This document shows positions 1 through 64,000 of a DNA stretch of 64,000 nt, piece after piece. The notes under the pieces are model-generated. The model did no database searches. It was not told the DNA's origin and was given only the letters and a program-made list of their open reading frames with translations. The stretch is from contig CAXWPL010000003.1 in NCBI GenBank assembly GCA_963666215.2, positions 96,001-160,000 on the forward strand, read 5' to 3'. Position numbers and translations under genes: made by a program. Positions within the stretch are counted from its first letter, which is position 1. Each line of letters begins with the position of its first letter. The stretch comes from Acidobacteriota bacterium. GTDB lineage: Bacteria > Acidobacteriota > UBA890 > WLXD01.

Positions 1-233
1 ACCTGGACGCCCTCCTCCAGCTCGCCGGCGACCGCCTGGCGCACGAGATCGTCGATAGCGGCGAGGAAGGCCGCAAGAGTCTTGCCGGAGCCGGTGGGCG
101 CGGCGATGAGCGTGTGCCGCCCGGCCTGAATCGGGGCCCAGCCGCGACGCTGAGGCTCGGTGGGCCCGTCGAACACGCGCTCAAACCACTGCTGTACCGC
201 GGGATGAAAGTGGTACCCGGCATCGGCGGTCAT
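1..233 (-). CDS. lhr: N-terminus of Lhr-like DEAD/DEAH-box helicase (runs off window; apparent indel near 133-141)
   Basis: Manual minus-strand translation gives [32 protein letters not shown], then after a frame change [29 protein letters not shown] (Q motif and Walker A typical of Lhr). Not in the ORF track. Confidence 0.8.
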
Positions 234-378
234 GTCAGTGAAAGGCCTTCGGAGGTGCGTCGGCTGTCGTCATGGATCTCGATCTGGCTCGGGGGCGACT
301 GGAGCCGCGGCAACCGAGCTGAGATATTGGTGCCGCCCCGCCCCGAGGAATCTCTCCAGGGGCGTCCCAGGAGGTGTG

Positions 379-2031
379 ATGCGCGGCTTGATGATGGATG
401 TGCCGCTAACGGTTCGCATGCTACTCGACCGAGCCGAAGCTTTGTTCGGCGATCGCGAGATCGTCTCGCGGCGGCCCAATCGCTCCGTTCATCGGACCGA
501 TCTGGGAACCGTTGTGGGGCGCTCGCGCCGACTCGCCGCCGCGCTCCAGGGCCTGGGGATCGAGCGTGGCGACCGGGTCGCGACGCTGGCTTGGAATCAC
601 CACCAGCATCTGGAGGCCTACCTCGGAGTGCCCTCGATGGGCGCCGTGTTGCACACGCTCAACCTGCGACTGCACCCCGACGATCTGCTCTACATCATCA
701 ATCATGCAGGCGACCGCGTCCTCCTCGTCGACGAGGTGCTTCTGCCGCTGCTGGCCAGCATCCCTGACCTCGAATCGAAGACAAAGGTCGAGCACATCGT
801 CGTGATGTCGCAAGCAGAGACGTCGATCGACGACGCGCGCCCGCGCGCCGACGGCTACCTCGACTACGAGCAGATGCTGGCAGCCGCGCCCGCCGATTTT
901 GAGGCACCGGCAATCGACGAGCTCGACGCGGCGACGATGTGCTACACGTCGGGAACCACGGGTCGACCGAAGGGCGTCGTTTACTCGCACCGCTCGACCC
1001 TGTTGCACGCACTCGCCGTGTCGCTCCCCGACTCGCTGGCCATCGGCGAGCACACCGTGTGCCTGCCGGTGGTGCCGATGTTCCACGTCAATGCCTGGGG
1101 CCTTCCCTACGCTTGCACGATGGCGGGCGCCAAGCAGGTGTTCCCCGGCCCGCACATGGACGCCGCCAGCATCTGCGAGCTGCTCGCAAGCGAGCGCGTA
1201 ACCCTCACCGGAGGCGTGCCGACGATTTGGATGGGCATCCTCGAGCATCTCGACGGCGGCGAACCCGGCTACGACCTCAGCGCCATTGAGATGATGGCAG
1301 TTGGAGGAGCCGCCGTCCCCGAGGCGGTGATCGCGGCGTTCGAGCAGCGCCATGGATTGCGCGTGGTTCACGCCTGGGGCATGACCGAAACCTCCCCGCT
1401 CGGCACCGTGAGCAACCTCGGTCCGCGCCACGCCGAGCTCAGCGCAGACGAGGTGATGTCGCTGCGCTCGCGCCAGGGACGCATGGTGCCGCTGGTCGAG
1501 GTGCGAGCACGAAGTGACGACGGCGCCGTTCCGTGGGACGCCTCGACGATGGGCGAGCTCGAGGTGCGCGGGCCATGCGTGGCGGGCGCGTACTACGACG
1601 ACGACTCGCAGGCCGACCGCTTCACCGAAGACGGCTGGTTCCGTACCGGCGACATCGTCACCATTGATCCCGAGGGGTACATTCGCATCGAAGATCGGTC
1701 GAAAGACGTCATCAAATCGGGCGGCGAGTGGATCAGCTCGATCGCCCTCGAGAACGCGATCATGGCGCACCCGAGTGTTGAGGAAGCGGCGGTAATTCCG
1801 GTTGCCCACCCGCGATGGCAGGAGCGTCCACTGGCCGTGATCGTCCCGGCCAGCGCCGAGCCGGCGATCGAGATCGACGAGCTGCGCGAGTTCCTGGCGC
1901 CGCACTTTGCCAGCTGGTGGCTGCCGGACGCCGTCGAGGCGGTCGAGGAGATCCCGCGGACCTCGACCGGTAAGTTCCTGAAATCGGCGCTGCGCGAGCG
2001 CTTCCGCGACTACGAGCTTACGGACTCGTAG
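379..2031 (+). CDS. Long-chain fatty acid--CoA ligase (AlkK/DmdB-like acyl-CoA synthetase)
   Basis: YTSGTTGRPKG, WGMTET, FRTGD and DRSKDVIKSGGEWISS motifs; GGAGG RBS before ATG 379. Confidence 0.92.
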   Translation: MRGLMMDVPLTVRMLLDRAEALFGDREIVSRRPNRSVHRTDLGTVVGRSRRLAAALQGLGIERGDRVATLAWNHHQHLEAYLGVPSMGAVLHTLNLRLHPDDLLYIINHAGDRVLLVDEVLLPLLASIPDLESKTKVEHIVVMSQAETSIDDARPRADGYLDYEQMLAAAPADFEAPAIDELDAATMCYTSGTTGRPKGVVYSHRSTLLHALAVSLPDSLAIGEHTVCLPVVPMFHVNAWGLPYACTMAGAKQVFPGPHMDAASICELLASERVTLTGGVPTIWMGILEHLDGGEPGYDLSAIEMMAVGGAAVPEAVIAAFEQRHGLRVVHAWGMTETSPLGTVSNLGPRHAELSADEVMSLRSRQGRMVPLVEVRARSDDGAVPWDASTMGELEVRGPCVAGAYYDDDSQADRFTEDGWFRTGDIVTIDPEGYIRIEDRSKDVIKSGGEWISSIALENAIMAHPSVEEAAVIPVAHPRWQERPLAVIVPASAEPAIEIDELREFLAPHFASWWLPDAVEAVEEIPRTSTGKFLKSALRERFRDYELTDS

Positions 2032-2054
2032 CCCCCGTCCTACGAAGGCAGCCC

Positions 2055-3008
2055 ATGAACGAGCCGCGGCAGATTGCCAGCGCCACCCATCTGATAGACG
2101 TCCACTTCCTGGGACACCCCGACTACATCGGCTGCTACGTGCTCACGTCGGAAGCAGGCGTTGCGCTCATCGATCCGGGCCCGACCTCGACGCTCGTAGA
2201 GCTGCGCGCCGGCCTCGATCAACTCGGGATCGACGTGCGAGATGTTCGTTGGCTACTGCTGACGCACATCCACCTCGACCATGCGGCGGCCAGCGGAAGC
2301 CTGGTGCGACTCAACCCCTCGATGCGGGTGTACGTCCATTCACGCGGCGCCCGCCACATGATTGACCCCGATCGATTGATCGCCAGCGCCACGCGCTTGT
2401 ACGGCGATCAGATGGACACGATGTGGGGGGAGTTCCTGCCGGTGCCCGAGGCCAACGTCGTCGCCCTCGACGGTGGCGAAACGCTCGAGATCGCAGGACG
2501 TTGGCTGCAGGTCGCCTACACCCCCGGCCACGCGTCGCACCACGTCAGCTACTTCGACGATTCGACCCAACACGCGTACATCGGTGACACAGCTGGCATT
2601 CGCATCGACAATCGCCCTCGGGTCATGCCGGTCACGCCGCCGCCCGACATCGACCTCGGCGCTTGGCCCAAGAGCATCGAGGCGATCCGCTCGTGGAATC
2701 CGAGCGTGCTGTGCCCCACGCACTTCGGGCCGGCGCATCCGGTTGACGATCACCTCGACGAGCACGAGGCGCGACTGCGGCGCTGGGCCGCGATTGTGCG
2801 GGCCGACGTCGATGACTCCGATTCAGCCGGCGATGCCTTCAGCGCCGAGCGCTTCGACAGCGAAGAGCGGAGTCGGCTGGTTCGCGCGCTCGGCGAAGAG
2901 GACGGCGCGCACTACCTCCGGGGTGGCGGACTCTCCGACTCCTGGTTCGGTCTTGCGCGCCACTTCCGCAAGCTTGCCGAGCAGCGAAGCGACGGTCCTC
3001 GCGACTGA
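2055..3008 (+). CDS. MBL-fold metallo-hydrolase
   Basis: THIHLDH, TPGHASHH, GD and THFG metal-binding motifs. Confidence 0.9.
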   Translation: MNEPRQIASATHLIDVHFLGHPDYIGCYVLTSEAGVALIDPGPTSTLVELRAGLDQLGIDVRDVRWLLLTHIHLDHAAASGSLVRLNPSMRVYVHSRGARHMIDPDRLIASATRLYGDQMDTMWGEFLPVPEANVVALDGGETLEIAGRWLQVAYTPGHASHHVSYFDDSTQHAYIGDTAGIRIDNRPRVMPVTPPPDIDLGAWPKSIEAIRSWNPSVLCPTHFGPAHPVDDHLDEHEARLRRWAAIVRADVDDSDSAGDAFSAERFDSEERSRLVRALGEEDGAHYLRGGGLSDSWFGLARHFRKLAEQRSDGPRD

Positions 3009-3062
3009 GTCCGCGAGCGCCTCAGCTCGCCAAGACCGGCGATGGCACCGAAAAGCAGCCGG

Positions 3063-4568
<1,506 letters not shown>

Positions 4569-4669
4569 GGCTACGCGCCCGTTGCCTGTTGGCCCCGAAG
4601 GTCGGTCATCGAAACGGCGCTGAGACTATCATCTCGTTTCCAGCCTCCGCATTCCCTGAGGTAGATCCT

Positions 4670-5549
4670 ATGCAGCAGACCGAACGCATCACGGTGATCG
4701 GCGCCGGGACGATGGGTCACGGCATTGCTCAGGTAGCCGCTCAGGCGGGCTACACGATAACTCTCTACGACATCACGGTGGAGCTGGCGGAAGCCGGGTT
4801 GGAGCGCGTCCGCGCCAACCTCGACAAGGGAATCGAGCGCGGCAAGGTGACCGCTGAGCAGCGCCGCCGCTCTCAGTCGTCTGGCCTCGTCGGGCGATCT
4901 GCCCATCGCCGTTGATCAGGCCGATCTCGTAATCGAGGCCGTCCCAGAGAAGCTCGAGCTCAAGCACGAGGTCTTCAAGACGGTGAGCTCACACGCACCC
5001 TCGGGTGCTGTGCTCGCTACCAATACGAGCTCGCTGAGCGTCGCGTCGATCGCCCAGGCCGTGAGCCGTCCGGATCGGCTCATCGGAATGCACTTCTTCA
5101 ATCCGGTGCACATCATGGAGCTGCTCGAGATCGTTGTGCACGATCGAACGTCGCCGCAAACGCTCGAGACGGCACGGGCGGTGGGCGCCGCGATGGGCAA
5201 GACGGCGATCGTCGTCAGAGATTCGCCCGGCTTCGCCACCAGCCGCCTCGGCATCGCGCTCGGCCTCGAGGCGATGCGAATGCTCGAGTCGGGAGTCGCG
5301 AGCGCCGAGGACATCGACACTGCGATGGAGCTCGGCTACCGACACCCCATGGGGCCGCTCGAGCTCACCGATCTGGTGGGACTCGACGTTCGACTCGAGA
5401 TCGCGGAATACCTGCACGACAAGCTCGACGGCCGCGGAAAAAGCGGCAACGCCCGCTTCGAGCCGCCGGAGATCCTGCGAGACCTGGTGGCGGAAGGAAA
5501 TCTAGGCAAGAAGTCCGGGCGCGGCTTCTACGATTGGCCGGAGTCGTAG
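4670..5549 (+). CDS. 3-hydroxybutyryl/3-hydroxyacyl-CoA dehydrogenase (frameshifted near 4860-4910)
   Basis: VIGAGTMGHGIAQ in the first frame; ATNTSSLS, GMHFFNP and HPMGPLELTDLVGLD in the second. Confidence 0.85.
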
Positions 5550-6205
5550 GCCTCGCTGACCTCGTAGCGGCGATAAATCGCGTAGTCACCCTGCGGATAA
5601 CCGACCCCGCGCGCAACCCGGCTGAGGTAGGCCGTCTTGTCGAACATGTAGTCGAGCTGTGGGTTGTAGTAGATCACCCAAAGGTCGTGCGACGTGCTCG
5701 CCAACCACTCCTTGAAGCGCAAGAGCACCCGCGCCATCTGTCGCGCTCGGAACGGATTGAACAGGTACACCACCGTCGGCTGGTCGGGCAGATCGAGCTT
5801 CGCGGCGTCCTGGTGCCGCAGCTCGATGTCGCAAGCCTGCGTGGCGTCACCACGGGCTTTGCGCCAGCACGCGACGTTGCGGCAGGCAACGCGATGCAGC
5901 GCAGCCGATGCCTCGACCCCCACAACGCCAGCGAAAGGAATCGAGGCCGCCAGCAACGTGGCGCGCCCCTTGCCGGAGCCAATGTCGACGAACGCGTAGT
6001 CCTGGTGGCGAATCGGCAGCTCGCGCACCATCACCAGGAATGCATCGGTGTCGCTGGCCTCGTAGCCGACGCTCTGCACCGCAACCTCGCCGAGGTGACC
6101 CAAGCGCTCGGCGCGAATCTCGCCTGAGGTGTCGGTGCCGTAACGGCTGTCGAAGTCCAGCTCCAGCGGGCCACCGGAGCCGGGGCCTGACGTCACGCTC
6201 GGCAT
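5528..6205 (-). CDS. Class I SAM-dependent methyltransferase
   Basis: FVDIGSGKGR motif I and YLFNPF motif. Confidence 0.85.
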   Translation of the reverse strand: MPSVTSGPGSGGPLELDFDSRYGTDTSGEIRAERLGHLGEVAVQSVGYEASDTDAFLVMVRELPIRHQDYAFVDIGSGKGRATLLAASIPFAGVVGVEASAALHRVACRNVACWRKARGDATQACDIELRHQDAAKLDLPDQPTVVYLFNPFRARQMARVLLRFKEWLASTSHDLWVIYYNPQLDYMFDKTAYLSRVARGVGYPQGDYAIYRRYEVSEAYDSGQS

Positions 6206-6278
6206 GGGCGCGATGCTACGCCGTGTACGTCATGGGTATAGATCAGCGCCCGCAGCACCGCGATTGCCAGCGTGGGAG

Positions 6279-6908
6279 CTATTCGGCGGACTCGGGCCGA
6301 TAGTGCGCCTCGATCTCGATTGATATCCGGACTTCCTGACCCACCAAGAATCCGCCGGTCTCGAGCGTGCGGTTCCACACCAGTCCAAAGTCTTCGCGGT
6401 TGATCCGAGTGGTAGCCGAGAACGCCGCCGACTGAACCATCGCACCTCTGTTCTCCCGCTCCACCATCCCCCCGAGCTCGGCTCCCAGCGTCACCGATTG
6501 GGTGACACCCCGGATGGTGAGATCGCCGTCGATCTCGTAGAACCCCTCACCGATGTCGCGCGTTGTAGTGCTGACGAACGTCAACTCCGGATGCTCGGTG
6601 ACGTGAAGGAAGTCCTCCGACCGCAGGTGGTCGTCGCGGCTCTCGTTGGGAGTGTTGATGCTCGCCGCATCGATGGTCACCGAAACGCTCGAAGCGCTCG
6701 GGTCGTCGGGATCGAAGTTGAAAACGCCTGAAAAGGTGTCGAACCGGCCACTGACCATCGGAATCCCCAGGTGCCGAACCTTGAACTCAACGGCGCTGTG
6801 GTTCAGGTCGATGGTGTACTCGACAACATCGAGCGCCTGGCTGGGAACGACGACGGCAACGGTGGCTACCGCGGCGATCAGCAGCGCGGATCGTGCTCGG
6901 ATCTTCAT
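6279..6908 (-). CDS. yceI: YceI family periplasmic polyisoprenoid-binding protein
   Basis: Signal peptide; HSAVEFKVRH, RDDHLRSEDF, GDLTIRGVT and RINREDFG motifs. Confidence 0.92.
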   Translation of the reverse strand: MKIRARSALLIAAVATVAVVVPSQALDVVEYTIDLNHSAVEFKVRHLGIPMVSGRFDTFSGVFNFDPDDPSASSVSVTIDAASINTPNESRDDHLRSEDFLHVTEHPELTFVSTTTRDIGEGFYEIDGDLTIRGVTQSVTLGAELGGMVERENRGAMVQSAAFSATTRINREDFGLVWNRTLETGGFLVGQEVRISIEIEAHYRPESAE

Positions 6909-7090
6909 GTGAGCTTCCTTCAGGCGCGAGATCGAGCTTCTCTTGCGGCAGTCTAATCGTTCCGGCAGCGCGCATCCCGGCGCGCCGCAGGGGCCACAGT
7001 AGATCAGGAAAGCCGCGCTCGTCTGCCGGTGAATCGCGGCGCGCGGCCGTCGATCCTCCGATTGTGCCCCTAGCCAACGATGTGGCCTCG

Positions 7091-7460
7091 CTACCGGCCG
7101 GCGCCTGTCAGTTCTTTGGTTGCGAGCTCGATGCCCTGCCTGAGCATGGACACGAGCTGATCGATCTGGGCTCGGTCGATCACGAGCGGCGGAGACATCA
7201 CGCAGGTGTTGATCAACGGACGCACGAGAAGGCCGAGGCGCTGACAGTGCCGATCGACCAGGCGGCCGATCTCATAGTCCTGGCTGAGAACGGCGTCGTC
7301 GGCCCCCACGCCGCCAAGCGAGCACTCAACGGCGGCCATCAACCCGACACCACGAACCTCGGCAACAAGAGGCAGGTCGAGAAGCTCGCGAAGTCGCTCT
7401 TGAAAATAAGGACCGACGTCACGGACGTGCTCCAGGAGGCCGTTGCTCTCCATGAAGCTT
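7091..7460 (-). pseudogene. C-terminal fragment of a class III aminotransferase (5' part absent)
   Basis: MESNGLLEHVRDVGPYFQERL...VAEVRGVGLMAAVE...GLLVRPL...MSPPLVID; only ~120 aa, no PLP-Lys region. Confidence 0.75.
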
Positions 7461-7625
7461 CCAACGCGCTGGGCCGTGCAGAACTGGCAACAGGGCGACG
7501 TGGTGATGCGGGTTCCCGTGTTCGACATCGACGGTCATACGCTTTGGGGCGCCACCGCGATGGTTGTGGCAGAGCTGCTGACGCTGCTCGAGGCACCGCC
7601 CGCCCCCTGGAAGATCCCGGACTAG
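7461..7625 (+). pseudogene. C-terminal fragment of a CoA-pyrophosphatase-type Nudix hydrolase (5' part absent)
   Basis: VPVFDIDGHTLWGATAMVVAELL matches the WGATA C-terminus of NudL/PCD1-like enzymes; no Nudix box present. Confidence 0.65.
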
Positions 7626-7710
7626 CTGTCCCGGCCGGTCGGGTGGCGTCGCGAAGCCTGCGTTCCGCCGCGCGTTCGCCGGTGCGATGACCTCGGTATA
7701 GGCTTGCCGA

Positions 7711-8877
7711 ATGTCTGAAAACGAAAATAGAGGTAACCCGTCGACCGCAGCCCCGGGCGACACGAAACTCGATCGTCGGCGCTTCGTTCGCGGGGCCGCG
7801 GTATCAGCGCTTGCCGGCACCGCGACTGCTTGTTCCGGCGGTGAAGCCGGCGGGCCGGCGGTGCAGGCGACTCCGCGGGTACGATGGCGCCTGGCGTCGA
7901 GCTACCCACGCGGGCTCGACACGCTGTACGGCGTCAACGAGTATCTCGCCGAGCGCGTCGAGACCCTCTCGGAGGGCCGCTTCTCGATACGCCCCTACGC
8001 CGCCGGTGAAATCGTTCCGGGCCTCGAGGTCATGGACGCCGCGCAGCAGGGAACGGTCCAGGTCGGACATACGGCGAGCTACTACTACATTGGCAAGAAC
8101 CCGGCGCTGGCGTTCGACACCGGCGTACCGTTCGGCATGACCACGCGGCAGAAGTTCGCCTGGCTCTACGAGGCCGGCGGTGGCGAGCTCGTCAACCAGC
8201 TCTACGCTGACTTCAACATCCTCTCCTTTTCGGGCGGCAGCACCGGCACACAGATGGGCGGCTGGTTCCGCAACCAGCTCCACTCGCTCGACGACCTCAA
8301 CGGTCTCAGGATGCGCATCCCGGGCCTCGGCGGCGAGGTCATGCGTCGACTCGGCGTGACGGTTCAGGTGCTGGCTGGAGGCGACATTTACGCGTCGCTC
8401 GAGCGCGGCGCGATTGACGCCACCGAGTGGGTCGGGCCGTACGACGATGAGAAGCTCGGCTTCCAGCGCGTCGCCAGCAACTACTACTACCCCGGGTGGT
8501 GGGAGCCAGGACCCACGCTGGCGTTCATGGTCAACCGTGACGCCTGGGATGCGTTGCCGAGCACCTTCCAGGAGATCTTCCGCAGTGTGTCGATTGAGTC
8601 AGCGATGATCATGACGGCGCGCTACGACGCACTCAATCCGCCGGCGATGCAGCGGCTTCTGGCGGCAGGCGTGCAGATGCGCCCGTTCCCGAACGACATC
8701 ATGGTCGCTGCGCATCGGATTTCGTTTGAGCTCTACGAGGAACAGGCGGCGGCAGATCCTGCCTACCGCCGGATATACGAACAGTGGAAGGCGGCGCGCG
8801 CCTCGTTCTATGGCTGGTTCGACACCGCGGAGCAAGCGTACGCGAAATTCGCCTTTCCGCGGACAGGCGAGGTCTGA
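7711..8877 (+). CDS. dctP: TRAP transporter substrate-binding protein (TakP/DctP-type, Tat signal)
   Basis: DRRRFV Tat motif; QMGGWF, GLRMRIPGLGG, LERGAIDATEWVGPYDD and YYYPGWWE motifs. Confidence 0.92.
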   Translation: MSENENRGNPSTAAPGDTKLDRRRFVRGAAVSALAGTATACSGGEAGGPAVQATPRVRWRLASSYPRGLDTLYGVNEYLAERVETLSEGRFSIRPYAAGEIVPGLEVMDAAQQGTVQVGHTASYYYIGKNPALAFDTGVPFGMTTRQKFAWLYEAGGGELVNQLYADFNILSFSGGSTGTQMGGWFRNQLHSLDDLNGLRMRIPGLGGEVMRRLGVTVQVLAGGDIYASLERGAIDATEWVGPYDDEKLGFQRVASNYYYPGWWEPGPTLAFMVNRDAWDALPSTFQEIFRSVSIESAMIMTARYDALNPPAMQRLLAAGVQMRPFPNDIMVAAHRISFELYEEQAAADPAYRRIYEQWKAARASFYGWFDTAEQAYAKFAFPRTGEV

Positions 8878-9041
8878 GCGGAGCCGCCCCGCCCAACGGC
8901 AACCGCGGGCTCGCCGGGACGCCCGGCGGGATCGCGTCCGAGCACGTCGAATGTGCCTCAGCCGACGTTTTCGCCGTGATGAGTCGCAGCCCGCTGAGCT
9001 AGACTCAGGCGATCTGGTTCAAAATCGCAGGCGCTCTCAAG

Positions 9042-10376
9042 ATGTCGAAGTCCGATCCCGTGTGGCGACCGGTTCCACGCAATCTGCTCGGTTCCGCCGC
9101 CATCCTGCTCGTGCTGGTCGCAGCGGCTAGCTTCGCGTCGCCGTTCCTGGCCACACCGGTTGCTCAGCTCGACGAAAAGGCCCTGCTCGAGCGCCAGGGT
9201 CAAGCGATGTGCGGCATCGGCGGCTGCGGCTTCGGGCTCGACGGCTTCCCCGAGCCGTTCGTCGGCCCCGGCATCGCCGGCGCGCCCGGCCTGGTGGCAG
9301 CCCGCGCGGCTCTCCAGTTCGACTCGAGTGGTGTGAGGTTGTTGAGCTGGCTCACGACGCGCGATCTGAACGGATCGCCTACAGCCGGCAGCGACATCTG
9401 GGGCTACGTGTCGCCTTCGGGACGGGAGTACGCCATCGTCGGCCTGCAGAGAGGCACCGCGTTCGTCGATATCACCCGTCCGAACAGGCCCGACGTTCTC
9501 CAGGTGATCAAAGGTGGCAGCTCGGCTTGGCGCGACATGGCCGTTTACGACGAATTCGCCTACTCGGTCAACGAGCGCGGCGACGGGCTGCAGGTGATCG
9601 ACCTGCGCGACATCGACGCCGGCAATGTCAAGCTGCGCCAGAACCTCTAGCAATCCGGGCTGGAGACATCGCACAACGTGTTCGTTAACGAACAGAGTGG
9701 CTACCTCTACCTGCTGGGCTCCAACCTGTCGCGCGGCGGCCTGGTAGCCGTGGATCTCGCCGACCCTCTCAACCCGGTAATCGAGCCCATCAACTGGAAC
9801 GTCACTTATGTACACGACGTTCAGGTTGTGACGCTGAAGAAGGGCAAGAACGCCGGCCGTGAGATCGCTTTCGCCTTTACCGGTCCCATGGGATTGCACA
9901 TCATCGACGTCACCGACAAGGCCAACCCCAAGACGATCTCGAATCTGCGGTACAAGAACGCCACCTACGGGCACAGCGGTGCGCTGGCACCCAGCTACAA
10001 GTTCCTCTACATCAACGATGAGCTCGACGAGCGCTCCAACGCCGCCGTCAAACAGCTCACCACCTACGTCGTCAAAGTCAAGAACCTCGCCAAGCCGCGC
10101 CTGCTGCGGGCGGTCGTGCAGGATACCGAAGCCATCGACCACAACAGCATGGTCGCGGGCACGAACCTCTACATGTCCGCCTACACGGCTGGGCTGCGGG
10201 TGATGTCGATCAAGAACCGCAAGAGGCCCCGCGTCACGGGCTTCTTCGACACGTATCCCGCCGACGACAGCGCTACCTTCACGGGCGCCTGGGGCGTGTT
10301 CGCCGGCTTCCCATCGGGAAACGTCATCGTCTCCGACGTCGAGCGCGGCCTCTTCGTCCTGCGCGCGAAGTCGTAG
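9042..10376 (+). CDS. Choice-of-anchor B / LVIVD beta-propeller secreted protein, interrupted by in-frame TAG at 9648-9650
   Basis: ORFs 9042-9650 and 9678-10376 share one frame; SDIWGY, WRDM, SHNV, VHDV, NDELDE, DHN, GAWGVF and SDVERGLFVL motifs. Confidence 0.8.
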
Positions 10377-10519
10377 CTCGCCGCGAGGGCTGCTCAGCGC
10401 GCGGCCCCGGGTTTTGCGGGCTCTTCCCTGCTCTGGCGGAGTCTTCCGCGCGCTCTCAGGGTCCTCTCCAAGGGGGCCCGCTCTCATGGGCTCGTCCTGG
10501 TACCCCGCGCGACGTCCGC

Positions 10520-11848
10520 CTAGCGCCCGAGCAACACCGTAACGATGCCCGGGAAGAGAACAATCAGCAGCAGGCCAACCAGCTGGATCCCGATGAAGGG
10601 GATCGCGCCGCGGTAAATCTGCGAAGTGCGCACTTCGGGAGGCACCACGCCACGCAGATAGAAGAGCGCGAAGCCGAAAGGCGGCGTCAAGAAAGACGTC
10701 TGCAGGTTCATGCCGATCATGACGCCGAACCAAACCAGATCAACACCAAGCAGGCGTGCGGCCGGCACGAGCAGCGGGATGACGATGAACGCGATCTCGA
10801 AGAAATCGATGAAGAAGCCAAGAACGAAGATCATCAAGTTGGCGACAATCAGGAACCCCACGACCCCGCCAGGCAGATCGGTGAGCAGATCCTCAATCCA
10901 AAGATCGCCATCGAGGCCGCGAAAAACCAACGCGAAGGCCGTCGATCCGATAAGCAGAAACACGACCATGGACGTGAGCCTGGTGGTGTGATCCATGGCC
11001 TCGGTAATCGCGGCACGCGTCAGCCGGCCGTTGACCCAGGCCAGCAGCATCGCGCCCACGGCGCCAAGCGCCCCGGCCTCGGTCGGCGTGGCGATCCCCG
11101 CGAAGATGCTGCCCAGGACGATCAGAATGAGCACAAGCGGCGGCGCCATGACCATCAGGACCTGGCGCAGCAGCTCGAAGCCGACGGCGTCACGCTCTGC
11201 CGCCGGTAGCGCCGGCGCGGCGTCCGGGCGGACGATCGCGACGCCAATGACGTACACCGCGTAGAGGCCGGCAAGCATCAAGCCGGGTAGCAGGCCGCCG
11301 ATGAAAAGGTCTCCGACCGAAATACCCATCTGGTCGGCGAGAACCACGAGAACGACGCTCGGCGGAATGATCTGCCCCAGCGTCCCCGAGGCGGCAATGA
11401 CCCCCGCAGAAAGCTCGTCGGCGTAGCCGTATCGCCGCATGATCGGCAGGGAAATCAGTCCCATCGCCACGACAGAAGCGCCGACGACGCCGGTAGCCGC
11501 TGCCAGCAACGCGCCCACAAAGATCACCGCCAGCGCCAGCCCGCCGCGCAGCGGTCCGAAGAGCTTGCCGATTGTCTTCAACAGGTCCTCGGCGAGCCCA
11601 GACTTCTCCAGCATGGTGCCCATGAAAATGAAGAACGGCACCGCGAGGAGCACAAAGTTCGACATCACCCCGAAGATGCGTTGCGGCATCGCCTGCAACA
11701 GCGCCGCGTCGAAGTAGCCGGCAGCCACCCCGATTGCGCCAAAAAGCAATGCTGTGCCGCCGAGCGCGAAGGCCACCGGGAAGCCGGTGAAGATCAGCAC
11801 GAATACGCAGACGAACATCAACGGGCCCAGCGAGTCGCCCGCGAACAT
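10520..11848 (-). CDS. dctM: TRAP transporter large permease
   Basis: GFPVAFAL, GTLGQIIPPS, ATPTEAGA and QTSFLTPPFG motifs; start overlaps the dctQ stop. Confidence 0.93.
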   Translation of the reverse strand: MFAGDSLGPLMFVCVFVLIFTGFPVAFALGGTALLFGAIGVAAGYFDAALLQAMPQRIFGVMSNFVLLAVPFFIFMGTMLEKSGLAEDLLKTIGKLFGPLRGGLALAVIFVGALLAAATGVVGASVVAMGLISLPIMRRYGYADELSAGVIAASGTLGQIIPPSVVLVVLADQMGISVGDLFIGGLLPGLMLAGLYAVYVIGVAIVRPDAAPALPAAERDAVGFELLRQVLMVMAPPLVLILIVLGSIFAGIATPTEAGALGAVGAMLLAWVNGRLTRAAITEAMDHTTRLTSMVVFLLIGSTAFALVFRGLDGDLWIEDLLTDLPGGVVGFLIVANLMIFVLGFFIDFFEIAFIVIPLLVPAARLLGVDLVWFGVMIGMNLQTSFLTPPFGFALFYLRGVVPPEVRTSQIYRGAIPFIGIQLVGLLLIVLFPGIVTVLLGR

Positions 11849-12420
11849 CAGGGTTGGCGACCGCTGAACGGCACGGAACCCCCAGTATCGGGCGAGCGAA
11901 CGCGGCTGACGAGCCGCACGAGCTGCGCCAGCCCCTGCAGGATCAGCAGGACGAAGGCAACGAGGATCATCGTCTTGAGCGGGTAGCGCGGCAGCCCACC
12001 GGGATCCGGCGAGCCCTCGAGAACGGCCCACGAGTTGTACACCGCTGGCCACGACACCGCCAAGCAGAAGGCCGAGAACGGCAGCAGGAGAACCAGCGTG
12101 CCCACGAGGTCGATCCAGTCGCGCCGCCGCTGCGACAGGCGGGAGTAGAGCACGTCAACCCGTACGTGCCCATCGTGCTTGAGCGTGTAGGCCGCACCGA
12201 GCAGGAACACGAGGCTGAACAGGTACCACTGCGCCTCGAGATAAGCGTTTGAGCTCAGGTTGACGCCCAGCCACCGCCCGGCGTAGCGCGCCAAGGCGTT
12301 GAAGGCGCCGATCAGGATCATCGCCAACACCAGCCAGCCCACGAGCTTGCCAATGCGCTCGTTGAGGCGGTCGACGAGTTGCGCGGCTCTTTCCGGTCGC
12401 GTCCGCACCTGTCCGGCCAT
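11848..12420 (-). CDS. dctQ: TRAP transporter small permease
   Basis: EAQWYLF, HVRVDVLY and SPDPGGLP motifs; four TM helices. Confidence 0.92.
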   Translation of the reverse strand: MAGQVRTRPERAAQLVDRLNERIGKLVGWLVLAMILIGAFNALARYAGRWLGVNLSSNAYLEAQWYLFSLVFLLGAAYTLKHDGHVRVDVLYSRLSQRRRDWIDLVGTLVLLLPFSAFCLAVSWPAVYNSWAVLEGSPDPGGLPRYPLKTMILVAFVLLILQGLAQLVRLVSRVRSPDTGGSVPFSGRQP

Positions 12421-12508
12421 CTGCGGTAGCCCCCGGTCTCGATGTCCACTCACAGGAACTTCATGCCTAGACTTGGCCATTATCAATCAACAAAGACGGC
12501 CTAAAGAC

Positions 12509-14245
12509 ATGAAAACATCTCAAGAAAGAGCACAGATCCTTTTTAGTTATCGTTGCGCACTAGCGACCACTTTGACTCTCCTGCCCGCACTTTCGTTCGC
12601 CGGGCCGACCGAGAGTACATCACCGCGTCAGGAGACGGTGCGGCCAAGCCTGACCACCGAGTTGACGCCCTGCTGCAAGAGCTCTCTCGAGCGCCACCTT
12701 GGGGCCGCTCAACCGAATCAAGACGACGGCGCCGAGCGTGAGGTCGTGCAGCTCGAGCCGGACTCCAGCGACGAGATGCAGAACCTCAAACGGGAAGTCA
12801 TGCGATTTTCGCAGCACCTCGTGGTTGGTGACCAGATCGGCGAGGGCGACGATCGGAGCTCGGCCATCGCCGGAGCGGACAACGTTGCCGGCGCAAATGT
12901 CACCAGCAAGATCACAGGCATGAACCGCAAGGAAGCGGCAGGCCAGGAGGCCTTCCTGTTCCCCAGCGACGCCAGCGTGGCCGCCGGTCCGAGCCACTTC
13001 GTGCAGACCGCCAACAGCGCGATCGCGGTGATCCCGCGCACAGGTCGGCGTTCAACACGCGCGTCACGCACGCTGATTCAGAGCCTTAACGAGCACTTCG
13101 AAGCGACCGACGGGCCGCTGATCTTCGACCCGCGTGTGCTATACGACCGAGTCTCCAGGCGCTTCTTCGTCGTGGCCATCAGCTACAGCAGAGCGACTCA
13201 GCGAGCCGACCTGTGGCTGTCGGTTTCGCGTAGTAACCGTCCCAAGCGCTTGGCAACTGGCTGGTGCAACTACCACTTCAACGCCAATCACCGCGGCAGC
13301 TCACCAGACTTCCCGACGATTGGAGTCAACCCAGACTGGTTCGTGGTCTCGACATCTCAGTTCGCCTTCGACGGCACCGCGCGCGACGGCTGGCTACACG
13401 CTGTCGACAACCGCGCCCTCGTCGACAACTCGCAGCGCTGCCCGCGCGCCGCGATGTCGGTATTCGAGATACCCCGCGACCCCAACGGCAACCGCACGTT
13501 GACGATCCAGCCAGCTCATCACCTCGACGCCGGCCCCTCGGCGCCTACCGACGGTCCTCTTTACATGGTCAGCGGACGCTGCTGCAACGTAACGTCGGAG
13601 TACGCCCTCTGGGAGCTGCGCCGAACGCCGCAAGGTCCTGTCCTGTCACAGAGCACGATCACAGGAGACCCCTACGGGATTCCCCCGGATGTGCCGCAGA
13701 AAGGCGGCGGCGCGCCGTTCGACACCGGCAACCAGAGGATCTCCCGAGCCGTCGTGCGCAACGGCGAGCTCTTCTTCGCCCACACGACCGGCTGCGTCCA
13801 GGGAGGCAAGGTCTCCGCCTGCGTTCGAGTCGCCCGCCTCGACCCCACCCTAGCCGCGGTGTCATTCGCCCCGCCCCGTGTCCGTTCCTGGACCTTCGGT
13901 GGCGGCGCCGATGTTCATCTGTTCCGGCCCGACCTCGCGGTGAACCGCGACGGCTCCATCATGACCGTGTTTCACGTCGCCGGCCCGCGGCAGTTTCTCA
14001 GCCTGGGCTTCGCCGGCAAGCGCGCGACCTCTCCGAATTTCGACCCCTTCGGCTTCGTGCATCGCGGGAATCAGAAGATGGGCTGCGAGTCGAACGGTCG
14101 CAACCGCACCGGCGACTACCAGGGGGCGGCGGTAGATCCGCGCGACGACTCCACCTTCGTGCTGACCGGTCAGTTCAACAACCGCGGCGTAGGGTTCACG
14201 TCGAAGTGCAACTGGGACACGGTGGTTGCCGAAGTCGCCTATTGA
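12509..14245 (+). CDS. Uncharacterised secreted Cys-containing beta-rich protein
   Basis: Signal-peptide-like N-terminus; PSDASVAAGPSHFVQTANS, FDPRVLYD, DFPTIGV and RTGDY motifs. Confidence 0.7.
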   Translation: MKTSQERAQILFSYRCALATTLTLLPALSFAGPTESTSPRQETVRPSLTTELTPCCKSSLERHLGAAQPNQDDGAEREVVQLEPDSSDEMQNLKREVMRFSQHLVVGDQIGEGDDRSSAIAGADNVAGANVTSKITGMNRKEAAGQEAFLFPSDASVAAGPSHFVQTANSAIAVIPRTGRRSTRASRTLIQSLNEHFEATDGPLIFDPRVLYDRVSRRFFVVAISYSRATQRADLWLSVSRSNRPKRLATGWCNYHFNANHRGSSPDFPTIGVNPDWFVVSTSQFAFDGTARDGWLHAVDNRALVDNSQRCPRAAMSVFEIPRDPNGNRTLTIQPAHHLDAGPSAPTDGPLYMVSGRCCNVTSEYALWELRRTPQGPVLSQSTITGDPYGIPPDVPQKGGGAPFDTGNQRISRAVVRNGELFFAHTTGCVQGGKVSACVRVARLDPTLAAVSFAPPRVRSWTFGGGADVHLFRPDLAVNRDGSIMTVFHVAGPRQFLSLGFAGKRATSPNFDPFGFVHRGNQKMGCESNGRNRTGDYQGAAVDPRDDSTFVLTGQFNNRGVGFTSKCNWDTVVAEVAY

Positions 14246-14275
14246 TCACCGCACAGGCGTACTCACGCTGTGGCG

Positions 14276-15643
14276 CTAGCGGATCAAGAGAATCCTGTCG
14301 TTGACTGGATAGAGCCACTCCACGCCGCGCTCGCTGACAACGGCGTCGTCCTCGAGCGGTATTCGCACCTTGGCCCCGCCCCACTCGGGTGCGGCCGTGT
14401 AGGCGAACAGCTCGATCGAGAACAAGTTGCTCGACTTGATCTCGAACGTGAGCCGTAGTGGGTTGAACCAAGCGATCGACGGGCCGACACCGTGGCCCAG
14501 GTTTCCCACAGAGTGGCAGCCAATGATGACCTCGGTCTGGTCGCCACCCGACAACTGGTTGAACGCCGACATGATCTCGAAGCCCTCCGCGGCGATCGCC
14601 GTGTTGAGGCGCTCGAGCATCTCGCCGGCGGTAGGGCCGGGCACGATGGTGCGGCGGATCACCTCGCGCACCTTCACCGCCTGGTCGAAGGCGTTCTGGA
14701 AACCGGGGGGTGCGACGCTCTCACCCTCCTCCAGAACGTAGGCGATGCGCTTCATGTCGGTGAAGAGATTGAGGTAACCGACCCCCCAGTCGATCATCAG
14801 CAGGTCGCCGCGTTGGATGATGCGCGAGCTCGAAGTCGCGACGATTCCCTCCGGCCCGGTGATGTAAACCGACGGCATGTCGAAAGACGAGCCGAGGCCG
14901 CGCTCGAGCAACTGGTCCATCATCCACCACGCCACATCCTCGAGAGCGGTGATCCCTGGGGTAATGACCTCGTTCGAGAGGGCGCGGTCCGCGATCTCGC
15001 GTGATAGCTCCCCCGCCCGCCCGAACGCCACAATCTCGCTGGCCACGCGCCGCGAGCGGAAGTCGGAAACCAGCCGTTCCGCCGACACCAGTCGGGATGA
15101 ATACGGCTCGCCGAGCGTCTCGACAAGGTGGACGTACGCAGTGTGCGACAGGCCGTCGGCGCCACCGATGTTGTGCGACATGTTGACGCCAATGCGCTGC
15201 GGGTCGCGCTCGGCAACGAACTCGCGCAGGTCGAACCCGCCAGTAACGATGTCGTACGCACCGTTCTCGGCGAGCAGGTAGCCATCGATGCCGAGTGCCG
15301 CGCGCTCGATACGCGCGACTCCCCTGCCCTCTGCCGAACGATTGGATCGTTCAGTAGAAGCGGCGCGATCTGTAAAAATGTAGTAGCCGATGCCGCCCAC
15401 ATAGCCACGGCCGAGATCCTCGTAGAGCGGATCGAGATGCCCCTCCTTCGACATGACGATCCACATGTCGATTTCGTTGTCGCGCATCGCCTCGGGAAGC
15501 ACGAGATCGAACTTGTCGCGCCGGATCTGCGCCATCGTTTCCCAGCGACGACGAGCCTCCTGGGCAACGGCTCCGACCTCAGCGACATGGGCTGAGATCA
15601 GCGTGAGTAGGGCGGCAGTTACCACAGCGCGATGTCGGGACAC
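14276..15643 (-). CDS. M24 family (Xaa-Pro) metallopeptidase, secreted
   Basis: Metal ligands in IDWG, TDMKR, HSVG..GHG, SIELF and LEDD; signal peptide. Confidence 0.85.
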   Translation of the reverse strand: MSRHRAVVTAALLTLISAHVAEVGAVAQEARRRWETMAQIRRDKFDLVLPEAMRDNEIDMWIVMSKEGHLDPLYEDLGRGYVGGIGYYIFTDRAASTERSNRSAEGRGVARIERAALGIDGYLLAENGAYDIVTGGFDLREFVAERDPQRIGVNMSHNIGGADGLSHTAYVHLVETLGEPYSSRLVSAERLVSDFRSRRVASEIVAFGRAGELSREIADRALSNEVITPGITALEDVAWWMMDQLLERGLGSSFDMPSVYITGPEGIVATSSSRIIQRGDLLMIDWGVGYLNLFTDMKRIAYVLEEGESVAPPGFQNAFDQAVKVREVIRRTIVPGPTAGEMLERLNTAIAAEGFEIMSAFNQLSGGDQTEVIIGCHSVGNLGHGVGPSIAWFNPLRLTFEIKSSNLFSIELFAYTAAPEWGGAKVRIPLEDDAVVSERGVEWLYPVNDRILLIR

Positions 15644-15819
15644 GTCGATTCCTCCGGGCTCTGCGCGGAACGAGCGCAGGTTGGTTCGAAGCAGCTGCCC
15701 GCTCCTCTCGGCTGACTCGGCCTGGATCGGGAACGGACGGGAAGCACTCTCCGGTGCTCTGCGGCGCATCTAAGGGTATGCTCTCGGCCCGGCGACTTCT
15801 ACGAAACAGAGGCAGCGCA

Positions 15820-17830
15820 ATGAGCCCTGCGAGCTCCGACAAGGCTTTGGGCATGAACCGCGACATCACGCGTCGCGATTTCCTCGGCTCGACTGCCTTG
15901 GGCAGCGGAGCGGCGCTGCTATCGATGGCGGCCCCAGGCTGTGGCGGTGGACGCGAGTCGGCCCCGGGAGGCGACTCGCAGTCGGCGCCCGAATTGCTGG
16001 GCATGGACGTCCCCGATTGGGGCTCCTACGGAGGCGTTGGCGACTACGCCAACTCCTACGGCAATACCGAAGCGGTGGTACGGGCGGCTCACTCGGTGCG
16101 CACCGGCCGGCATCAAACCCTCGGCGTCGATGTCGCCGACACCGGCGAGGTTTACGACCTGGTCATCGTCGGTGCGGGTTTCTCCGGCCTCGCCGCCGCC
16201 TACGAGTTCAAGCGCCACGCGCGACCCGGGCAGACCTGCCTGCCCCTCGACAACCACCCGATGTTCGGCGGCGAAGCCAAGCGCAACGAGTTCATGGTGA
16301 ACGGCCTGCGGCTCATGGGTCCCCAGGGCTCCAACGGCACGGTGACCGGTGTGGAGCCCATCGCCGAGTTTCACGACGCCTTCGGAATTCCGAACGAGTT
16401 CGAGTTCGCCGGCTGGGACGCCAACCGCTTCAAGCCCATGGACTTCCCGCGTGACAACTACGGCTTCATGCTGTGGGGCGACAACTCGAGCTCGATCGGC
16501 TACTTCTTCGACGAAAGCTCGAGCTGGGGTCGCGCCGATAGCCCGACCTGGGCGCGCGGCATCTGGTGGAACAACATGGAGGGCACGCCGTTCCCCGAGC
16601 AGGTCCGCCGCGACCTACTCGCCTGGCGCGCCAACCGCGGCCGGCCGGTGCCTGCCGAGATGGAGGGCAACGTCGACCTCTGGCTCGACTCGATGACCTA
16701 CCAGCACTACCTGGAGAACGTGCTTGGCCATGGGCCGGAGGTGGCGAGCTTCCTGACCCCGATCATGGCGTCGGGTCTGGGTCTCGGCTGCGACGCGATT
16801 TCGGCCTATCGCGCCAAGGCGTCCGGCAGCCCCGGGTTCGACGGCTACACTGCTGCCGATCGCTACAGCTACATGCCGCCCGAGCCGCCCGGGCTCGAAA
16901 ACATGCCCTGGTTCTCGTTCCCTGGCGGCAACACGGGAATCGCTCGTTACTTCGTCAAGTGGCTGATCCCCAACGCCATCGCCGGCGGCACGACGCTCGA
17001 AGAAGTCATCACCCACCCCGTAAGCTTCGACGCTCTCGACCGGCCCGATCAACCTGTCAGCATTCGCTTGGCCTCGACGGTCGTTCACGTCAGCCATGAG
17101 GCCTCCACGCCAGAGGCCTCCGAGTACGTTGTTGTGGGCTATACGCGCGAGGGTCAGGCCCATCGTCTGAAGGCTCGTTCGGTGGTCATGGCCGGCGGTT
17201 CGTGGATGAACCGCAACATCGTGCAAGGCGCTCCCGACGAGCTGACCGAGGCGTGGCAACAGCTCAACTACGCCTCGATCCTGTCGGTGAACGTCGCGCT
17301 CACCAACTGGCGTCCGATGTACGAGCTGGGCGTCAGCGCCTGTCACTGGTCCGGAGGACTCGGCTTTTCGGGCAACATCAGACGCCCGATGCACATGGGC
17401 AGCTACCAGCCACCCCTCGACCCCGACCAGCCGGCGGTCTTCACGATGTACGTCACCTTCCCGAGTCCGGGGCTGCCAGCGCGCCAGCAAGGCCAGCTGT
17501 CGCGACTCGATCTCCTCAACACGCCGTACGCCGACTACGAGCGCCAGATCCGCGAACAACTCGTGCGTCTGTTCGGGGCTTCTGGATTCGATCCGGCACG
17601 CGACATCGCCGGCGTGGTGTTGAACCGCTGGGGCCATGCGTACGTCGTTGGCGAGCCCGGTTTCCACATCTCGAGCCGGAGAAGACAACGCCGGCCGACA
17701 TCATTCGGCGGGGCCTCGGCCGCATCCGCTTCGGCCACTCCGAGCTGCTCGGGCACCAGCACTGGCCTGGAGCCACCATCGAAGGGCGCCGCGCAGCCTC
17801 TGAAGCCTTGGAGTTCCTTTCGACTCAGGT
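15820..17830 (+). CDS. Tat-exported FAD-dependent oxidoreductase, spermidine dehydrogenase (SpdH)-like; frameshift near 17670, 3' end uncertain
   Basis: ITRRDFLG, DLVIVGAGFSGL, DNHPMFGGEAKRNEF, FPGGNTGIAR and NRWGHAY motifs; C-terminus (GRIRFGHSEL) lies in another frame. Confidence 0.8.
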
Positions 17831-17879
17831 CGGCGCGCACGCGCTGCCTCGAGTGCCGAACACAGCGAACGAGATTCAC

Positions 17880-19274
17880 ATGGACGACGAGCCGACAGCG
17901 CCTCCGCATGAGGCCGAAACGCGGCACGGTTCAGCTGCAGAGCGCAGCGCGCACTGGCTGAAGTTCGCCGTTCCCTCGGCTCTCGGGGTGCTGCTCTTCC
18001 TGGTGCCGATACGCATCGGCGGCAGCCCGAACGTCGGGATCGGGTACCTGAGCGATCTGGTGGAAGGCAAGCTCGAGTCGTGGTTGCCGACAATCGTCAC
18101 CATCGTCGTCACGATCTCGGCGGTACTCAGCGTGGGAACGCTCATCCTGCGGCCGAAGGGCACCGACGACGAGCGCGGTTGGGGGCGCCTGTTCGATGTC
18201 GGCCTACCGGCGACCGCGATCCGGGCCCTTGGCGCGGCTGTTGCGTGGATGGTGCTCCTGCAGATCGGGCCGGCGTGGCTCGTTTCCGCCGACACCGGAG
18301 CCGTCATCCTCAACGACCTGATGACGGTCATCTTCATCCTGTTCGTTTTCGCCGCGATGGCGCTGCCACTGCTGACCGACTTCGGGCTCATGGAGTTCGC
18401 GGGGACGCTTCTGCGATCCGTGTTCCGTCCTCTTTTCCGGCTGCCGGGCCGCGCGTCTATCGATGCGTTGGCCTCGTGGTTGGGCTCGGCGCCGGTAGGC
18501 ACGATCCTGACCATCGACCAGTACGAACGGGGCTTCTACACCGCCCGCGAAGCGTGCTCGCTGGTGTCCTCGTTCTCGGTCGTCTCGGTCGCCTTCGCGG
18601 TGGTCATCATCAACTTCGTGGGGCTCGCCGACGCCTTCCTGCCGTTCTACGCGACACTCGCCGTGTGCGGATTGGCGGCGGCCATCGTGCTACCACGCGT
18701 GCCACCTCTATCGCGCCGCACCGACGACCTGTTCGATCCGACAATGCCGCCCTATCTGGAACCGGAGCCTGTGGGCGAGTCGCGCTTCGCCCAGGCGCTC
18801 GAGCTCGCCGTGGCCCGCGCGGGCGCGGCAGATCCACCGCGCACGATGGCCAGGAGGAGTGCCATGCAGGTGCTCGACATCTGGTTCGGTCTCGAGCCGC
18901 TGGTCATGGTGATCGGCGCCTTCGGCCTCGCGATGGCTGTGCACACACCGATCTTCGGGTGGCTGGCGACACCGCTCGTGCCGGTGCTGGAGCTGCTGCG
19001 TCTGCCCGACGCGGCGGCCGCTGCACCGGCGTTGATCGTCGGATTCGCCGATCAGTTCCTCCCGGTGATCCTGGCGCAAGGAATCCCCAGCGAGGTCACG
19101 CGCTTCGTGATCGCCTGCATGTCGGTGACGCAGCTGATCTACATGTCGGAGGTCGGCGCGTTGTTGCTGCGCTCTTCGCTACCGCTGAGCGTTCTCGACC
19201 TGCTGGCGATCTTCGCCTGGCGGACGGTGCTCACACTGCCGATCGCCGCAGCGGCGGCCCACCTCATCTTCTAG
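17880..19274 (+). CDS. YjiH family (nucleoside recognition gate) membrane transporter
   Basis: DFGLMEFAG, RPLFRLPGRASIDALASWLG, GFADQFLP and QLIYMSEVG motifs. Confidence 0.88.
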   Translation: MDDEPTAPPHEAETRHGSAAERSAHWLKFAVPSALGVLLFLVPIRIGGSPNVGIGYLSDLVEGKLESWLPTIVTIVVTISAVLSVGTLILRPKGTDDERGWGRLFDVGLPATAIRALGAAVAWMVLLQIGPAWLVSADTGAVILNDLMTVIFILFVFAAMALPLLTDFGLMEFAGTLLRSVFRPLFRLPGRASIDALASWLGSAPVGTILTIDQYERGFYTAREACSLVSSFSVVSVAFAVVIINFVGLADAFLPFYATLAVCGLAAAIVLPRVPPLSRRTDDLFDPTMPPYLEPEPVGESRFAQALELAVARAGAADPPRTMARRSAMQVLDIWFGLEPLVMVIGAFGLAMAVHTPIFGWLATPLVPVLELLRLPDAAAAAPALIVGFADQFLPVILAQGIPSEVTRFVIACMSVTQLIYMSEVGALLLRSSLPLSVLDLLAIFAWRTVLTLPIAAAAAHLIF

Positions 19275-19386
19275 ATCGGCGCCACCCGACGGGCGGCCGC
19301 GCCCGAATGCCCCATGCGCGTCCGCGGCACCGAGTGGATGGCGCCGAGTGCGCGGCCGGTCACCGCGTACTCGGCCGCTCTCACAA

Positions 19387-19947
19387 CTAGCGCGGCCACA
19401 GCCAGCCGAAGGCGCCGGCGGTGAGCAACGAGTAGACCAGCCCTTCGAAGACGAACTTCCCCGTCGAGGCCCACGACTTCCCCATCCAGATCGACTGCGG
19501 GATATAGCCGCCAGCGTAGCCGAGGAACGCCACCGTTCCGGCAACCTGGAACACGCGAAGATATTCGACGCCCGCGTCGACCGTACGACCGGTCACGTAA
19601 GCCACGAAGATGCCCATCAGGAGGGTGAAGCCGAACCACTGACCGAGCGCCGCACCCATCGCCGGAGGGCCGCTGGGAAGGACGGTGAGAAAGCCAACCG
19701 GCCCTTTCTCCATCTTGGCCTTGAGCTCCGGCTGTTCCATCTCCTTGAACGAGGTCATGTGGGGCATGGAATACGAGCCCGGCCCTACGCCGGCCGTGCG
19801 CATCGCCTCCATGATGTCGTCCTCCGAGGCCATCTTGCTGAAGTCGTTGCCGTGAAAGTTGAGCACCATGTGGAACACCGAGCTGGCAATAAAGACCACC
19901 ATGGCAGCAATCAGGATGGGCAGCCAAAGCGCGGTGATCGTGACCAT
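19387..19947 (-). CDS. Conserved hypothetical membrane protein
   Basis: Four hydrophobic segments, GGAGG RBS, ending FGWLWPR. Confidence 0.75.
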   Translation of the reverse strand: MVTITALWLPILIAAMVVFIASSVFHMVLNFHGNDFSKMASEDDIMEAMRTAGVGPGSYSMPHMTSFKEMEQPELKAKMEKGPVGFLTVLPSGPPAMGAALGQWFGFTLLMGIFVAYVTGRTVDAGVEYLRVFQVAGTVAFLGYAGGYIPQSIWMGKSWASTGKFVFEGLVYSLLTAGAFGWLWPR

Positions 19948-20129
19948 GATCGGCACCTCCGCGGAGGCTCCCGCCGCGTATTCCCGCCAGGGCGAGCGGC
20001 CGGGGGCGATGAAACGAGCGACCGGCGGCGGAGACTACTCGAAAGCGAGCGCTTTGGAAACCTGTTGCCTGGCGGCGACCACACGAACCGGCCCCACCCT
20101 GCGTGGCTCGCGGGGAACGTTTGCCTGGC

Positions 20130-21074
20130 CTAGTGACCCCGCACGAGCTGCTGCAGCGCGGCCTTGGCCTGCGCCGAGCTCGCTCCCTCAGGCTCGATGT
20201 CGAGGCTACGCTTGTACGCCGTAGCGGCGGCCTCGGTGTTGCCAAGCGCCTGCTGCACGGTGCCGTACATGAAATGCCCGCTGGCGCTTTCGGGATTGAG
20301 CTCGATGTAGGCTGCCAGGTGGTGGCTCGCCTCGGGCAGCGCGCCCTTCTGCGCGTACAGTTGACCGAGAACTTGGTGCCCGAAGGTACTCAGATTGTCG
20401 ACCTCGAGCAGCCTGAGCATCGATTCCTCGGCCTCGTCGGTACGCCGCAGGCGCAGCAGCGACTGCCCCAGCACCGCCAGGGCGTTCGATAGAATGTCTT
20501 CGCGGTTCTGCTGAGCAGACAGCACACCGACCGCCTCGTTCATGTGCTTGACGGTATTCTCGAAGTCGTCCGCCTCGTACGCCGCGCGACCGGCTTGAAA
20601 CGCTTCGCCGCCTACGTTGCCGCCGGCCTCGCGGAGCGCGATGTTGAACGGGTTGACCGCGGGCCGCAGGTTGCGGCGCATCTCGAACGTCACGTAACCC
20701 TCGAGCTCGACGGTCACGACGTAGCGCTCCTTCACGCGCAGACCCGACTGCCTGAACTTGCCTTCGGCATCGGTCGTGTGCTCGTTGAACGCGTTGCGAG
20801 CGGTGTTTTCGTTGATCTGCGTGCGGTCGCCAGCCGGCGCAGCCGTGACGCTCATCCGCGATCCGCCGTCCTCGAGGCGGACGGTGACCTTCGCCCCCTC
20901 GAGCGGCATCCCCCTGGTGTCGGTAACCAGACCGTCGATACGCGCCTCCGCCTGGGTCGACGCAGCAGCGGCGACGTGCGACGGCACAGCCGCTGCTACA
21001 GCAACGGCGGCCAGGAGAATCAGACCAAGCTTGCCGAGTGAGTCCCCGAAACGTGGCGATTGGGTATCGATCAC
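20130..21074 (-). CDS. Carboxypeptidase-regulatory-like domain plus TPR repeat secreted protein
   Basis: GLVTDTRGMPLEGAKV and TDAEGKF beta-sandwich; TPR helices at C-terminus (YIELNPE, YKRSLDIEP). Confidence 0.8.
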   Translation of the reverse strand: MIDTQSPRFGDSLGKLGLILLAAVAVAAAVPSHVAAAASTQAEARIDGLVTDTRGMPLEGAKVTVRLEDGGSRMSVTAAPAGDRTQINENTARNAFNEHTTDAEGKFRQSGLRVKERYVVTVELEGYVTFEMRRNLRPAVNPFNIALREAGGNVGGEAFQAGRAAYEADDFENTVKHMNEAVGVLSAQQNREDILSNALAVLGQSLLRLRRTDEAEESMLRLLEVDNLSTFGHQVLGQLYAQKGALPEASHHLAAYIELNPESASGHFMYGTVQQALGNTEAAATAYKRSLDIEPEGASSAQAKAALQQLVRGH

Positions 21075-21221
21075 AAGCGCTCCCTGTTGTCGTGTCCAGG
21101 GGAGGGCCGACAGTGAGATCATTTCGCTCCTACATGTGTAGACGCACGTGCGCCAGCAACGGTCGCTTCGAAAACGAAGATGCGCCGCTTTTCTCGCGTC
21201 TGCGCTCTTCCCGGGAGCCTC

Positions 21222-22615
21222 TCAGGCGGTGGCCGCGTCGCGCCTCTGGAACGGCACGACACCACGAGGCCCCTCGCCGGGCCGACGCACCAGATGATCG
21301 GTCACCTGATCGGCAGACAACGGCTCCGACAACAGGAACCCTTGGACCTGCTCACAACCTACGGCGCGCAGGTAGCGCAATTGGCTCTCCTTCTCGACGC
21401 CCACCGCCACCACACGCAAGCGAAGCTTGTGGGCCATCGCGACGATCGCCGAGACGAAGCTGGCGTTCTGCGCGTTGTCGGGCAGACCGTGAATGAAGGA
21501 GCTGTCGATCTTGATCTCCTCGATCGGATGCCTCTGCAGGGCGCTCAACGAAGAACATCCCGTACCGAAGTTGTCCACCGACAGTGCGACGCCGAGCTCC
21601 TCGAGTCGTGCAGCGTGGGCACCAGCCAGGTGCCTACCTGGTGCAGCGCCACTTCCTTGAGCTCCAACGTGAAGAAGCGCGGGTCGACCTCGTGCCGCTT
21701 GACGCTGGCGTCGAGACGCTCGACAAAACCCGGTTCGCGCATCTCCTTCGCCGATACGTTCACCGACACGTCAATCGGACCGAAACCGTCGCCTATCCAA
21801 CTTCTCCACTGCGCACAGGCCTGATCGAACACCCACGCGCCGATCTCGCACAGGATCCCGGTTTGTTCGGCCACGAGAATGAAGTCGCCAGCTGGAACGT
21901 TGCCGAGTTGCGGGTGCGTCCAGCGAACGAGCGCCTCGACGCCGGTCAGGCGACGCGAGGTCGCATCGAAGATCGGCTGGTAGAAGAGCTCGAAGCGACG
22001 ATGCGCGAGCGCCTCCTCGAGCATCTGCCTCAGAACACGCCGGTGCGCTGCCGCGCTGTCGACCCGATCTCCGTAGTATCGATAGGAATCGCCCCCCTGC
22101 CCGCGCGCGCCAGGGCACTCGTCGACGCGGCGACAAGCGTGCTCGCCTCAGTGCCGTCGGCGGGGCTGACGGCGATGCCGATGCTGGCCGTGAGGAAGAG
22201 CGTGGCCCGCTCCAACGGTACCGGTCGCCGCAGGGAAGGCCAGCGCCTCCTCGGCCACCCGGGCCGGCACCAGCTCATCCTCGAAGCCGCTGAGCATGAT
22301 GGCGAACTCGTCACGCTCGATGCGCGACAGCGTCGCCTCGTCGTCGGGTTCGGGCCGAGCAACGGTGTCCGTAGAGCGAAGGCAGTCGGCGAGTCGCTCG
22401 GCGAACACGCGCAGGACCTCGCCAGCGGCCTCTGCGCCCAGATGTCGAGCGAGCGGCTCAAACTGATCGATGTCGATGTACAGCGCGGCCACCAGAGATC
22501 CGTCGCGTGCCGCCAGCTGAAGCGCCTTGCGCAACCGATCGTCGAAGAGATTGCGGCCGGGCAATCCGGTGAACGGATCGCGCATCTCGGCCGATTCGCT
22601 GGTCCCTTGGTCCAT
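21222..22615 (-). pseudogene. GGDEF-EAL protein broken by at least three frame changes
   Basis: DPFTGLPGR...IERDEF (degenerate GGDEF), TASIGIA, FYQP...VEALVRW, DNFGTG...IKIDSSF, VQGFLLSEP, spread across several ORFs. Confidence 0.8.
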
Positions 22616-22659
22616 AGCCCGCTGCCCGTCGACGGGCGGCCCTGCCGCACGTCGAGTTA

Positions 22660-22742
22660 TCGACAGTTACTTATAGATATCAATACATATAATAGACAAT
22701 ATAAACAGGTCAAAGCATAAAATCACTATCCAACGAGTGTCA
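22660..22742 (-). promoter_or_regulatory. AT-rich promoter region of the GGDEF-EAL gene
   Basis: Abrupt AT-rich patch; minus-strand TTGACC (22708-22713) followed by TATTAT/TATATG-like -10 candidates. Confidence 0.5.
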
Positions 22743-24035
22743 TCAGTTCCCAGAAGACATCAAAACTGCTTCAGGTCGGCCCCGAAGCGACCTCATGCTG
22801 CGGATGCCGATCACCGGCCCGGCTGCCAGCGCGCCGAAGGCCAGTGACCAGCCCCCGACCGCCACCAAGGGAGGCACCATCCGGATGGTGATCAATGTCA
22901 GCAGAAACCCGAGCGTTGTCTGCATGGTGAGTGCCGTTCCGACGTACTCGGGATCACACAGCTCGCTCACCGCGGTGCTGAATTGAGCACTGTCGGCCAC
23001 CACCGCGATCCCCCATAGCAGACAGAGAGCCGTCACCAGGCCGATCTGCAACGACGACATCGAAGCCGCACTGGCGGCCGCCTGCCCTGCAGTCGACTCT
23101 GCACCGCCGAACGGCACAGCGAGCCCGAACAAGGCCATCGTGAGTGCACAGCCACCCGACACCGCGAGGCTCCATATCGTCACCCGCGTGCGGCCCAGCC
23201 GGTCGGCCACGGCGCCAGCGAACACGCTCCCCAGCCCGCCAATGGCCACAACGGCAAATCCCGCCAGGCGTGCAGACTCGTCGCTGTGGCCGGCGGCGCG
23301 GTAGGTCTCGAGCAGAAAAAGCGGTACCCAGGTCCACATGGCGTACAGCTCCCACATGTGTCCGAGATAGCCGAGATTGGCCAGCCGAAGCGCCGGGTCG
23401 ACGAAGGCGCGCGCCGCCTGTCGCGGATTGAACGGCGCCGCCGCGGGTAGATGGGGGCCGGACGACACAAACAGGCCCACGATCAGCGCGGCGGCAAGCG
23501 CGGCGGCCGACGCCACCAGTAGCACCGCTGGCCAGGCAGGTAGGCCGGTGGGGCCAGGAAAGATGGGCAAGGCGTTGAACAGGTGCGGCAACGCAGACCC
23601 CACGGTCACCGCTCCCACCACCACGCCAATCGCGAATCCTCGGCGGCGCCGGAACCAGCTCACCATCAGCTTCATCGCCGGCGGGTACACACCGGCCAGA
23701 CTCGCTCCGGTAAGCGTGCGAAGGAGCAGAACGGCAGTGAAATCGGGGTTGGCGCCAAGTTGCGCGATCGCCGCGTTGAACCCGGCTCCCGCCAGGGCCG
23801 CGAGAACGAAGAGCCTTTGAGCGGCAACGCGATCGGCGATGTTGAGCAGCGCACTCCCCAGCGCACCAACCACGAAGCCGAGCTGCACGCTCATCGAGAG
23901 CCCGGCCTGCTGGCCGCCGGTAAGAGACCACTCGGCCGTGAGCTGCGGCACCACGGCGGAAGCCGAGAACCAAAGAGACATCGCCAAGAGCTCTGCCAGC
24001 GACAGCAACAACAGGTTCTTCCACTTAGCGGGCAT
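22743..24035 (-). CDS. MFS transporter
   Basis: SLWFSASAV, GVYPPAMKL, YLGHMWELYAMW and ADSAQFS motifs; about 12 TM helices. Confidence 0.9.
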   Translation of the reverse strand: MPAKWKNLLLLSLAELLAMSLWFSASAVVPQLTAEWSLTGGQQAGLSMSVQLGFVVGALGSALLNIADRVAAQRLFVLAALAGAGFNAAIAQLGANPDFTAVLLLRTLTGASLAGVYPPAMKLMVSWFRRRRGFAIGVVVGAVTVGSALPHLFNALPIFPGPTGLPAWPAVLLVASAAALAAALIVGLFVSSGPHLPAAAPFNPRQAARAFVDPALRLANLGYLGHMWELYAMWTWVPLFLLETYRAAGHSDESARLAGFAVVAIGGLGSVFAGAVADRLGRTRVTIWSLAVSGGCALTMALFGLAVPFGGAESTAGQAAASAASMSSLQIGLVTALCLLWGIAVVADSAQFSTAVSELCDPEYVGTALTMQTTLGFLLTLITIRMVPPLVAVGGWSLAFGALAAGPVIGIRSMRSLRGRPEAVLMSSGN

Positions 24036-24187
24036 CGCAGCATCATACGCGCCGCCGACCGACAATGAAGATGTGCCGCAGAGCAGGGAGAGCGCGCTCA
24101 TACGGCGAAACAGGGACTGCTAAACTCTGCGGCCGAGATCGCGTCCGCCGACGATCCGCTCGTGCCTCCCCTCGGATGGAGCCGCCA

Positions 24188-24556
24188 ATGAAGCTCGCCC
24201 ACACGATGATCCGAGTTCGTGACCTGCAGCCCTCGATCGACTTCTACTGCGGGTTCCTCGGGATGCGCGAGATGAGCCGCAAAGACCTGGGCGACGCCAT
24301 GCTGGTCTTCCTCGGCGACGGCCACGGAGCCGTGCTCGTGGAGCTGACTTTCAACAAGGACGGCCGCGAGTACGCGCTGGGAACTCAGTTTGGTCATCTG
24401 GCGTTCTTCTCTGAGGACCTCGAGGCCGTGGTTGCCCAGGTTGAGGAGCGCAGTTGGTGGTATCGGCGATCGAAGCCCGACCCGTCGAGATACATCTTCA
24501 TCAAGGATCCCGATGGCTACGACATCGAGATCCTGCAGGCCAACTCCACGAGTTAG
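24188..24556 (+). CDS. gloA: VOC family protein / lactoylglutathione lyase (glyoxalase I)
   Basis: HTMIRVRDL, ELTFN, FGHLAF and FIKDPDGYDIE motifs. Confidence 0.8.
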   Translation: MKLAHTMIRVRDLQPSIDFYCGFLGMREMSRKDLGDAMLVFLGDGHGAVLVELTFNKDGREYALGTQFGHLAFFSEDLEAVVAQVEERSWWYRRSKPDPSRYIFIKDPDGYDIEILQANSTS

Positions 24557-24638
24557 CTGGCGCCCCGACTTCGACTCCCGAATGCATTTGCGTTCGCCGC
24601 CCGGCGACGCCGCTGCGACCCCAGACACGGCGGATACG

Positions 24639-26353
24639 GTGAATATCCTCGGCTTCAACTGCTACATGCACGATTCGGCAGCCGCGCTGCTGAGCGAGGG
24701 ACAGGTGCGCTGCGCAGTCGCCGAGGAGCGCTTCACGCGGCGAAAGCACGTGGGCGACTTTCCAGCCGAGGCGATCCGCTACTGTCTGCGCGATGGTGGC
24801 CTCGAAGTCGACGACCTGGACTGCGTGACGTTCTTCTACAAGCCCTGGGACGGCTTCCTGAAGCGCGTGCTGCACGCAGTGCGGCACCTACCGCACGCCG
24901 GCGACCTGGCGAGCCGCCGTGCCGGGTCGTGGAACCGCTTCCGCACTGCCGACGACGCGTTCAGAACCGATCTCGGCATCGAGCCGGCGGTGGTCCGGAG
25001 TTCCTTTTCGTCGAACACCACCTGGCCCACGCCGCCAGCGCCTTCTTCTGCTCGCCGTTCGAAGAGGCGGCGATCCTGTCGATCGATGGCGCCGGCGAGT
25101 GGACCACAACCCTCGCCGGCCGAGGCGTAGGCAGCCAAATCGAGAAGCTCACAGAGGTCAGCTTTCCGCACTCGCTCGGCAACGTCTACAGCGCGGTGAC
25201 TCAGTACCTCGGCTTCCGACCCAACGGAGGCGAGGGCAAGGTGATGGGGCTGGCGCCCTACGGCGACCCGGCACGCTTCATCGACACGTTCCAGGACATG
25301 GTGCGGCTCTCCGACGGCGGCCGCTTCGAGATCGAGCTCAGCTATTTCCAGCACCACCTCGGCAAGGAGCGCCGCTACAGCGACCGGCTCATCGACGCGC
25401 TCGGCCCGGCCCGCGAGCCCGAGAGCGACATGACGGGTCATTACGAAGACATCGCCGCCGCTCTGCAGCTACGACTTGAAGAGACCGTGGTCCACCTGGC
25501 GCGCCACCTGCAGCGGACTACCGGGCTCAAGCGCCTATGTATGGCCGGGGGCGTGGCGCTCAACAGTGTTGCCAACGGCAAGGTGCTCGCCGAAACCGAC
25601 TTCGACGAGATCTTCATCCAGCCCGCCGCCGGCGACGACGGCACGAGCTTGGGAGGAGCGCTGTACGCGCACGTGTGCCTGAAAGGCGGCGAGCGCCCCG
25701 AGCCGATGCGCCACGCCTACCTCGGACCGCAGTACAGCGACGACGACTGTCGCGGAGCGCTCGAATCGGCGGGGCTGCGCCCGGTCGCCGATGTGGCCGA
25801 ATCGCAGCTCGCCGATCGGATGGCCGAGCTGCTCGAGCAACAGAAGATCGTGGCGCTCTACCAGGGTCGCGCCGAGTTCGGTCCGCGTGCGCTTGGCAAC
25901 CGCTCGATTCTGACCGACCCGCGAAGCCAGCAGATGAAGGACACCCTCAACGCACGGGTCAAGCGCCGCGAAGGCTTCCGGCCGTTCGCACCAGTCGTGC
26001 TAGCCGAGCGGCGCCACGAGTTCTTTTCGGGCCAACACGGCTCTCCCTACATGCTGCTGGTCGAGGACGTTCGCGCCGACAAGGCCGACGAGCTGCAGGC
26101 GATCACGCACGTCGACGGCACGGCGCGAGTGCAGGACATCGAGCGCGACATCAACCCGCTCTACTACGACACGGTTGCCGCTTTCGGCGAGCGTACCGGC
26201 GTTCCAGTGCTGCTCAACACTTCCTTCAACGTGCGCGGTGAACCGATCATCAACACCCCCGAGGAGGCGGTTCTCGGCTTCCTGAACATGGACATCGACG
26301 CGCTGGTCTTGGGTCGGTACTTGCTGCAAAAAGAAGATGTCGCGACCGGCTGA
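24639..26353 (+). CDS. NodU/CmcH family carbamoyltransferase (frameshift near 24990)
   Basis: HDSAAAL..EERFTRRKH; HHLAHAASAF, DGAGE, EGKVMGLAPYG, AGGVALN, EFGPRALGNRS, RPFAP, THVDGTAR and LLNTSFN motifs. Confidence 0.9.
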
Positions 26354-27872
26354 GCGCACTACTCAGCCAACCGACGGCGCCACCAGGCAGCCCTCGAGAT
26401 GGCGCCCCGACCGTCCGACGCTTTGGCTCCTCCTGCTGTTTCTACTGAGCCTGCCGCTGGTCACGGCGCGCGTTTATGGCGTTGACGAGATCCAGTACTA
26501 CGCCTACCTGAGCTCGGCCTGGAACAACCAGGATCTCGACTTCCGCGACGACTACACTCGGCTGCTCGGCGACGATCGGCTCGAAACCATCGACGCGGGA
26601 GCGCTCTTCCGCCAAACAACACCGACGGGGAAGCTGGCCAACTTCGCGGGGATCGGCTGCGCCCTCCTGTGGGCGCCGTTCTTCGTCGCTGGCGACGTGA
26701 TCGCGATCATCGGGGGCTGGCCGCGCGACGGTTTCTCGGCCCCCTATCTCACCGCCGTCTGCTACGGCGCTGCCTTCTATGCCTTTCTCGGGCTGCTGCT
26801 GCTGCTGGACCTCGCCCGACGCGAGCTCGACGATCGCAGCGCCCTGTTCGGAGTGGGACTGGCCTGGTGGGCAACGGCTCTGCCCTTCTATATGTACGTA
26901 ACACCACCGATGTCGCACGCAACATCGTTTTTTGCGGCGTCGCTGTTTGTCTGGGCTTGGTACCGCTGGCGCGACGACGGACGCGCAAGCTCACCCGGTC
27001 CTTCGGAAGATCCCGATCTGCAGAGTCCGCCGAGTCCTCCGAGTCCTCCGAGCTACCAGAGTCCCTCGAGGTATCTGGCTCTCGGAGCCCTGCTCGGTGT
27101 GGCCACGCTCGTGCGCGAGCAGAACTTGCTGTTCGGTGTGCTCGTTGCCCTCGACCTTGTTCAGGCGTGCCGGGCAAGCGCCAGCGAGAGCGCCTGGAGC
27201 GATGTCGTTGCCGGGCTAGCGCGGAGCGCTGGCGCGTTTGCCATCGGCCTGGTCCTGGCGATGGTGCCGCAGCTCGTGGTCTGGTTCGAACTCTTCGGCA
27301 GCATCGGCCCACCGCCGCTGCGCGTTTCGTTCATGCAACCGCTGCCGACGCACCTCCCGTCCGTTCTCGCCTCGAGCAACCATGGGCTGCTGCCCTGGCA
27401 TCCAGTCTGGATCGTCGGCTTCGGGGGGCTGCTGCTGTTGGCGCGGCGGCGCCCGACGGTGCTGATACCGCTCGTCGTGGCATTCGGCGCCCAGCTCTGG
27501 TTCCTCGGCGCGGCGAGCAACTGGTCGGGCGGCATGGCGTTCGGGCAGCGCCGGTTACTCAACTCGCTCTATGTAGTGGCGCTCGGTGCCGGCGAGGCGG
27601 TTCGGCGAGCGCCGCGAGCCCTGGCCGTCGGCGTCGCGGCGTTGTTGATCTGGCTGAACCTGTCGCTCCTCATACAGTTCGGCTCCGGGATGATTCCACG
27701 TGCCGGAGGCGTCTCCTGGCGGGCTGTCGCCCGCAATCACGTTGTCGAAGTGCCTCGGGCGGCCGCTGACCTGCTGACCCGCTATCTGTTCGACCGCGAC
27801 TCATTGTGGCAGCCCTCCGGGGCCAAGCCGGACGACACGAAGCTCGACACCGATTCTTCGTCGAGGCGCTAG
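26337..27872 (+). CDS. Polytopic membrane protein, GT-C fold glycosyltransferase-like
   Basis: DEIQYYAYLSS in the first loop, many TM helices, HGLLPWHP and FGQRRL motifs; start overlaps the carbamoyltransferase end. Confidence 0.7.
   Translation: MSRPAERTTQPTDGATRQPSRWRPDRPTLWLLLLFLLSLPLVTARVYGVDEIQYYAYLSSAWNNQDLDFRDDYTRLLGDDRLETIDAGALFRQTTPTGKLANFAGIGCALLWAPFFVAGDVIAIIGGWPRDGFSAPYLTAVCYGAAFYAFLGLLLLLDLARRELDDRSALFGVGLAWWATALPFYMYVTPPMSHATSFFAASLFVWAWYRWRDDGRASSPGPSEDPDLQSPPSPPSPPSYQSPSRYLALGALLGVATLVREQNLLFGVLVALDLVQACRASASESAWSDVVAGLARSAGAFAIGLVLAMVPQLVVWFELFGSIGPPPLRVSFMQPLPTHLPSVLASSNHGLLPWHPVWIVGFGGLLLLARRRPTVLIPLVVAFGAQLWFLGAASNWSGGMAFGQRRLLNSLYVVALGAGEAVRRAPRALAVGVAALLIWLNLSLLIQFGSGMIPRAGGVSWRAVARNHVVEVPRAAADLLTRYLFDRDSLWQPSGAKPDDTKLDTDSSSRR
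27023..27070 (+). repeat. Degenerate 9-bp tandem repeat (gagtcctcc x5) encoding SPPSPPSPPSYQSPS
   Basis: gagtccgcc|gagtcctcc|gagtcctcc|gagctacca|gagtccctc|gag. Confidence 0.8.
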
Positions 27873-29212
27873 TAGCCCGTCAGCTCGACGTAGCCGGTGC
27901 CGACAAAGTTGTCGTCGCGGCTCACCTGGCCGAGCTGGCGGATTTGGAGAACTTGCACGATCCCCTCCCAATAGCGGAACGCCAATCGAAGCTCCTGGTC
28001 GGCGATCAACGGTCGTATCTCGAGCCCACGCAGATCCTCACCTGGCAGCAGCACGTCAACGTTCCAGGCCGAGGGATATCGCACTCCAGACGGGCTCGTC
28101 CAGGCAGCCGTCTGCTCGACACGAATGTCGTCGGCTGTCAAACGGACGCTTCGGCCATCGGCCTGCACGAGCGTCCCGCCGCTCGCTGAATGCACGCCGC
28201 CATCCTGCAAGCGAAGCAGGTAGATCATCAGATCCCGACCGTCGTCGAGCCGTAGGCCGAACCAGTCCCAACCCGCGAGTCCCGGCTCGAGCGTGCCGCT
28301 GCTCCACTCACGATCGAGCCAGCTGGCGCCGGCGACAGCGTGGCTTTCACCGGCAATCTCCAGCACTCCGCCAGTGATGATGCGGGGCATCGAGTAGTAG
28401 TAGGAGGCGTTGCCCGGCTGGTCTCCCTTGCGACTGTGACCGCGGTCGCCGTGCAGAACGGGCGCTGCCGACGAGTCGAGACGCAGATCGATGGAGATCC
28501 TCTCGCCATCCGGCATTTCATGGGCCGCTCGAACGCGCACCGGCAGAAACGGGGCGTCTCCACGCTGCGAGCTCTGTGCGTCGGACTCGAGCTTCGGATC
28601 CGGCAGACCCTCCACCATCGGCGCAGCGGCATCACGGGCGGATCTCTCCTGTTCCTGCCCATGGATGGACCAGTCGTCGAGCCACACGCGAAACGGGGCC
28701 CCCCTGTTCCCGGCCAGGCCCAGCGGACCACCGCGCGAGAAGCGTTCCGCGGCTACGAAGCGTTGGGCCCCGACATCGCTGACCGTCAGGTGCGCCATCC
28801 ATGCCTGTGTCGTGCCCCACGCCGAGGAACCGCCGCGCGGTTGAGGCGCCATTGATGTGCGGAAGAAGGTGAGTTGATAGCCGAACAGGCGGCCCTGTTC
28901 GCCGCCTGCGATGACCCGGCCAAGCGCGCCGTCTTCCGGCGTTCCTGTGCGCGGGTCGCCAGCCTGCTCCGCGCGCAGAACGCCTGTGAGGTACCACCAC
29001 TCGCTGCGGAACTCGGGGTGCGCGCTGTGGTCACGCGGAAAAACAAACGGGCGCGGCGCGAGCGCGCGGTCGTAGCCCTCGAGCGAGATCTCGTCGCCGC
29101 CGAGAACGTCCAGGACCGACATCGTGCCGCTCACCGGAGTCGGGGACTGCGAACCACACGCCGCGGCAACCAGCACTACGACTGGCAATGTCAGGCCAAG
29201 CGGGTACTTCAC
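27869..29212 (-). CDS. AttH-like lipocalin-fold / CrtC-like hydrolase, probable lipoprotein
   Basis: FPRDHSAHPEFRSEWWY, ASYYYSMPR, WLDREWS, GWDWF, YWEG and GYVELTGY motifs; AAAC lipobox. Confidence 0.88.
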   Translation of the reverse strand: MKYPLGLTLPVVVLVAAACGSQSPTPVSGTMSVLDVLGGDEISLEGYDRALAPRPFVFPRDHSAHPEFRSEWWYLTGVLRAEQAGDPRTGTPEDGALGRVIAGGEQGRLFGYQLTFFRTSMAPQPRGGSSAWGTTQAWMAHLTVSDVGAQRFVAAERFSRGGPLGLAGNRGAPFRVWLDDWSIHGQEQERSARDAAAPMVEGLPDPKLESDAQSSQRGDAPFLPVRVRAAHEMPDGERISIDLRLDSSAAPVLHGDRGHSRKGDQPGNASYYYSMPRIITGGVLEIAGESHAVAGASWLDREWSSGTLEPGLAGWDWFGLRLDDGRDLMIYLLRLQDGGVHSASGGTLVQADGRSVRLTADDIRVEQTAAWTSPSGVRYPSAWNVDVLLPGEDLRGLEIRPLIADQELRLAFRYWEGIVQVLQIRQLGQVSRDDNFVGTGYVELTGY

Positions 29213-31975
29213 CTACTCCTCTCGCAGCGCAGCGAGCGGCGGTTGTCGGCCCATCCGGTAGGCGGGATACAGACCGGCGAGCAAAGCCGCTCCGATCGAC
29301 AGCAGCAGAGCCTGCCAGAGCGCCTCTGGCGGTACCTGCATCTGCATCGTCCAGCCAAACGACCGCCGATTGATGACATGAATCATCAAGCTCGCCAGAA
29401 CCAGTCCCAGAGGCAGCGCCAACAACCCCGCGTACAACCCCATGAGCGTGGTCTGCAAACTGGCCATGCCCCAAACCTGCCCGGGCGTCAAACCGATCGC
29501 GCGCAGCACACCCAGCTCGCGCCTGCGCTCGAGCTGGATCGCCATCAATGCGCTCAGCACGCCAACGAAGGCAACCAGGGTCACCAGCATGCGCAGTACG
29601 CTGGTGATCAGAAACGTGCGATCGAAGACCTCGAGCGAAGCCTCTCGCAGCGCACGGTTGGATTGCACGTTGACGGCCTGGCGGGTGTTGAACAGATCGC
29701 GCACTAGCCCTCCAAGCACCTCGAGATCGACATCAGGCAAGGCGGTCACCGAGATCCCCGAGATTCCGCGATCGCTCCAGTGCTGCTCGTAGCTCGTGCG
29801 CAACATCATGACGAGGCCCCGGTCGGTGGCAAAGCTCGTATACACCCCGGCCACCACGAAATCACGTTCACCAGCCTCGGTGAGCAAGCCGAGCACGGAG
29901 CCGGGCGCCAGGCGATGCCTGAAAGCGTAGGGCTCGCTGATCATCACGCCACCGTTGAGCAATCCGGCCCAGGCGGCGTTGCGGGAGCCCTCGACGAGCC
30001 TATAGGCGTCGAAGTCCGCGCGGCTCAGGTCGAACGTCATGAGCAGCGTCGGCCCACCAGGCCCCTCGACCTCGGCTCGGCGCACGGTCAGTGTGGAGAC
30101 AACGCCGGGAAGCTGCTCCAGCTGAGCGCGGAAGTCGGCGTCGAGCTGCAGATCGGCGCCGGCGGGGCCGCTTGCCGCGGGTGCCACATAGAAGTCGGCG
30201 CTCAGCGTGTGAGTCATCCATTCCTGCAGCGTCAGGCGGAAGCTCGAGACCATCACGCGGACCCCGATGATCACCGATACCGCCACCATCAGCGCCGCTA
30301 TCGCCATGCTCGTGCGACTGAGGCTGGCCGCGACGCCACGAATCGCCATCCTCGACACCGCTCCCGCTCCAGAGGCTCCCCACGGCAGCTGACGGCTGAC
30401 GAGAGTAGCAGCTTGTACGGCTATCGGGGCGAGAAGCGCTGCGCCTACAACAAGCGCGAACATCCCAGCAAATGCCAGCAACAAATCGGTCCCGCCACGG
30501 GGCTGCATGGGGTCAGCTGGCGTGACCCGCCAGGTCAACAACAACACCGCCAGTGCCAGCGCTACGATTCCGGCAACCGCGACGCGCGGCGCCCATCGCC
30601 GCGCCCGAGCCTCGATATGCGAGCGCATCTGGGCGCTTCGCGGCGACGTTGTGCTCGCCTCCCAGGCGGGCGCCGCCGCCGCGACGGCGCTGGCCAGCAG
30701 GCCGAGAGCGGCACCTTTTGCGAGCGTTTCCCCGGGTATCGCCAGGCTTCTCACCGAGGTCACGAAGTACAAATCGTTGACGGTCTGTGTGACCAACCCC
30801 ACCAGCCCGCGACCGAGAATGATGCCACCAGCCAATCCCAGAACCGTGCCGAGCGCGCCGACCGCCAGGGCTTCGGTCAAGACCAACCCGAATAGCTGCC
30901 GTCCGGTTACACCAAGGGTGCGCGAAATACCCAGAACCTCGCGTCGCTTGAGCACCGAAAAGGTCATGGTGTTGAAGATGAGGAACATCCCGCACAGCAA
31001 CGCCAGCAGGCTCATCGCGGCTAGATTCAGGCGAAATGCCCGTGTCATCTCGATTGTCGCGTCGGCGCGTGCTTGCGCCTCCACGAGCCGAACCGACGAC
31101 GGCAACGACGCCCTCAAATCACGGAGCCCATGGGCGCGTGGAGGGCGCTGACTGTCATCCGGCGATTCTGAAACGGCGATGACGTCGATGCGTGTGAGCC
31201 GCCCTGGCTGGCCCAGCAACTCCTGCGCCGTGGCGATGTCGGCAATAAGGAGGTCGGAAAGCCCCTGCCGACTGAGCTCATCGGCCGGCTCGATGAGGCC
31301 CACGATCTCGACCTGCTCATTTGTTCCGCCGGACGTCACCTTCAGGTCGATTCGTTCACCTTTGGCAATACCAAGCTCAGCGGCGAGCGCGCTGGAGACC
31401 ATCGCGGTACCCGGCCGAACCAGCAAAGGCGCGATATCGAAGGAGGGACCACCGACCCTTGCGACGGCGCTTTCTGGTCTGCCGGTTCCACCTTGACCGT
31501 CGACCCCGTCGGACGCGCCCACACCGCCGGTCGAAGCTATCGACCCGGAGCTCGGTGCGGTCAGCCCGGCGCGCGGCGACGCCAAGTAGCTGCGAAAGCC
31601 ACCTTCCGCGAAGAAATCGACGCCGATCAACCGTAGCGCTCGCCGACGCCCGCGGCGCGGCGAGTCGGAAGCGGTGGCCTCTGCCAGAGCCACATAACCA
31701 TCGACGATGGGAGCCAAACCGCGAAACCCGGCACTCCTCAATCGCACATACAGCGCCTCGGGCACGCCAGCGCTACCGCCGACGATCTGGTGGGTAACGC
31801 GACCCGTCACCGCGCGAGTCGAAAGCTCGAAACCACGCCGCGCACTGGCACCGGCCAGATCCACCGAAACAACGACTGCCACGCCAAGAGCCACACCCAG
31901 CACGGCGAGAACGAGCTGCGAAGGCTGGCGTGTTGCATGACGCCTGCCGGCCAGTCGCATCAGGCGCAGGCTCAA
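29213..31975 (-). CDS. FtsX/MacB-like ABC transporter permease (AttF/G-like)
   Basis: [40 protein letters not shown] and VINRRSFGW motifs. Confidence 0.9.
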
Positions 31976-32763
31976 CTGCAGGTGCTCGTTGGTTTTGCCG
32001 CGACCGGGATCGCCAGGGCGGGGGCGTCGGTATGGACGAGGTCCGCGCGAGCTGCGCGATCTTCGAGATCCACGCGATCCACGAGATCTACGGTCCGATC
32101 GCGCACGGCCAGCACGGCGTCGGCACGCGACGCCACGGCGCGGCTGTGGGTGGCCACGACGAGCGTTAGCCCGCGCGCCGCAACAATCGACGTCAGCAAG
32201 CTGATGACCTGCTCGCCGGTCTCCTCGTCGAGGTTGCCGGTGGGCTCATCGGCAAGCACCAACGGCGGCTCGGCGGCGATCGCCCGGGCAATCGCCACAC
32301 GCTGCTGCTCTCCGCCCGAAAGACGATCGGGAAACGCCGCCCCCCGATCCGCAAGACCGACCGCGTCGAGGAGCTCGCCGACCCGACGCGCAACCCCGCC
32401 GATGCCATTGAGCTCCAGCGGCAGGCTCACGTTCTCGGCCGCCGTCAGCGTGGGAATCAGGTTGAAGAACTGAAAGACGAAGCCAATGTGACGGCGTCGA
32501 AACAGCGTGCGCTCGTGTTCGCTGACGTCGGTCATCGACCGCCCTCCAACGAAGATCGAACCGGACGTTGGCGCGTCGATTCCCGCGATCAGGTTCAACA
32601 GCGTCGATTTGCCAGAGCCACTGCGCCCGAGGAGAGCCACGATCGTGCCCGGCTCGATCACCAAATCGACAGCTTCGAGCACGCTGCGCTCTTCGGCGCC
32701 TTCGGCATAGCGCTTGTTGACGCCCCGAAGCTCGACGGCGGGAGCCGTAGCTGGCGGATTCAT
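31972..32763 (-). CDS. ABC transporter ATP-binding protein (LolD/AttE-like)
   Basis: [26 protein letters not shown] and [10 protein letters not shown] motifs. Confidence 0.93.
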
Positions 32764-32776
32764 CGGTTCGAAACCC

Positions 32777-32965
32777 TCAGGCGGACGTCGACGTGGTCCG
32801 CTTGGGCCTCGGCCTCAGCTCGCCGCCGCAGTTCGGACACGTACGATCGAGGCTCTCCGCGCACCCGCCACAGAAAGTGCACTCGTAGCTACAGATGTAG
32901 GCGTCGTCGGTAACGTCCGTCGCGCGTCCGCAACGCTCGCAGGTCGCCTTCATCTCGAGTGCCAT
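32777..32965 (-). CDS. DUF1272 small zinc-binding protein
   Basis: CERC...[12 protein letters not shown]...[12 protein letters not shown]. Confidence 0.88.
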
Positions 32966-32979
32966 GGCTGAAGGCCGCC

Positions 32980-34209
32980 CTACTCGGCTGCAGACTCGTC
33001 GCCGCCGGCTTCAACCGAGGCCCGCAAACGCTGCAGCACGCCGTCCATGAAGCCGCGTTGAATCCAGCGCACGACCACTACGAGATCGTGCTCCGGATCA
33101 ACCCAAACAACATTGCCGCCGCCGCGGGCGGCATACGAGCTGTGCGGCGCGCTCGGCCACAGCAATCCATCGGTGTTGAGCCACCACAGGTAGCCATACT
33201 CAGGCTTGATGTCGGTGGGCGTCGTGATTAGCTCGATCCAGCGCTCCGAGAGAATCTGGGCATCGCGCCAGCGCCCGCGTCGCAGGTGCAGATAGCCGAA
33301 CCGGGCCAGGTCGCGGCTGGCGATCCACATGCCACCACCCCAATGTCCGCCACCGCTCACCGATTGCACTTCGCGTCCGTCGAGCTCCACGTGGGAGTTG
33401 CGATAGCCGTGCCATCGCCAGGAGCGGCTGGCGCCAATCGGCTCCATGATCTCAGTGCTGAGCCTCGTTGGCAGCGCGCCGTTGAAGACTCTCAGCAACG
33501 CCAACGCGGTTCGATTAACGCGAACGTCGTTGTACTCCCAGAAGGTGCCTGGCTCCTGCAGCTGGCGGTCGCGCCCCTCACGCCGGTCGGCGGTGTCGGG
33601 CTTGTCCCAGAGCACACCCTCCCACTCGTTCGTTTGGTTCAGCAGCATGTGCCAGGTGATTTTGGAGTTGTGCGGCGAGTCGAAGCCGCCGTCGTCGACG
33701 AGCTCTGCCACCGGCGCGTGCAAATCCGGGATCGTCTCACGGTCGAATGCTACGCCGGCGAGCGTTGCGAGGAAGCTCTTGGTCACGCTGAACGTCATGT
33801 CGACGCGCGCCGTGTCGCCCCACTCGGCAATGATGTAGCCGTGGCGCAGCACCAGTCCGTTCATTGGCCCACGCTCTTTCAACGGCCCTATGAGCTCCTG
33901 ATCGGGCAGCCCTTCGAAACGCGACTCCAGATAGCCGCGAAGATCCGTTGGCGTGTCGGCCTCGTTGGCTTGGGCGAAGGCAACCGCGGCGGCCAGCAGG
34001 TCGGGATCCATGCCGACCTCGTCGGGCGCCCGCGTCTGCCAGGCCTCGCCGCGTAGCGGGAAGTACTCGGGCGCCCCCACCTCGTCCGCGTCCGAGAGAA
34101 CCGGAGCCACCAGCTCGTTGTCCAGGCAACCCGCGACGATGAGGCCAAGCAATCCGATCGTGATGCTCGACGCCCCCGCACGCCACCAAGACCATCGACC
34201 GCCCGCCAT
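32980..34209 (-). CDS. Serine hydrolase, beta-lactamase class C-like
   Basis: FSVTKS (SxxK), EYND, RDLARFG and YGYLWW motifs; possible lipobox. Confidence 0.88.
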   Translation of the reverse strand: MAGGRWSWWRAGASSITIGLLGLIVAGCLDNELVAPVLSDADEVGAPEYFPLRGEAWQTRAPDEVGMDPDLLAAAVAFAQANEADTPTDLRGYLESRFEGLPDQELIGPLKERGPMNGLVLRHGYIIAEWGDTARVDMTFSVTKSFLATLAGVAFDRETIPDLHAPVAELVDDGGFDSPHNSKITWHMLLNQTNEWEGVLWDKPDTADRREGRDRQLQEPGTFWEYNDVRVNRTALALLRVFNGALPTRLSTEIMEPIGASRSWRWHGYRNSHVELDGREVQSVSGGGHWGGGMWIASRDLARFGYLHLRRGRWRDAQILSERWIELITTPTDIKPEYGYLWWLNTDGLLWPSAPHSSYAARGGGNVVWVDPEHDLVVVVRWIQRGFMDGVLQRLRASVEAGGDESAAE

Positions 34210-34215
34210 AGCGCG

Positions 34216-34581
34216 CTAGCCCTCCTCTCGGTGGACCGCGTGGGGCGCGAACGCGGGCGCACAAACGGCGATGTACTCGGCACCCTCGGGGCCGGGCGTG
34301 TGATATCGCACCCGCTCGCCGGCCGCCGCGATGACGGCTTGTCCCGGGCCAACACACAGCTCTCCGTCGTCGTGCTCGACAACGAGCTCGCCGCGCAGAA
34401 CCAAGGTGTACTCGTCGAACTCGGGACGTTGGGCGGGCTCAGCCCAGCCACTCGGACTTCGCATGCGCGCGATGCTGACGACCTCCGTGCCCGAAGCAAC
34501 ACGACCGACGAACTCCCCGATCACTTTCGGCTTGTTGCCGGCAGCCTCGATGCGCTGCGGGGCTTTGATCAACGTCGGCAT
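34216..34581 (-). CDS. Cupin domain protein
   Basis: AAGNKPKVIGEFVGRV, SPSGWAEPAQRPEFDEY and YIAVCAPAF motifs. Confidence 0.85.
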   Translation of the reverse strand: MPTLIKAPQRIEAAGNKPKVIGEFVGRVASGTEVVSIARMRSPSGWAEPAQRPEFDEYTLVLRGELVVEHDDGELCVGPGQAVIAAAGERVRYHTPGPEGAEYIAVCAPAFAPHAVHREEG

Positions 34582-34943
34582 GTGCTCTGTCCTCGGTGCG
34601 CAGACGAATCGGCGAGAACGCATCAACGCTTCAGTGCCTTGACGCTTCGCGCCGCATGGGCCATCGGCGAGCGCTGCAGACACAATGTTCTCAGCGGCCG
34701 CGGCTGCGGCGCTCGCTCGCCCGGCTCAATTTACACCACCCACCACGAGCGGCGACCGCGCGGTTGTTCCTCACATACCTCGGTGGGATACTCGTCGCAG
34801 CGCCCGTTCCTCAGTCGCAGCCGCCGTCTCGATGGACGGATCGTGCTGTGCTCGAAGCACCCGAACATCCAGAGATTGGCGCACGTGGCGGCAGTGGCCG
34901 CCCGCCGTAGACTCCCGTCCGCCGTAATAGGAGAGCCCTCCCG

Positions 34944-37037
34944 ATGCAGCGATACCGCCTGGCGCTTGCGCTAGCGCTCGTTCTCACAGTGTCCTTTTCT
35001 CCGCTGTCGTACGCCCAAGCCCCCGAAGCCGCCCAGGCGTCGGACCCCGCCGCCGCGAAGCTCCAGATCGACATCTCCCAGATCAAGCTCGAGGTCGGCG
35101 AAACTGCCACAATCACGGCCACCGTCACCGACGCCGACGGCAACGTGATCGAAACGCCCGAGTTGATCTACTTCTCCATGGCGCGCCGCAACGTCGGCAT
35201 CAAGGATGGAGTGATCGAGGCCTACCGGCCGGGCGAAGAGATGCGGATTATCGCGGCCGTGCCGCATGACGGAATGAACTTCCGCGCGCTCCGCAACCCG
35301 GCGGCGATTGCTGCCAACCCGCTGATTCAGATGATTACGGTCACGGTTCCGACGCCGCCCATCGCCGACGTCACCATCAACGACCCACCCGAGCTCTTCT
35401 ACTCCGGCACGCGGGTTGTCCTCGAGACCACCGTGACGGACGCTTCCGGGGCCGAGCGCACCGAAGCGGAGCTGACGTTCGACAGCAGCGACGCGTCGGT
35501 GGCGCGCGTATCGCCGTCGGGAACGCTGAGCCTCCTCGCACCCGGGAACGCCACCATCGTCGCGAAGGCGGGCGACAAGACACATTCGCTGCCCATCGAG
35601 GTGATGGCCAACGGCACCGCGTCAGTCGAGCTAACCGCGTCGGCAGAAGATGCGCGTACCGGCGACGTTGTGCGCTTTTGGGCAACGGCCCGCGATGCGA
35701 ACGGCGGCACCTTGGACAGCATGCCGGTGCAGTACGCCTTCCAGACGCGAACGATCAACCACGAGCTCGGCGATCCCGGCTCAGGAATGATCACTGAGGA
35801 CGGCCGGTTCGTTGCTGACGAGGCAGGTGAGTACACGATCTTCGCGATGGCCGGTGCGCATACCGCCTCGATGACGATCGGCGTGACCAACCGCGACGTG
35901 AAACGCGAGATCGAGATCCTCGGACAGGGCGCCGTGCGCGACCGTGCGACCTCCGATCTATGGGTTTGGGAAGGCCCGGACGGCCGCGACTACGCCGTCA
36001 CCGGCACGCATAACGCCGATGGTCACGCCTATTTCTGGGACGTCACCGATCCGCGCAACATGCAGATCATCGATACGATCCGAGTTGATGCTCGCACCGT
36101 CAACGACGTCAAGGTCAACGAGGAGGGCACTATCGCGGTGATCAGCCGCGAGGGCGCCTCGAATCGCCGCAACGGCCTGGTGATCCTCGACGTCTCGGAC
36201 CTGCAGAACAAGGGCGCCCAGATCCTGTCGCGCTACGACGACGAGCTCACCGGCGGAGTGCACAACGTCTTCGTCTACGAGGACCACGTCTACGCGCTGA
36301 GCGCCGGGCAACGCTACGACATCATCAACATCGAAGACCCGACGGCGCCGCACCGTGTCGGCCGCTTCGAGCTCGACACTCCGGGGCACTCGATTCACGA
36401 CGTGTGGGTTACCGACGGTATCGCCTATTCGTCCAACTGGCTCGACGGCGTGGTGGCGGTTGATATCGGCGGCGGCGACAAGGGCGGCACACCCCGCAGT
36501 CCCGTAATGCTGGGTAAGACGCCCTACCCGAACGGCTGGAACCACGCGGCGTTCCCGTTCCGCAGCAAGTCAACCGGCAAGTTCTACATGATCGGCGGCG
36601 ACGAGGCTGGCGAGCGGGGCGGCACCCCGGGCTACGACGGCGAGCCCCCGCGCATGCAGGGCTGGATCCACATCTTCGAGTGGGACGAGTGGGACAACCC
36701 CACCGAGGTCGCACGCTACCAGGTTCCCGAGGCCGGGACACACAACGTTTGGGTCGACGAAGAGAACGAGATCCTCTACGTCGCCTACTACCAGGGCGGA
36801 CTGCGCGTGGTCGATATCTCTGGAGAGCTGCTGGGCGACCTTTACCGGCAGGGCCGCGAGATTGCCTACTTCTTGCCGTTCGACCCCGACGGATTCGTGC
36901 CCAACGCGCCCTTCACCTGGGGACCGCAGCCGTTCAAAGGCAACATCTTCTTCGCCGACTACCACTCGGGCCTGTGGGCGGTGCGCTTGAAGCCCCGCGA
37001 AGGTGAAGAGGGCGTCGCCGACGGATCCCGCGACTAG
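34944..37037 (+). CDS. Secreted Ig-like (Big_2) domain plus LVIVD beta-propeller protein
   Basis: Signal peptide; SSDASVARV Ig repeat; SDLWVW, VNDVKV, GVHNVF, IHDVWV, THNVWV and GGLRVVDIS motifs; GGAGA RBS. Confidence 0.82.
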   Translation: MQRYRLALALALVLTVSFSPLSYAQAPEAAQASDPAAAKLQIDISQIKLEVGETATITATVTDADGNVIETPELIYFSMARRNVGIKDGVIEAYRPGEEMRIIAAVPHDGMNFRALRNPAAIAANPLIQMITVTVPTPPIADVTINDPPELFYSGTRVVLETTVTDASGAERTEAELTFDSSDASVARVSPSGTLSLLAPGNATIVAKAGDKTHSLPIEVMANGTASVELTASAEDARTGDVVRFWATARDANGGTLDSMPVQYAFQTRTINHELGDPGSGMITEDGRFVADEAGEYTIFAMAGAHTASMTIGVTNRDVKREIEILGQGAVRDRATSDLWVWEGPDGRDYAVTGTHNADGHAYFWDVTDPRNMQIIDTIRVDARTVNDVKVNEEGTIAVISREGASNRRNGLVILDVSDLQNKGAQILSRYDDELTGGVHNVFVYEDHVYALSAGQRYDIINIEDPTAPHRVGRFELDTPGHSIHDVWVTDGIAYSSNWLDGVVAVDIGGGDKGGTPRSPVMLGKTPYPNGWNHAAFPFRSKSTGKFYMIGGDEAGERGGTPGYDGEPPRMQGWIHIFEWDEWDNPTEVARYQVPEAGTHNVWVDEENEILYVAYYQGGLRVVDISGELLGDLYRQGREIAYFLPFDPDGFVPNAPFTWGPQPFKGNIFFADYHSGLWAVRLKPREGEEGVADGSRD

Positions 37038-37104
37038 ACAGCACACTCACGCCGAGGCACCGCCGGGCCAGAGCAACGTACAACCGGAAAGCTTGGAGGA
37101 CTCG

Positions 37105-38307
37105 ATGAACACTCACGCATCGAGGCGCACACTGCCAGGGTTGCTGGCAGTGGCGCTCGTAGCATCGGTGGGAATCGGCGCGGCTGGCGGCTACGAGGTA
37201 GTCGGCGCGCAAGAGCGCACCTACTACCTTTACGTCGCCGCGGAGTCGGAGGACGTGGTCGAGAAGATCTCCTTCGGGCCGGGCGGCTTCCAGAAAATCG
37301 CGAGCATCCCCGTCGGGGTGTTTCCGACCGAAACCGAAGGCCCGCACGGGCTGGCGGTGTCGCCCGACGGTGAGTACTGGTTCGTTACCGTGGCGCACGG
37401 TAACCCGTTCGGCATTCTGTTCAAGTACGACACCGCCACCGACACCTACCAAGGCGATGTCAAGCTCGGGCTGTTCCCTGCGACGATCTCGATTTCGCCG
37501 AGCACCGGCCTGCTGTTCGCTGCCAACTTCAATCTGCACGGCGATCACGTGCCGAGCTCGGTGTCGGTGGTCGAAACCGAGACGATGACCGAGGTGGCGC
37601 AGATTCCCACCGGGGTCATGCCGCACGGCTCGCGCATGAACAAGGCGGGCTCCAAGCAGTACAGCGTTGCGATGATGAGCGACGAGCTGCGCGAGATCGA
37701 CGTCTACCGCATGGAGACGTCGCGCGTCTTGCCGCTGTCGGAGAACGCTCCCTCCTGGATGCACTACCAGGAGCATGGCAATGGGCTCATGGACGAAAAC
37801 ATGAGCGACCATAGCGGGATGGGTCATGGCGCCATGGCCGGCGGTTCGCACGAGGCCATGAAGCCGCCGATCATCAAGCCGACCTGGGCCAGCCCACCGA
37901 CGCCACAGGGCAAGATCTACGTCGCCGGCAACGGCTCGGCCAGGATCCTCGAGGTCGATCTCGAAAGCTGGAAGGTCACTCGAACGTTCGAAAACACGTC
38001 GAAGGGCCCCTACAATCTCGACGTCACGTCCGACGGCAAGCAGCTCGCGGTTACCTACAAGAGTGATAAGGCCGTCGGCATCTGGGATCTCGAGCTCGGC
38101 GAGGAAACCGCGAACATTCCGACGCTGCGGCCCATCCCACACGGCATGGTGATCTCGCCCGACAACCGCTACGCCTTCGCGTCCATCGAGGGCATCGGCG
38201 GCGAGCCCGGCTCGGTGGAGGCCTACGATATGCAGACCGGCGAGCGCGTCGGCAACATCGACCTCGCCAAGCAGGCCGGCGGCATTGTCGTCTGGAAGAT
38301 GCAGTAG
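37105..38307 (+). CDS. YncE/YVTN-family beta-propeller protein with His/Met-rich loop
   Basis: EGPHGLAVSPDG, MPHG, GPYNLDVTSDG and IPHGMVISPD motifs; GGAGG RBS; signal peptide. Confidence 0.85.
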   Translation: MNTHASRRTLPGLLAVALVASVGIGAAGGYEVVGAQERTYYLYVAAESEDVVEKISFGPGGFQKIASIPVGVFPTETEGPHGLAVSPDGEYWFVTVAHGNPFGILFKYDTATDTYQGDVKLGLFPATISISPSTGLLFAANFNLHGDHVPSSVSVVETETMTEVAQIPTGVMPHGSRMNKAGSKQYSVAMMSDELREIDVYRMETSRVLPLSENAPSWMHYQEHGNGLMDENMSDHSGMGHGAMAGGSHEAMKPPIIKPTWASPPTPQGKIYVAGNGSARILEVDLESWKVTRTFENTSKGPYNLDVTSDGKQLAVTYKSDKAVGIWDLELGEETANIPTLRPIPHGMVISPDNRYAFASIEGIGGEPGSVEAYDMQTGERVGNIDLAKQAGGIVVWKMQ

Positions 38308-38481
38308 GGCGGCTTTTGGAACTTGCGGTACCGGGCAATCCTCTAGAGCAGACGCCGCCGCTTCGCCACCCTGGTCGGCTGCAGGCCCCACGAACTCGCC
38401 TCGTTCTGGGCGAGCGTGAGTCCTACGCCGTCGACGTCGGGCGCTCGGCGCGTTCCTGCAGCGTTGGCCAGGGGCTCGGTC

Positions 38482-38955
38482 ATGACACTCCAGTACCGCG
38501 AAATGCGAGCTGACGAGGCGGACGCCGTGGCCTCGATGGTTGCTGAGTGCTTCGACCGTTACGTGGGGTCCGATTTCTCCGCCGAAGGGAGAGCGGAATT
38601 CCGGCGCTTCTCCTCGGCGGCGACCATCGCTGGACGCATGCACGACCACTGGCTCCTCATGGCCCTTGGGCCTTCGCAGGAAGTGGCGGGCGTGATCGAG
38701 ATCCGCGCGCTCCGGCACGTGTCGTTGCTGTTTGTCGCCGAGAGTTTTCAACGACGGGGCATCGCTGCCGAGCTCATGAAGCGAGCGCTCGCCAGAATCG
38801 CGGTTGAGGACCCCAGCCTTCGGGAGGTAACCGTGAACTCGTCGCTCTTTGCTGTAAGGGCCTACGAACGCTTCGGCTTTGTCGCCGACGGCCCCGAGCA
38901 GGTCACGAAGGGCATCCGCTTCGTGCCGATGCGCCGCGCTGTGGCGAAACCGTAG
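38482..38955 (+). CDS. GNAT family N-acetyltransferase
   Basis: LLFVAESFQRRGIA and VTVNSSLFAVRAYERFGF motifs. Confidence 0.88.
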   Translation: MTLQYREMRADEADAVASMVAECFDRYVGSDFSAEGRAEFRRFSSAATIAGRMHDHWLLMALGPSQEVAGVIEIRALRHVSLLFVAESFQRRGIAAELMKRALARIAVEDPSLREVTVNSSLFAVRAYERFGFVADGPEQVTKGIRFVPMRRAVAKP

Positions 38956-39038
38956 GCGTCTTAGCGTCGAGTCGGGCAACGCGCCGCATCCGAGTCGTCG
39001 ACGCCCGCGTGCTTCTTGCCGCCCCTCGCGAAGCGGCG

Positions 39039-40857
39039 CTAGGGCTGCTTCCAGTTAGTAATCCGAAGCTGGTACAGGCGCGGCGTATCGGGCGGCAGCA
39101 GCCCAGGCGTCAACAGGTCGTTGTCGAACTGAAAGTCGCGAGTTGGAATCCTGTAGTACCAGCAGCACTGGAACTGCGAGTCGGCCCACACGCTCTCCCA
39201 CAGAACGACAGAGCTGCCACGCCACGTGACGGTGTACGGCGAAGAGGGACGCCAGTTCTCGAGCATGCGCATGATGTTCTGCGGACCGCCGTTGCTGCCG
39301 GACGGGGTGGTCTCCATCATCCCGGTCATCATCGAGAAGTTGTAGGTGGTGCTCAGCGGTCTGCGATTCGACATGGAAAGCGAGCTGTACCCCAGGTCGT
39401 CATCCGGCTGGCTGCCCGGTATGTTTCCGCTGGCGTTCTTACGACCCCACCGCCTACTCAGGATGGTGACGGCATCTGCGATGATCGCCGTCGGTTGTTT
39501 CTGACTCGTGTTGTAGTTGCCGCGCACGTATGCGGGGTTGTCGGTCGCCACCGTCAGCGGCCCAGCCAACTCCTCCGCGTTCGCCAACTTGACGGCGAAG
39601 TCGGTATCGCCACCGTTGTAGTGAGCGGCGTACGGAGCCCAGGCCGCTGGCCACGCGGTGGTTGTCCAGTTGCTTCCGTCCCAGAAGGGAATGCCCCACG
39701 TCGGCATCGTGCCGCCCGGCTGCCCCATGGCGACGTACACCGTCCCACCGCCAGCTGGCCACGCAGGGGAACGGCCGAGCTTCTCGAGATCAATCTCGAG
39801 TGTCAGCATTTCGTGACCTTCACGCTGGTCCAAGATCACGGTCGGGCGGATCGCACTCTCACCGGTTATCGGGTCGATCGTCGACACGACGTTGCCGGCG
39901 GCGTCGGTGGGCACGCCGTTGAGGATGAACACATCCGCTTTGTAGGCGAACTTCACCCGCCGCTCGGCGGCGGAGTCGCTCACCTCAGGTGGCTCGATGA
40001 GCACCCGCGGATGGCTCGGATCGGGCAGCGGAAGATGCAACGGCTTGACGCCGTGCGCGCCCGAGCGCAGGTTGCCGTCCCACCGCGCGAGCGAATCCGT
40101 GTACCAATCCGGGCTCGCGGACACCAGCGACCCCATCGCCACAAAGTTGCCGTCGGCATCGCGGAACTGCCGGACACCGCCGCCGTAGCCCTGGAAGGTG
40201 TCGTAGTTGTAGACCTCGCCTACGGCGGTCACCACCCCGTCGAATCGCAACGGGTTCGAATGCGGCCAGTCGTTGGCGTACAGGTCGGCGTTCGTATGCA
40301 CACGACCCGTTATGGTCATGGGGCTACCGGGATTGAACGCCAGATCGTCGTCGAAAAACAGTGCGAACTGGAAGATCGGAATCAGATCCAGCAGCGCCGA
40401 CATCTCGACGGTGGATTTGCCGAACGGGAAGCTCGACGTTTCGCTCGTCACGGCCGCATGGAAAGGCTTCGTGAAGGCCGTGAGTCCCTGGTAGAGGCCG
40501 GTCTGAATCGGCTCGACGACCTCTGCGCCGGTCTCGGCCACACTTACGACGCTGTGATTGACTCCGTGCGTAACCGGCAGGGTGATCGAAGCGAGCTCCG
40601 ACGATGTGGGGAACCCACCGTTCTGTTCCGACAAGCTGAATCACGCGATCGTAGGCGGCGTGCACAGCACCATCGGCGGCGTAGAAGGCACGCTGCGTAG
40701 CCTCGTAGCTACCGGCGATCTCGACCGTATCTCCTGCGTCTCGCGACATCGAGAGCGCCAGCACGCTGATCATCACGGTAACCAGAAGCACCGCCAGCAG
40801 GGCGCCGCCACGCTCGCCATGCGAGCCACGCTCATGCTTGGTACGCCGCCTGCTCAC
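39039..40857 (-). CDS. PilX-like type IV pilus assembly protein (frameshift near 40636)
   Basis: ERGGALLAVLLV...AFYAADGAV N-terminus; continues in another frame with PIFQFALF, GRVHTN, VYVRGNYN-like and MLENW segments; GTG overlaps the upstream stop. Confidence 0.75.
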
Positions 40858-41723
40858 GACACGAGTCCAATAACGCGCGGCGAGACTCTCATCCGCAAGG
40901 CGACCTCCGGATGGTTCCCGGTATCCAGGCGCGCCACCGCCGACCGCAGTCGCACATCGAACTCGACCGTCCGGATGCGCAGCTGATCTACGGCGCTCGA
41001 AGGTGTGAAAACAACCTGCGGATCGCTGTTGTCGAAGTACCGCAGCTGAAACATCAGCACGCCCACCGCGAGCGGTTGAGCAGCATCGCCGTTCACCTGC
41101 CGCCACAGCGTCGGTACACCGGTAGAACTGTCATTCCAGTAGGTCACTTGCCGGATCGCGGAGATGACCGAGGAATTGGCGACCGTGTACTCGGCTGCGA
41201 GTCCCTCCTCGAGCTTCAAGCGAACCGGCCCTGGCGGCAATGCCGCTATGCGGCCAATCTCATAGTTGCCGGTGGCGTCGTAGATGGCGATCGGATCGCC
41301 CACAACGAAGCCCGAAACCGAATCGGGGTACACCCAGAACGCAGAGGCGCTGCTGTCCTGCGTGAGGAAGCCTGTCGGCCCCCCGGGGTTGCTGCGAATC
41401 TCGATCCGATTCGTGCCGGTCGGAACAATCAGCGGCATCGGTGCTACGAGGCCGGCGAACCCCACGCCGGCCACGCGCAGGTCTCGCTGCAGCCAATGGA
41501 TCGCCGAGCGGGCCGCCTGATCGATGTCGGCGCGGTTTCGAGCATCGGCGTCGGCGGACTGCACGGAAGACAACATCGTCATGCCGGCCGACGAGATCAG
41601 CGAGATCAGAAGGATCGCGACCAGCATCTCGACCAGCGAGAATCCTCGATCAAGCCTCGCGTTCGGCCGCTCGCCAGCCTGAGGACGCACCGCGCGCCCC
41701 GATGATGTCGACGCCACCATCAT
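40854..41723 (-). CDS. PilW-like minor pilin
   Basis: RGFSLVEMLVAI prepilin cleavage/methylation motif; LQRDLRVAG. Confidence 0.85.
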   Translation of the reverse strand: MMVASTSSGRAVRPQAGERPNARLDRGFSLVEMLVAILLISLISSAGMTMLSSVQSADADARNRADIDQAARSAIHWLQRDLRVAGVGFAGLVAPMPLIVPTGTNRIEIRSNPGGPTGFLTQDSSASAFWVYPDSVSGFVVGDPIAIYDATGNYEIGRIAALPPGPVRLKLEEGLAAEYTVANSSVISAIRQVTYWNDSSTGVPTLWRQVNGDAAQPLAVGVLMFQLRYFDNSDPQVVFTPSSAVDQLRIRTVEFDVRLRSAVARLDTGNHPEVALRMRVSPRVIGLVS

Positions 41724-42139
41724 TCCGACTTCTTTCGATACGTCTCGAGCCTCACTTCGCGAGCCGACGCCACCGTCGTCGATCGCCAACCCGAGACCAC
41801 CGTAATGTGGATGAACTGGTAGTTGTCTTCGACGATTTCCCAGCGCACGTAGCGATCCGGATCGCCTTCGTATGGATCGGTCGAGTAACCGCTCACCGAT
41901 GAGGTCGTGCTGCCGCCGGGCTGCATCGCCAACGACTCGAACGTCTGACCCAGCAGCGCCTCCATCCGCTCGGTTGCGGCGACCGTCTGCTCGCTGGTCT
42001 CTCGCGCCACCGACGACGTCAGGAGCGAGCTCAGCACCAACCCGCTGATTGTCACGGCAACGGTACCGACCAACACCAGCGAGACGATCGACTCCACGAG
42101 CGTGAAACCTCGATCGTCCCAACGAGTCGAAACGCACAA
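41720..42139 (-). CDS. PilV-like minor pilin
   Basis: RGFTLVESIVSLV prepilin motif; AATERMEAL. Confidence 0.82.
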   Translation of the reverse strand: MCVSTRWDDRGFTLVESIVSLVLVGTVAVTISGLVLSSLLTSSVARETSEQTVAATERMEALLGQTFESLAMQPGGSTTSSVSGYSTDPYEGDPDRYVRWEIVEDNYQFIHITVVSGWRSTTVASAREVRLETYRKKSE

Positions 42140-42536
42140 GATTCTACCCAGTGTTCAATGGAGGCCGGTGGGGATCCCGACCTACGAGAGACGTGTTCTC
42201 GAAGTAGTGACCATCAAGATAGCTGGCGCCACTTGGTCGACAGAAGCACAATCGGCACACTTGCCGGCGGCTCCGTACCCGGCCGGCTCTTGGCGGACAG
42301 CACCGGTCGGCTACCGACAAGACCGGTCCTCGTAGCGTTTTTTGCGGCCAGCCCAGGCGACGACTCTGGCGCTCTGGGCGAGCGAGCCACTTCCGCGGAC
42401 CCGCGGCGCCGCGACGGATAGCCCACCGTCCGCGCCAGGTCGACAGAAACCTCCGGCTCGTTCGTGCAAGAGGCGCCCAAAACGCGAGGCTAGCGCCTGC
42501 CCAGATGTCGAAGTCGGGAGACGATTCCCTTCCGAA

Positions 42537-45500
42537 TCACTCGCTGCCGGGGCGTTCTTTCTGCGAAACGGGGACCAACGGCTTCTCTCTTGTCTCTTCG
42601 CCGCTCGACGACCCGTCGCCCGCGTCACCGGCTTTGTCGGCGGCCCGCGCTTTCTGGGCCTCGTCGACCTGTTCGGCGATGGCGCGCGCCCGCGCCTTCA
42701 GATGGTCCTCGACCTCCAGATACGGCACTCCCTCTTGCAGCCACCCGGGCATGCCGAGGTCGCGCAGGTGGTGGTCGAAGTACTCGCGCATCCGAACCGT
42801 GTAGTCCTTGCGGTTCGACGGCTTGCGCAGGCCGTGGTTTTCACCAACGTACTGCAGCATGACGACGTCCTTGTCGAGACGGCGCAGGGTGTTGTAGTAC
42901 TCCACGCCCTGAGTGAAATCGACGGCGCCGTCCTTATCGTTGTGCAGCAGCATGAGGGGCGAGGTGACGTTCTTGGCGTGGTACACGGGCGAGTTGCGCA
43001 CGTAGGCCTCGGGAACCTCCCACGGGCCACCGGTGAAGCGGCCCTGACTGCTCTCGAAGATGGCGCCGTTGCCACCGCCGCTGTTCTTGTAGATCAAGCT
43101 GTACATGCTGATCATGTTGGTGAGCGGCGCGCCGGCGATCGCGGCACGGAAGCGATCGGTTTGGGTGACCAAGAACGACGTCTGGTAGCCGCCCCACGAA
43201 TGCCCGTGCAGCCCCACCGCCGCGGCGTCCACGATGCCGGTCGCAACAGCCGCGTCGAGCGCCGGTAGCACACACCACACGGCCGACATCCCCGGATCAT
43301 CCACCTGATAGACGATGTCGGGCATGAACACCGCGTAGCCGTTGCTGGTGTAGACCGACTTGTTGAAGCCGCCGGCCGTAGGCGCCGCGTAGCGGTTGAG
43401 ACCCTGCGACAGCTTCTCGTAGATGTAGACCACGGTCGGATAGGCCTTGCCTGGCTCGTAGTCCGCCGGTAAGAACAGCGCGCCCTGCAGCTTGTCGCCC
43501 TTGGCGCTGGTGTAGTCGACCAGGCGGGTCCCAGCCGACCACGCGAAATCCGCCTGCTGCGAGTTGGCGTCGGTGAGTCGACGACCATCGGCGAGGCTGG
43601 CGTCGGCCACATAGAGGTCAGGAAAGTCCTCATGTGTCTGACGACTGAAGAGGAAGCGGTCGGCACTCTCCGCTTTCAGGAGATTACCGAACGCGGCATC
43701 GTCCCAGAGCAACGTTTCGGTGGCGCTTCGTGTGGCGTCGACACGCGCGATGCCGCCCTTCTTGGTCCACTCGCCGTACGCCGTCACGTACAGCGGCGCT
43801 GACAGATCGATGCCCTCGCTGGCGCGACGGTCGGGGTCGAGTCGGAACGGCCGGCCATAGCGGATCTGCTGCTCGCGGCCGTTGGCTGTCAGGTTAACAC
43901 CCTCACCGCCTTCCGCCGGGATCTTCCAGATGTCCCAACCGTCCGACAGCAACAACTCCTGGCCGTCGGCGCTCCAGCCGAGGCCGAACGGGTTGATCGG
44001 AGGCATCACGACGTTGTGGTCGTCGTCCTCGTTCCAGAACTTCACCGGCAGGCCAGCGGTGACGTTGTGCGACGTGCCGCTGGTCATGTCGTAGGTGTGG
44101 AAGTCGCCGTCGCGGAAGTACAGGAAGTGAGTACCGGAGGGTGAAGGCTGGAATAACCAGCGCACCTGCTCGAGAGCCAGCGCCCGCTCACCGGTGCGCA
44201 TGTCGACCACCCACACGTCGTCGTAGCGACGCCCGTCGAGGTTGCCGACGCGCTCATACTCGTCGTTGTCTCGCGCGATTCCGAAGCGCTGCTTCGGCGC
44301 CGGGTCGACGTTGCGAACTTCGTCGTCAGCGAGGCGCAGGAAGCTCTCCTCGGCGACGCGATACACGCTCAGGTAACCGAAAGCCCGATCGCGCTCTTGC
44401 TGCACCTGCTGCCGCGACTGAAGGCGCCTGTCGCGCCAGTGCCAGATGACGAGGTCGGCTGGATCGAGATCCTCGTCCGCGATCCGGCCAGCGTCCGCAG
44501 GCCCGCCTTTCCCTGGCGAGTCGCCGCGTTGGGGACGCTCGACGTCTTGTCCTTCGTGGCCGTCGCCGTCGTCACTGCCGATCAAGGTGTTGTTCGCCTT
44601 GTTCTCCGGGTCGGCCTTCGCCTCCTCGGTGAGCTCGGCCTCGTCGATCCGAAAAAGCAAGGCGTCGCGATCGTCGCTCCATGACGGGGCGTGGTTCGGG
44701 TTGATGGTCATACCAGCGGGGAGGGTGTCGGCCCAGCGCTCGTCGTGAGGGTCGAAGACGGTCAGCGCCGGTTGGGCTGCACCTGACTGAAGCACCCGAT
44801 CCAGCTGTTGAACACCGAGCACGGAGACCAGATCTTCCTCGTGCCGGTCGCTCTCGGTGCCACGCAAGACGGCGAGCGCGTCACCTTCCTCGGTCCAGCT
44901 GATGTGCCTGTAAATCGCCTCGGCCGAGTCAATCGGCAGAACTCGCCCCGATGACAGATGGCGCAGCTGCAGCCCGTTGCCGGCGCGGCCGCGCGTGTCG
45001 AGCGCCACCGCCAGCCACTCACCGGCGTCGTTGAAGGCGTATTCGGAAACGTTGCCGACGCTCATCGTTGTGCCGTCCGCGAGGCGCCTCAGGTGCAGGT
45101 CGGAGCCGCTCCACTTGTCGGCCTCCTTCTGCTGGCTCTCCGGAACCGCCCGGTGGACCGCGAGCCACTCGTCGCCGTTGCGGTGTCCCGATAAGGCGAA
45201 GGGGCGCGCTGGAGAGCCCGAGCCTTCGGAGGCGCGGACTTGTTCGATTTCGGTCATCTCGCCAGTGCTCAGGTCGACGAGGCCAACCGTGTCGTACAGC
45301 TTGGCCTTCGACTTGCGGGCCTGCTTGGCCGCGGCCCGGTTGGGCTTGATGGTCAGTGCCAGCCACTTCGAGTCGGCGGAGAACGCCAGGCGAGCGCTAG
45401 CGAAGCCCTGCATCTCACCGGCCGCGAAACGGTACTCGGTGTCGACGCTGGTGGCGCGGACGACAACTTCGGAGTCGCCCTCGGTGGGGCTCAGTACATA

Positions 45501-45710
45501 GGCGAGCCAGGCGCCATCATCGGACAGCGCACGAGAACCGATGCGCTTCCAATCGAGGATGTCCGGAAGCTCGATCGGGCGCTTGTCTTGCGCCACGGAG
45601 ATGGGTGTTGCTCGCGACAGCAAGGGCACCGACGCGGCGGACACCACGGAGCTCGCCGATGCCAGCAGCAGCGCTAAGAGGAGGGCGGTCACGGGTAATG
45701 GACGCTTCAT
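42537..45710 (-). CDS. S9 family (prolyl oligopeptidase-like) secreted serine peptidase
   Basis: GHSWGGY nucleophile, DGAVD, GENHGL; N-terminal beta-propeller; signal peptide. Confidence 0.92.
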   Translation of the reverse strand: MKRPLPVTALLLALLLASASSVVSAASVPLLSRATPISVAQDKRPIELPDILDWKRIGSRALSDDGAWLAYVLSPTEGDSEVVVRATSVDTEYRFAAGEMQGFASARLAFSADSKWLALTIKPNRAAAKQARKSKAKLYDTVGLVDLSTGEMTEIEQVRASEGSGSPARPFALSGHRNGDEWLAVHRAVPESQQKEADKWSGSDLHLRRLADGTTMSVGNVSEYAFNDAGEWLAVALDTRGRAGNGLQLRHLSSGRVLPIDSAEAIYRHISWTEEGDALAVLRGTESDRHEEDLVSVLGVQQLDRVLQSGAAQPALTVFDPHDERWADTLPAGMTINPNHAPSWSDDRDALLFRIDEAELTEEAKADPENKANNTLIGSDDGDGHEGQDVERPQRGDSPGKGGPADAGRIADEDLDPADLVIWHWRDRRLQSRQQVQQERDRAFGYLSVYRVAEESFLRLADDEVRNVDPAPKQRFGIARDNDEYERVGNLDGRRYDDVWVVDMRTGERALALEQVRWLFQPSPSGTHFLYFRDGDFHTYDMTSGTSHNVTAGLPVKFWNEDDDHNVVMPPINPFGLGWSADGQELLLSDGWDIWKIPAEGGEGVNLTANGREQQIRYGRPFRLDPDRRASEGIDLSAPLYVTAYGEWTKKGGIARVDATRSATETLLWDDAAFGNLLKAESADRFLFSRQTHEDFPDLYVADASLADGRRLTDANSQQADFAWSAGTRLVDYTSAKGDKLQGALFLPADYEPGKAYPTVVYIYEKLSQGLNRYAAPTAGGFNKSVYTSNGYAVFMPDIVYQVDDPGMSAVWCVLPALDAAVATGIVDAAAVGLHGHSWGGYQTSFLVTQTDRFRAAIAGAPLTNMISMYSLIYKNSGGGNGAIFESSQGRFTGGPWEVPEAYVRNSPVYHAKNVTSPLMLLHNDKDGAVDFTQGVEYYNTLRRLDKDVVMLQYVGENHGLRKPSNRKDYTVRMREYFDHHLRDLGMPGWLQEGVPYLEVEDHLKARARAIAEQVDEAQKARAADKAGDAGDGSSSGEETREKPLVPVSQKERPGSE

Positions 45711-45796
45711 GGCGGGTTCCTCGAGTTCGATCGTTTGTAGCGGGCTCCACGAGCCCGGGGCTCCAACTCTGGCGTGGCGGGCGGCGTACGTCGGTC

Positions 45797-46495
45797 CTAC
45801 CCCGTCATTTTCAAGCTCTCGACGGCAAGCAGCTCTTCGGGCACCTGGGGTCGCGGCGGCCGCTCGGCGGCGTGGGCTGCCGCGTAGCAGGCCCGAGCGC
45901 GCTCCTCGATAGCATCGAAGCGGTCGTTGGCAAGATCTTCCGCGGTGAACAAGCTGGCGACAAAGCCAACGCCGTAGACGCCAGCGGCAAACCAGTCGGC
46001 AACATTGTCGGCATCGACTCCCGAAGTCGGTACGACGCGCAGCATGGGTAGCGGCCCCATCAGCATGCGCACGTAGGCCGACCCTATTCCCGGCGTCGGG
46101 AACAGCTTCTGCAGCTGGGCACCGGCCCGATAGGCGGTGTACATCTCGGTCGCTGTGAAACCACCGGGCATGGCCACCACACCAGCGCTCCGGCAAGCGT
46201 CAATCACCCGCTCGTCGGTTGCCGGCGAAACGATGAAGCGGCCGCCCGCGGCGACGACCTTCTCGACCTGATCGGCGTGGAGAACGGTCCCTGCCCCCAC
46301 CACTACACCGTCGCGGCTGGAGAACTCCTCGATGAGCTCGTACACCCCCGGAACACTGAGAGTGAACTCGAGAATCCTGAAACCTCCGCGGGCGGCGGCG
46401 TCCATGGCGTCGGCGGCGCGCCGCTGCGGCTGCGTGCGCAGGATCGCCGAGGCGCGCTCCGTCCACAGAAATTCGAGAAATTCGTCGGGTTTCAT
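45797..46495 (-). CDS. eda: KDPG/KHG aldolase
   Basis: AILR, LEFT, VGAGTVL, FIVSP, PGGFTATE, KLFP and PTSGV motifs. Confidence 0.88.
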   Translation of the reverse strand: MKPDEFLEFLWTERASAILRTQPQRRAADAMDAAARGGFRILEFTLSVPGVYELIEEFSSRDGVVVGAGTVLHADQVEKVVAAGGRFIVSPATDERVIDACRSAGVVAMPGGFTATEMYTAYRAGAQLQKLFPTPGIGSAYVRMLMGPLPMLRVVPTSGVDADNVADWFAAGVYGVGFVASLFTAEDLANDRFDAIEERARACYAAAHAAERPPRPQVPEELLAVESLKMTG

Positions 46496-46540
46496 GTTGC
46501 CTCGCAAAGTGTTTGAAGATCGAGTGAATGGCAAAATGGC

Positions 46541-46710
46541 CGTCGCGACGGACGCCCTCCTTGAAGCACGTCGGCAGCAGGTTATTTCGGGGTCTCGAGA
46601 GCCACAACCGATCCTACCGAGGTAGCGACGTTGAGCCTGGCACCCGGATGCGATTGACTTGCGCTGGATCCACCGCACCGCTGCCGACGAAAACTCCCCA
46701 TCTCGCGACG
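46541..46710. ncRNA. Candidate structured RNA/leader in the divergent eda-DUF6503 intergenic region (family unknown)
   Basis: Nested inverted repeats: cgtcgcga/tcgcgacg, cgtcggcagc(a)ggt/accgctgccgacg, inner hairpins ctac-cgag-gtag and ccggatgcga/ttgcgctgg. Confidence 0.35.
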
Positions 46711-46719
46711 AGGCTCACC

Positions 46720-47517
46720 ATGAAAGAGAAACTTCTATCAACACGGAGCGCCGCATGGACGCTCGCGGCGACATGCCTGCTGGCCGCATTCGCTTTACCG
46801 AACGCCGTGGTGTCGGCGTTTGCGAGCTCGGCAGCTTTCGCGCCGGCGACCGTGGCGCTCGACGCCGCCGACGTGTTGGCGCGGAGCATCGCATACCACG
46901 ACCCCGAGGGGCGCTGGGCTCACAGCTCGTGGCGCCTGCAGCTGCGCTCCACACGGCCCATCGCCGGTCCAACCGAGACCTCGATCGTCATCGACAACGT
47001 CGCCGGCCGCTTCCATATGGAGCGCGACCGTTTTGGCAACGTCACCGAAACCACGGTCACCGGCGACGAATGCTGGACCCGCCTGAACGGCTCTTCCGAG
47101 ATCACCGAAGAGCAGACACGGCGCTTCAGCCTCGATTGCGAAGCAATGAAACGCATGCGCAACTACCACATCTTTCTGTACGGCCTGCCGATGAAGCTCA
47201 CCGATCCGGGCACCCGCCTCGATCCGGAGGCGCGCGAGACATCGTTCCAGGATCAGGACGTGCTCGCCCTCAAGGTCACGTACGACGAGGAGGTCGGAAC
47301 GGACATCTGGGACTTCTACTTCGACCCGTCCACCTACGCGCTGGTCGGCTACGGCTTCGTGCAAACCGATGGCGACAAGGAGTACGTCGTGCTGGTACGC
47401 GAAGCCCAGGGCGACGGCGTACGGCTGCCGAAGGTCCGTACCTGGTTCGACGTCAACGCCGACGACCGCCTGCTCGGCACCGACACGATCGTTTCCATCG
47501 AGCGCATCAGCCGTTGA
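46720..47517 (+). CDS. Secreted DUF6503-like protein
   Basis: Signal peptide; SIAYHDPEGRW, RNYHIFLYGLPMKLTDPG and VGTDIWDFYFD motifs. Confidence 0.75.
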   Translation: MKEKLLSTRSAAWTLAATCLLAAFALPNAVVSAFASSAAFAPATVALDAADVLARSIAYHDPEGRWAHSSWRLQLRSTRPIAGPTETSIVIDNVAGRFHMERDRFGNVTETTVTGDECWTRLNGSSEITEEQTRRFSLDCEAMKRMRNYHIFLYGLPMKLTDPGTRLDPEARETSFQDQDVLALKVTYDEEVGTDIWDFYFDPSTYALVGYGFVQTDGDKEYVVLVREAQGDGVRLPKVRTWFDVNADDRLLGTDTIVSIERISR

Positions 47518-48737
47518 GCTCGGAGGCCGCCGACAACCCGCCCGACCTGGCCCCCTGCATCGACTTCCTGCAGCGGCTGATCCGTACACCGGGCTTGCCC
47601 GGTGAGGAGGGCGCAACCGCCGAGCTGATGCGAGCCGAGATGGAGAAGCTCGGCTATGACGAGGTGAGCGTCGACGAGGTCGGCAACGTCGTCGGTCGGA
47701 TTCGCGGCACCGATCCCGGCAGCGCTCCGGAGGTGATGTTCAACACCCACCTCGACCATGTTGACGTGGGCGATCACGCAGCGTGGCCGCACCCTCCGTT
47801 TGGCGGCGAGATCCACGACAACCACGTTTGCGGTCGCGGAGCCGTTGACATCAAGGGACCGCTGGCGGCTCAGGTGTACGGCGTCGCGAGGATCTTGAAA
47901 GAGGCCTCGCGACCGGCCGCCGACGTGCTCGTCACGGCGGTCGTCCAGGAGGAAATCGGCGGCATCGGCGCTCGCTACCTCATGGAAAACATGCGTCCGC
48001 CGCTGGTGGTCGTGGGCGAGCCGAGCAGCAACAGCTTGCGCCGCGGTCACCGCGGACGCTCCGAGCTCACCGTGAGGGTCTTCGGAAAGAGCGTCCATGC
48101 CAGTGTGCCGGAAGAGGGGGTGAGCCCCTACGATGTTATCGGGCCCTTTCTGACTCGCCTTGGCGAGCTCGACATGCCCTATCAAGAGGACCTGGGACAC
48201 AGCAGCGTCGCTCCTACACTGGTGAGTAGCGACCAGACGAGTAGCAACGTGATTCCTTCACAGATCGATCTCGTGCTCGACTGGCGTCATGTGCCGGGCG
48301 AGAGCGGTGAGGATGCGCGCGCCAAGGCCCAGGCGCTCGCTGAAGACTGCCTGGTGGCGGGTGCTCGCGTCGAGGTCCTGCTCCCGACCTACCGCCGAGT
48401 TACCTACACCGGCCGCACGCAGGAACTCCACGGCAACAACCCGGCCTACATCCTGCCGATCGACCACCCCGCCGTTGCTGCCGCCTGCACGATTCTGCAG
48501 CCGGTGATCGGCACCACCGCTCCGGCCGACGTGGGCACCTGGCGCTTCGCGACCGACGGGGGTCATTTCGCCGCCGCTGGGTGCGCCTGCATCGGGTTTG
48601 GTCCCGGCGACGAGCTGCTCGCCCACACGATCAAGGAATCGATCCCGATCAGCGCGCTTGAAACCGCGCTCGATGGCAACCATCTGCTGGCGCGCGATCT
48701 CGCGGCAAGCGTAGCCACGTCGATGCCCAGAGCGTGA
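47514..48737 (+). CDS. M20 family metallo-hydrolase (ArgE/DapE/YgeY-like)
   Basis: HLDHV, GRGAVDIKG, QEE, VGEP, FATDG and GFGPG..AHT motifs; TTG start overlaps the previous stop. Confidence 0.9.
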   Translation: MSSEAADNPPDLAPCIDFLQRLIRTPGLPGEEGATAELMRAEMEKLGYDEVSVDEVGNVVGRIRGTDPGSAPEVMFNTHLDHVDVGDHAAWPHPPFGGEIHDNHVCGRGAVDIKGPLAAQVYGVARILKEASRPAADVLVTAVVQEEIGGIGARYLMENMRPPLVVVGEPSSNSLRRGHRGRSELTVRVFGKSVHASVPEEGVSPYDVIGPFLTRLGELDMPYQEDLGHSSVAPTLVSSDQTSSNVIPSQIDLVLDWRHVPGESGEDARAKAQALAEDCLVAGARVEVLLPTYRRVTYTGRTQELHGNNPAYILPIDHPAVAAACTILQPVIGTTAPADVGTWRFATDGGHFAAAGCACIGFGPGDELLAHTIKESIPISALETALDGNHLLARDLAASVATSMPRA

Positions 48738-48749
48738 GGATCTGACGAC

Positions 48750-48965
48750 GTGCGGACGCCGATCGTCGCCGCCCTCACTGGTTGGGCGGGCCGCCTGCGA
48801 TATCCCTATCTCTTCGCTCTGACGGCCGGGCTGTTCGTACTGGACCTGCTCATCCCCGACATGATCCCGCTAGCCGACGAGATCCTGTTGGGTTTGGCCG
48901 CTGTGCTTCTGGGCTCGCGCCAGGATCGCTCAGGACAGCCTGGACCACCCCGAGCCGATCCCTAG
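48750..48965 (+). CDS. Small membrane protein (DUF6116-like)
   Basis: RLRYPYLF..LFVLDLLIPDMIPLADEILLGL. Confidence 0.75.
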   Translation: MRTPIVAALTGWAGRLRYPYLFALTAGLFVLDLLIPDMIPLADEILLGLAAVLLGSRQDRSGQPGPPRADP

Positions 48966-49070
48966 GTGTGTTTTCTGGGCAGGTTGTTCACGACCTGACA
49001 CCTGGAAGTCGATCGGTGTTGTGATGCCGATGCCGGCAGGGTGGAGGGGTCCGAGGGGCAGCGGGTCTCG

Positions 49071-50546
49071 CTAGGTGACAACGAAGTCGCGCACGTGCTC
49101 CTCGGCCATCGGCTTCGTCGCCAGAGAAACGAAGACAAGGACGACCAGATTGGCGACGAGCCCGAAGATCCCGGGCTGGATTCCCTGCCACTGCAGGCTC
49201 GGAACACGGTCGAACAGCACGACAACCGCCACTCCCGTCAGCAGGCCGGCGATCACGCCTGGGGCCGTGGCGCGAGCCCAGAAGAAGGTAGCGAGCAACA
49301 CCGGCGCAATCTGAACAAGAAAGCCGTACGACAGCAACAGGAGCAAGACGATCGACATCTCCGAGACGACGGCGAAGTAGTAGGCCACCGCGGCGATGAG
49401 GATGACGACGATACGGATCAGCTGTGTTTCCTGAGCGTCGGTCAGGCTCGGACGGAACAGCGCGCGATAGAAGTCGCGGATCATGATCGAGCCCGCCGCG
49501 TGAACGATGGCGTCGCCGGTCGACATCGAGGCGGCGAGCGCGCCGGCGCAGAACAGCCCAACAACGAAGGCCGGCAGCTGCATCGACATCAGAATCGTCG
49601 GCAGAATGGCGTCGGCCGGCGTCACGCCAGGATGCGCCAGTATCCCGGCAAAGCCAATGAACATGATCGGAATCAGGAAGATCTGGAAGGTCGGGTAGAA
49701 GACGATCGTCTTCTTGAGGACCGCCTCACTGCGGGCCGTGTAGATCTTCATGAAGTAGTGAGGCCACAGCGAGAATCCGATCGCCGAGACCGCGATGGCG
49801 CTCGAGTAGCCACCCCAGGTCCACGGGTTTCCCGCGGCATCGAGACCCGGCGCGGCCAGCATTTCCGTCGCCCGTGGGGCTCTTTCCAGAATCGCCTCGA
49901 ACATCGCGCCCACGCCGCCGTACAGCCGCCACGGCAAGTAGAGACCGAGCCCCCAGGCGAGCACCATCATGAAGACGCCCTGGAAGGTGTTGGTCCAGCC
50001 GACGCCCATCACACCGCTGCCGTAGACGTAGATGAGAACCACGCCATAGGCGATCGCCGCACCGAGCCAGGCCGGCACGCGTCCTTCGGTGACAACCTCG
50101 AAGACGTAGCCGGCGCCCTGCATCTGCAGAGTCAGATAGGGCAGGAAGGCGAGCAGGCTGATCAGCGCCAGGATCGCCGACAGCCACCGGCTTTGGAAGC
50201 GATCGGCGAACAGCTCCGCCTGGGTCACGTATCCGCGTTGACGACCGAGTCGCGCCACACGCGGACCGAAAAAGTACCAGGGAATCAGCCCCACCGTCCC
50301 ATACGACAGGATGTAGAACGCAGCGGCGCCGCGTGAGTAGGCCCATCCCGGGCCACCCAAGAAAGCGAAGGCAGAGAAGATCGACGCCCCCATGATGAAG
50401 TACATCACCAGGAAGCCGAGCGACCGATCGCCAGCCACGTATCCTTCGGTTGTCTTCGAAGAGCCGCGGCCCGACGCCAAGCCCACCGCGAGTGACAGCA
50501 GCAGATAGCCCATCGTCACGGCGGAAACTACGACCCAGCTCTCCAT
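49071..50546 (-). CDS. Sodium:solute symporter family protein
   Basis: FSAFAFLGGPG, YLTLQMQGAG, WTNTFQG and AASMST motifs. Confidence 0.92.
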   Translation of the reverse strand: MESWVVVSAVTMGYLLLSLAVGLASGRGSSKTTEGYVAGDRSLGFLVMYFIMGASIFSAFAFLGGPGWAYSRGAAAFYILSYGTVGLIPWYFFGPRVARLGRQRGYVTQAELFADRFQSRWLSAILALISLLAFLPYLTLQMQGAGYVFEVVTEGRVPAWLGAAIAYGVVLIYVYGSGVMGVGWTNTFQGVFMMVLAWGLGLYLPWRLYGGVGAMFEAILERAPRATEMLAAPGLDAAGNPWTWGGYSSAIAVSAIGFSLWPHYFMKIYTARSEAVLKKTIVFYPTFQIFLIPIMFIGFAGILAHPGVTPADAILPTILMSMQLPAFVVGLFCAGALAASMSTGDAIVHAAGSIMIRDFYRALFRPSLTDAQETQLIRIVVILIAAVAYYFAVVSEMSIVLLLLLSYGFLVQIAPVLLATFFWARATAPGVIAGLLTGVAVVVLFDRVPSLQWQGIQPGIFGLVANLVVLVFVSLATKPMAEEHVRDFVVT

Positions 50547-50815
50547 CAGCGTTCGTCGGCTCCGGCGATGACGCCGCTGCGCAGCTCCCAAACGAACAGA
50601 GCCAAGGCAACGCCGAAAGAAACCACGACCAGTGCCGCCAGGTAAAAGAGACCGAACGGCATGCCGAGCAACAGTGGCCGCGCGCGCGCGAACCATGGGT
50701 AGATTGGCCACATCATCGCGGCGAAGACGACCACGAAGTAAATCGTCGCCGCCGCGTAAACACGGCGCTGCGGAGCAGACAGCTTGCTCGATTGCAGGCG
50801 CGGACGAGTGTCCAC
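50546..50815 (-). CDS. Small two-TM partner of the SSS transporter (DUF3311/DUF997-like)
   Basis: WPIYPWFARARPLLLGMPFGLFY; stop overlaps the SSS start. Confidence 0.7.
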   Translation of the reverse strand: MDTRPRLQSSKLSAPQRRVYAAATIYFVVVFAAMMWPIYPWFARARPLLLGMPFGLFYLAALVVVSFGVALALFVWELRSGVIAGADER

Positions 50816-50972
50816 TCCGACCTCCGTTGTAGCAGAGTGATCTACGAAGACCGCCGAGCGCCACGAGCCCTTTGGAAGGCTCGCACCAGCGGTCGAGACG
50901 GCCGCCACAATAGCGACCTTGGCGGCCGCCCGCCAGGAGGCCCGGCTCATGTTGAGCCGCCGAATGCGTCGC

Positions 50973-51395
50973 TCAGTCTTCCAAATCGGCGGGACGACGT
51001 CGCTTTTTGGTCTGGCTGCGCTGACGCTTGGCCTCCAGCCGCCTCGACTTCGAGGCCCGCGTGGGCCGCGTCGGCTGACGTTCCCGGCTTGGTAGCAGAG
51101 CCGCGCGCATGAGCTCCACGAACCGCTCGGTGGCTCGGCGGCGATTGGCTACCTGCGAGCGTCCACTCTGCGACGTGACGCTGAGGATCCCGTCCTTGGA
51201 GATCCGCGTCCGGAGTGCCTGCCTCAGTTTCTGGCGTTGATCCTCGTCGAGGCTGGGGGAACGGTCCACGTCGAACCTGAGGGTGACGCGCGAGCTCACC
51301 TTGTTGACATGCTGCCCTCCCGGCCCGCTGCTCCGCGAGGCGCGGAACTCCAGCTCCGAGCGGCGAATCGACGTTTCGGCATTTATGATGATCAT
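50973..51395 (-). CDS. arfB: Alternative ribosome-rescue peptidyl-tRNA hydrolase
   Basis: SSGPGGQHVNK, RSQVANR and basic tail PTRASKSRRLEAKRQRS. Confidence 0.93.
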   Translation of the reverse strand: MIIINAETSIRRSELEFRASRSSGPGGQHVNKVSSRVTLRFDVDRSPSLDEDQRQKLRQALRTRISKDGILSVTSQSGRSQVANRRRATERFVELMRAALLPSRERQPTRPTRASKSRRLEAKRQRSQTKKRRRPADLED

Positions 51396-51483
51396 TACTA
51401 GCTAACAATAACTTTTGAGATGGTTAATTGTCTTTTGAGATCTATTCTTATGTAAAATAATCTTTTACTGTCTAATTGTCACC
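51396..51483. promoter_or_regulatory. AT-rich divergent promoter with direct and inverted repeats
   Basis: cttttgagat at 51412 and 51432; gtaaaa-n5-ttttac at 51452-51468; taattgtc twice. Confidence 0.55.
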
Positions 51484-53691
51484 ATGCTCCAACTCACACA
51501 GGACCTCATGTCGAACCAGCAAAAGCTCGCCGTCTACGTCCGGTGGCTGAGCTTCCTGGCGCTGATCTATCTGTTGTCGTTCGGCGCCCCGGGCTCGATT
51601 GCACCGCAGGTCGCGCTGATTGTCGTGGCTGCGCTATCGAACGTCGGCTTGTCGCGTCTCTCCGTCGCCATGTGGGACCATCCCGTCTTGCTGCCTGCGA
51701 TCACGCTGCTCGACGTCTCGATCCTGACAAGCAGCATGGTCCTCGGCAGCGGTTTCAATCGGGACCTGCTGTTCGTCTACTTCGTTCTCGTGGCGTTGGT
51801 TGCCGCGGCGCCGAGCCTGAAATGGGGAACGGCGGCCGCGGCGGGAGCTTTGAGCGGCTACGCGGTCTACCTTTCGCTCGAGAACGGTAGAGCACTTCTG
51901 CAAAGCCCGGAGCTCATCGGGCAGATCGGCCTGCTCTTCAGCGCCGCCATCGTGTACGCGGGCTTGACTGAAGCCAGCAAGGTACGGCTCCAGGAAGCCG
52001 CCGCGCAAGGGCAACTCGTGAGCTGGGTCGACAAGATGAGCGCTGCGTTTTCGGAGGATTTCGACGCCATCGAGCTCATCCGACAAGTGCTCATCGACGC
52101 CCAACGGACCTTCTCCGGCAACGCTCGCAGCTCTCTCGTAGAGCTCACCGGCGAAGTCTTTCAGGTCATCGCCTCGAGCGACGATCGAGAGTTTCGCGAC
52201 AGGCCGCTCAACCTCGACCTTTACCCGGAGCTGCGGCTCGTGGTGAACGGCACCGAGCCTATCGTCATCGACGACATCAAGAAGGACCCCATCACCGCAC
52301 CCGTGCGCGAGCAGGTCGAAGGGCTCGAATTCTCCTCGCTACTGATCTGCCCTGTGCTACTCGATGGTGACAGCAACGACGGCATGGGTCACATCGTGCT
52401 GCGTGTGGCGCGATCTCACGGCGTGTTCACGCCGAGTCAGGTCGCGACAGCACAACACCTCGCCAGCGCCATCGCTCTCATCTTCCGACATGCGCGGATG
52501 CGCGACAGCGTCGAGAAGAACGAACGCATGCCCTTGGTGACCCAGATCACCTCGGGCGTCTCAGACAGCTTTGGTGACATCTTGCAGACTGTCCTGGTTT
52601 CGGCGGAGCTCTTGCGCAAGGAGGTCGTGCGTCAGCAGAACGGCGGCGGCGTGGTCCGCTTCGACCGCGAGGCGATGAGTCGATTCGACGCCATCGACGT
52701 AGCCGTCAGGGAGGGACTGACCATCACGGAGCGCCTTGGCGCCTGGACGCAACTGGGTAACGAGGCCGGCTCAGCCGAGGCTAGAGACCATCAGGTGCTC
52801 GCCCCGGCATCGGTGATGGAAGACGCATGGAGGTATGCGCAGCCCCACTGGATCAAGCGATCGGCCTCCCGCCCGCTGGAGTTCGGCACCGCCATCGAAG
52901 TCGACCCGCCCAAGATCACCGGCAACGCCGCCGAGCTGCGCGAGGTGCTGATCCATTTGATCGAAAACGCGATCGACGCGATGCCGAAAGGAGGCGTGCT
53001 CACCCTCGGGTTGCGTTCGACGGAAGACTCGGTCGTCTTCACCGTTAGCGACACGGGCGTCGGCATCGCGCCAGAAAACCGCCACAAGATCTTCGATCCG
53101 CTGTTCACCACCAAGGGATCGGCTGGTACCGGGCTGGGCCTGAACATCGCCAAGTCGATGGCGACGCGCCACAACGGCACTCTGCGGCTCGACCCTACGA
53201 CCTCGATCGGTACCAGCTTCGAATTCAGCCTGCCGATTGCGACCGATCAGGAAGAGCTCGACGACGGAGCCGAGCCAGTCGCGCTCGCCGCGCCATCGCG
53301 TCGTGTGCTCCTGGTGGAGAACAACCGGCAGGTTCGCGACGTCATGGAACGGGCGCTAGAGGCGTCAGACATTGATGTCGATACCGTGGCATCGGTCGAC
53401 GAAGCAGAGGTCTTGCTCCAGACAGAGCGGCACTACGACGGCCTGGTGGTCGACGCCCAAATCCCGCCGAGCAGCCTTGGCAGCTTCCTCGATGCCGTGC
53501 TCGAGTCGCGCCCCGAGTTGTCGACGCGAGTGTTGTTCTATTCGAACGGTCGCCCATCGAGCACCGTCGTAGATCTTCAAGCCGGCTACGGCTACAGCTA
53601 CGTCGACCGATCGGCCGGCCTGGCGGCCCTCAAGGACGCCCTCGAGAAGCTCTCGAGTGGCGGCAGCCAACAACGGCACCAGGCCGCTTGA
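51484..53691 (+). CDS. Membrane-bound GAF-HATPase-receiver hybrid histidine-kinase-like protein
   Basis: TM N-terminus, GAF-like region, N box (LIENAIDAM), G1 (DTGVGI), F (FTTK) and G2 (GTGLGL) boxes, C-terminal REC-like domain. Confidence 0.85.
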   Translation: MLQLTQDLMSNQQKLAVYVRWLSFLALIYLLSFGAPGSIAPQVALIVVAALSNVGLSRLSVAMWDHPVLLPAITLLDVSILTSSMVLGSGFNRDLLFVYFVLVALVAAAPSLKWGTAAAAGALSGYAVYLSLENGRALLQSPELIGQIGLLFSAAIVYAGLTEASKVRLQEAAAQGQLVSWVDKMSAAFSEDFDAIELIRQVLIDAQRTFSGNARSSLVELTGEVFQVIASSDDREFRDRPLNLDLYPELRLVVNGTEPIVIDDIKKDPITAPVREQVEGLEFSSLLICPVLLDGDSNDGMGHIVLRVARSHGVFTPSQVATAQHLASAIALIFRHARMRDSVEKNERMPLVTQITSGVSDSFGDILQTVLVSAELLRKEVVRQQNGGGVVRFDREAMSRFDAIDVAVREGLTITERLGAWTQLGNEAGSAEARDHQVLAPASVMEDAWRYAQPHWIKRSASRPLEFGTAIEVDPPKITGNAAELREVLIHLIENAIDAMPKGGVLTLGLRSTEDSVVFTVSDTGVGIAPENRHKIFDPLFTTKGSAGTGLGLNIAKSMATRHNGTLRLDPTTSIGTSFEFSLPIATDQEELDDGAEPVALAAPSRRVLLVENNRQVRDVMERALEASDIDVDTVASVDEAEVLLQTERHYDGLVVDAQIPPSSLGSFLDAVLESRPELSTRVLFYSNGRPSSTVVDLQAGYGYSYVDRSAGLAALKDALEKLSSGGSQQRHQAA

Positions 53692-53844
53692 GGCGCCGCG
53701 GCCTGTAAGCCTCCATACGACCTCGCAGAGCCCGAGCCTGGCGCCGCCGGCACCTGCCGGCCAGCAAGTGCGACAATCGTCTGCAACCGCACGCCGATGC
53801 GCGTACGATTTTCGGAAGGCGATCGACACTTGTCCGGAGGCACT

Positions 53845-54885
53845 ATGACTGGCAGGAGCTCCAGGCTGAAAGCACTGACGGCCGGCAGCGGCCTCGTTCT
53901 GATGGCGGCTTCGATTGGCGCCACTGCGGCCGTTGCCCATGCGGCGGCGAGAGGCGGCGGGCAGGCGGCCCAGCAACCCGAGGGCTACCGGCAGATGCTG
54001 CCGCGCGGAGGGATCCCGGCGATCGACGAGCCGCAGTGGGTCGCTGCGAGCGAGGCCAACATACCGGGCCCGGCCTATGTGTTCGGCATCGTCGTCGAAG
54101 GGCAAGCACGCGCCTTCAGCATCAACCTGTTGAACACGCATGAGGTGGTCAACGACAAGATCGGTGCGACCGCCTACGCCGCCGTTTGGTGACCGCTCGC
54201 CAACACGGCTGTCGTGTACAGCCGCGCCTATGGCGGACGCGAGCTCAACTTTGAAGCCTCTGGAGGCCTGATCAACGCCTCGCTGGTAATGCAGGATCGC
54301 GAGACCAGCTCGTACTGGCCCCTCATGAGCGGCAAGTCTCTCGCCGGCGAGTACGAGGGCACCCCCCTCGAGGAGCTTCCGACCGGCGAAAAGGTCCGCT
54401 GGCGCGAGTGGAAGGCCGCTCACCCCGACACACTCGTGCTGTCGGTAAACGGGCGGCAGCATGCTGGCGATGCGTACGCTAGCTACTGGACCGACCCCGA
54501 CGGCTTCAGTGGCTTCACCGCGGAAGACGATCGCCTCGAAACAAAAACGCCGATCTACGCCTTCCGGTCGGGCGACGTGAGCTACGCCGTCGAACTGGCA
54601 AAGGTCTCGGGCGGTCACAGCTTCGACGCCGACGGCAAGCAGATCTTCCTGTATCGCAAGCCGAACGACCCCCTGTTCGCCTCGACCGCGGCGTACATGA
54701 CCAGCGGCGCCGGCTTCGTCGAACGGGACGGGATCTGGGTTCACGTCGATTCGGGAGCAACCTTCGACGACGCGTCGGGCGAATTCACCGGCGCAGCGCC
54801 TGGCGAGATCGAACGCCTGCCGGGCTTCGATACCTTCTGGTACAACTGGAGCCTCACCAACCCCGACACCGAGTTGCTCGAGTAG
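53845..54885 (+). CDS. DUF3179 family selenoprotein (UGA=Sec at 54190-54192)
   Basis: ORFs 53797-54192 and 54214-54885 share one frame: GIPAIDEP...HEVVND...AVW-U-PLANTAVVY...LVMQDRETSSYW; hairpin right after the UGA. Confidence 0.85.
54193..54235 (+). promoter_or_regulatory. Bacterial SECIS-like hairpin
   Basis: 13 nt after UGA: stem cggctgt (54206-12), loop cgtgt, acagccg (54218-24); lower stem cgcca/tggcg. Confidence 0.7.
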
Positions 54886-54950
54886 CGCCGCCCAGAAATC
54901 CGCTCCAGGTAGAAAACAAGCGCAAGCAAGATCGCAGTGCGACCCGTCCG

Positions 54951-56351
54951 CTACCCGCTGTGGCTGACGGGTCGTGCCGCGTCGCCGGGCACGCCTAGCC
55001 AACCGAGCTGGCGACCGAGGGCATAGACGGCCGCCCCGAGTAGCATCGTGCCCAGCGCCGCGAAGGTCGGCAGGGGCGCGTCGACAAGTCCGTTGGCCCA
55101 AGCGGCCACCGTAATGCCCACGAAAACGAGCGCCGGCAGCGGGAACAACGGCGTCGCGAACACGGCTTCGCCTGGCGCCCCGTCGCGGAGCCGCACAACA
55201 AAGAGCGCGGCAACTGTGAGACCGGCGAAGAGCAGCAGCGCCGAACCGATGTAGGTCAACAGCAGACCGAAGGATCCGGTAAGCGCGAGCAGCGCCGCGA
55301 GCACGCCTTGCGCCACGATGGCAATGCGTGGCACACGACCGGAGGCCGAGATCCGCGCCAGCGCGCTCGGCGCGAGCTGGTCACGTGCCATGGCGAAGTA
55401 GATGCGCGGACCGACTGCTGTCATGGCGCTTACCGATCCGAACATAGCGAAGGCGATGAGCGCGCTCACCGCCAACGCGCCGCCGTGGCCGAACAGGCGT
55501 TCGGCCGCAACCTGGCCCACCGCGATGTCCGCCTGCCACTCCGCCTCGGGCAGGGCGTAGAAGAACAGAGCGTTGAGCGCCAGATAGACAACGGCCACGA
55601 CCGCGGTTCCCAGGAGCAGCGCCCGAGGCAAATTTCGACGCGGCTCGCTCACTTCACCGGCCATGTAGGCGGCAGCGTTCCATCCGGAATAGGCGAAGCT
55701 CACCTGCAGCAGCGCAACCCACCAGCTGCTTTGCCCCGCGGTGCTCGCTCGTAGCCCCGCCGCGCTGCCGGCGCCGGTCGATAGGCCCGCGACCACGAAC
55801 ACCGCGATACCGACCAGAACCACCGCCGCCAGTGTCGTTTGGAAGCGTGAGCTGGAACGCACACCGATGCAATGCAGAACCGTCAGCATCGCCACCAGGC
55901 CCGCGGCACCGAGGGCGGCCTGTGAAACAGGCCATCCGACCACCACCGGCGCATCCGATTGCCAGCCCGGAATCAGCGGGGCAACGTAGGCCATCACACC
56001 GAGCGACGATGCGGCAACCGCTGCCGAGAACCCCACCACGAACGAGGTCCAGCCACTCAGGAACCCCCAAAGCGGACCGAAGACACGCGACAGGTAGCGG
56101 TACTCCCCGCCCGCCCCCGGCATGCGCGTAGCCAGCTCGGCGTAGCACAGCGCCCCGCTCAGCCCGAGCAGCGCTCCAGCAGCCCAGACCCCGAGCGAAC
56201 CGAGCGCGCTCCCGGTGGCCACGCGAACAAAGGCGGGCACAGTGAAGATCCCCGACCCGATCATGTTGGTCACCACGAAGGCGGCCGCCGCGGCGAAGCC
56301 GAGCGAGCGGCGCAAGTCGATAACCGCCGAAGACGTCGGGCGCTCGAGCAC
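54951..56351 (-). CDS. APC family amino acid permease
   Basis: MIGSGIF, YAELATRMPGAGGEY, FAYSGWNAA and GPRIYFAMARD motifs; start approximate. Confidence 0.9.
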   Translation of the reverse strand: MLERPTSSAVIDLRRSLGFAAAAAFVVTNMIGSGIFTVPAFVRVATGSALGSLGVWAAGALLGLSGALCYAELATRMPGAGGEYRYLSRVFGPLWGFLSGWTSFVVGFSAAVAASSLGVMAYVAPLIPGWQSDAPVVVGWPVSQAALGAAGLVAMLTVLHCIGVRSSSRFQTTLAAVVLVGIAVFVVAGLSTGAGSAAGLRASTAGQSSWWVALLQVSFAYSGWNAAAYMAGEVSEPRRNLPRALLLGTAVVAVVYLALNALFFYALPEAEWQADIAVGQVAAERLFGHGGALAVSALIAFAMFGSVSAMTAVGPRIYFAMARDQLAPSALARISASGRVPRIAIVAQGVLAALLALTGSFGLLLTYIGSALLLFAGLTVAALFVVRLRDGAPGEAVFATPLFPLPALVFVGITVAAWANGLVDAPLPTFAALGTMLLGAAVYALGRQLGWLGVPGDAARPVSHSG

Positions 56352-56621
56352 AGGCTCGGAGGAATGGTGTTCGGGCACGGCCGCCAAGCATACCTGCGCG
56401 CGGCCCTCCGAGCTCCGGAGGAGCATCAATGGTGTCCGCTTTCGGGAAGCGGGGTTTGCAATCTGCGCCGTGGCACCGATACTGAGGGGACTCCCCGAGA
56501 GACCTTCAGCCGAAGGCCGAAGGACGACGTCCATCGACCCCGAGAGTGAAGCGCCAGCCTGGAATTCGTTGTTGCGAGCCAGGCCGCGTCGAACACTCGG
56601 ATCCCCGCCGTGAGCGAACCC

Positions 56622-57065
56622 ATGGCCAACGTCGAACGTGAGCATCAGATCCTCTCCGAACCACCCACGCAGGAGCTTCTCGAGGCGCGCCAGAACGACG
56701 GCTGGCACGCCGTCGCGATTGTCTGGGAGCGCCAGGGAAGCGACGAAGTAGCGGCAGGCAGAACCCCGGTGGAACGCCAGGCGGTCCCCTTCGGATTGAA
56801 GGTGGCGCCCGATTGTCAGCAACTCGAGACCGACAGCACGGAGCGTGAGGCCATGAAGCTCATGCTGCGGCTCCTCGTCGACGACGTGCCGTTTGCGCAA
56901 GTCGCGGCCAAGCTCAACGAACAGGGCTTCTGTAGGCGGCGGGGGGGCGACTGGAACCAGACCGCCGTTTTCCACATGCTGCCGCGTCTTCTCGAGATCG
57001 CCCCAGCGATGTACTCGAGCAGCGACTGGATCGCTTTGAGGCCGAGCCTTCGGCAGGCAGTCTAA
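56622..57065 (+). CDS. Small protein with a recombinase-type DNA-binding domain
   Basis: VPFGLKV...VAAKLNEQGF.RRRGGDW...VFHML resembles the Recombinase domain of large serine recombinases; no catalytic domain. Confidence 0.65.
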   Translation: MANVEREHQILSEPPTQELLEARQNDGWHAVAIVWERQGSDEVAAGRTPVERQAVPFGLKVAPDCQQLETDSTEREAMKLMLRLLVDDVPFAQVAAKLNEQGFCRRRGGDWNQTAVFHMLPRLLEIAPAMYSSSDWIALRPSLRQAV

Positions 57066-57123
57066 CGTCGGCGCCGCCGGCGCTCGCCTCTTCCCCTGAA
57101 ACTGGAACCTTCCGCGTCGGGCT

Positions 57124-58746
57124 TTGAGCGCCGCCAACGTCAGCTACCCATCAGATCCATCAACAACGCCGGTCTCGGTTCTCGTCCATCTGTCGGGCGC
57201 CGACCGAGGGCAAGTGCGGCGGCTCGATCAGAACATCGTCTACCTCGGCCTTAGAAGCACCGGCAGGGGCGGCACAGGCGCGCCCAAGGTCGAGGTCGGG
57301 CTCGACGAGGGCTACGCCGCCGAGAAGACACTCGTGGTCTTGCGGCGCAGCAATCAGACCTACCGCCTGGAGCCGTTCCCGGGCGTTGACGTTTGGATCA
57401 ACGGTGAGCGCGCCGACACTCAGGCGCTCAACAGCGGCGACGTGATCGAGATCGCCTCGGGCAGTGACGGGCTCGTTCTTCGCTTTCGTCAGTACGAGCC
57501 AGGAAGCGACGCCTACAAGACCCTGGGCGAGGCCTTCGCGGATTGCGTCGAGTGCGCGCGCCACGCACACAGCGGCCCCGAGGGGCTGCGAATGCTCACA
57601 GCCGGGCTGCTGCGAGAGCTCGTTGGACACGTTTCCCCGCTCACCCGCGTGGCTGTGGTCGCGGCTGTGATCCTGTTTGTTGCCGCCCTTGGTGCACTGT
57701 GGCGGCAGAACCAGGCCTTGGAGCGCCGCTTTGCCGAGGAGCGCCTGCGTATTGAGGGCCTCGCGGTACTCCTCGAAGACAGCGAGCGCGAGGCTTTTAA
57801 CGTCGACGATTTCTCCGCGGCACGCGCTGATCTCGACATCCGTATCGCCGAGACTCTGGCGCGCCTGGATGCTCTCGAGAATCGAGCGGGCGCCCGCGCC
57901 CGAGTGATCGCCGAGGCTTCGCGCTCGGTGATCTTCCTGCAGGGCGCCTATGGGTTCGACGATCCCGACAGCGGCCGCCCGCTGCGCTTGGCGAGCGGCC
58001 CGGACGGCCGTCCGTTGCGCGACCCGTTGGGCAATATCGCGCTGAAGCTGGGTGGCGACGGAGAACCTCTCGAGCTGCGCTACACCGGCACCGGGTTCGT
58101 GGTCTCGGAGCTCGGTCACGTCGTGACCAACCGTCACGTAGCACAACCTTGGGATTTCGACGACAACGCCAAGCGCATCCTGGCCAACGGCTTCGAGCCG
58201 GTGATGCGCCGCTTCGTGGGCTACCTACCTGGGAACGGAACACCGCTCGCGATCGGCGTTGTAGGCGTGCACGACGAGGCCGACGTCGCCCTGCTGCGCT
58301 GCGACAGCTCCAGCACAGAGGTCGCGGCGCTCGAGCTGACCGGCACCGTGCCCGAGCTCGGCGCCGAGGTCATCGTCCTCGGCTACCCAACCGGGATGCG
58401 GGCGCTGCTGGCACGCGCCGAGCCGACGTTCGTGGAGCGTGTCACCTCTGGCGGATCGGTGGACTTCTGGAACCTGGCGCGCGAGCTCGCCAGCGGCGGC
58501 TACGTTCAACCGCTGGCCACCGTCGGTGTTGTGGGCCAAGCTACCGTGGGCTCGATTGTCTACGACGCCGAGACCACGCACGGCGGCAGCGGCGGTCCTG
58601 TCCTCAACCTTGACGGCCGCGTTGTGGCGATCAACGCGGCCGTGCTGCCGGAGTTCGGGGGCTCGAACCTCGGGGTTCCGGCGGCCGCGGCGCTGGAGCT
58701 ACTCGAGCCTCAGCTTGTTGCTATTGAGGCTGCGTCGCGGCGTTGA
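57124..58746 (+). CDS. FHA-like domain, TM/coiled coil and trypsin-like serine protease
   Basis: VWINGE..LNSGDVIEI (FHA-like); catalytic triad in TNRHVA, ADVALL and GGSGGP. Confidence 0.82.
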   Translation: MSAANVSYPSDPSTTPVSVLVHLSGADRGQVRRLDQNIVYLGLRSTGRGGTGAPKVEVGLDEGYAAEKTLVVLRRSNQTYRLEPFPGVDVWINGERADTQALNSGDVIEIASGSDGLVLRFRQYEPGSDAYKTLGEAFADCVECARHAHSGPEGLRMLTAGLLRELVGHVSPLTRVAVVAAVILFVAALGALWRQNQALERRFAEERLRIEGLAVLLEDSEREAFNVDDFSAARADLDIRIAETLARLDALENRAGARARVIAEASRSVIFLQGAYGFDDPDSGRPLRLASGPDGRPLRDPLGNIALKLGGDGEPLELRYTGTGFVVSELGHVVTNRHVAQPWDFDDNAKRILANGFEPVMRRFVGYLPGNGTPLAIGVVGVHDEADVALLRCDSSSTEVAALELTGTVPELGAEVIVLGYPTGMRALLARAEPTFVERVTSGGSVDFWNLARELASGGYVQPLATVGVVGQATVGSIVYDAETTHGGSGGPVLNLDGRVVAINAAVLPEFGGSNLGVPAAAALELLEPQLVAIEAASRR

Positions 58747-59281
58747 CGCGTGCGATGAAGGCGTCGGTCACGTCGAGCTCGGGCGAGTAGTACAGGAGTC
58801 CGCCCACCTGACTGAGCCGTGTGTCGAGGATCAGCCCGTAGCCCTCAGTGGCCGCCATATTCTGCAGCTGCGGAATCAGCGCCGCATTGACCGTCCCGAG
58901 CGCTTCCTCCTGCAGGCGCTGCAGCGCGCGTCGGGCATCGTCCTGCATCCGCGTCAGCTGCACCTGCAACTCCTCGATGCGGACATCCATCTGCGCCATC
59001 GCCCGCGCGTTGAGCGTCAGCGCCTGCTGCTGGCGCGTCTGCGTCAGCTGGGTCAGCTCGGTCTGCGAACCAACGAAGCGCGACTCCCAATCGTCAGCGG
59101 CTGCCTGCACGCGAGCGGTGGCAGCGCGACCCACGTCGGTTTGCTCGGTAACACGCTCGCCGTCAATCAGAACTATCGGCAGCTGCCCCTGAGTGGCCGA
59201 TGTCCACGGCGACCAGGATCCGAGCGCGGCAACTGCGGCAATGAGCATGAGCGGAGTGTTCACAGCCTTGTTGAGATTCAT
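58721..59281 (-). CDS. OmpH/Skp family periplasmic chaperone
   Basis: Signal peptide, Q-rich coiled coil, GYGLILD...LDVTDAFI; AGGAG RBS. Confidence 0.8.
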   Translation of the reverse strand: MNLNKAVNTPLMLIAAVAALGSWSPWTSATQGQLPIVLIDGERVTEQTDVGRAATARVQAAADDWESRFVGSQTELTQLTQTRQQQALTLNARAMAQMDVRIEELQVQLTRMQDDARRALQRLQEEALGTVNAALIPQLQNMAATEGYGLILDTRLSQVGGLLYYSPELDVTDAFIARVNAATQPQ

Positions 59282-59656
59282 CGACAGGTCTCCTGAGATG
59301 AGTGTGGAGCGGGTCCGAAGCGTCGCGATCTGACGCAGTAGCCGTTGAGTCCGAAGCTGACGAGATCGCGGATCTGATGGCGAATCGAGCGGCTGCATCG
59401 GCGCCACCTGCGACAACAGTAGTTGACCGCGGGCGACGAGCGCTAGCGCGTCTGCGTAACTCATCCGAGGCCCGTGGGAAGCGCGTGCGGTGAGCGGATG
59501 GACCGGCGTATCGCACGTCGTACTCTCACCGCGGGAGGGCTCTGATTCGCCCGCCTCACCCCATCTCACCATGGTACGCTTGCGCGGCTCGCTCCTCGGC
59601 GACCCTTTTTCGAATTGCGCGAATCACTGTCGAGGTCCCCTCGGAGGCCCCCTCTG

Positions 59657-60475
59657 ATGAAGGCACGCTCCGCGATGTTTGCCACGGCACTGGGAGCGGT
59701 ACTGGGCGTCGTGTTAACGCTCGCAACGCCTGGCGAAGCTAGCGCTGCTTGCACCTGCATGTCGCCGAAACGCCCGGCCTGCGAGGTCTACTGGCAGACT
59801 GCGGCGATCTTCGTGGGGCGGGTTGTCACGATCCAAGCCGAAGAAGCCCCGAGCAACACCGGCGCCAACGACCTCACCAGCACCGTCTCCTCTCAACAGG
59901 ACATGGCGCGTGTGGTGATCATGGAGGTGCTCGAGGACTGGCAGGGGGTCGACGGCGAGAAGCGGGTCGAGGTCCGAACCGGGGCCGGCGGCGGCGACTG
60001 CGGCTTCGACTTCGAGGACGGCGAAACCTACGTCGTGTACGCCAACCGCGCACGCCAGACCAGCCGGCTCGAAACCGGAATCTGCTCGCGCACAGCCAAG
60101 CTCGAGGACGCCGCGATCGACCTCGCCTATATGCGTGGGCTCGCCCGCGCCGATAACACCGCGAGCCTGTACGGCTTGGTGATCCGCGAGCGCCAGGCTA
60201 TCGACCCCACGACGCTCGAACCGGGGCGGCGACCGGATCCCGGCGGACCGTTGCGCGATGTCGAAGTTGTCCTCGAGGGCGACCGCGAGCTCAGGATGCA
60301 GACAACCGACGAAGAGGGCTGGTACAAGTTCGACCAGCTACCTGAGGGCCGCTACCGCATTCAGGTCGTTGTTCCCGACGTCGAAGAGCAGGAGCGCTGG
60401 CGCATCCAGATCCCGGTCACGCCGGCGTGCATCTGGCGCAACTTGATCGTCGCGCCGCTGCCGATCGGCAACTAG
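59657..60475 (+). CDS. Secreted TIMP/NTR-like domain plus carboxypeptidase-regulatory-like domain protein
   Basis: Signal peptide ASAA|CTC, AIFVGRV, GGGDCGFDF..GETYVVYA, CSRT; TDEEGWYKFDQLPEGRY. Confidence 0.72.
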   Translation: MKARSAMFATALGAVLGVVLTLATPGEASAACTCMSPKRPACEVYWQTAAIFVGRVVTIQAEEAPSNTGANDLTSTVSSQQDMARVVIMEVLEDWQGVDGEKRVEVRTGAGGGDCGFDFEDGETYVVYANRARQTSRLETGICSRTAKLEDAAIDLAYMRGLARADNTASLYGLVIRERQAIDPTTLEPGRRPDPGGPLRDVEVVLEGDRELRMQTTDEEGWYKFDQLPEGRYRIQVVVPDVEEQERWRIQIPVTPACIWRNLIVAPLPIGN

Positions 60476-60580
60476 CGGAGTGGCCGGCCGCGCTCACCCC
60501 GCGATCGGCACAGCGCCGGCAACCGCAGAGCACCCGGCAGATTGCCTGGTGGCACACAGCCGCCGGTCCGGAGCCTGGAC

Positions 60581-60757
60581 AAAAAAATGCCCGGGCGATT
60601 TCCACGATGGCCTCCCTACAGCTCTCCGTCACCCTCCGGTTCAGCAGTTTCCGTGGCCTTTGCCAAGCCCTTTCAGGTCAACCAGGGCTCCACAGTCTTT
60701 CTGTACCCTCACCGGGCTCCGGATTTCCGCCGTTCGGCCGGGGAAATCGTCCGGACA
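60581..60757 (-). ncRNA. ssrS: Free-standing ~170-nt rod-like RNA, probable 6S (SsrS) RNA
   Basis: Terminal stem UGUCCGGACGAUUUCC/GGAAAUCGCCCGGGCA (15 of 16 paired), nested inner stems, U7 tail; G-U pairs favour the minus strand. Confidence 0.55.
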
Positions 60758-60792
60758 GGCGCTAATAAATCGCAGTCTGGGCCGGAGGTCAA
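60758..60792 (-). promoter_or_regulatory. Sigma70-type promoter for the ncRNA
   Basis: TTGACC-17 nt-TTTATT a few nt upstream of the stem's 5' end. Confidence 0.5.
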
Positions 60793-60959
60793 CTCCATCG
60801 CCGCACCATCGAAACGATGCCAACATGAATCTCGTAACCTCTTTGTTTTCTTGCACTTGAAGACGACGACTCTTAAGGTGAACGCTGAACGTTCAGTGCC
60901 GGACGGGCTGAACATCCGGCGCCAGACGGGTCGGGTGTAATCGCGGAGGCGAGCTGGCA

Positions 60960-62042
60960 TTGAACATCGTTCATCTAGATCTACAGCGCGGCTGGCGAGG
61001 TGGCCAGCGGCAAGTCTGGCTGCTTATCCGCGAGCTCCATCGGCACGGCATTTCGCAAGCGATGCTCCACCGAGTCGACTCCCCGTACGAGGAGAAACTG
61101 CGCCAGTTCGACTCGGTGCAATGCATATCAACGCCGACGCGGCTGCGCGGCTTCCTGCGCTCCCCCGCCGCCAGCCGGGCGACCATCTTCCATGCACATA
61201 CGGGCAACACCGTGCCGATCGCGCTGTGGGGCGCGCGCTCGCGGGGTCACACGGTGATTACGCGACGTCTCGACCTGCCCATCAAGCCGTGGATGTTTCG
61301 GCGCGCCGCCCGCGTGGTGGCCATCTCACGGCGCGTCGAGCAGGTACTCGTGAGCTCCGGAATCTTGCCCGAACGGTTGCGCCTGATTCCGTCGGCTGTC
61401 GATTTGGAGCGGTCGCTGGAGGCCGTCGACATCGGCGACCTCCGCCGCGAGCTCGCGATCGCGCCCGACGCTCACGTGGGCCTGACGATCGGAGCGCTCA
61501 CGGAACAGAAGGACCCCATGACGCTGGTCGCGGCCTTGCCCAAGCTGCCGCCCAACTACGTGCACATCTGGGTAGGGGCCGGTCACCTCCTGAGCGAGGC
61601 ACAACGATTGGCCGAATACCTCGGTGTGAAAGACCGGCTGCGACTGACAGGCTTCGACTCGCACCCCGACCGGTGGTTCGCCATTGCCGACCTGTTTGTG
61701 CTGCCGAGCATTCACGAGGGTCTCGGAACGGTGCTTCTCGACGCATTCCATTTCGGCGTCCCGGTGGTGGGCACCGCCATTCCGGCGACCTCGGAGTTGC
61801 TCGAGCACGGCACGTCGGCGCTGCTGTTCGAGCCGCGAGACGCCGACGGCTTGGCCGCCGCGGTGCACGAATTGCTGAACAATCTCGAGCTCGCCAGCCG
61901 CCTGAGCACCGAGGGATCGAGCCGCGTCACCGCCTACGATGCTCGTGACATGGGGGAACGTTATGTCGAGCTGTATCGCGAGCTGATCGACGGCCCCGAC
62001 GCGCACCACAGAGAGCACGCCCGGCAGGCCGTGAGCGGATAG
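60960..62042 (+). CDS. Glycosyltransferase family 4
   Basis: WRGGQRQV, HAHT, EQKDP and LFVLPSIHEGLGTVLLDA motifs. Confidence 0.9.
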   Translation: MNIVHLDLQRGWRGGQRQVWLLIRELHRHGISQAMLHRVDSPYEEKLRQFDSVQCISTPTRLRGFLRSPAASRATIFHAHTGNTVPIALWGARSRGHTVITRRLDLPIKPWMFRRAARVVAISRRVEQVLVSSGILPERLRLIPSAVDLERSLEAVDIGDLRRELAIAPDAHVGLTIGALTEQKDPMTLVAALPKLPPNYVHIWVGAGHLLSEAQRLAEYLGVKDRLRLTGFDSHPDRWFAIADLFVLPSIHEGLGTVLLDAFHFGVPVVGTAIPATSELLEHGTSALLFEPRDADGLAAAVHELLNNLELASRLSTEGSSRVTAYDARDMGERYVELYRELIDGPDAHHREHARQAVSG

Positions 62043-62185
62043 AATCCCGGCAGACTCCAAAGCGACCGAAGCCGGCTGGCGCATGCTCTACCCTCGCGAC
62101 GAGGCGGCACTCGGGCGACCCTCCGAGCCCCGCGAGCCACGTTAACGACGTCTCTCCGATCTCTCTTGTAAAGCGAGTCCATCGA

Positions 62186-62770
62186 GTGCACCCATCCGCC
62201 GACCCGATCGAGACCTTCCGAGAGTTGCAAGCGCGGGCGCGCGAAAGTGAGCCGCACGAGGGCACCGCCGTCTGCCTGGCAACAGCCAACGCCGCCGGCC
62301 AGCCGAGTGCGCGGGTCGTGTTGCTCAAGGGCTTCGACGAGCGCGGCTTCGTTTTCTACACCAACTACGAAAGCCCCAAAGGGTGCCAGATCGGCGAAAA
62401 CCCGCACGGCGCGCTCTGCTTCTACTGGAGCAGCCTCAACACTCAGGTTCGCGCCGAAGGCACTGTGCGGCCGGTGTCGGAGGCCGAGTCCGACGCCTAC
62501 TTCGCAAGTCGGCCGCGAGGCAGTCAGATTGGCGCCTGGGCATCAAGGCAATCGCAGCCCATCGCGTCGCGCGCCGAGATCGAGCACCAGGTCGCTGAAG
62601 TCGACGCCCGATTCGACGGCAGAGAGGTCGAGCGACCGCCTCACTGGGGCGGCTTCCGACTCGCCCCTCAGCGCATCGAGTTCTGGAACGCCGGCGAGGA
62701 TCGCCTGCACGATCGCTTCGTTTACACGCGAACAGCCGATGGCTGGTCGTGCGAGCGCCTGCAGCCTTGA
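62186..62770 (+). CDS. pdxH: Pyridoxine/pyridoxamine 5'-phosphate oxidase
   Basis: ARVVLLK, FYTNYES, SRPRGSQIGAWASRQS, RPPHWGGF, RLHDR and RLQP motifs. Confidence 0.95.
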   Translation: MHPSADPIETFRELQARARESEPHEGTAVCLATANAAGQPSARVVLLKGFDERGFVFYTNYESPKGCQIGENPHGALCFYWSSLNTQVRAEGTVRPVSEAESDAYFASRPRGSQIGAWASRQSQPIASRAEIEHQVAEVDARFDGREVERPPHWGGFRLAPQRIEFWNAGEDRLHDRFVYTRTADGWSCERLQP

Positions 62771-62777
62771 GCCACAC

Positions 62778-63845
62778 ATGAGCCGCCCGCAGCGAGCTCT
62801 CGTGCTCGGAGCCGGCGGACAGGTGGGCGGCGATCTTCTCCTCGAGCTCCTGGCAGCGAACGCGGACGTGATCCCCGTCGACCAGCTGCCGGCGGAGTCG
62901 ACGAACGCGTACAAGAAGCTCACGCAACTCGCGCCGAACGACAGCTGGAGCCCCAATTGGGAGCAAGTCGACGTCACCGACGCGGCCGCGGTTGCCGACC
63001 TCGTGGCCCGCACGCGGCCCGATGTGATCTATCACCTGGCCGCCGTCCTCAGCGCCGCCGGCGAGGCCCACACCGGGCTATGCTGGACGATCAACGTCGA
63101 CGGCCGGCGCAACGTCCTCGACGCGATTGTCGGGCTTCAAGACCGGCCGCCGAACGCGATCCGTTCGGACCGCGGCGACGACGAACGCGGCGCCAACGCG
63201 GCATCCCCAACACTCGTATGGCCTTCATCGATCGCCGCCTTCGGCCTACCTCCGGGCGCCGCTTCCTCTGCGGACGGCTACACCGCCACCGAGGAGTGGC
63301 CGTTCTTCCCGATCACCATGTACGGCGTCACCAAAGTAGCGGGGGAAAAGCTTGGCGAGTACTACGCCCGCCGCTCCAAGGTCGACTTCCGTTCGATCCG
63401 CTTCCCCGGCCTCATCAGTAGCGTCGAGCCTAGCGGCGGCTCCTCCGACTACGCCAACGAGATGTACTTCCGGGCTTCTCATGCCGAGCCCGCCGAGTGC
63501 TTTGTGCAGCGTCAGGCGCGCATTCCTTTCATGCACATGGACGACGCCATCAGCGCGCTGCTCCAGCTCGCCGCCGCCGATCGGGACCGCCTCACCCACA
63601 GCACCTACAACATCACCGCGTTCCCCGCCCCGTCGGCCATGGAGATGGTCGCCAGCATCCAGCGCCGCATGCTCGACTTCTGTGTGACGTACGAGCCCGA
63701 CGGGCGCGAAGTCAACGTTCTCTCGTGGCCCAACGAGCTCGACGACTCGGCAGCGCGCACCGACTGGGGCTGGTTGCCAGAGATCGACTCGCTCGACAAC
63801 ATGACCGACAAGCTACTGGCGGAGTTCTCCGCCGCCCGGCGCTGA
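62778..63845 (+). CDS. NAD-dependent epimerase/dehydratase, L-threonine 3-dehydrogenase-like SDR
   Basis: GAGGQVG, HLAAVLSAAGE, PSSIAAFG, MYGVTK, DFRSIRFPG, GGSSDYA and SWP..LDDS.AR.DWGW motifs. Confidence 0.85.
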   Translation: MSRPQRALVLGAGGQVGGDLLLELLAANADVIPVDQLPAESTNAYKKLTQLAPNDSWSPNWEQVDVTDAAAVADLVARTRPDVIYHLAAVLSAAGEAHTGLCWTINVDGRRNVLDAIVGLQDRPPNAIRSDRGDDERGANAASPTLVWPSSIAAFGLPPGAASSADGYTATEEWPFFPITMYGVTKVAGEKLGEYYARRSKVDFRSIRFPGLISSVEPSGGSSDYANEMYFRASHAEPAECFVQRQARIPFMHMDDAISALLQLAAADRDRLTHSTYNITAFPAPSAMEMVASIQRRMLDFCVTYEPDGREVNVLSWPNELDDSAARTDWGWLPEIDSLDNMTDKLLAEFSAARR

Positions 63846-63933
63846 AGCCAGAAAGGACGATCCTGCACAGCCGCAAGGTCTGGGGCTCGACAAGGCTCGC
63901 CCTGCAGCAGCTTTCACGTCTCCGAAGGAGCCC

Positions 63934-64000
63934 ATGATGAAGTTGCCAATTCTGGCCGCCGGCTTGGCGGCGGCTCTCGCAACGCTCCCCGCCCCGCCCG
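63934..64000 (+). CDS. 5' end of a secreted protein (runs off window)
   Basis: AAGGAG RBS; MMKLPILAAGLAAALATLP signal peptide. Confidence 0.6.
   Translation, partial: MMKLPILAAGLAAALATLPAPP

Follow-up and report, generated by a model that had tools for sequence, protein, structure and literature searches.

DUF3179 is listed among the prokaryotic selenoprotein families in the tables of two reviews (PMC9312934, PMC13188914), which give its selenocysteine (Sec) motif as UxxC/T. The assumption of the original prediction for the DNA studied here, namely that Sec-containing DUF3179 members are already recognised, is thus borne out by both tables. The two reviews credit the DUF3179 selenoprotein to Zhang and Gladyshev 2007 (PMC1976440). 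Since the name DUF3179 is not used in the abstract and section 12 of PMC1976440, the tie to this study rests on the reviews' citation. No function for DUF3179 is given in the literature matching the full-text term 'DUF3179', where one further paper beside the two reviews names a DUF3179 protein in a table only. With regard to decoding, a consensus model of bacterial SECIS elements is available (the bSECISearch model, legend of Figure 2 in PMC13188914). It comprises an apical loop of 3-9 nt, an upper stem of 4-16 bp, a G within the first two loop positions, a UGA-to-loop spacing of 16-37 nt and a minimum free energy of at most -7.5 kcal/mol.

Here, we investigated a candidate member of this family within a 64-kb stretch of DNA, which we refer to as the window. 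The locus consists of a single reading frame that runs from an ATG at 53845 to a TAG at 54883-54885, with a TGA at 54190-54192 as its sole interruption. That is, the two open reading frames (ORFs) that had been reported to be separated by a TGA alone are indeed in the same frame. If the TGA is translated as U, the frame comprises 346 codons with Sec at codon 116 (U116) and zero Cys. Both the junction context AVW-U-PLANTAVVY and the absence of Cys from the joined protein agree with what had been read from the sequence before. An in-frame ATG is also present upstream (53797); we favour the start at 53845 because it is preceded by a GGAGG at a distance of 4 nt. Given the comparisons reported below, 53845-54885 is very probably a genuine Sec-encoding DUF3179 gene with a working-type SECIS, i.e., it would form one gene for an exported, selenocysteine-containing DUF3179 protein. 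The respective features are as follows.

51484..53691, + strand: hybrid histidine kinase, upstream (Pfam HATPase_c; a neighbour kept in the closest relatives)
53836..53840, + strand: Shine-Dalgarno-like GGAGG, 4 nt 5' of the ATG at 53845, read from the sequence
53845..54885, + strand: putative complete DUF3179 selenoprotein gene (translation with TGA as U, PF11376 match)
53845..53943, + strand: predicted Sec-type signal peptide, residues 1-33, from sequence features
54190..54192, + strand: UGA, probably read as selenocysteine (U116; alignment with Cys, TGA kept in related loci)
54206..54224, + strand: putative SECIS hairpin, stem 54206-54212/54218-54224, loop CGUGU 54213-54217 (fold and covariation)
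54214..54885, + strand: 223-codon ORF as reported by gene callers, with its GTG start inside the SECIS loop (ORF list)

The read-through product matches the Pfam profile PF11376 with an E-value of 1.1e-54 and 186.3 bits (curated cut-off 27). Here, residues 55-342 correspond to profile positions 2-292 of 292, i.e., to the whole domain, such that the alignment of the joined frame to DUF3179, which had been proposed as a check, returns a full-length domain. For the read-through protein, no NCBIfam family was found.

A homology search matched 528 proteins, and the following numbers refer to the best 120 of these 528. Among them, 32 align with 76% or more of the query, while 88 are pieces of 211-239 aa that span only 62-66% of it and are located 3' of the stop. 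Eight of these 88 short matches were inspected, and all eight start with M/V-Y-x-R, that is, at a GTG seven codons past the UGA and within the SECIS loop. One such short match (P0002) has 223 aa and is 97% identical. Given the 88/120 pieces and the 8/8 inspected starts, we conclude that public gene calls routinely split the relatives at the same point. The gene had been called a hidden selenoprotein. With regard to gene calling this is appropriate, since 88 of the best 120 matches are C-terminal pieces, but it does not extend further, as the family is already listed.

In 26 full-length homologs, the column of U116 is occupied by Cys (23) or Ser (3), and the Cys in 23/26 supports the claim that Sec stands in place of the first Cys, i.e., that the UGA falls on a conserved Cys column. 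Position +3 is Ala in 25/26 of these homologs, with the three Ser-type ones included. One Cys-type member of the clade (P0022) is named 'DUF3179 domain-containing (seleno)protein' by NCBI. We also looked at the family more broadly, using an exhaustive search of cluster representatives that returned 7507 proteins at E <= 0.001. From the best 150 representatives, the 101 with a length of 280-700 residues were compiled together with the query into a motif table of 102 rows. CxxC is found at the site in 73/102 rows, in accordance with the C-P-L-C motif that had been assumed for the family. Further rows show CxxA (11/102, query counted), CxxT (6/102) and CxxS (1/102), and in 11/102 the first motif position is Ser, Asp or Gly. 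Among the more distant representatives, Cys is present at the site in 91/101. Two proteins, P0123 (1587 aa) and P0128 (1004 aa), contain several DUF3179 stretches each (6 and 4 matched, respectively).

Compared to the tabulated DUF3179 selenoprotein, the gene is alike in its membership of PF11376, in Sec at the first CxxC-type position and in a SECIS just 3' of the UGA. It is unlike in its motif, i.e., the reviews' tables list UxxC/T, whereas this gene and 73/73 of its TGA relatives (see below) are UxxA. Instead of the Cys or Thr of the review motif, position +3 thus holds Ala, a motif variant inside PF11376. This UxxA variant is common in genomes and absent from the motif column of the reviews' tables. 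When related to the Cys-type C-P-L-C proteins, which make up the bulk of PF11376, the whole-length domain and the strand-Cys-Pro-Leu position are shared. On the other hand, C-P-L-C proteins have two Cys that might join in an internal disulfide or make up a two-ligand site, while members of this clade carry a single Sec or Cys, with Ala at +3. The Ala had been interpreted as the loss of the resolving Cys. The residue is as stated, but it was not lost in this gene specifically, because Ala is fixed clade-wide (73/73 TGA loci, 25/26 homologs); judged by these alignments, it marks a DUF3179 sub-clade.

To see the codon itself, we turned to genome sequences. A genome scan identified 253 related loci, of which the best 80, i.e., those nearest to the Sec-type query, were analysed. 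They derive mostly from metagenome-assembled genomes of Acidobacteriota, KSB1, Calditrichota, Gammaproteobacteria and Planctomycetota, with a top identity of 61%. The aligned codon is readable in 78 loci and is TGA in 73 of them, a fraction that overstates the family-wide share of Sec because the 80 loci were chosen as the closest to a Sec-type query. The other readable codons are TGT (2), TGC (1), TGG (1) and AGC (1). All TGA loci (73/73) encode the W-U-P-L-A motif.

In two of the 80 loci the codon is unreadable, since one (L071) ends ahead of the site and the other (L047) has an in-frame deletion. The latter, which is from a Halieaceae metagenome-assembled genome and encodes protein P0102, lacks exactly the W-U-P-L-A-N segment, which leaves a product of 272 residues with the active-site stretch gone. 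The TGG (Trp) is found in an Acidobacteriota locus (L022, codon at about 5332-5334), yet the CGUGU loop and 5/7 pairs of the hairpin are kept there. A recent change from TGA to TGG or an error in base calling could account for this.

The hairpin in question is CGGCUGU-CGUGU-ACAGCCG (54206-54224). It forms 7 perfect pairs, begins 13 nt 3' of the UGA and has an apical loop of 5 nt in which the second and fourth nucleotides are G; the perfect 7-bp hairpin with a G-containing loop is therefore present just as the original prediction had described it. It is also the minimum-energy fold of 54190-54230 (-11.3 kcal/mol). Measured against the bSECISearch model (PMC13188914), the hairpin is alike in loop (5 nt), stem (7 bp) and energy as well as in the G at loop position 2, here followed by U, and in the spacing of 20 nt. 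Unlike the model, it comes without a conserved lower stem, and it matches no Rfam family.

As a feature of a single sequence, the hairpin is only mildly unusual. Its folding energy is no better than that of shuffles (z -0.29 for 54190-54230, z -1.45 for 76 nt). Furthermore, 19 of the 1508 TGA trinucleotides in the window (1.3%) precede a perfect hairpin of at least 7 bp that obeys the loop and spacing rules. It is the comparative pairing that sets the hairpin apart from chance. Here, we used a gapless alignment of 87 nt comprising the window and the 73 TGA loci, in total 73 distinct sequences. Among these, 91.8% of the 511 cells of the named 7-bp hairpin are in standard pairs, compared to 19.6-51.1% in slid controls. 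The covariation score is 0.170 vs. 0.071 in shuffles, with 0/500 shuffles as high. Compensatory changes are observed at 3/7 hairpin pairs, i.e., at 33-43 (CG 56, UA 14, AU 1), at 30-46 (GC 51, UA 7) and at 32-44 (CG 43, GC 4). Positions 32-44 are unpaired in 26/73 distinct sequences and positions 30-46 in 15/73. Within the codons GUC GUG UAC, which form the loop and its closing, the third positions are conserved to at least 90%, while other nearby four-fold sites vary. In combination with the features shared with the consensus model, the covariation substantiates the expected SECIS just 3' of the UGA.

Not all structure predictions return this hairpin. A de novo RNAalifold run on 74 sequences yields a weak 4-bp helix only (columns 26-29/37-40, -1.43 kcal/mol) and does not recover the named hairpin, which was tested explicitly after the RNAalifold helix had been set aside. 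When 54185-54260 is folded alone, another hairpin with the UGA inside it is preferred, which is not significant. The further lower stem that had been noted can be formed in this sequence (GCUCGC 54195-54200 with GCGAGC 54238-54243) but is not conserved, as only 30.1% of its cells are paired. An alternative register of the lower stem (59.4% of cells paired) is not conserved either. Rfam reports nothing in the window at gathering thresholds and, around the site at E <= 10, a chance match only.

In the loci without TGA, the hairpin pairs are kept to different degrees, namely 7/7 in L054, 5/7 in each of L042, L044 and L022, and 3/7 in L079, where the loop of both L042 and L044 is CGUCU. The hairpin is thus partly kept in non-Sec relatives, three Cys-type genes being available for this comparison, and part of its conservation may therefore stem from the conserved peptide.

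Next to the decoding, the location and chemistry of the product are of interest. The N-terminus features basic residues (R4, R7, K9), a hydrophobic stretch and AHA ahead of A34 and looks like a Sec-type signal peptide. A hydrophobic 12-residue window is found 86-126 residues before U in 63/74 Sec-type genes. Such a signal peptide would carry the protein over the inner membrane and, once cleaved past AHA33, the mature form would have about 313 residues, none of them cysteine. The AlphaFold2 model, based on a 27-sequence alignment, consists mainly of beta-strands (pLDDT 89.6, pTM 0.84), with residues 1-40 disordered (pLDDT about 47-50). It places U116 at the end of strand 109-116, which is followed by a short helix (117-119). 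A Foldseek comparison of the model with the PDB gives no chain at E <= 0.001 (best E 5.3e-3, TM at most 0.18); the beta-propeller and toxin-domain chains among its results were dismissed as chance matches. A profile search of PDB sequences likewise returns a chance match only (E 0.36). Given a mainly beta-stranded model with no PDB match, a thioredoxin fold around the motif was not found.

U116 would hence take the place of the first Cys of C-P-L-C, at the end of a beta-strand ahead of a short helix. Because the second Cys is Ala throughout the clade, the selenol would act alone. This extends to the remainder of the chain. We counted the Cys residues C-terminal to U in the 72 Sec-type genes whose C-terminus is complete: 43 have none, 27 have two, one has a single Cys and one has four. 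With 43/72 Cys-free, there is no conserved resolving Cys. A lone selenol could, as a periplasmic nucleophile, form a selenenylsulfide with the thiol of a substrate or partner, or a selenenic acid. We tentatively read U116 as the lone-selenol redox nucleophile of an exported protein, an assignment we deem plausible rather than probable; the Ser found at the site in three homologs and the lack of a similar fold among solved structures speak against it. Single-Cys or single-Sec redox enzymes include 1-Cys peroxiredoxins and glutathione peroxidases. The protein resembles them in that its chain contains a single nucleophilic chalcogen and lacks a resolving Cys, which is an analogy of mechanism only. 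It differs in its fold, which is unrelated as far as tested, i.e., an all-beta model without PDB neighbour.

The leading alternative to redox chemistry is a role in binding or carrying a metal or metalloid. Here, the gene would be a selenoprotein as well, but U116 would serve as ligand or carrier of a metal or metalloid (e.g., copper or mercury), or of selenium or sulfur, and not as redox catalyst. CxxC, found in 73/102 family rows, is also a common metal-binding motif, and an exported (predicted) protein without resolving Cys would fit such a role. Metal-handling selenoproteins also appear beside DUF3179 in the tables of PMC9312934 and PMC13188914. Against this, a lone residue makes a weak ligand for metal binding, and the 78 loci show no conserved metal-transport or resistance genes but instead ECF sigma factors (19), zf-HC2 anti-sigma factors (9) and a hybrid histidine kinase that adjoins the DUF3179 gene upstream (6/78). 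Such a ligand or carrier role appears unlikely to us, while being the strongest competitor of the redox reading.

The remaining alternatives concern the UGA itself. If it is read as Sec, as the sequence comparisons suggest, decoding would proceed as follows. The CGUGU loop, 20 nt past the UGA, lies where SelB, together with Sec-tRNA(Sec), is recruited by SECIS elements in bacteria, and the hairpin would then be unwound and translated as T-A-V-V-Y-S-R. Absent selenium or SelB, the chain would end after residue 115. Termination at UGA is in general expected for Sec decoding under scarce selenium, which can also be counted for a use of both parts as separate products, namely a peptide of about 115 residues that ends at the UGA and is secreted, and a protein of 223 residues that starts at the GTG at 54214 and stays in the cytoplasm. 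Gene callers do predict the second ORF, here as well as in 88 of the best 120 matches, but its GTG lies inside the conserved SECIS loop and has no GGAGG-like ribosome-binding site ahead of it. Moreover, the Cys-type homologs are single chains over the junction, and the structure model (pLDDT 89.6) puts both parts into one domain. Two used products are thus very unlikely.

TGA terminates 12/28 Pfam-backed ORFs in the window and, as an ordinary stop, is therefore not reassigned. The other stops of these 28 ORFs are TAG (16) and TAA (0), at a G+C content of the window of 65.2%. We also searched the window for a second selenoprotein. There are 29 other candidates in which long frames are open on either side of a TGA, and in none of them does a Pfam domain reach across the TGA. 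Concerning the Sec machinery, which the original prediction expects elsewhere in the genome, neither selA nor selB nor selD is found among the 84 ORFs of at least 200 residues in the 64-kb window, and no tRNA genes, tRNA-Sec included, were detected in it.

In 5/80 related loci, on the other hand, a tRNA-Sec is encoded downstream of the DUF3179 gene on the opposite strand, at a distance of 67 nt to about 2.2 kb. The respective ARAGORN calls, with which Rfam RF01852 agrees at 65-70 bits, are given in coordinates of each locus.

L004, 2810-2904, - strand: tRNA-Sec
L005, 8092-8188, - strand: tRNA-Sec
L006, 6011-6105, - strand: tRNA-Sec
L008, 7591-7687, - strand: tRNA-Sec
L067, 3947-4045, - strand: tRNA-Sec

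This linkage of selC to a selenoprotein gene is far commoner than chance. All five loci share a common gene order with ECF sigma and anti-sigma factor upstream and, because they form one gene-order group, may represent one event. In L005, L008 and L067, the genes next to the tRNA-Sec were examined for sel genes, but none is one; they encode peptidases, an acetyltransferase and a glycosyltransferase.

These observations also bear on a read-through of the UGA as Trp, Cys or Gly, be it by near-cognate decoding or by a changed code. The Trp codon of L022 with its CGUGU loop kept and the window without visible Sec machinery are compatible with such a mechanism. It is nevertheless extremely unlikely, given that TGA stops 12/28 Pfam-backed ORFs, that 0/29 other candidates show a spanning domain, that the aligned residue is Cys, Sec's usual counterpart, and that a tRNA-Sec adjoins the gene in five related loci. 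Finally, a nonsense mutation or sequencing error, i.e., a dead or misread gene, has next to no probability: broken-looking genes do occur elsewhere in the window (GGDEF-EAL, 21398-22666, - strand; carbamoyltransferase, 24390-26353), but the TGA is present in 73/78 related loci from several phyla, the sequence downstream of it still matches the full Pfam profile, the hairpin covaries, and the 97% identical P0002 is also called only past the break.

Taken as a selenoprotein gene, the locus has several implications. It is a real but ordinary selenoprotein of an already listed selenoprotein family. Since the family, its Sec form and the decoding are already recognised, it adds a member and the UxxA motif variant but no new principle. 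Joining the cut pieces corrects the annotation, which for 88 of the best 120 matches consists of C-terminal fragments, and raises the selenoprotein count in metagenome-assembled Acidobacteriota, KSB1, Calditrichota, Planctomycetota and marine Gammaproteobacteria. In addition, the presence of the gene makes it likely that its host uses Sec. The clade is an abundant one of (predicted) exported and mostly Sec-containing proteins, whose conserved single Sec is a clear residue to test.

A further-reaching interpretation, which we regard as doubtful, is that the W-U-P-L-A clade consists of exported, near-always-Sec lone-selenol enzymes of unsolved fold that are wired to envelope signalling, via either ECF sigma and anti-sigma factors or a hybrid histidine kinase, and, in one lineage, linked to tRNA-Sec. 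It is based on the Sec in 73/78 loci, usually without Cys. If true, the clade would represent a new kind of periplasmic selenium chemistry, beyond a Sec version of a CxxC protein.

With regard to regulation, the hybrid histidine kinase upstream may control the gene, as suggested by conserved gene order only. Over 725 residues, the kinase of the window (51484-53691) is 47% identical to its counterpart in L045, the ORF that precedes the DUF3179 gene there. A promoter and terminator scan of 53500-55200 gave nothing useful. Between the convergent DUF3179 and amino-acid permease genes, we observe a 9-bp perfect inverted repeat (54940-54948/54966-54974) with a 17-nt loop. The terminator scan missed this repeat, which extends into the end of the permease ORF and lacks a T-run.

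Two further genes of the window deviate from their domain profiles. In the GGDEF-EAL gene (21398-22666, - strand), both domain matches are cut short, GGDEF at position 82 of its 161-position profile and EAL at position 129 of 236. Sequence that looks out of frame lies between the two matches and behind them, and the gene seems to be frameshifted or degraded. The carbamoyltransferase (24390-26353, + strand) is spread over two overlapping ORFs, one matching positions 2-77 of the N-domain and the other positions 125-346 together with the C-domain, which suggests a frameshift or an assembly indel.
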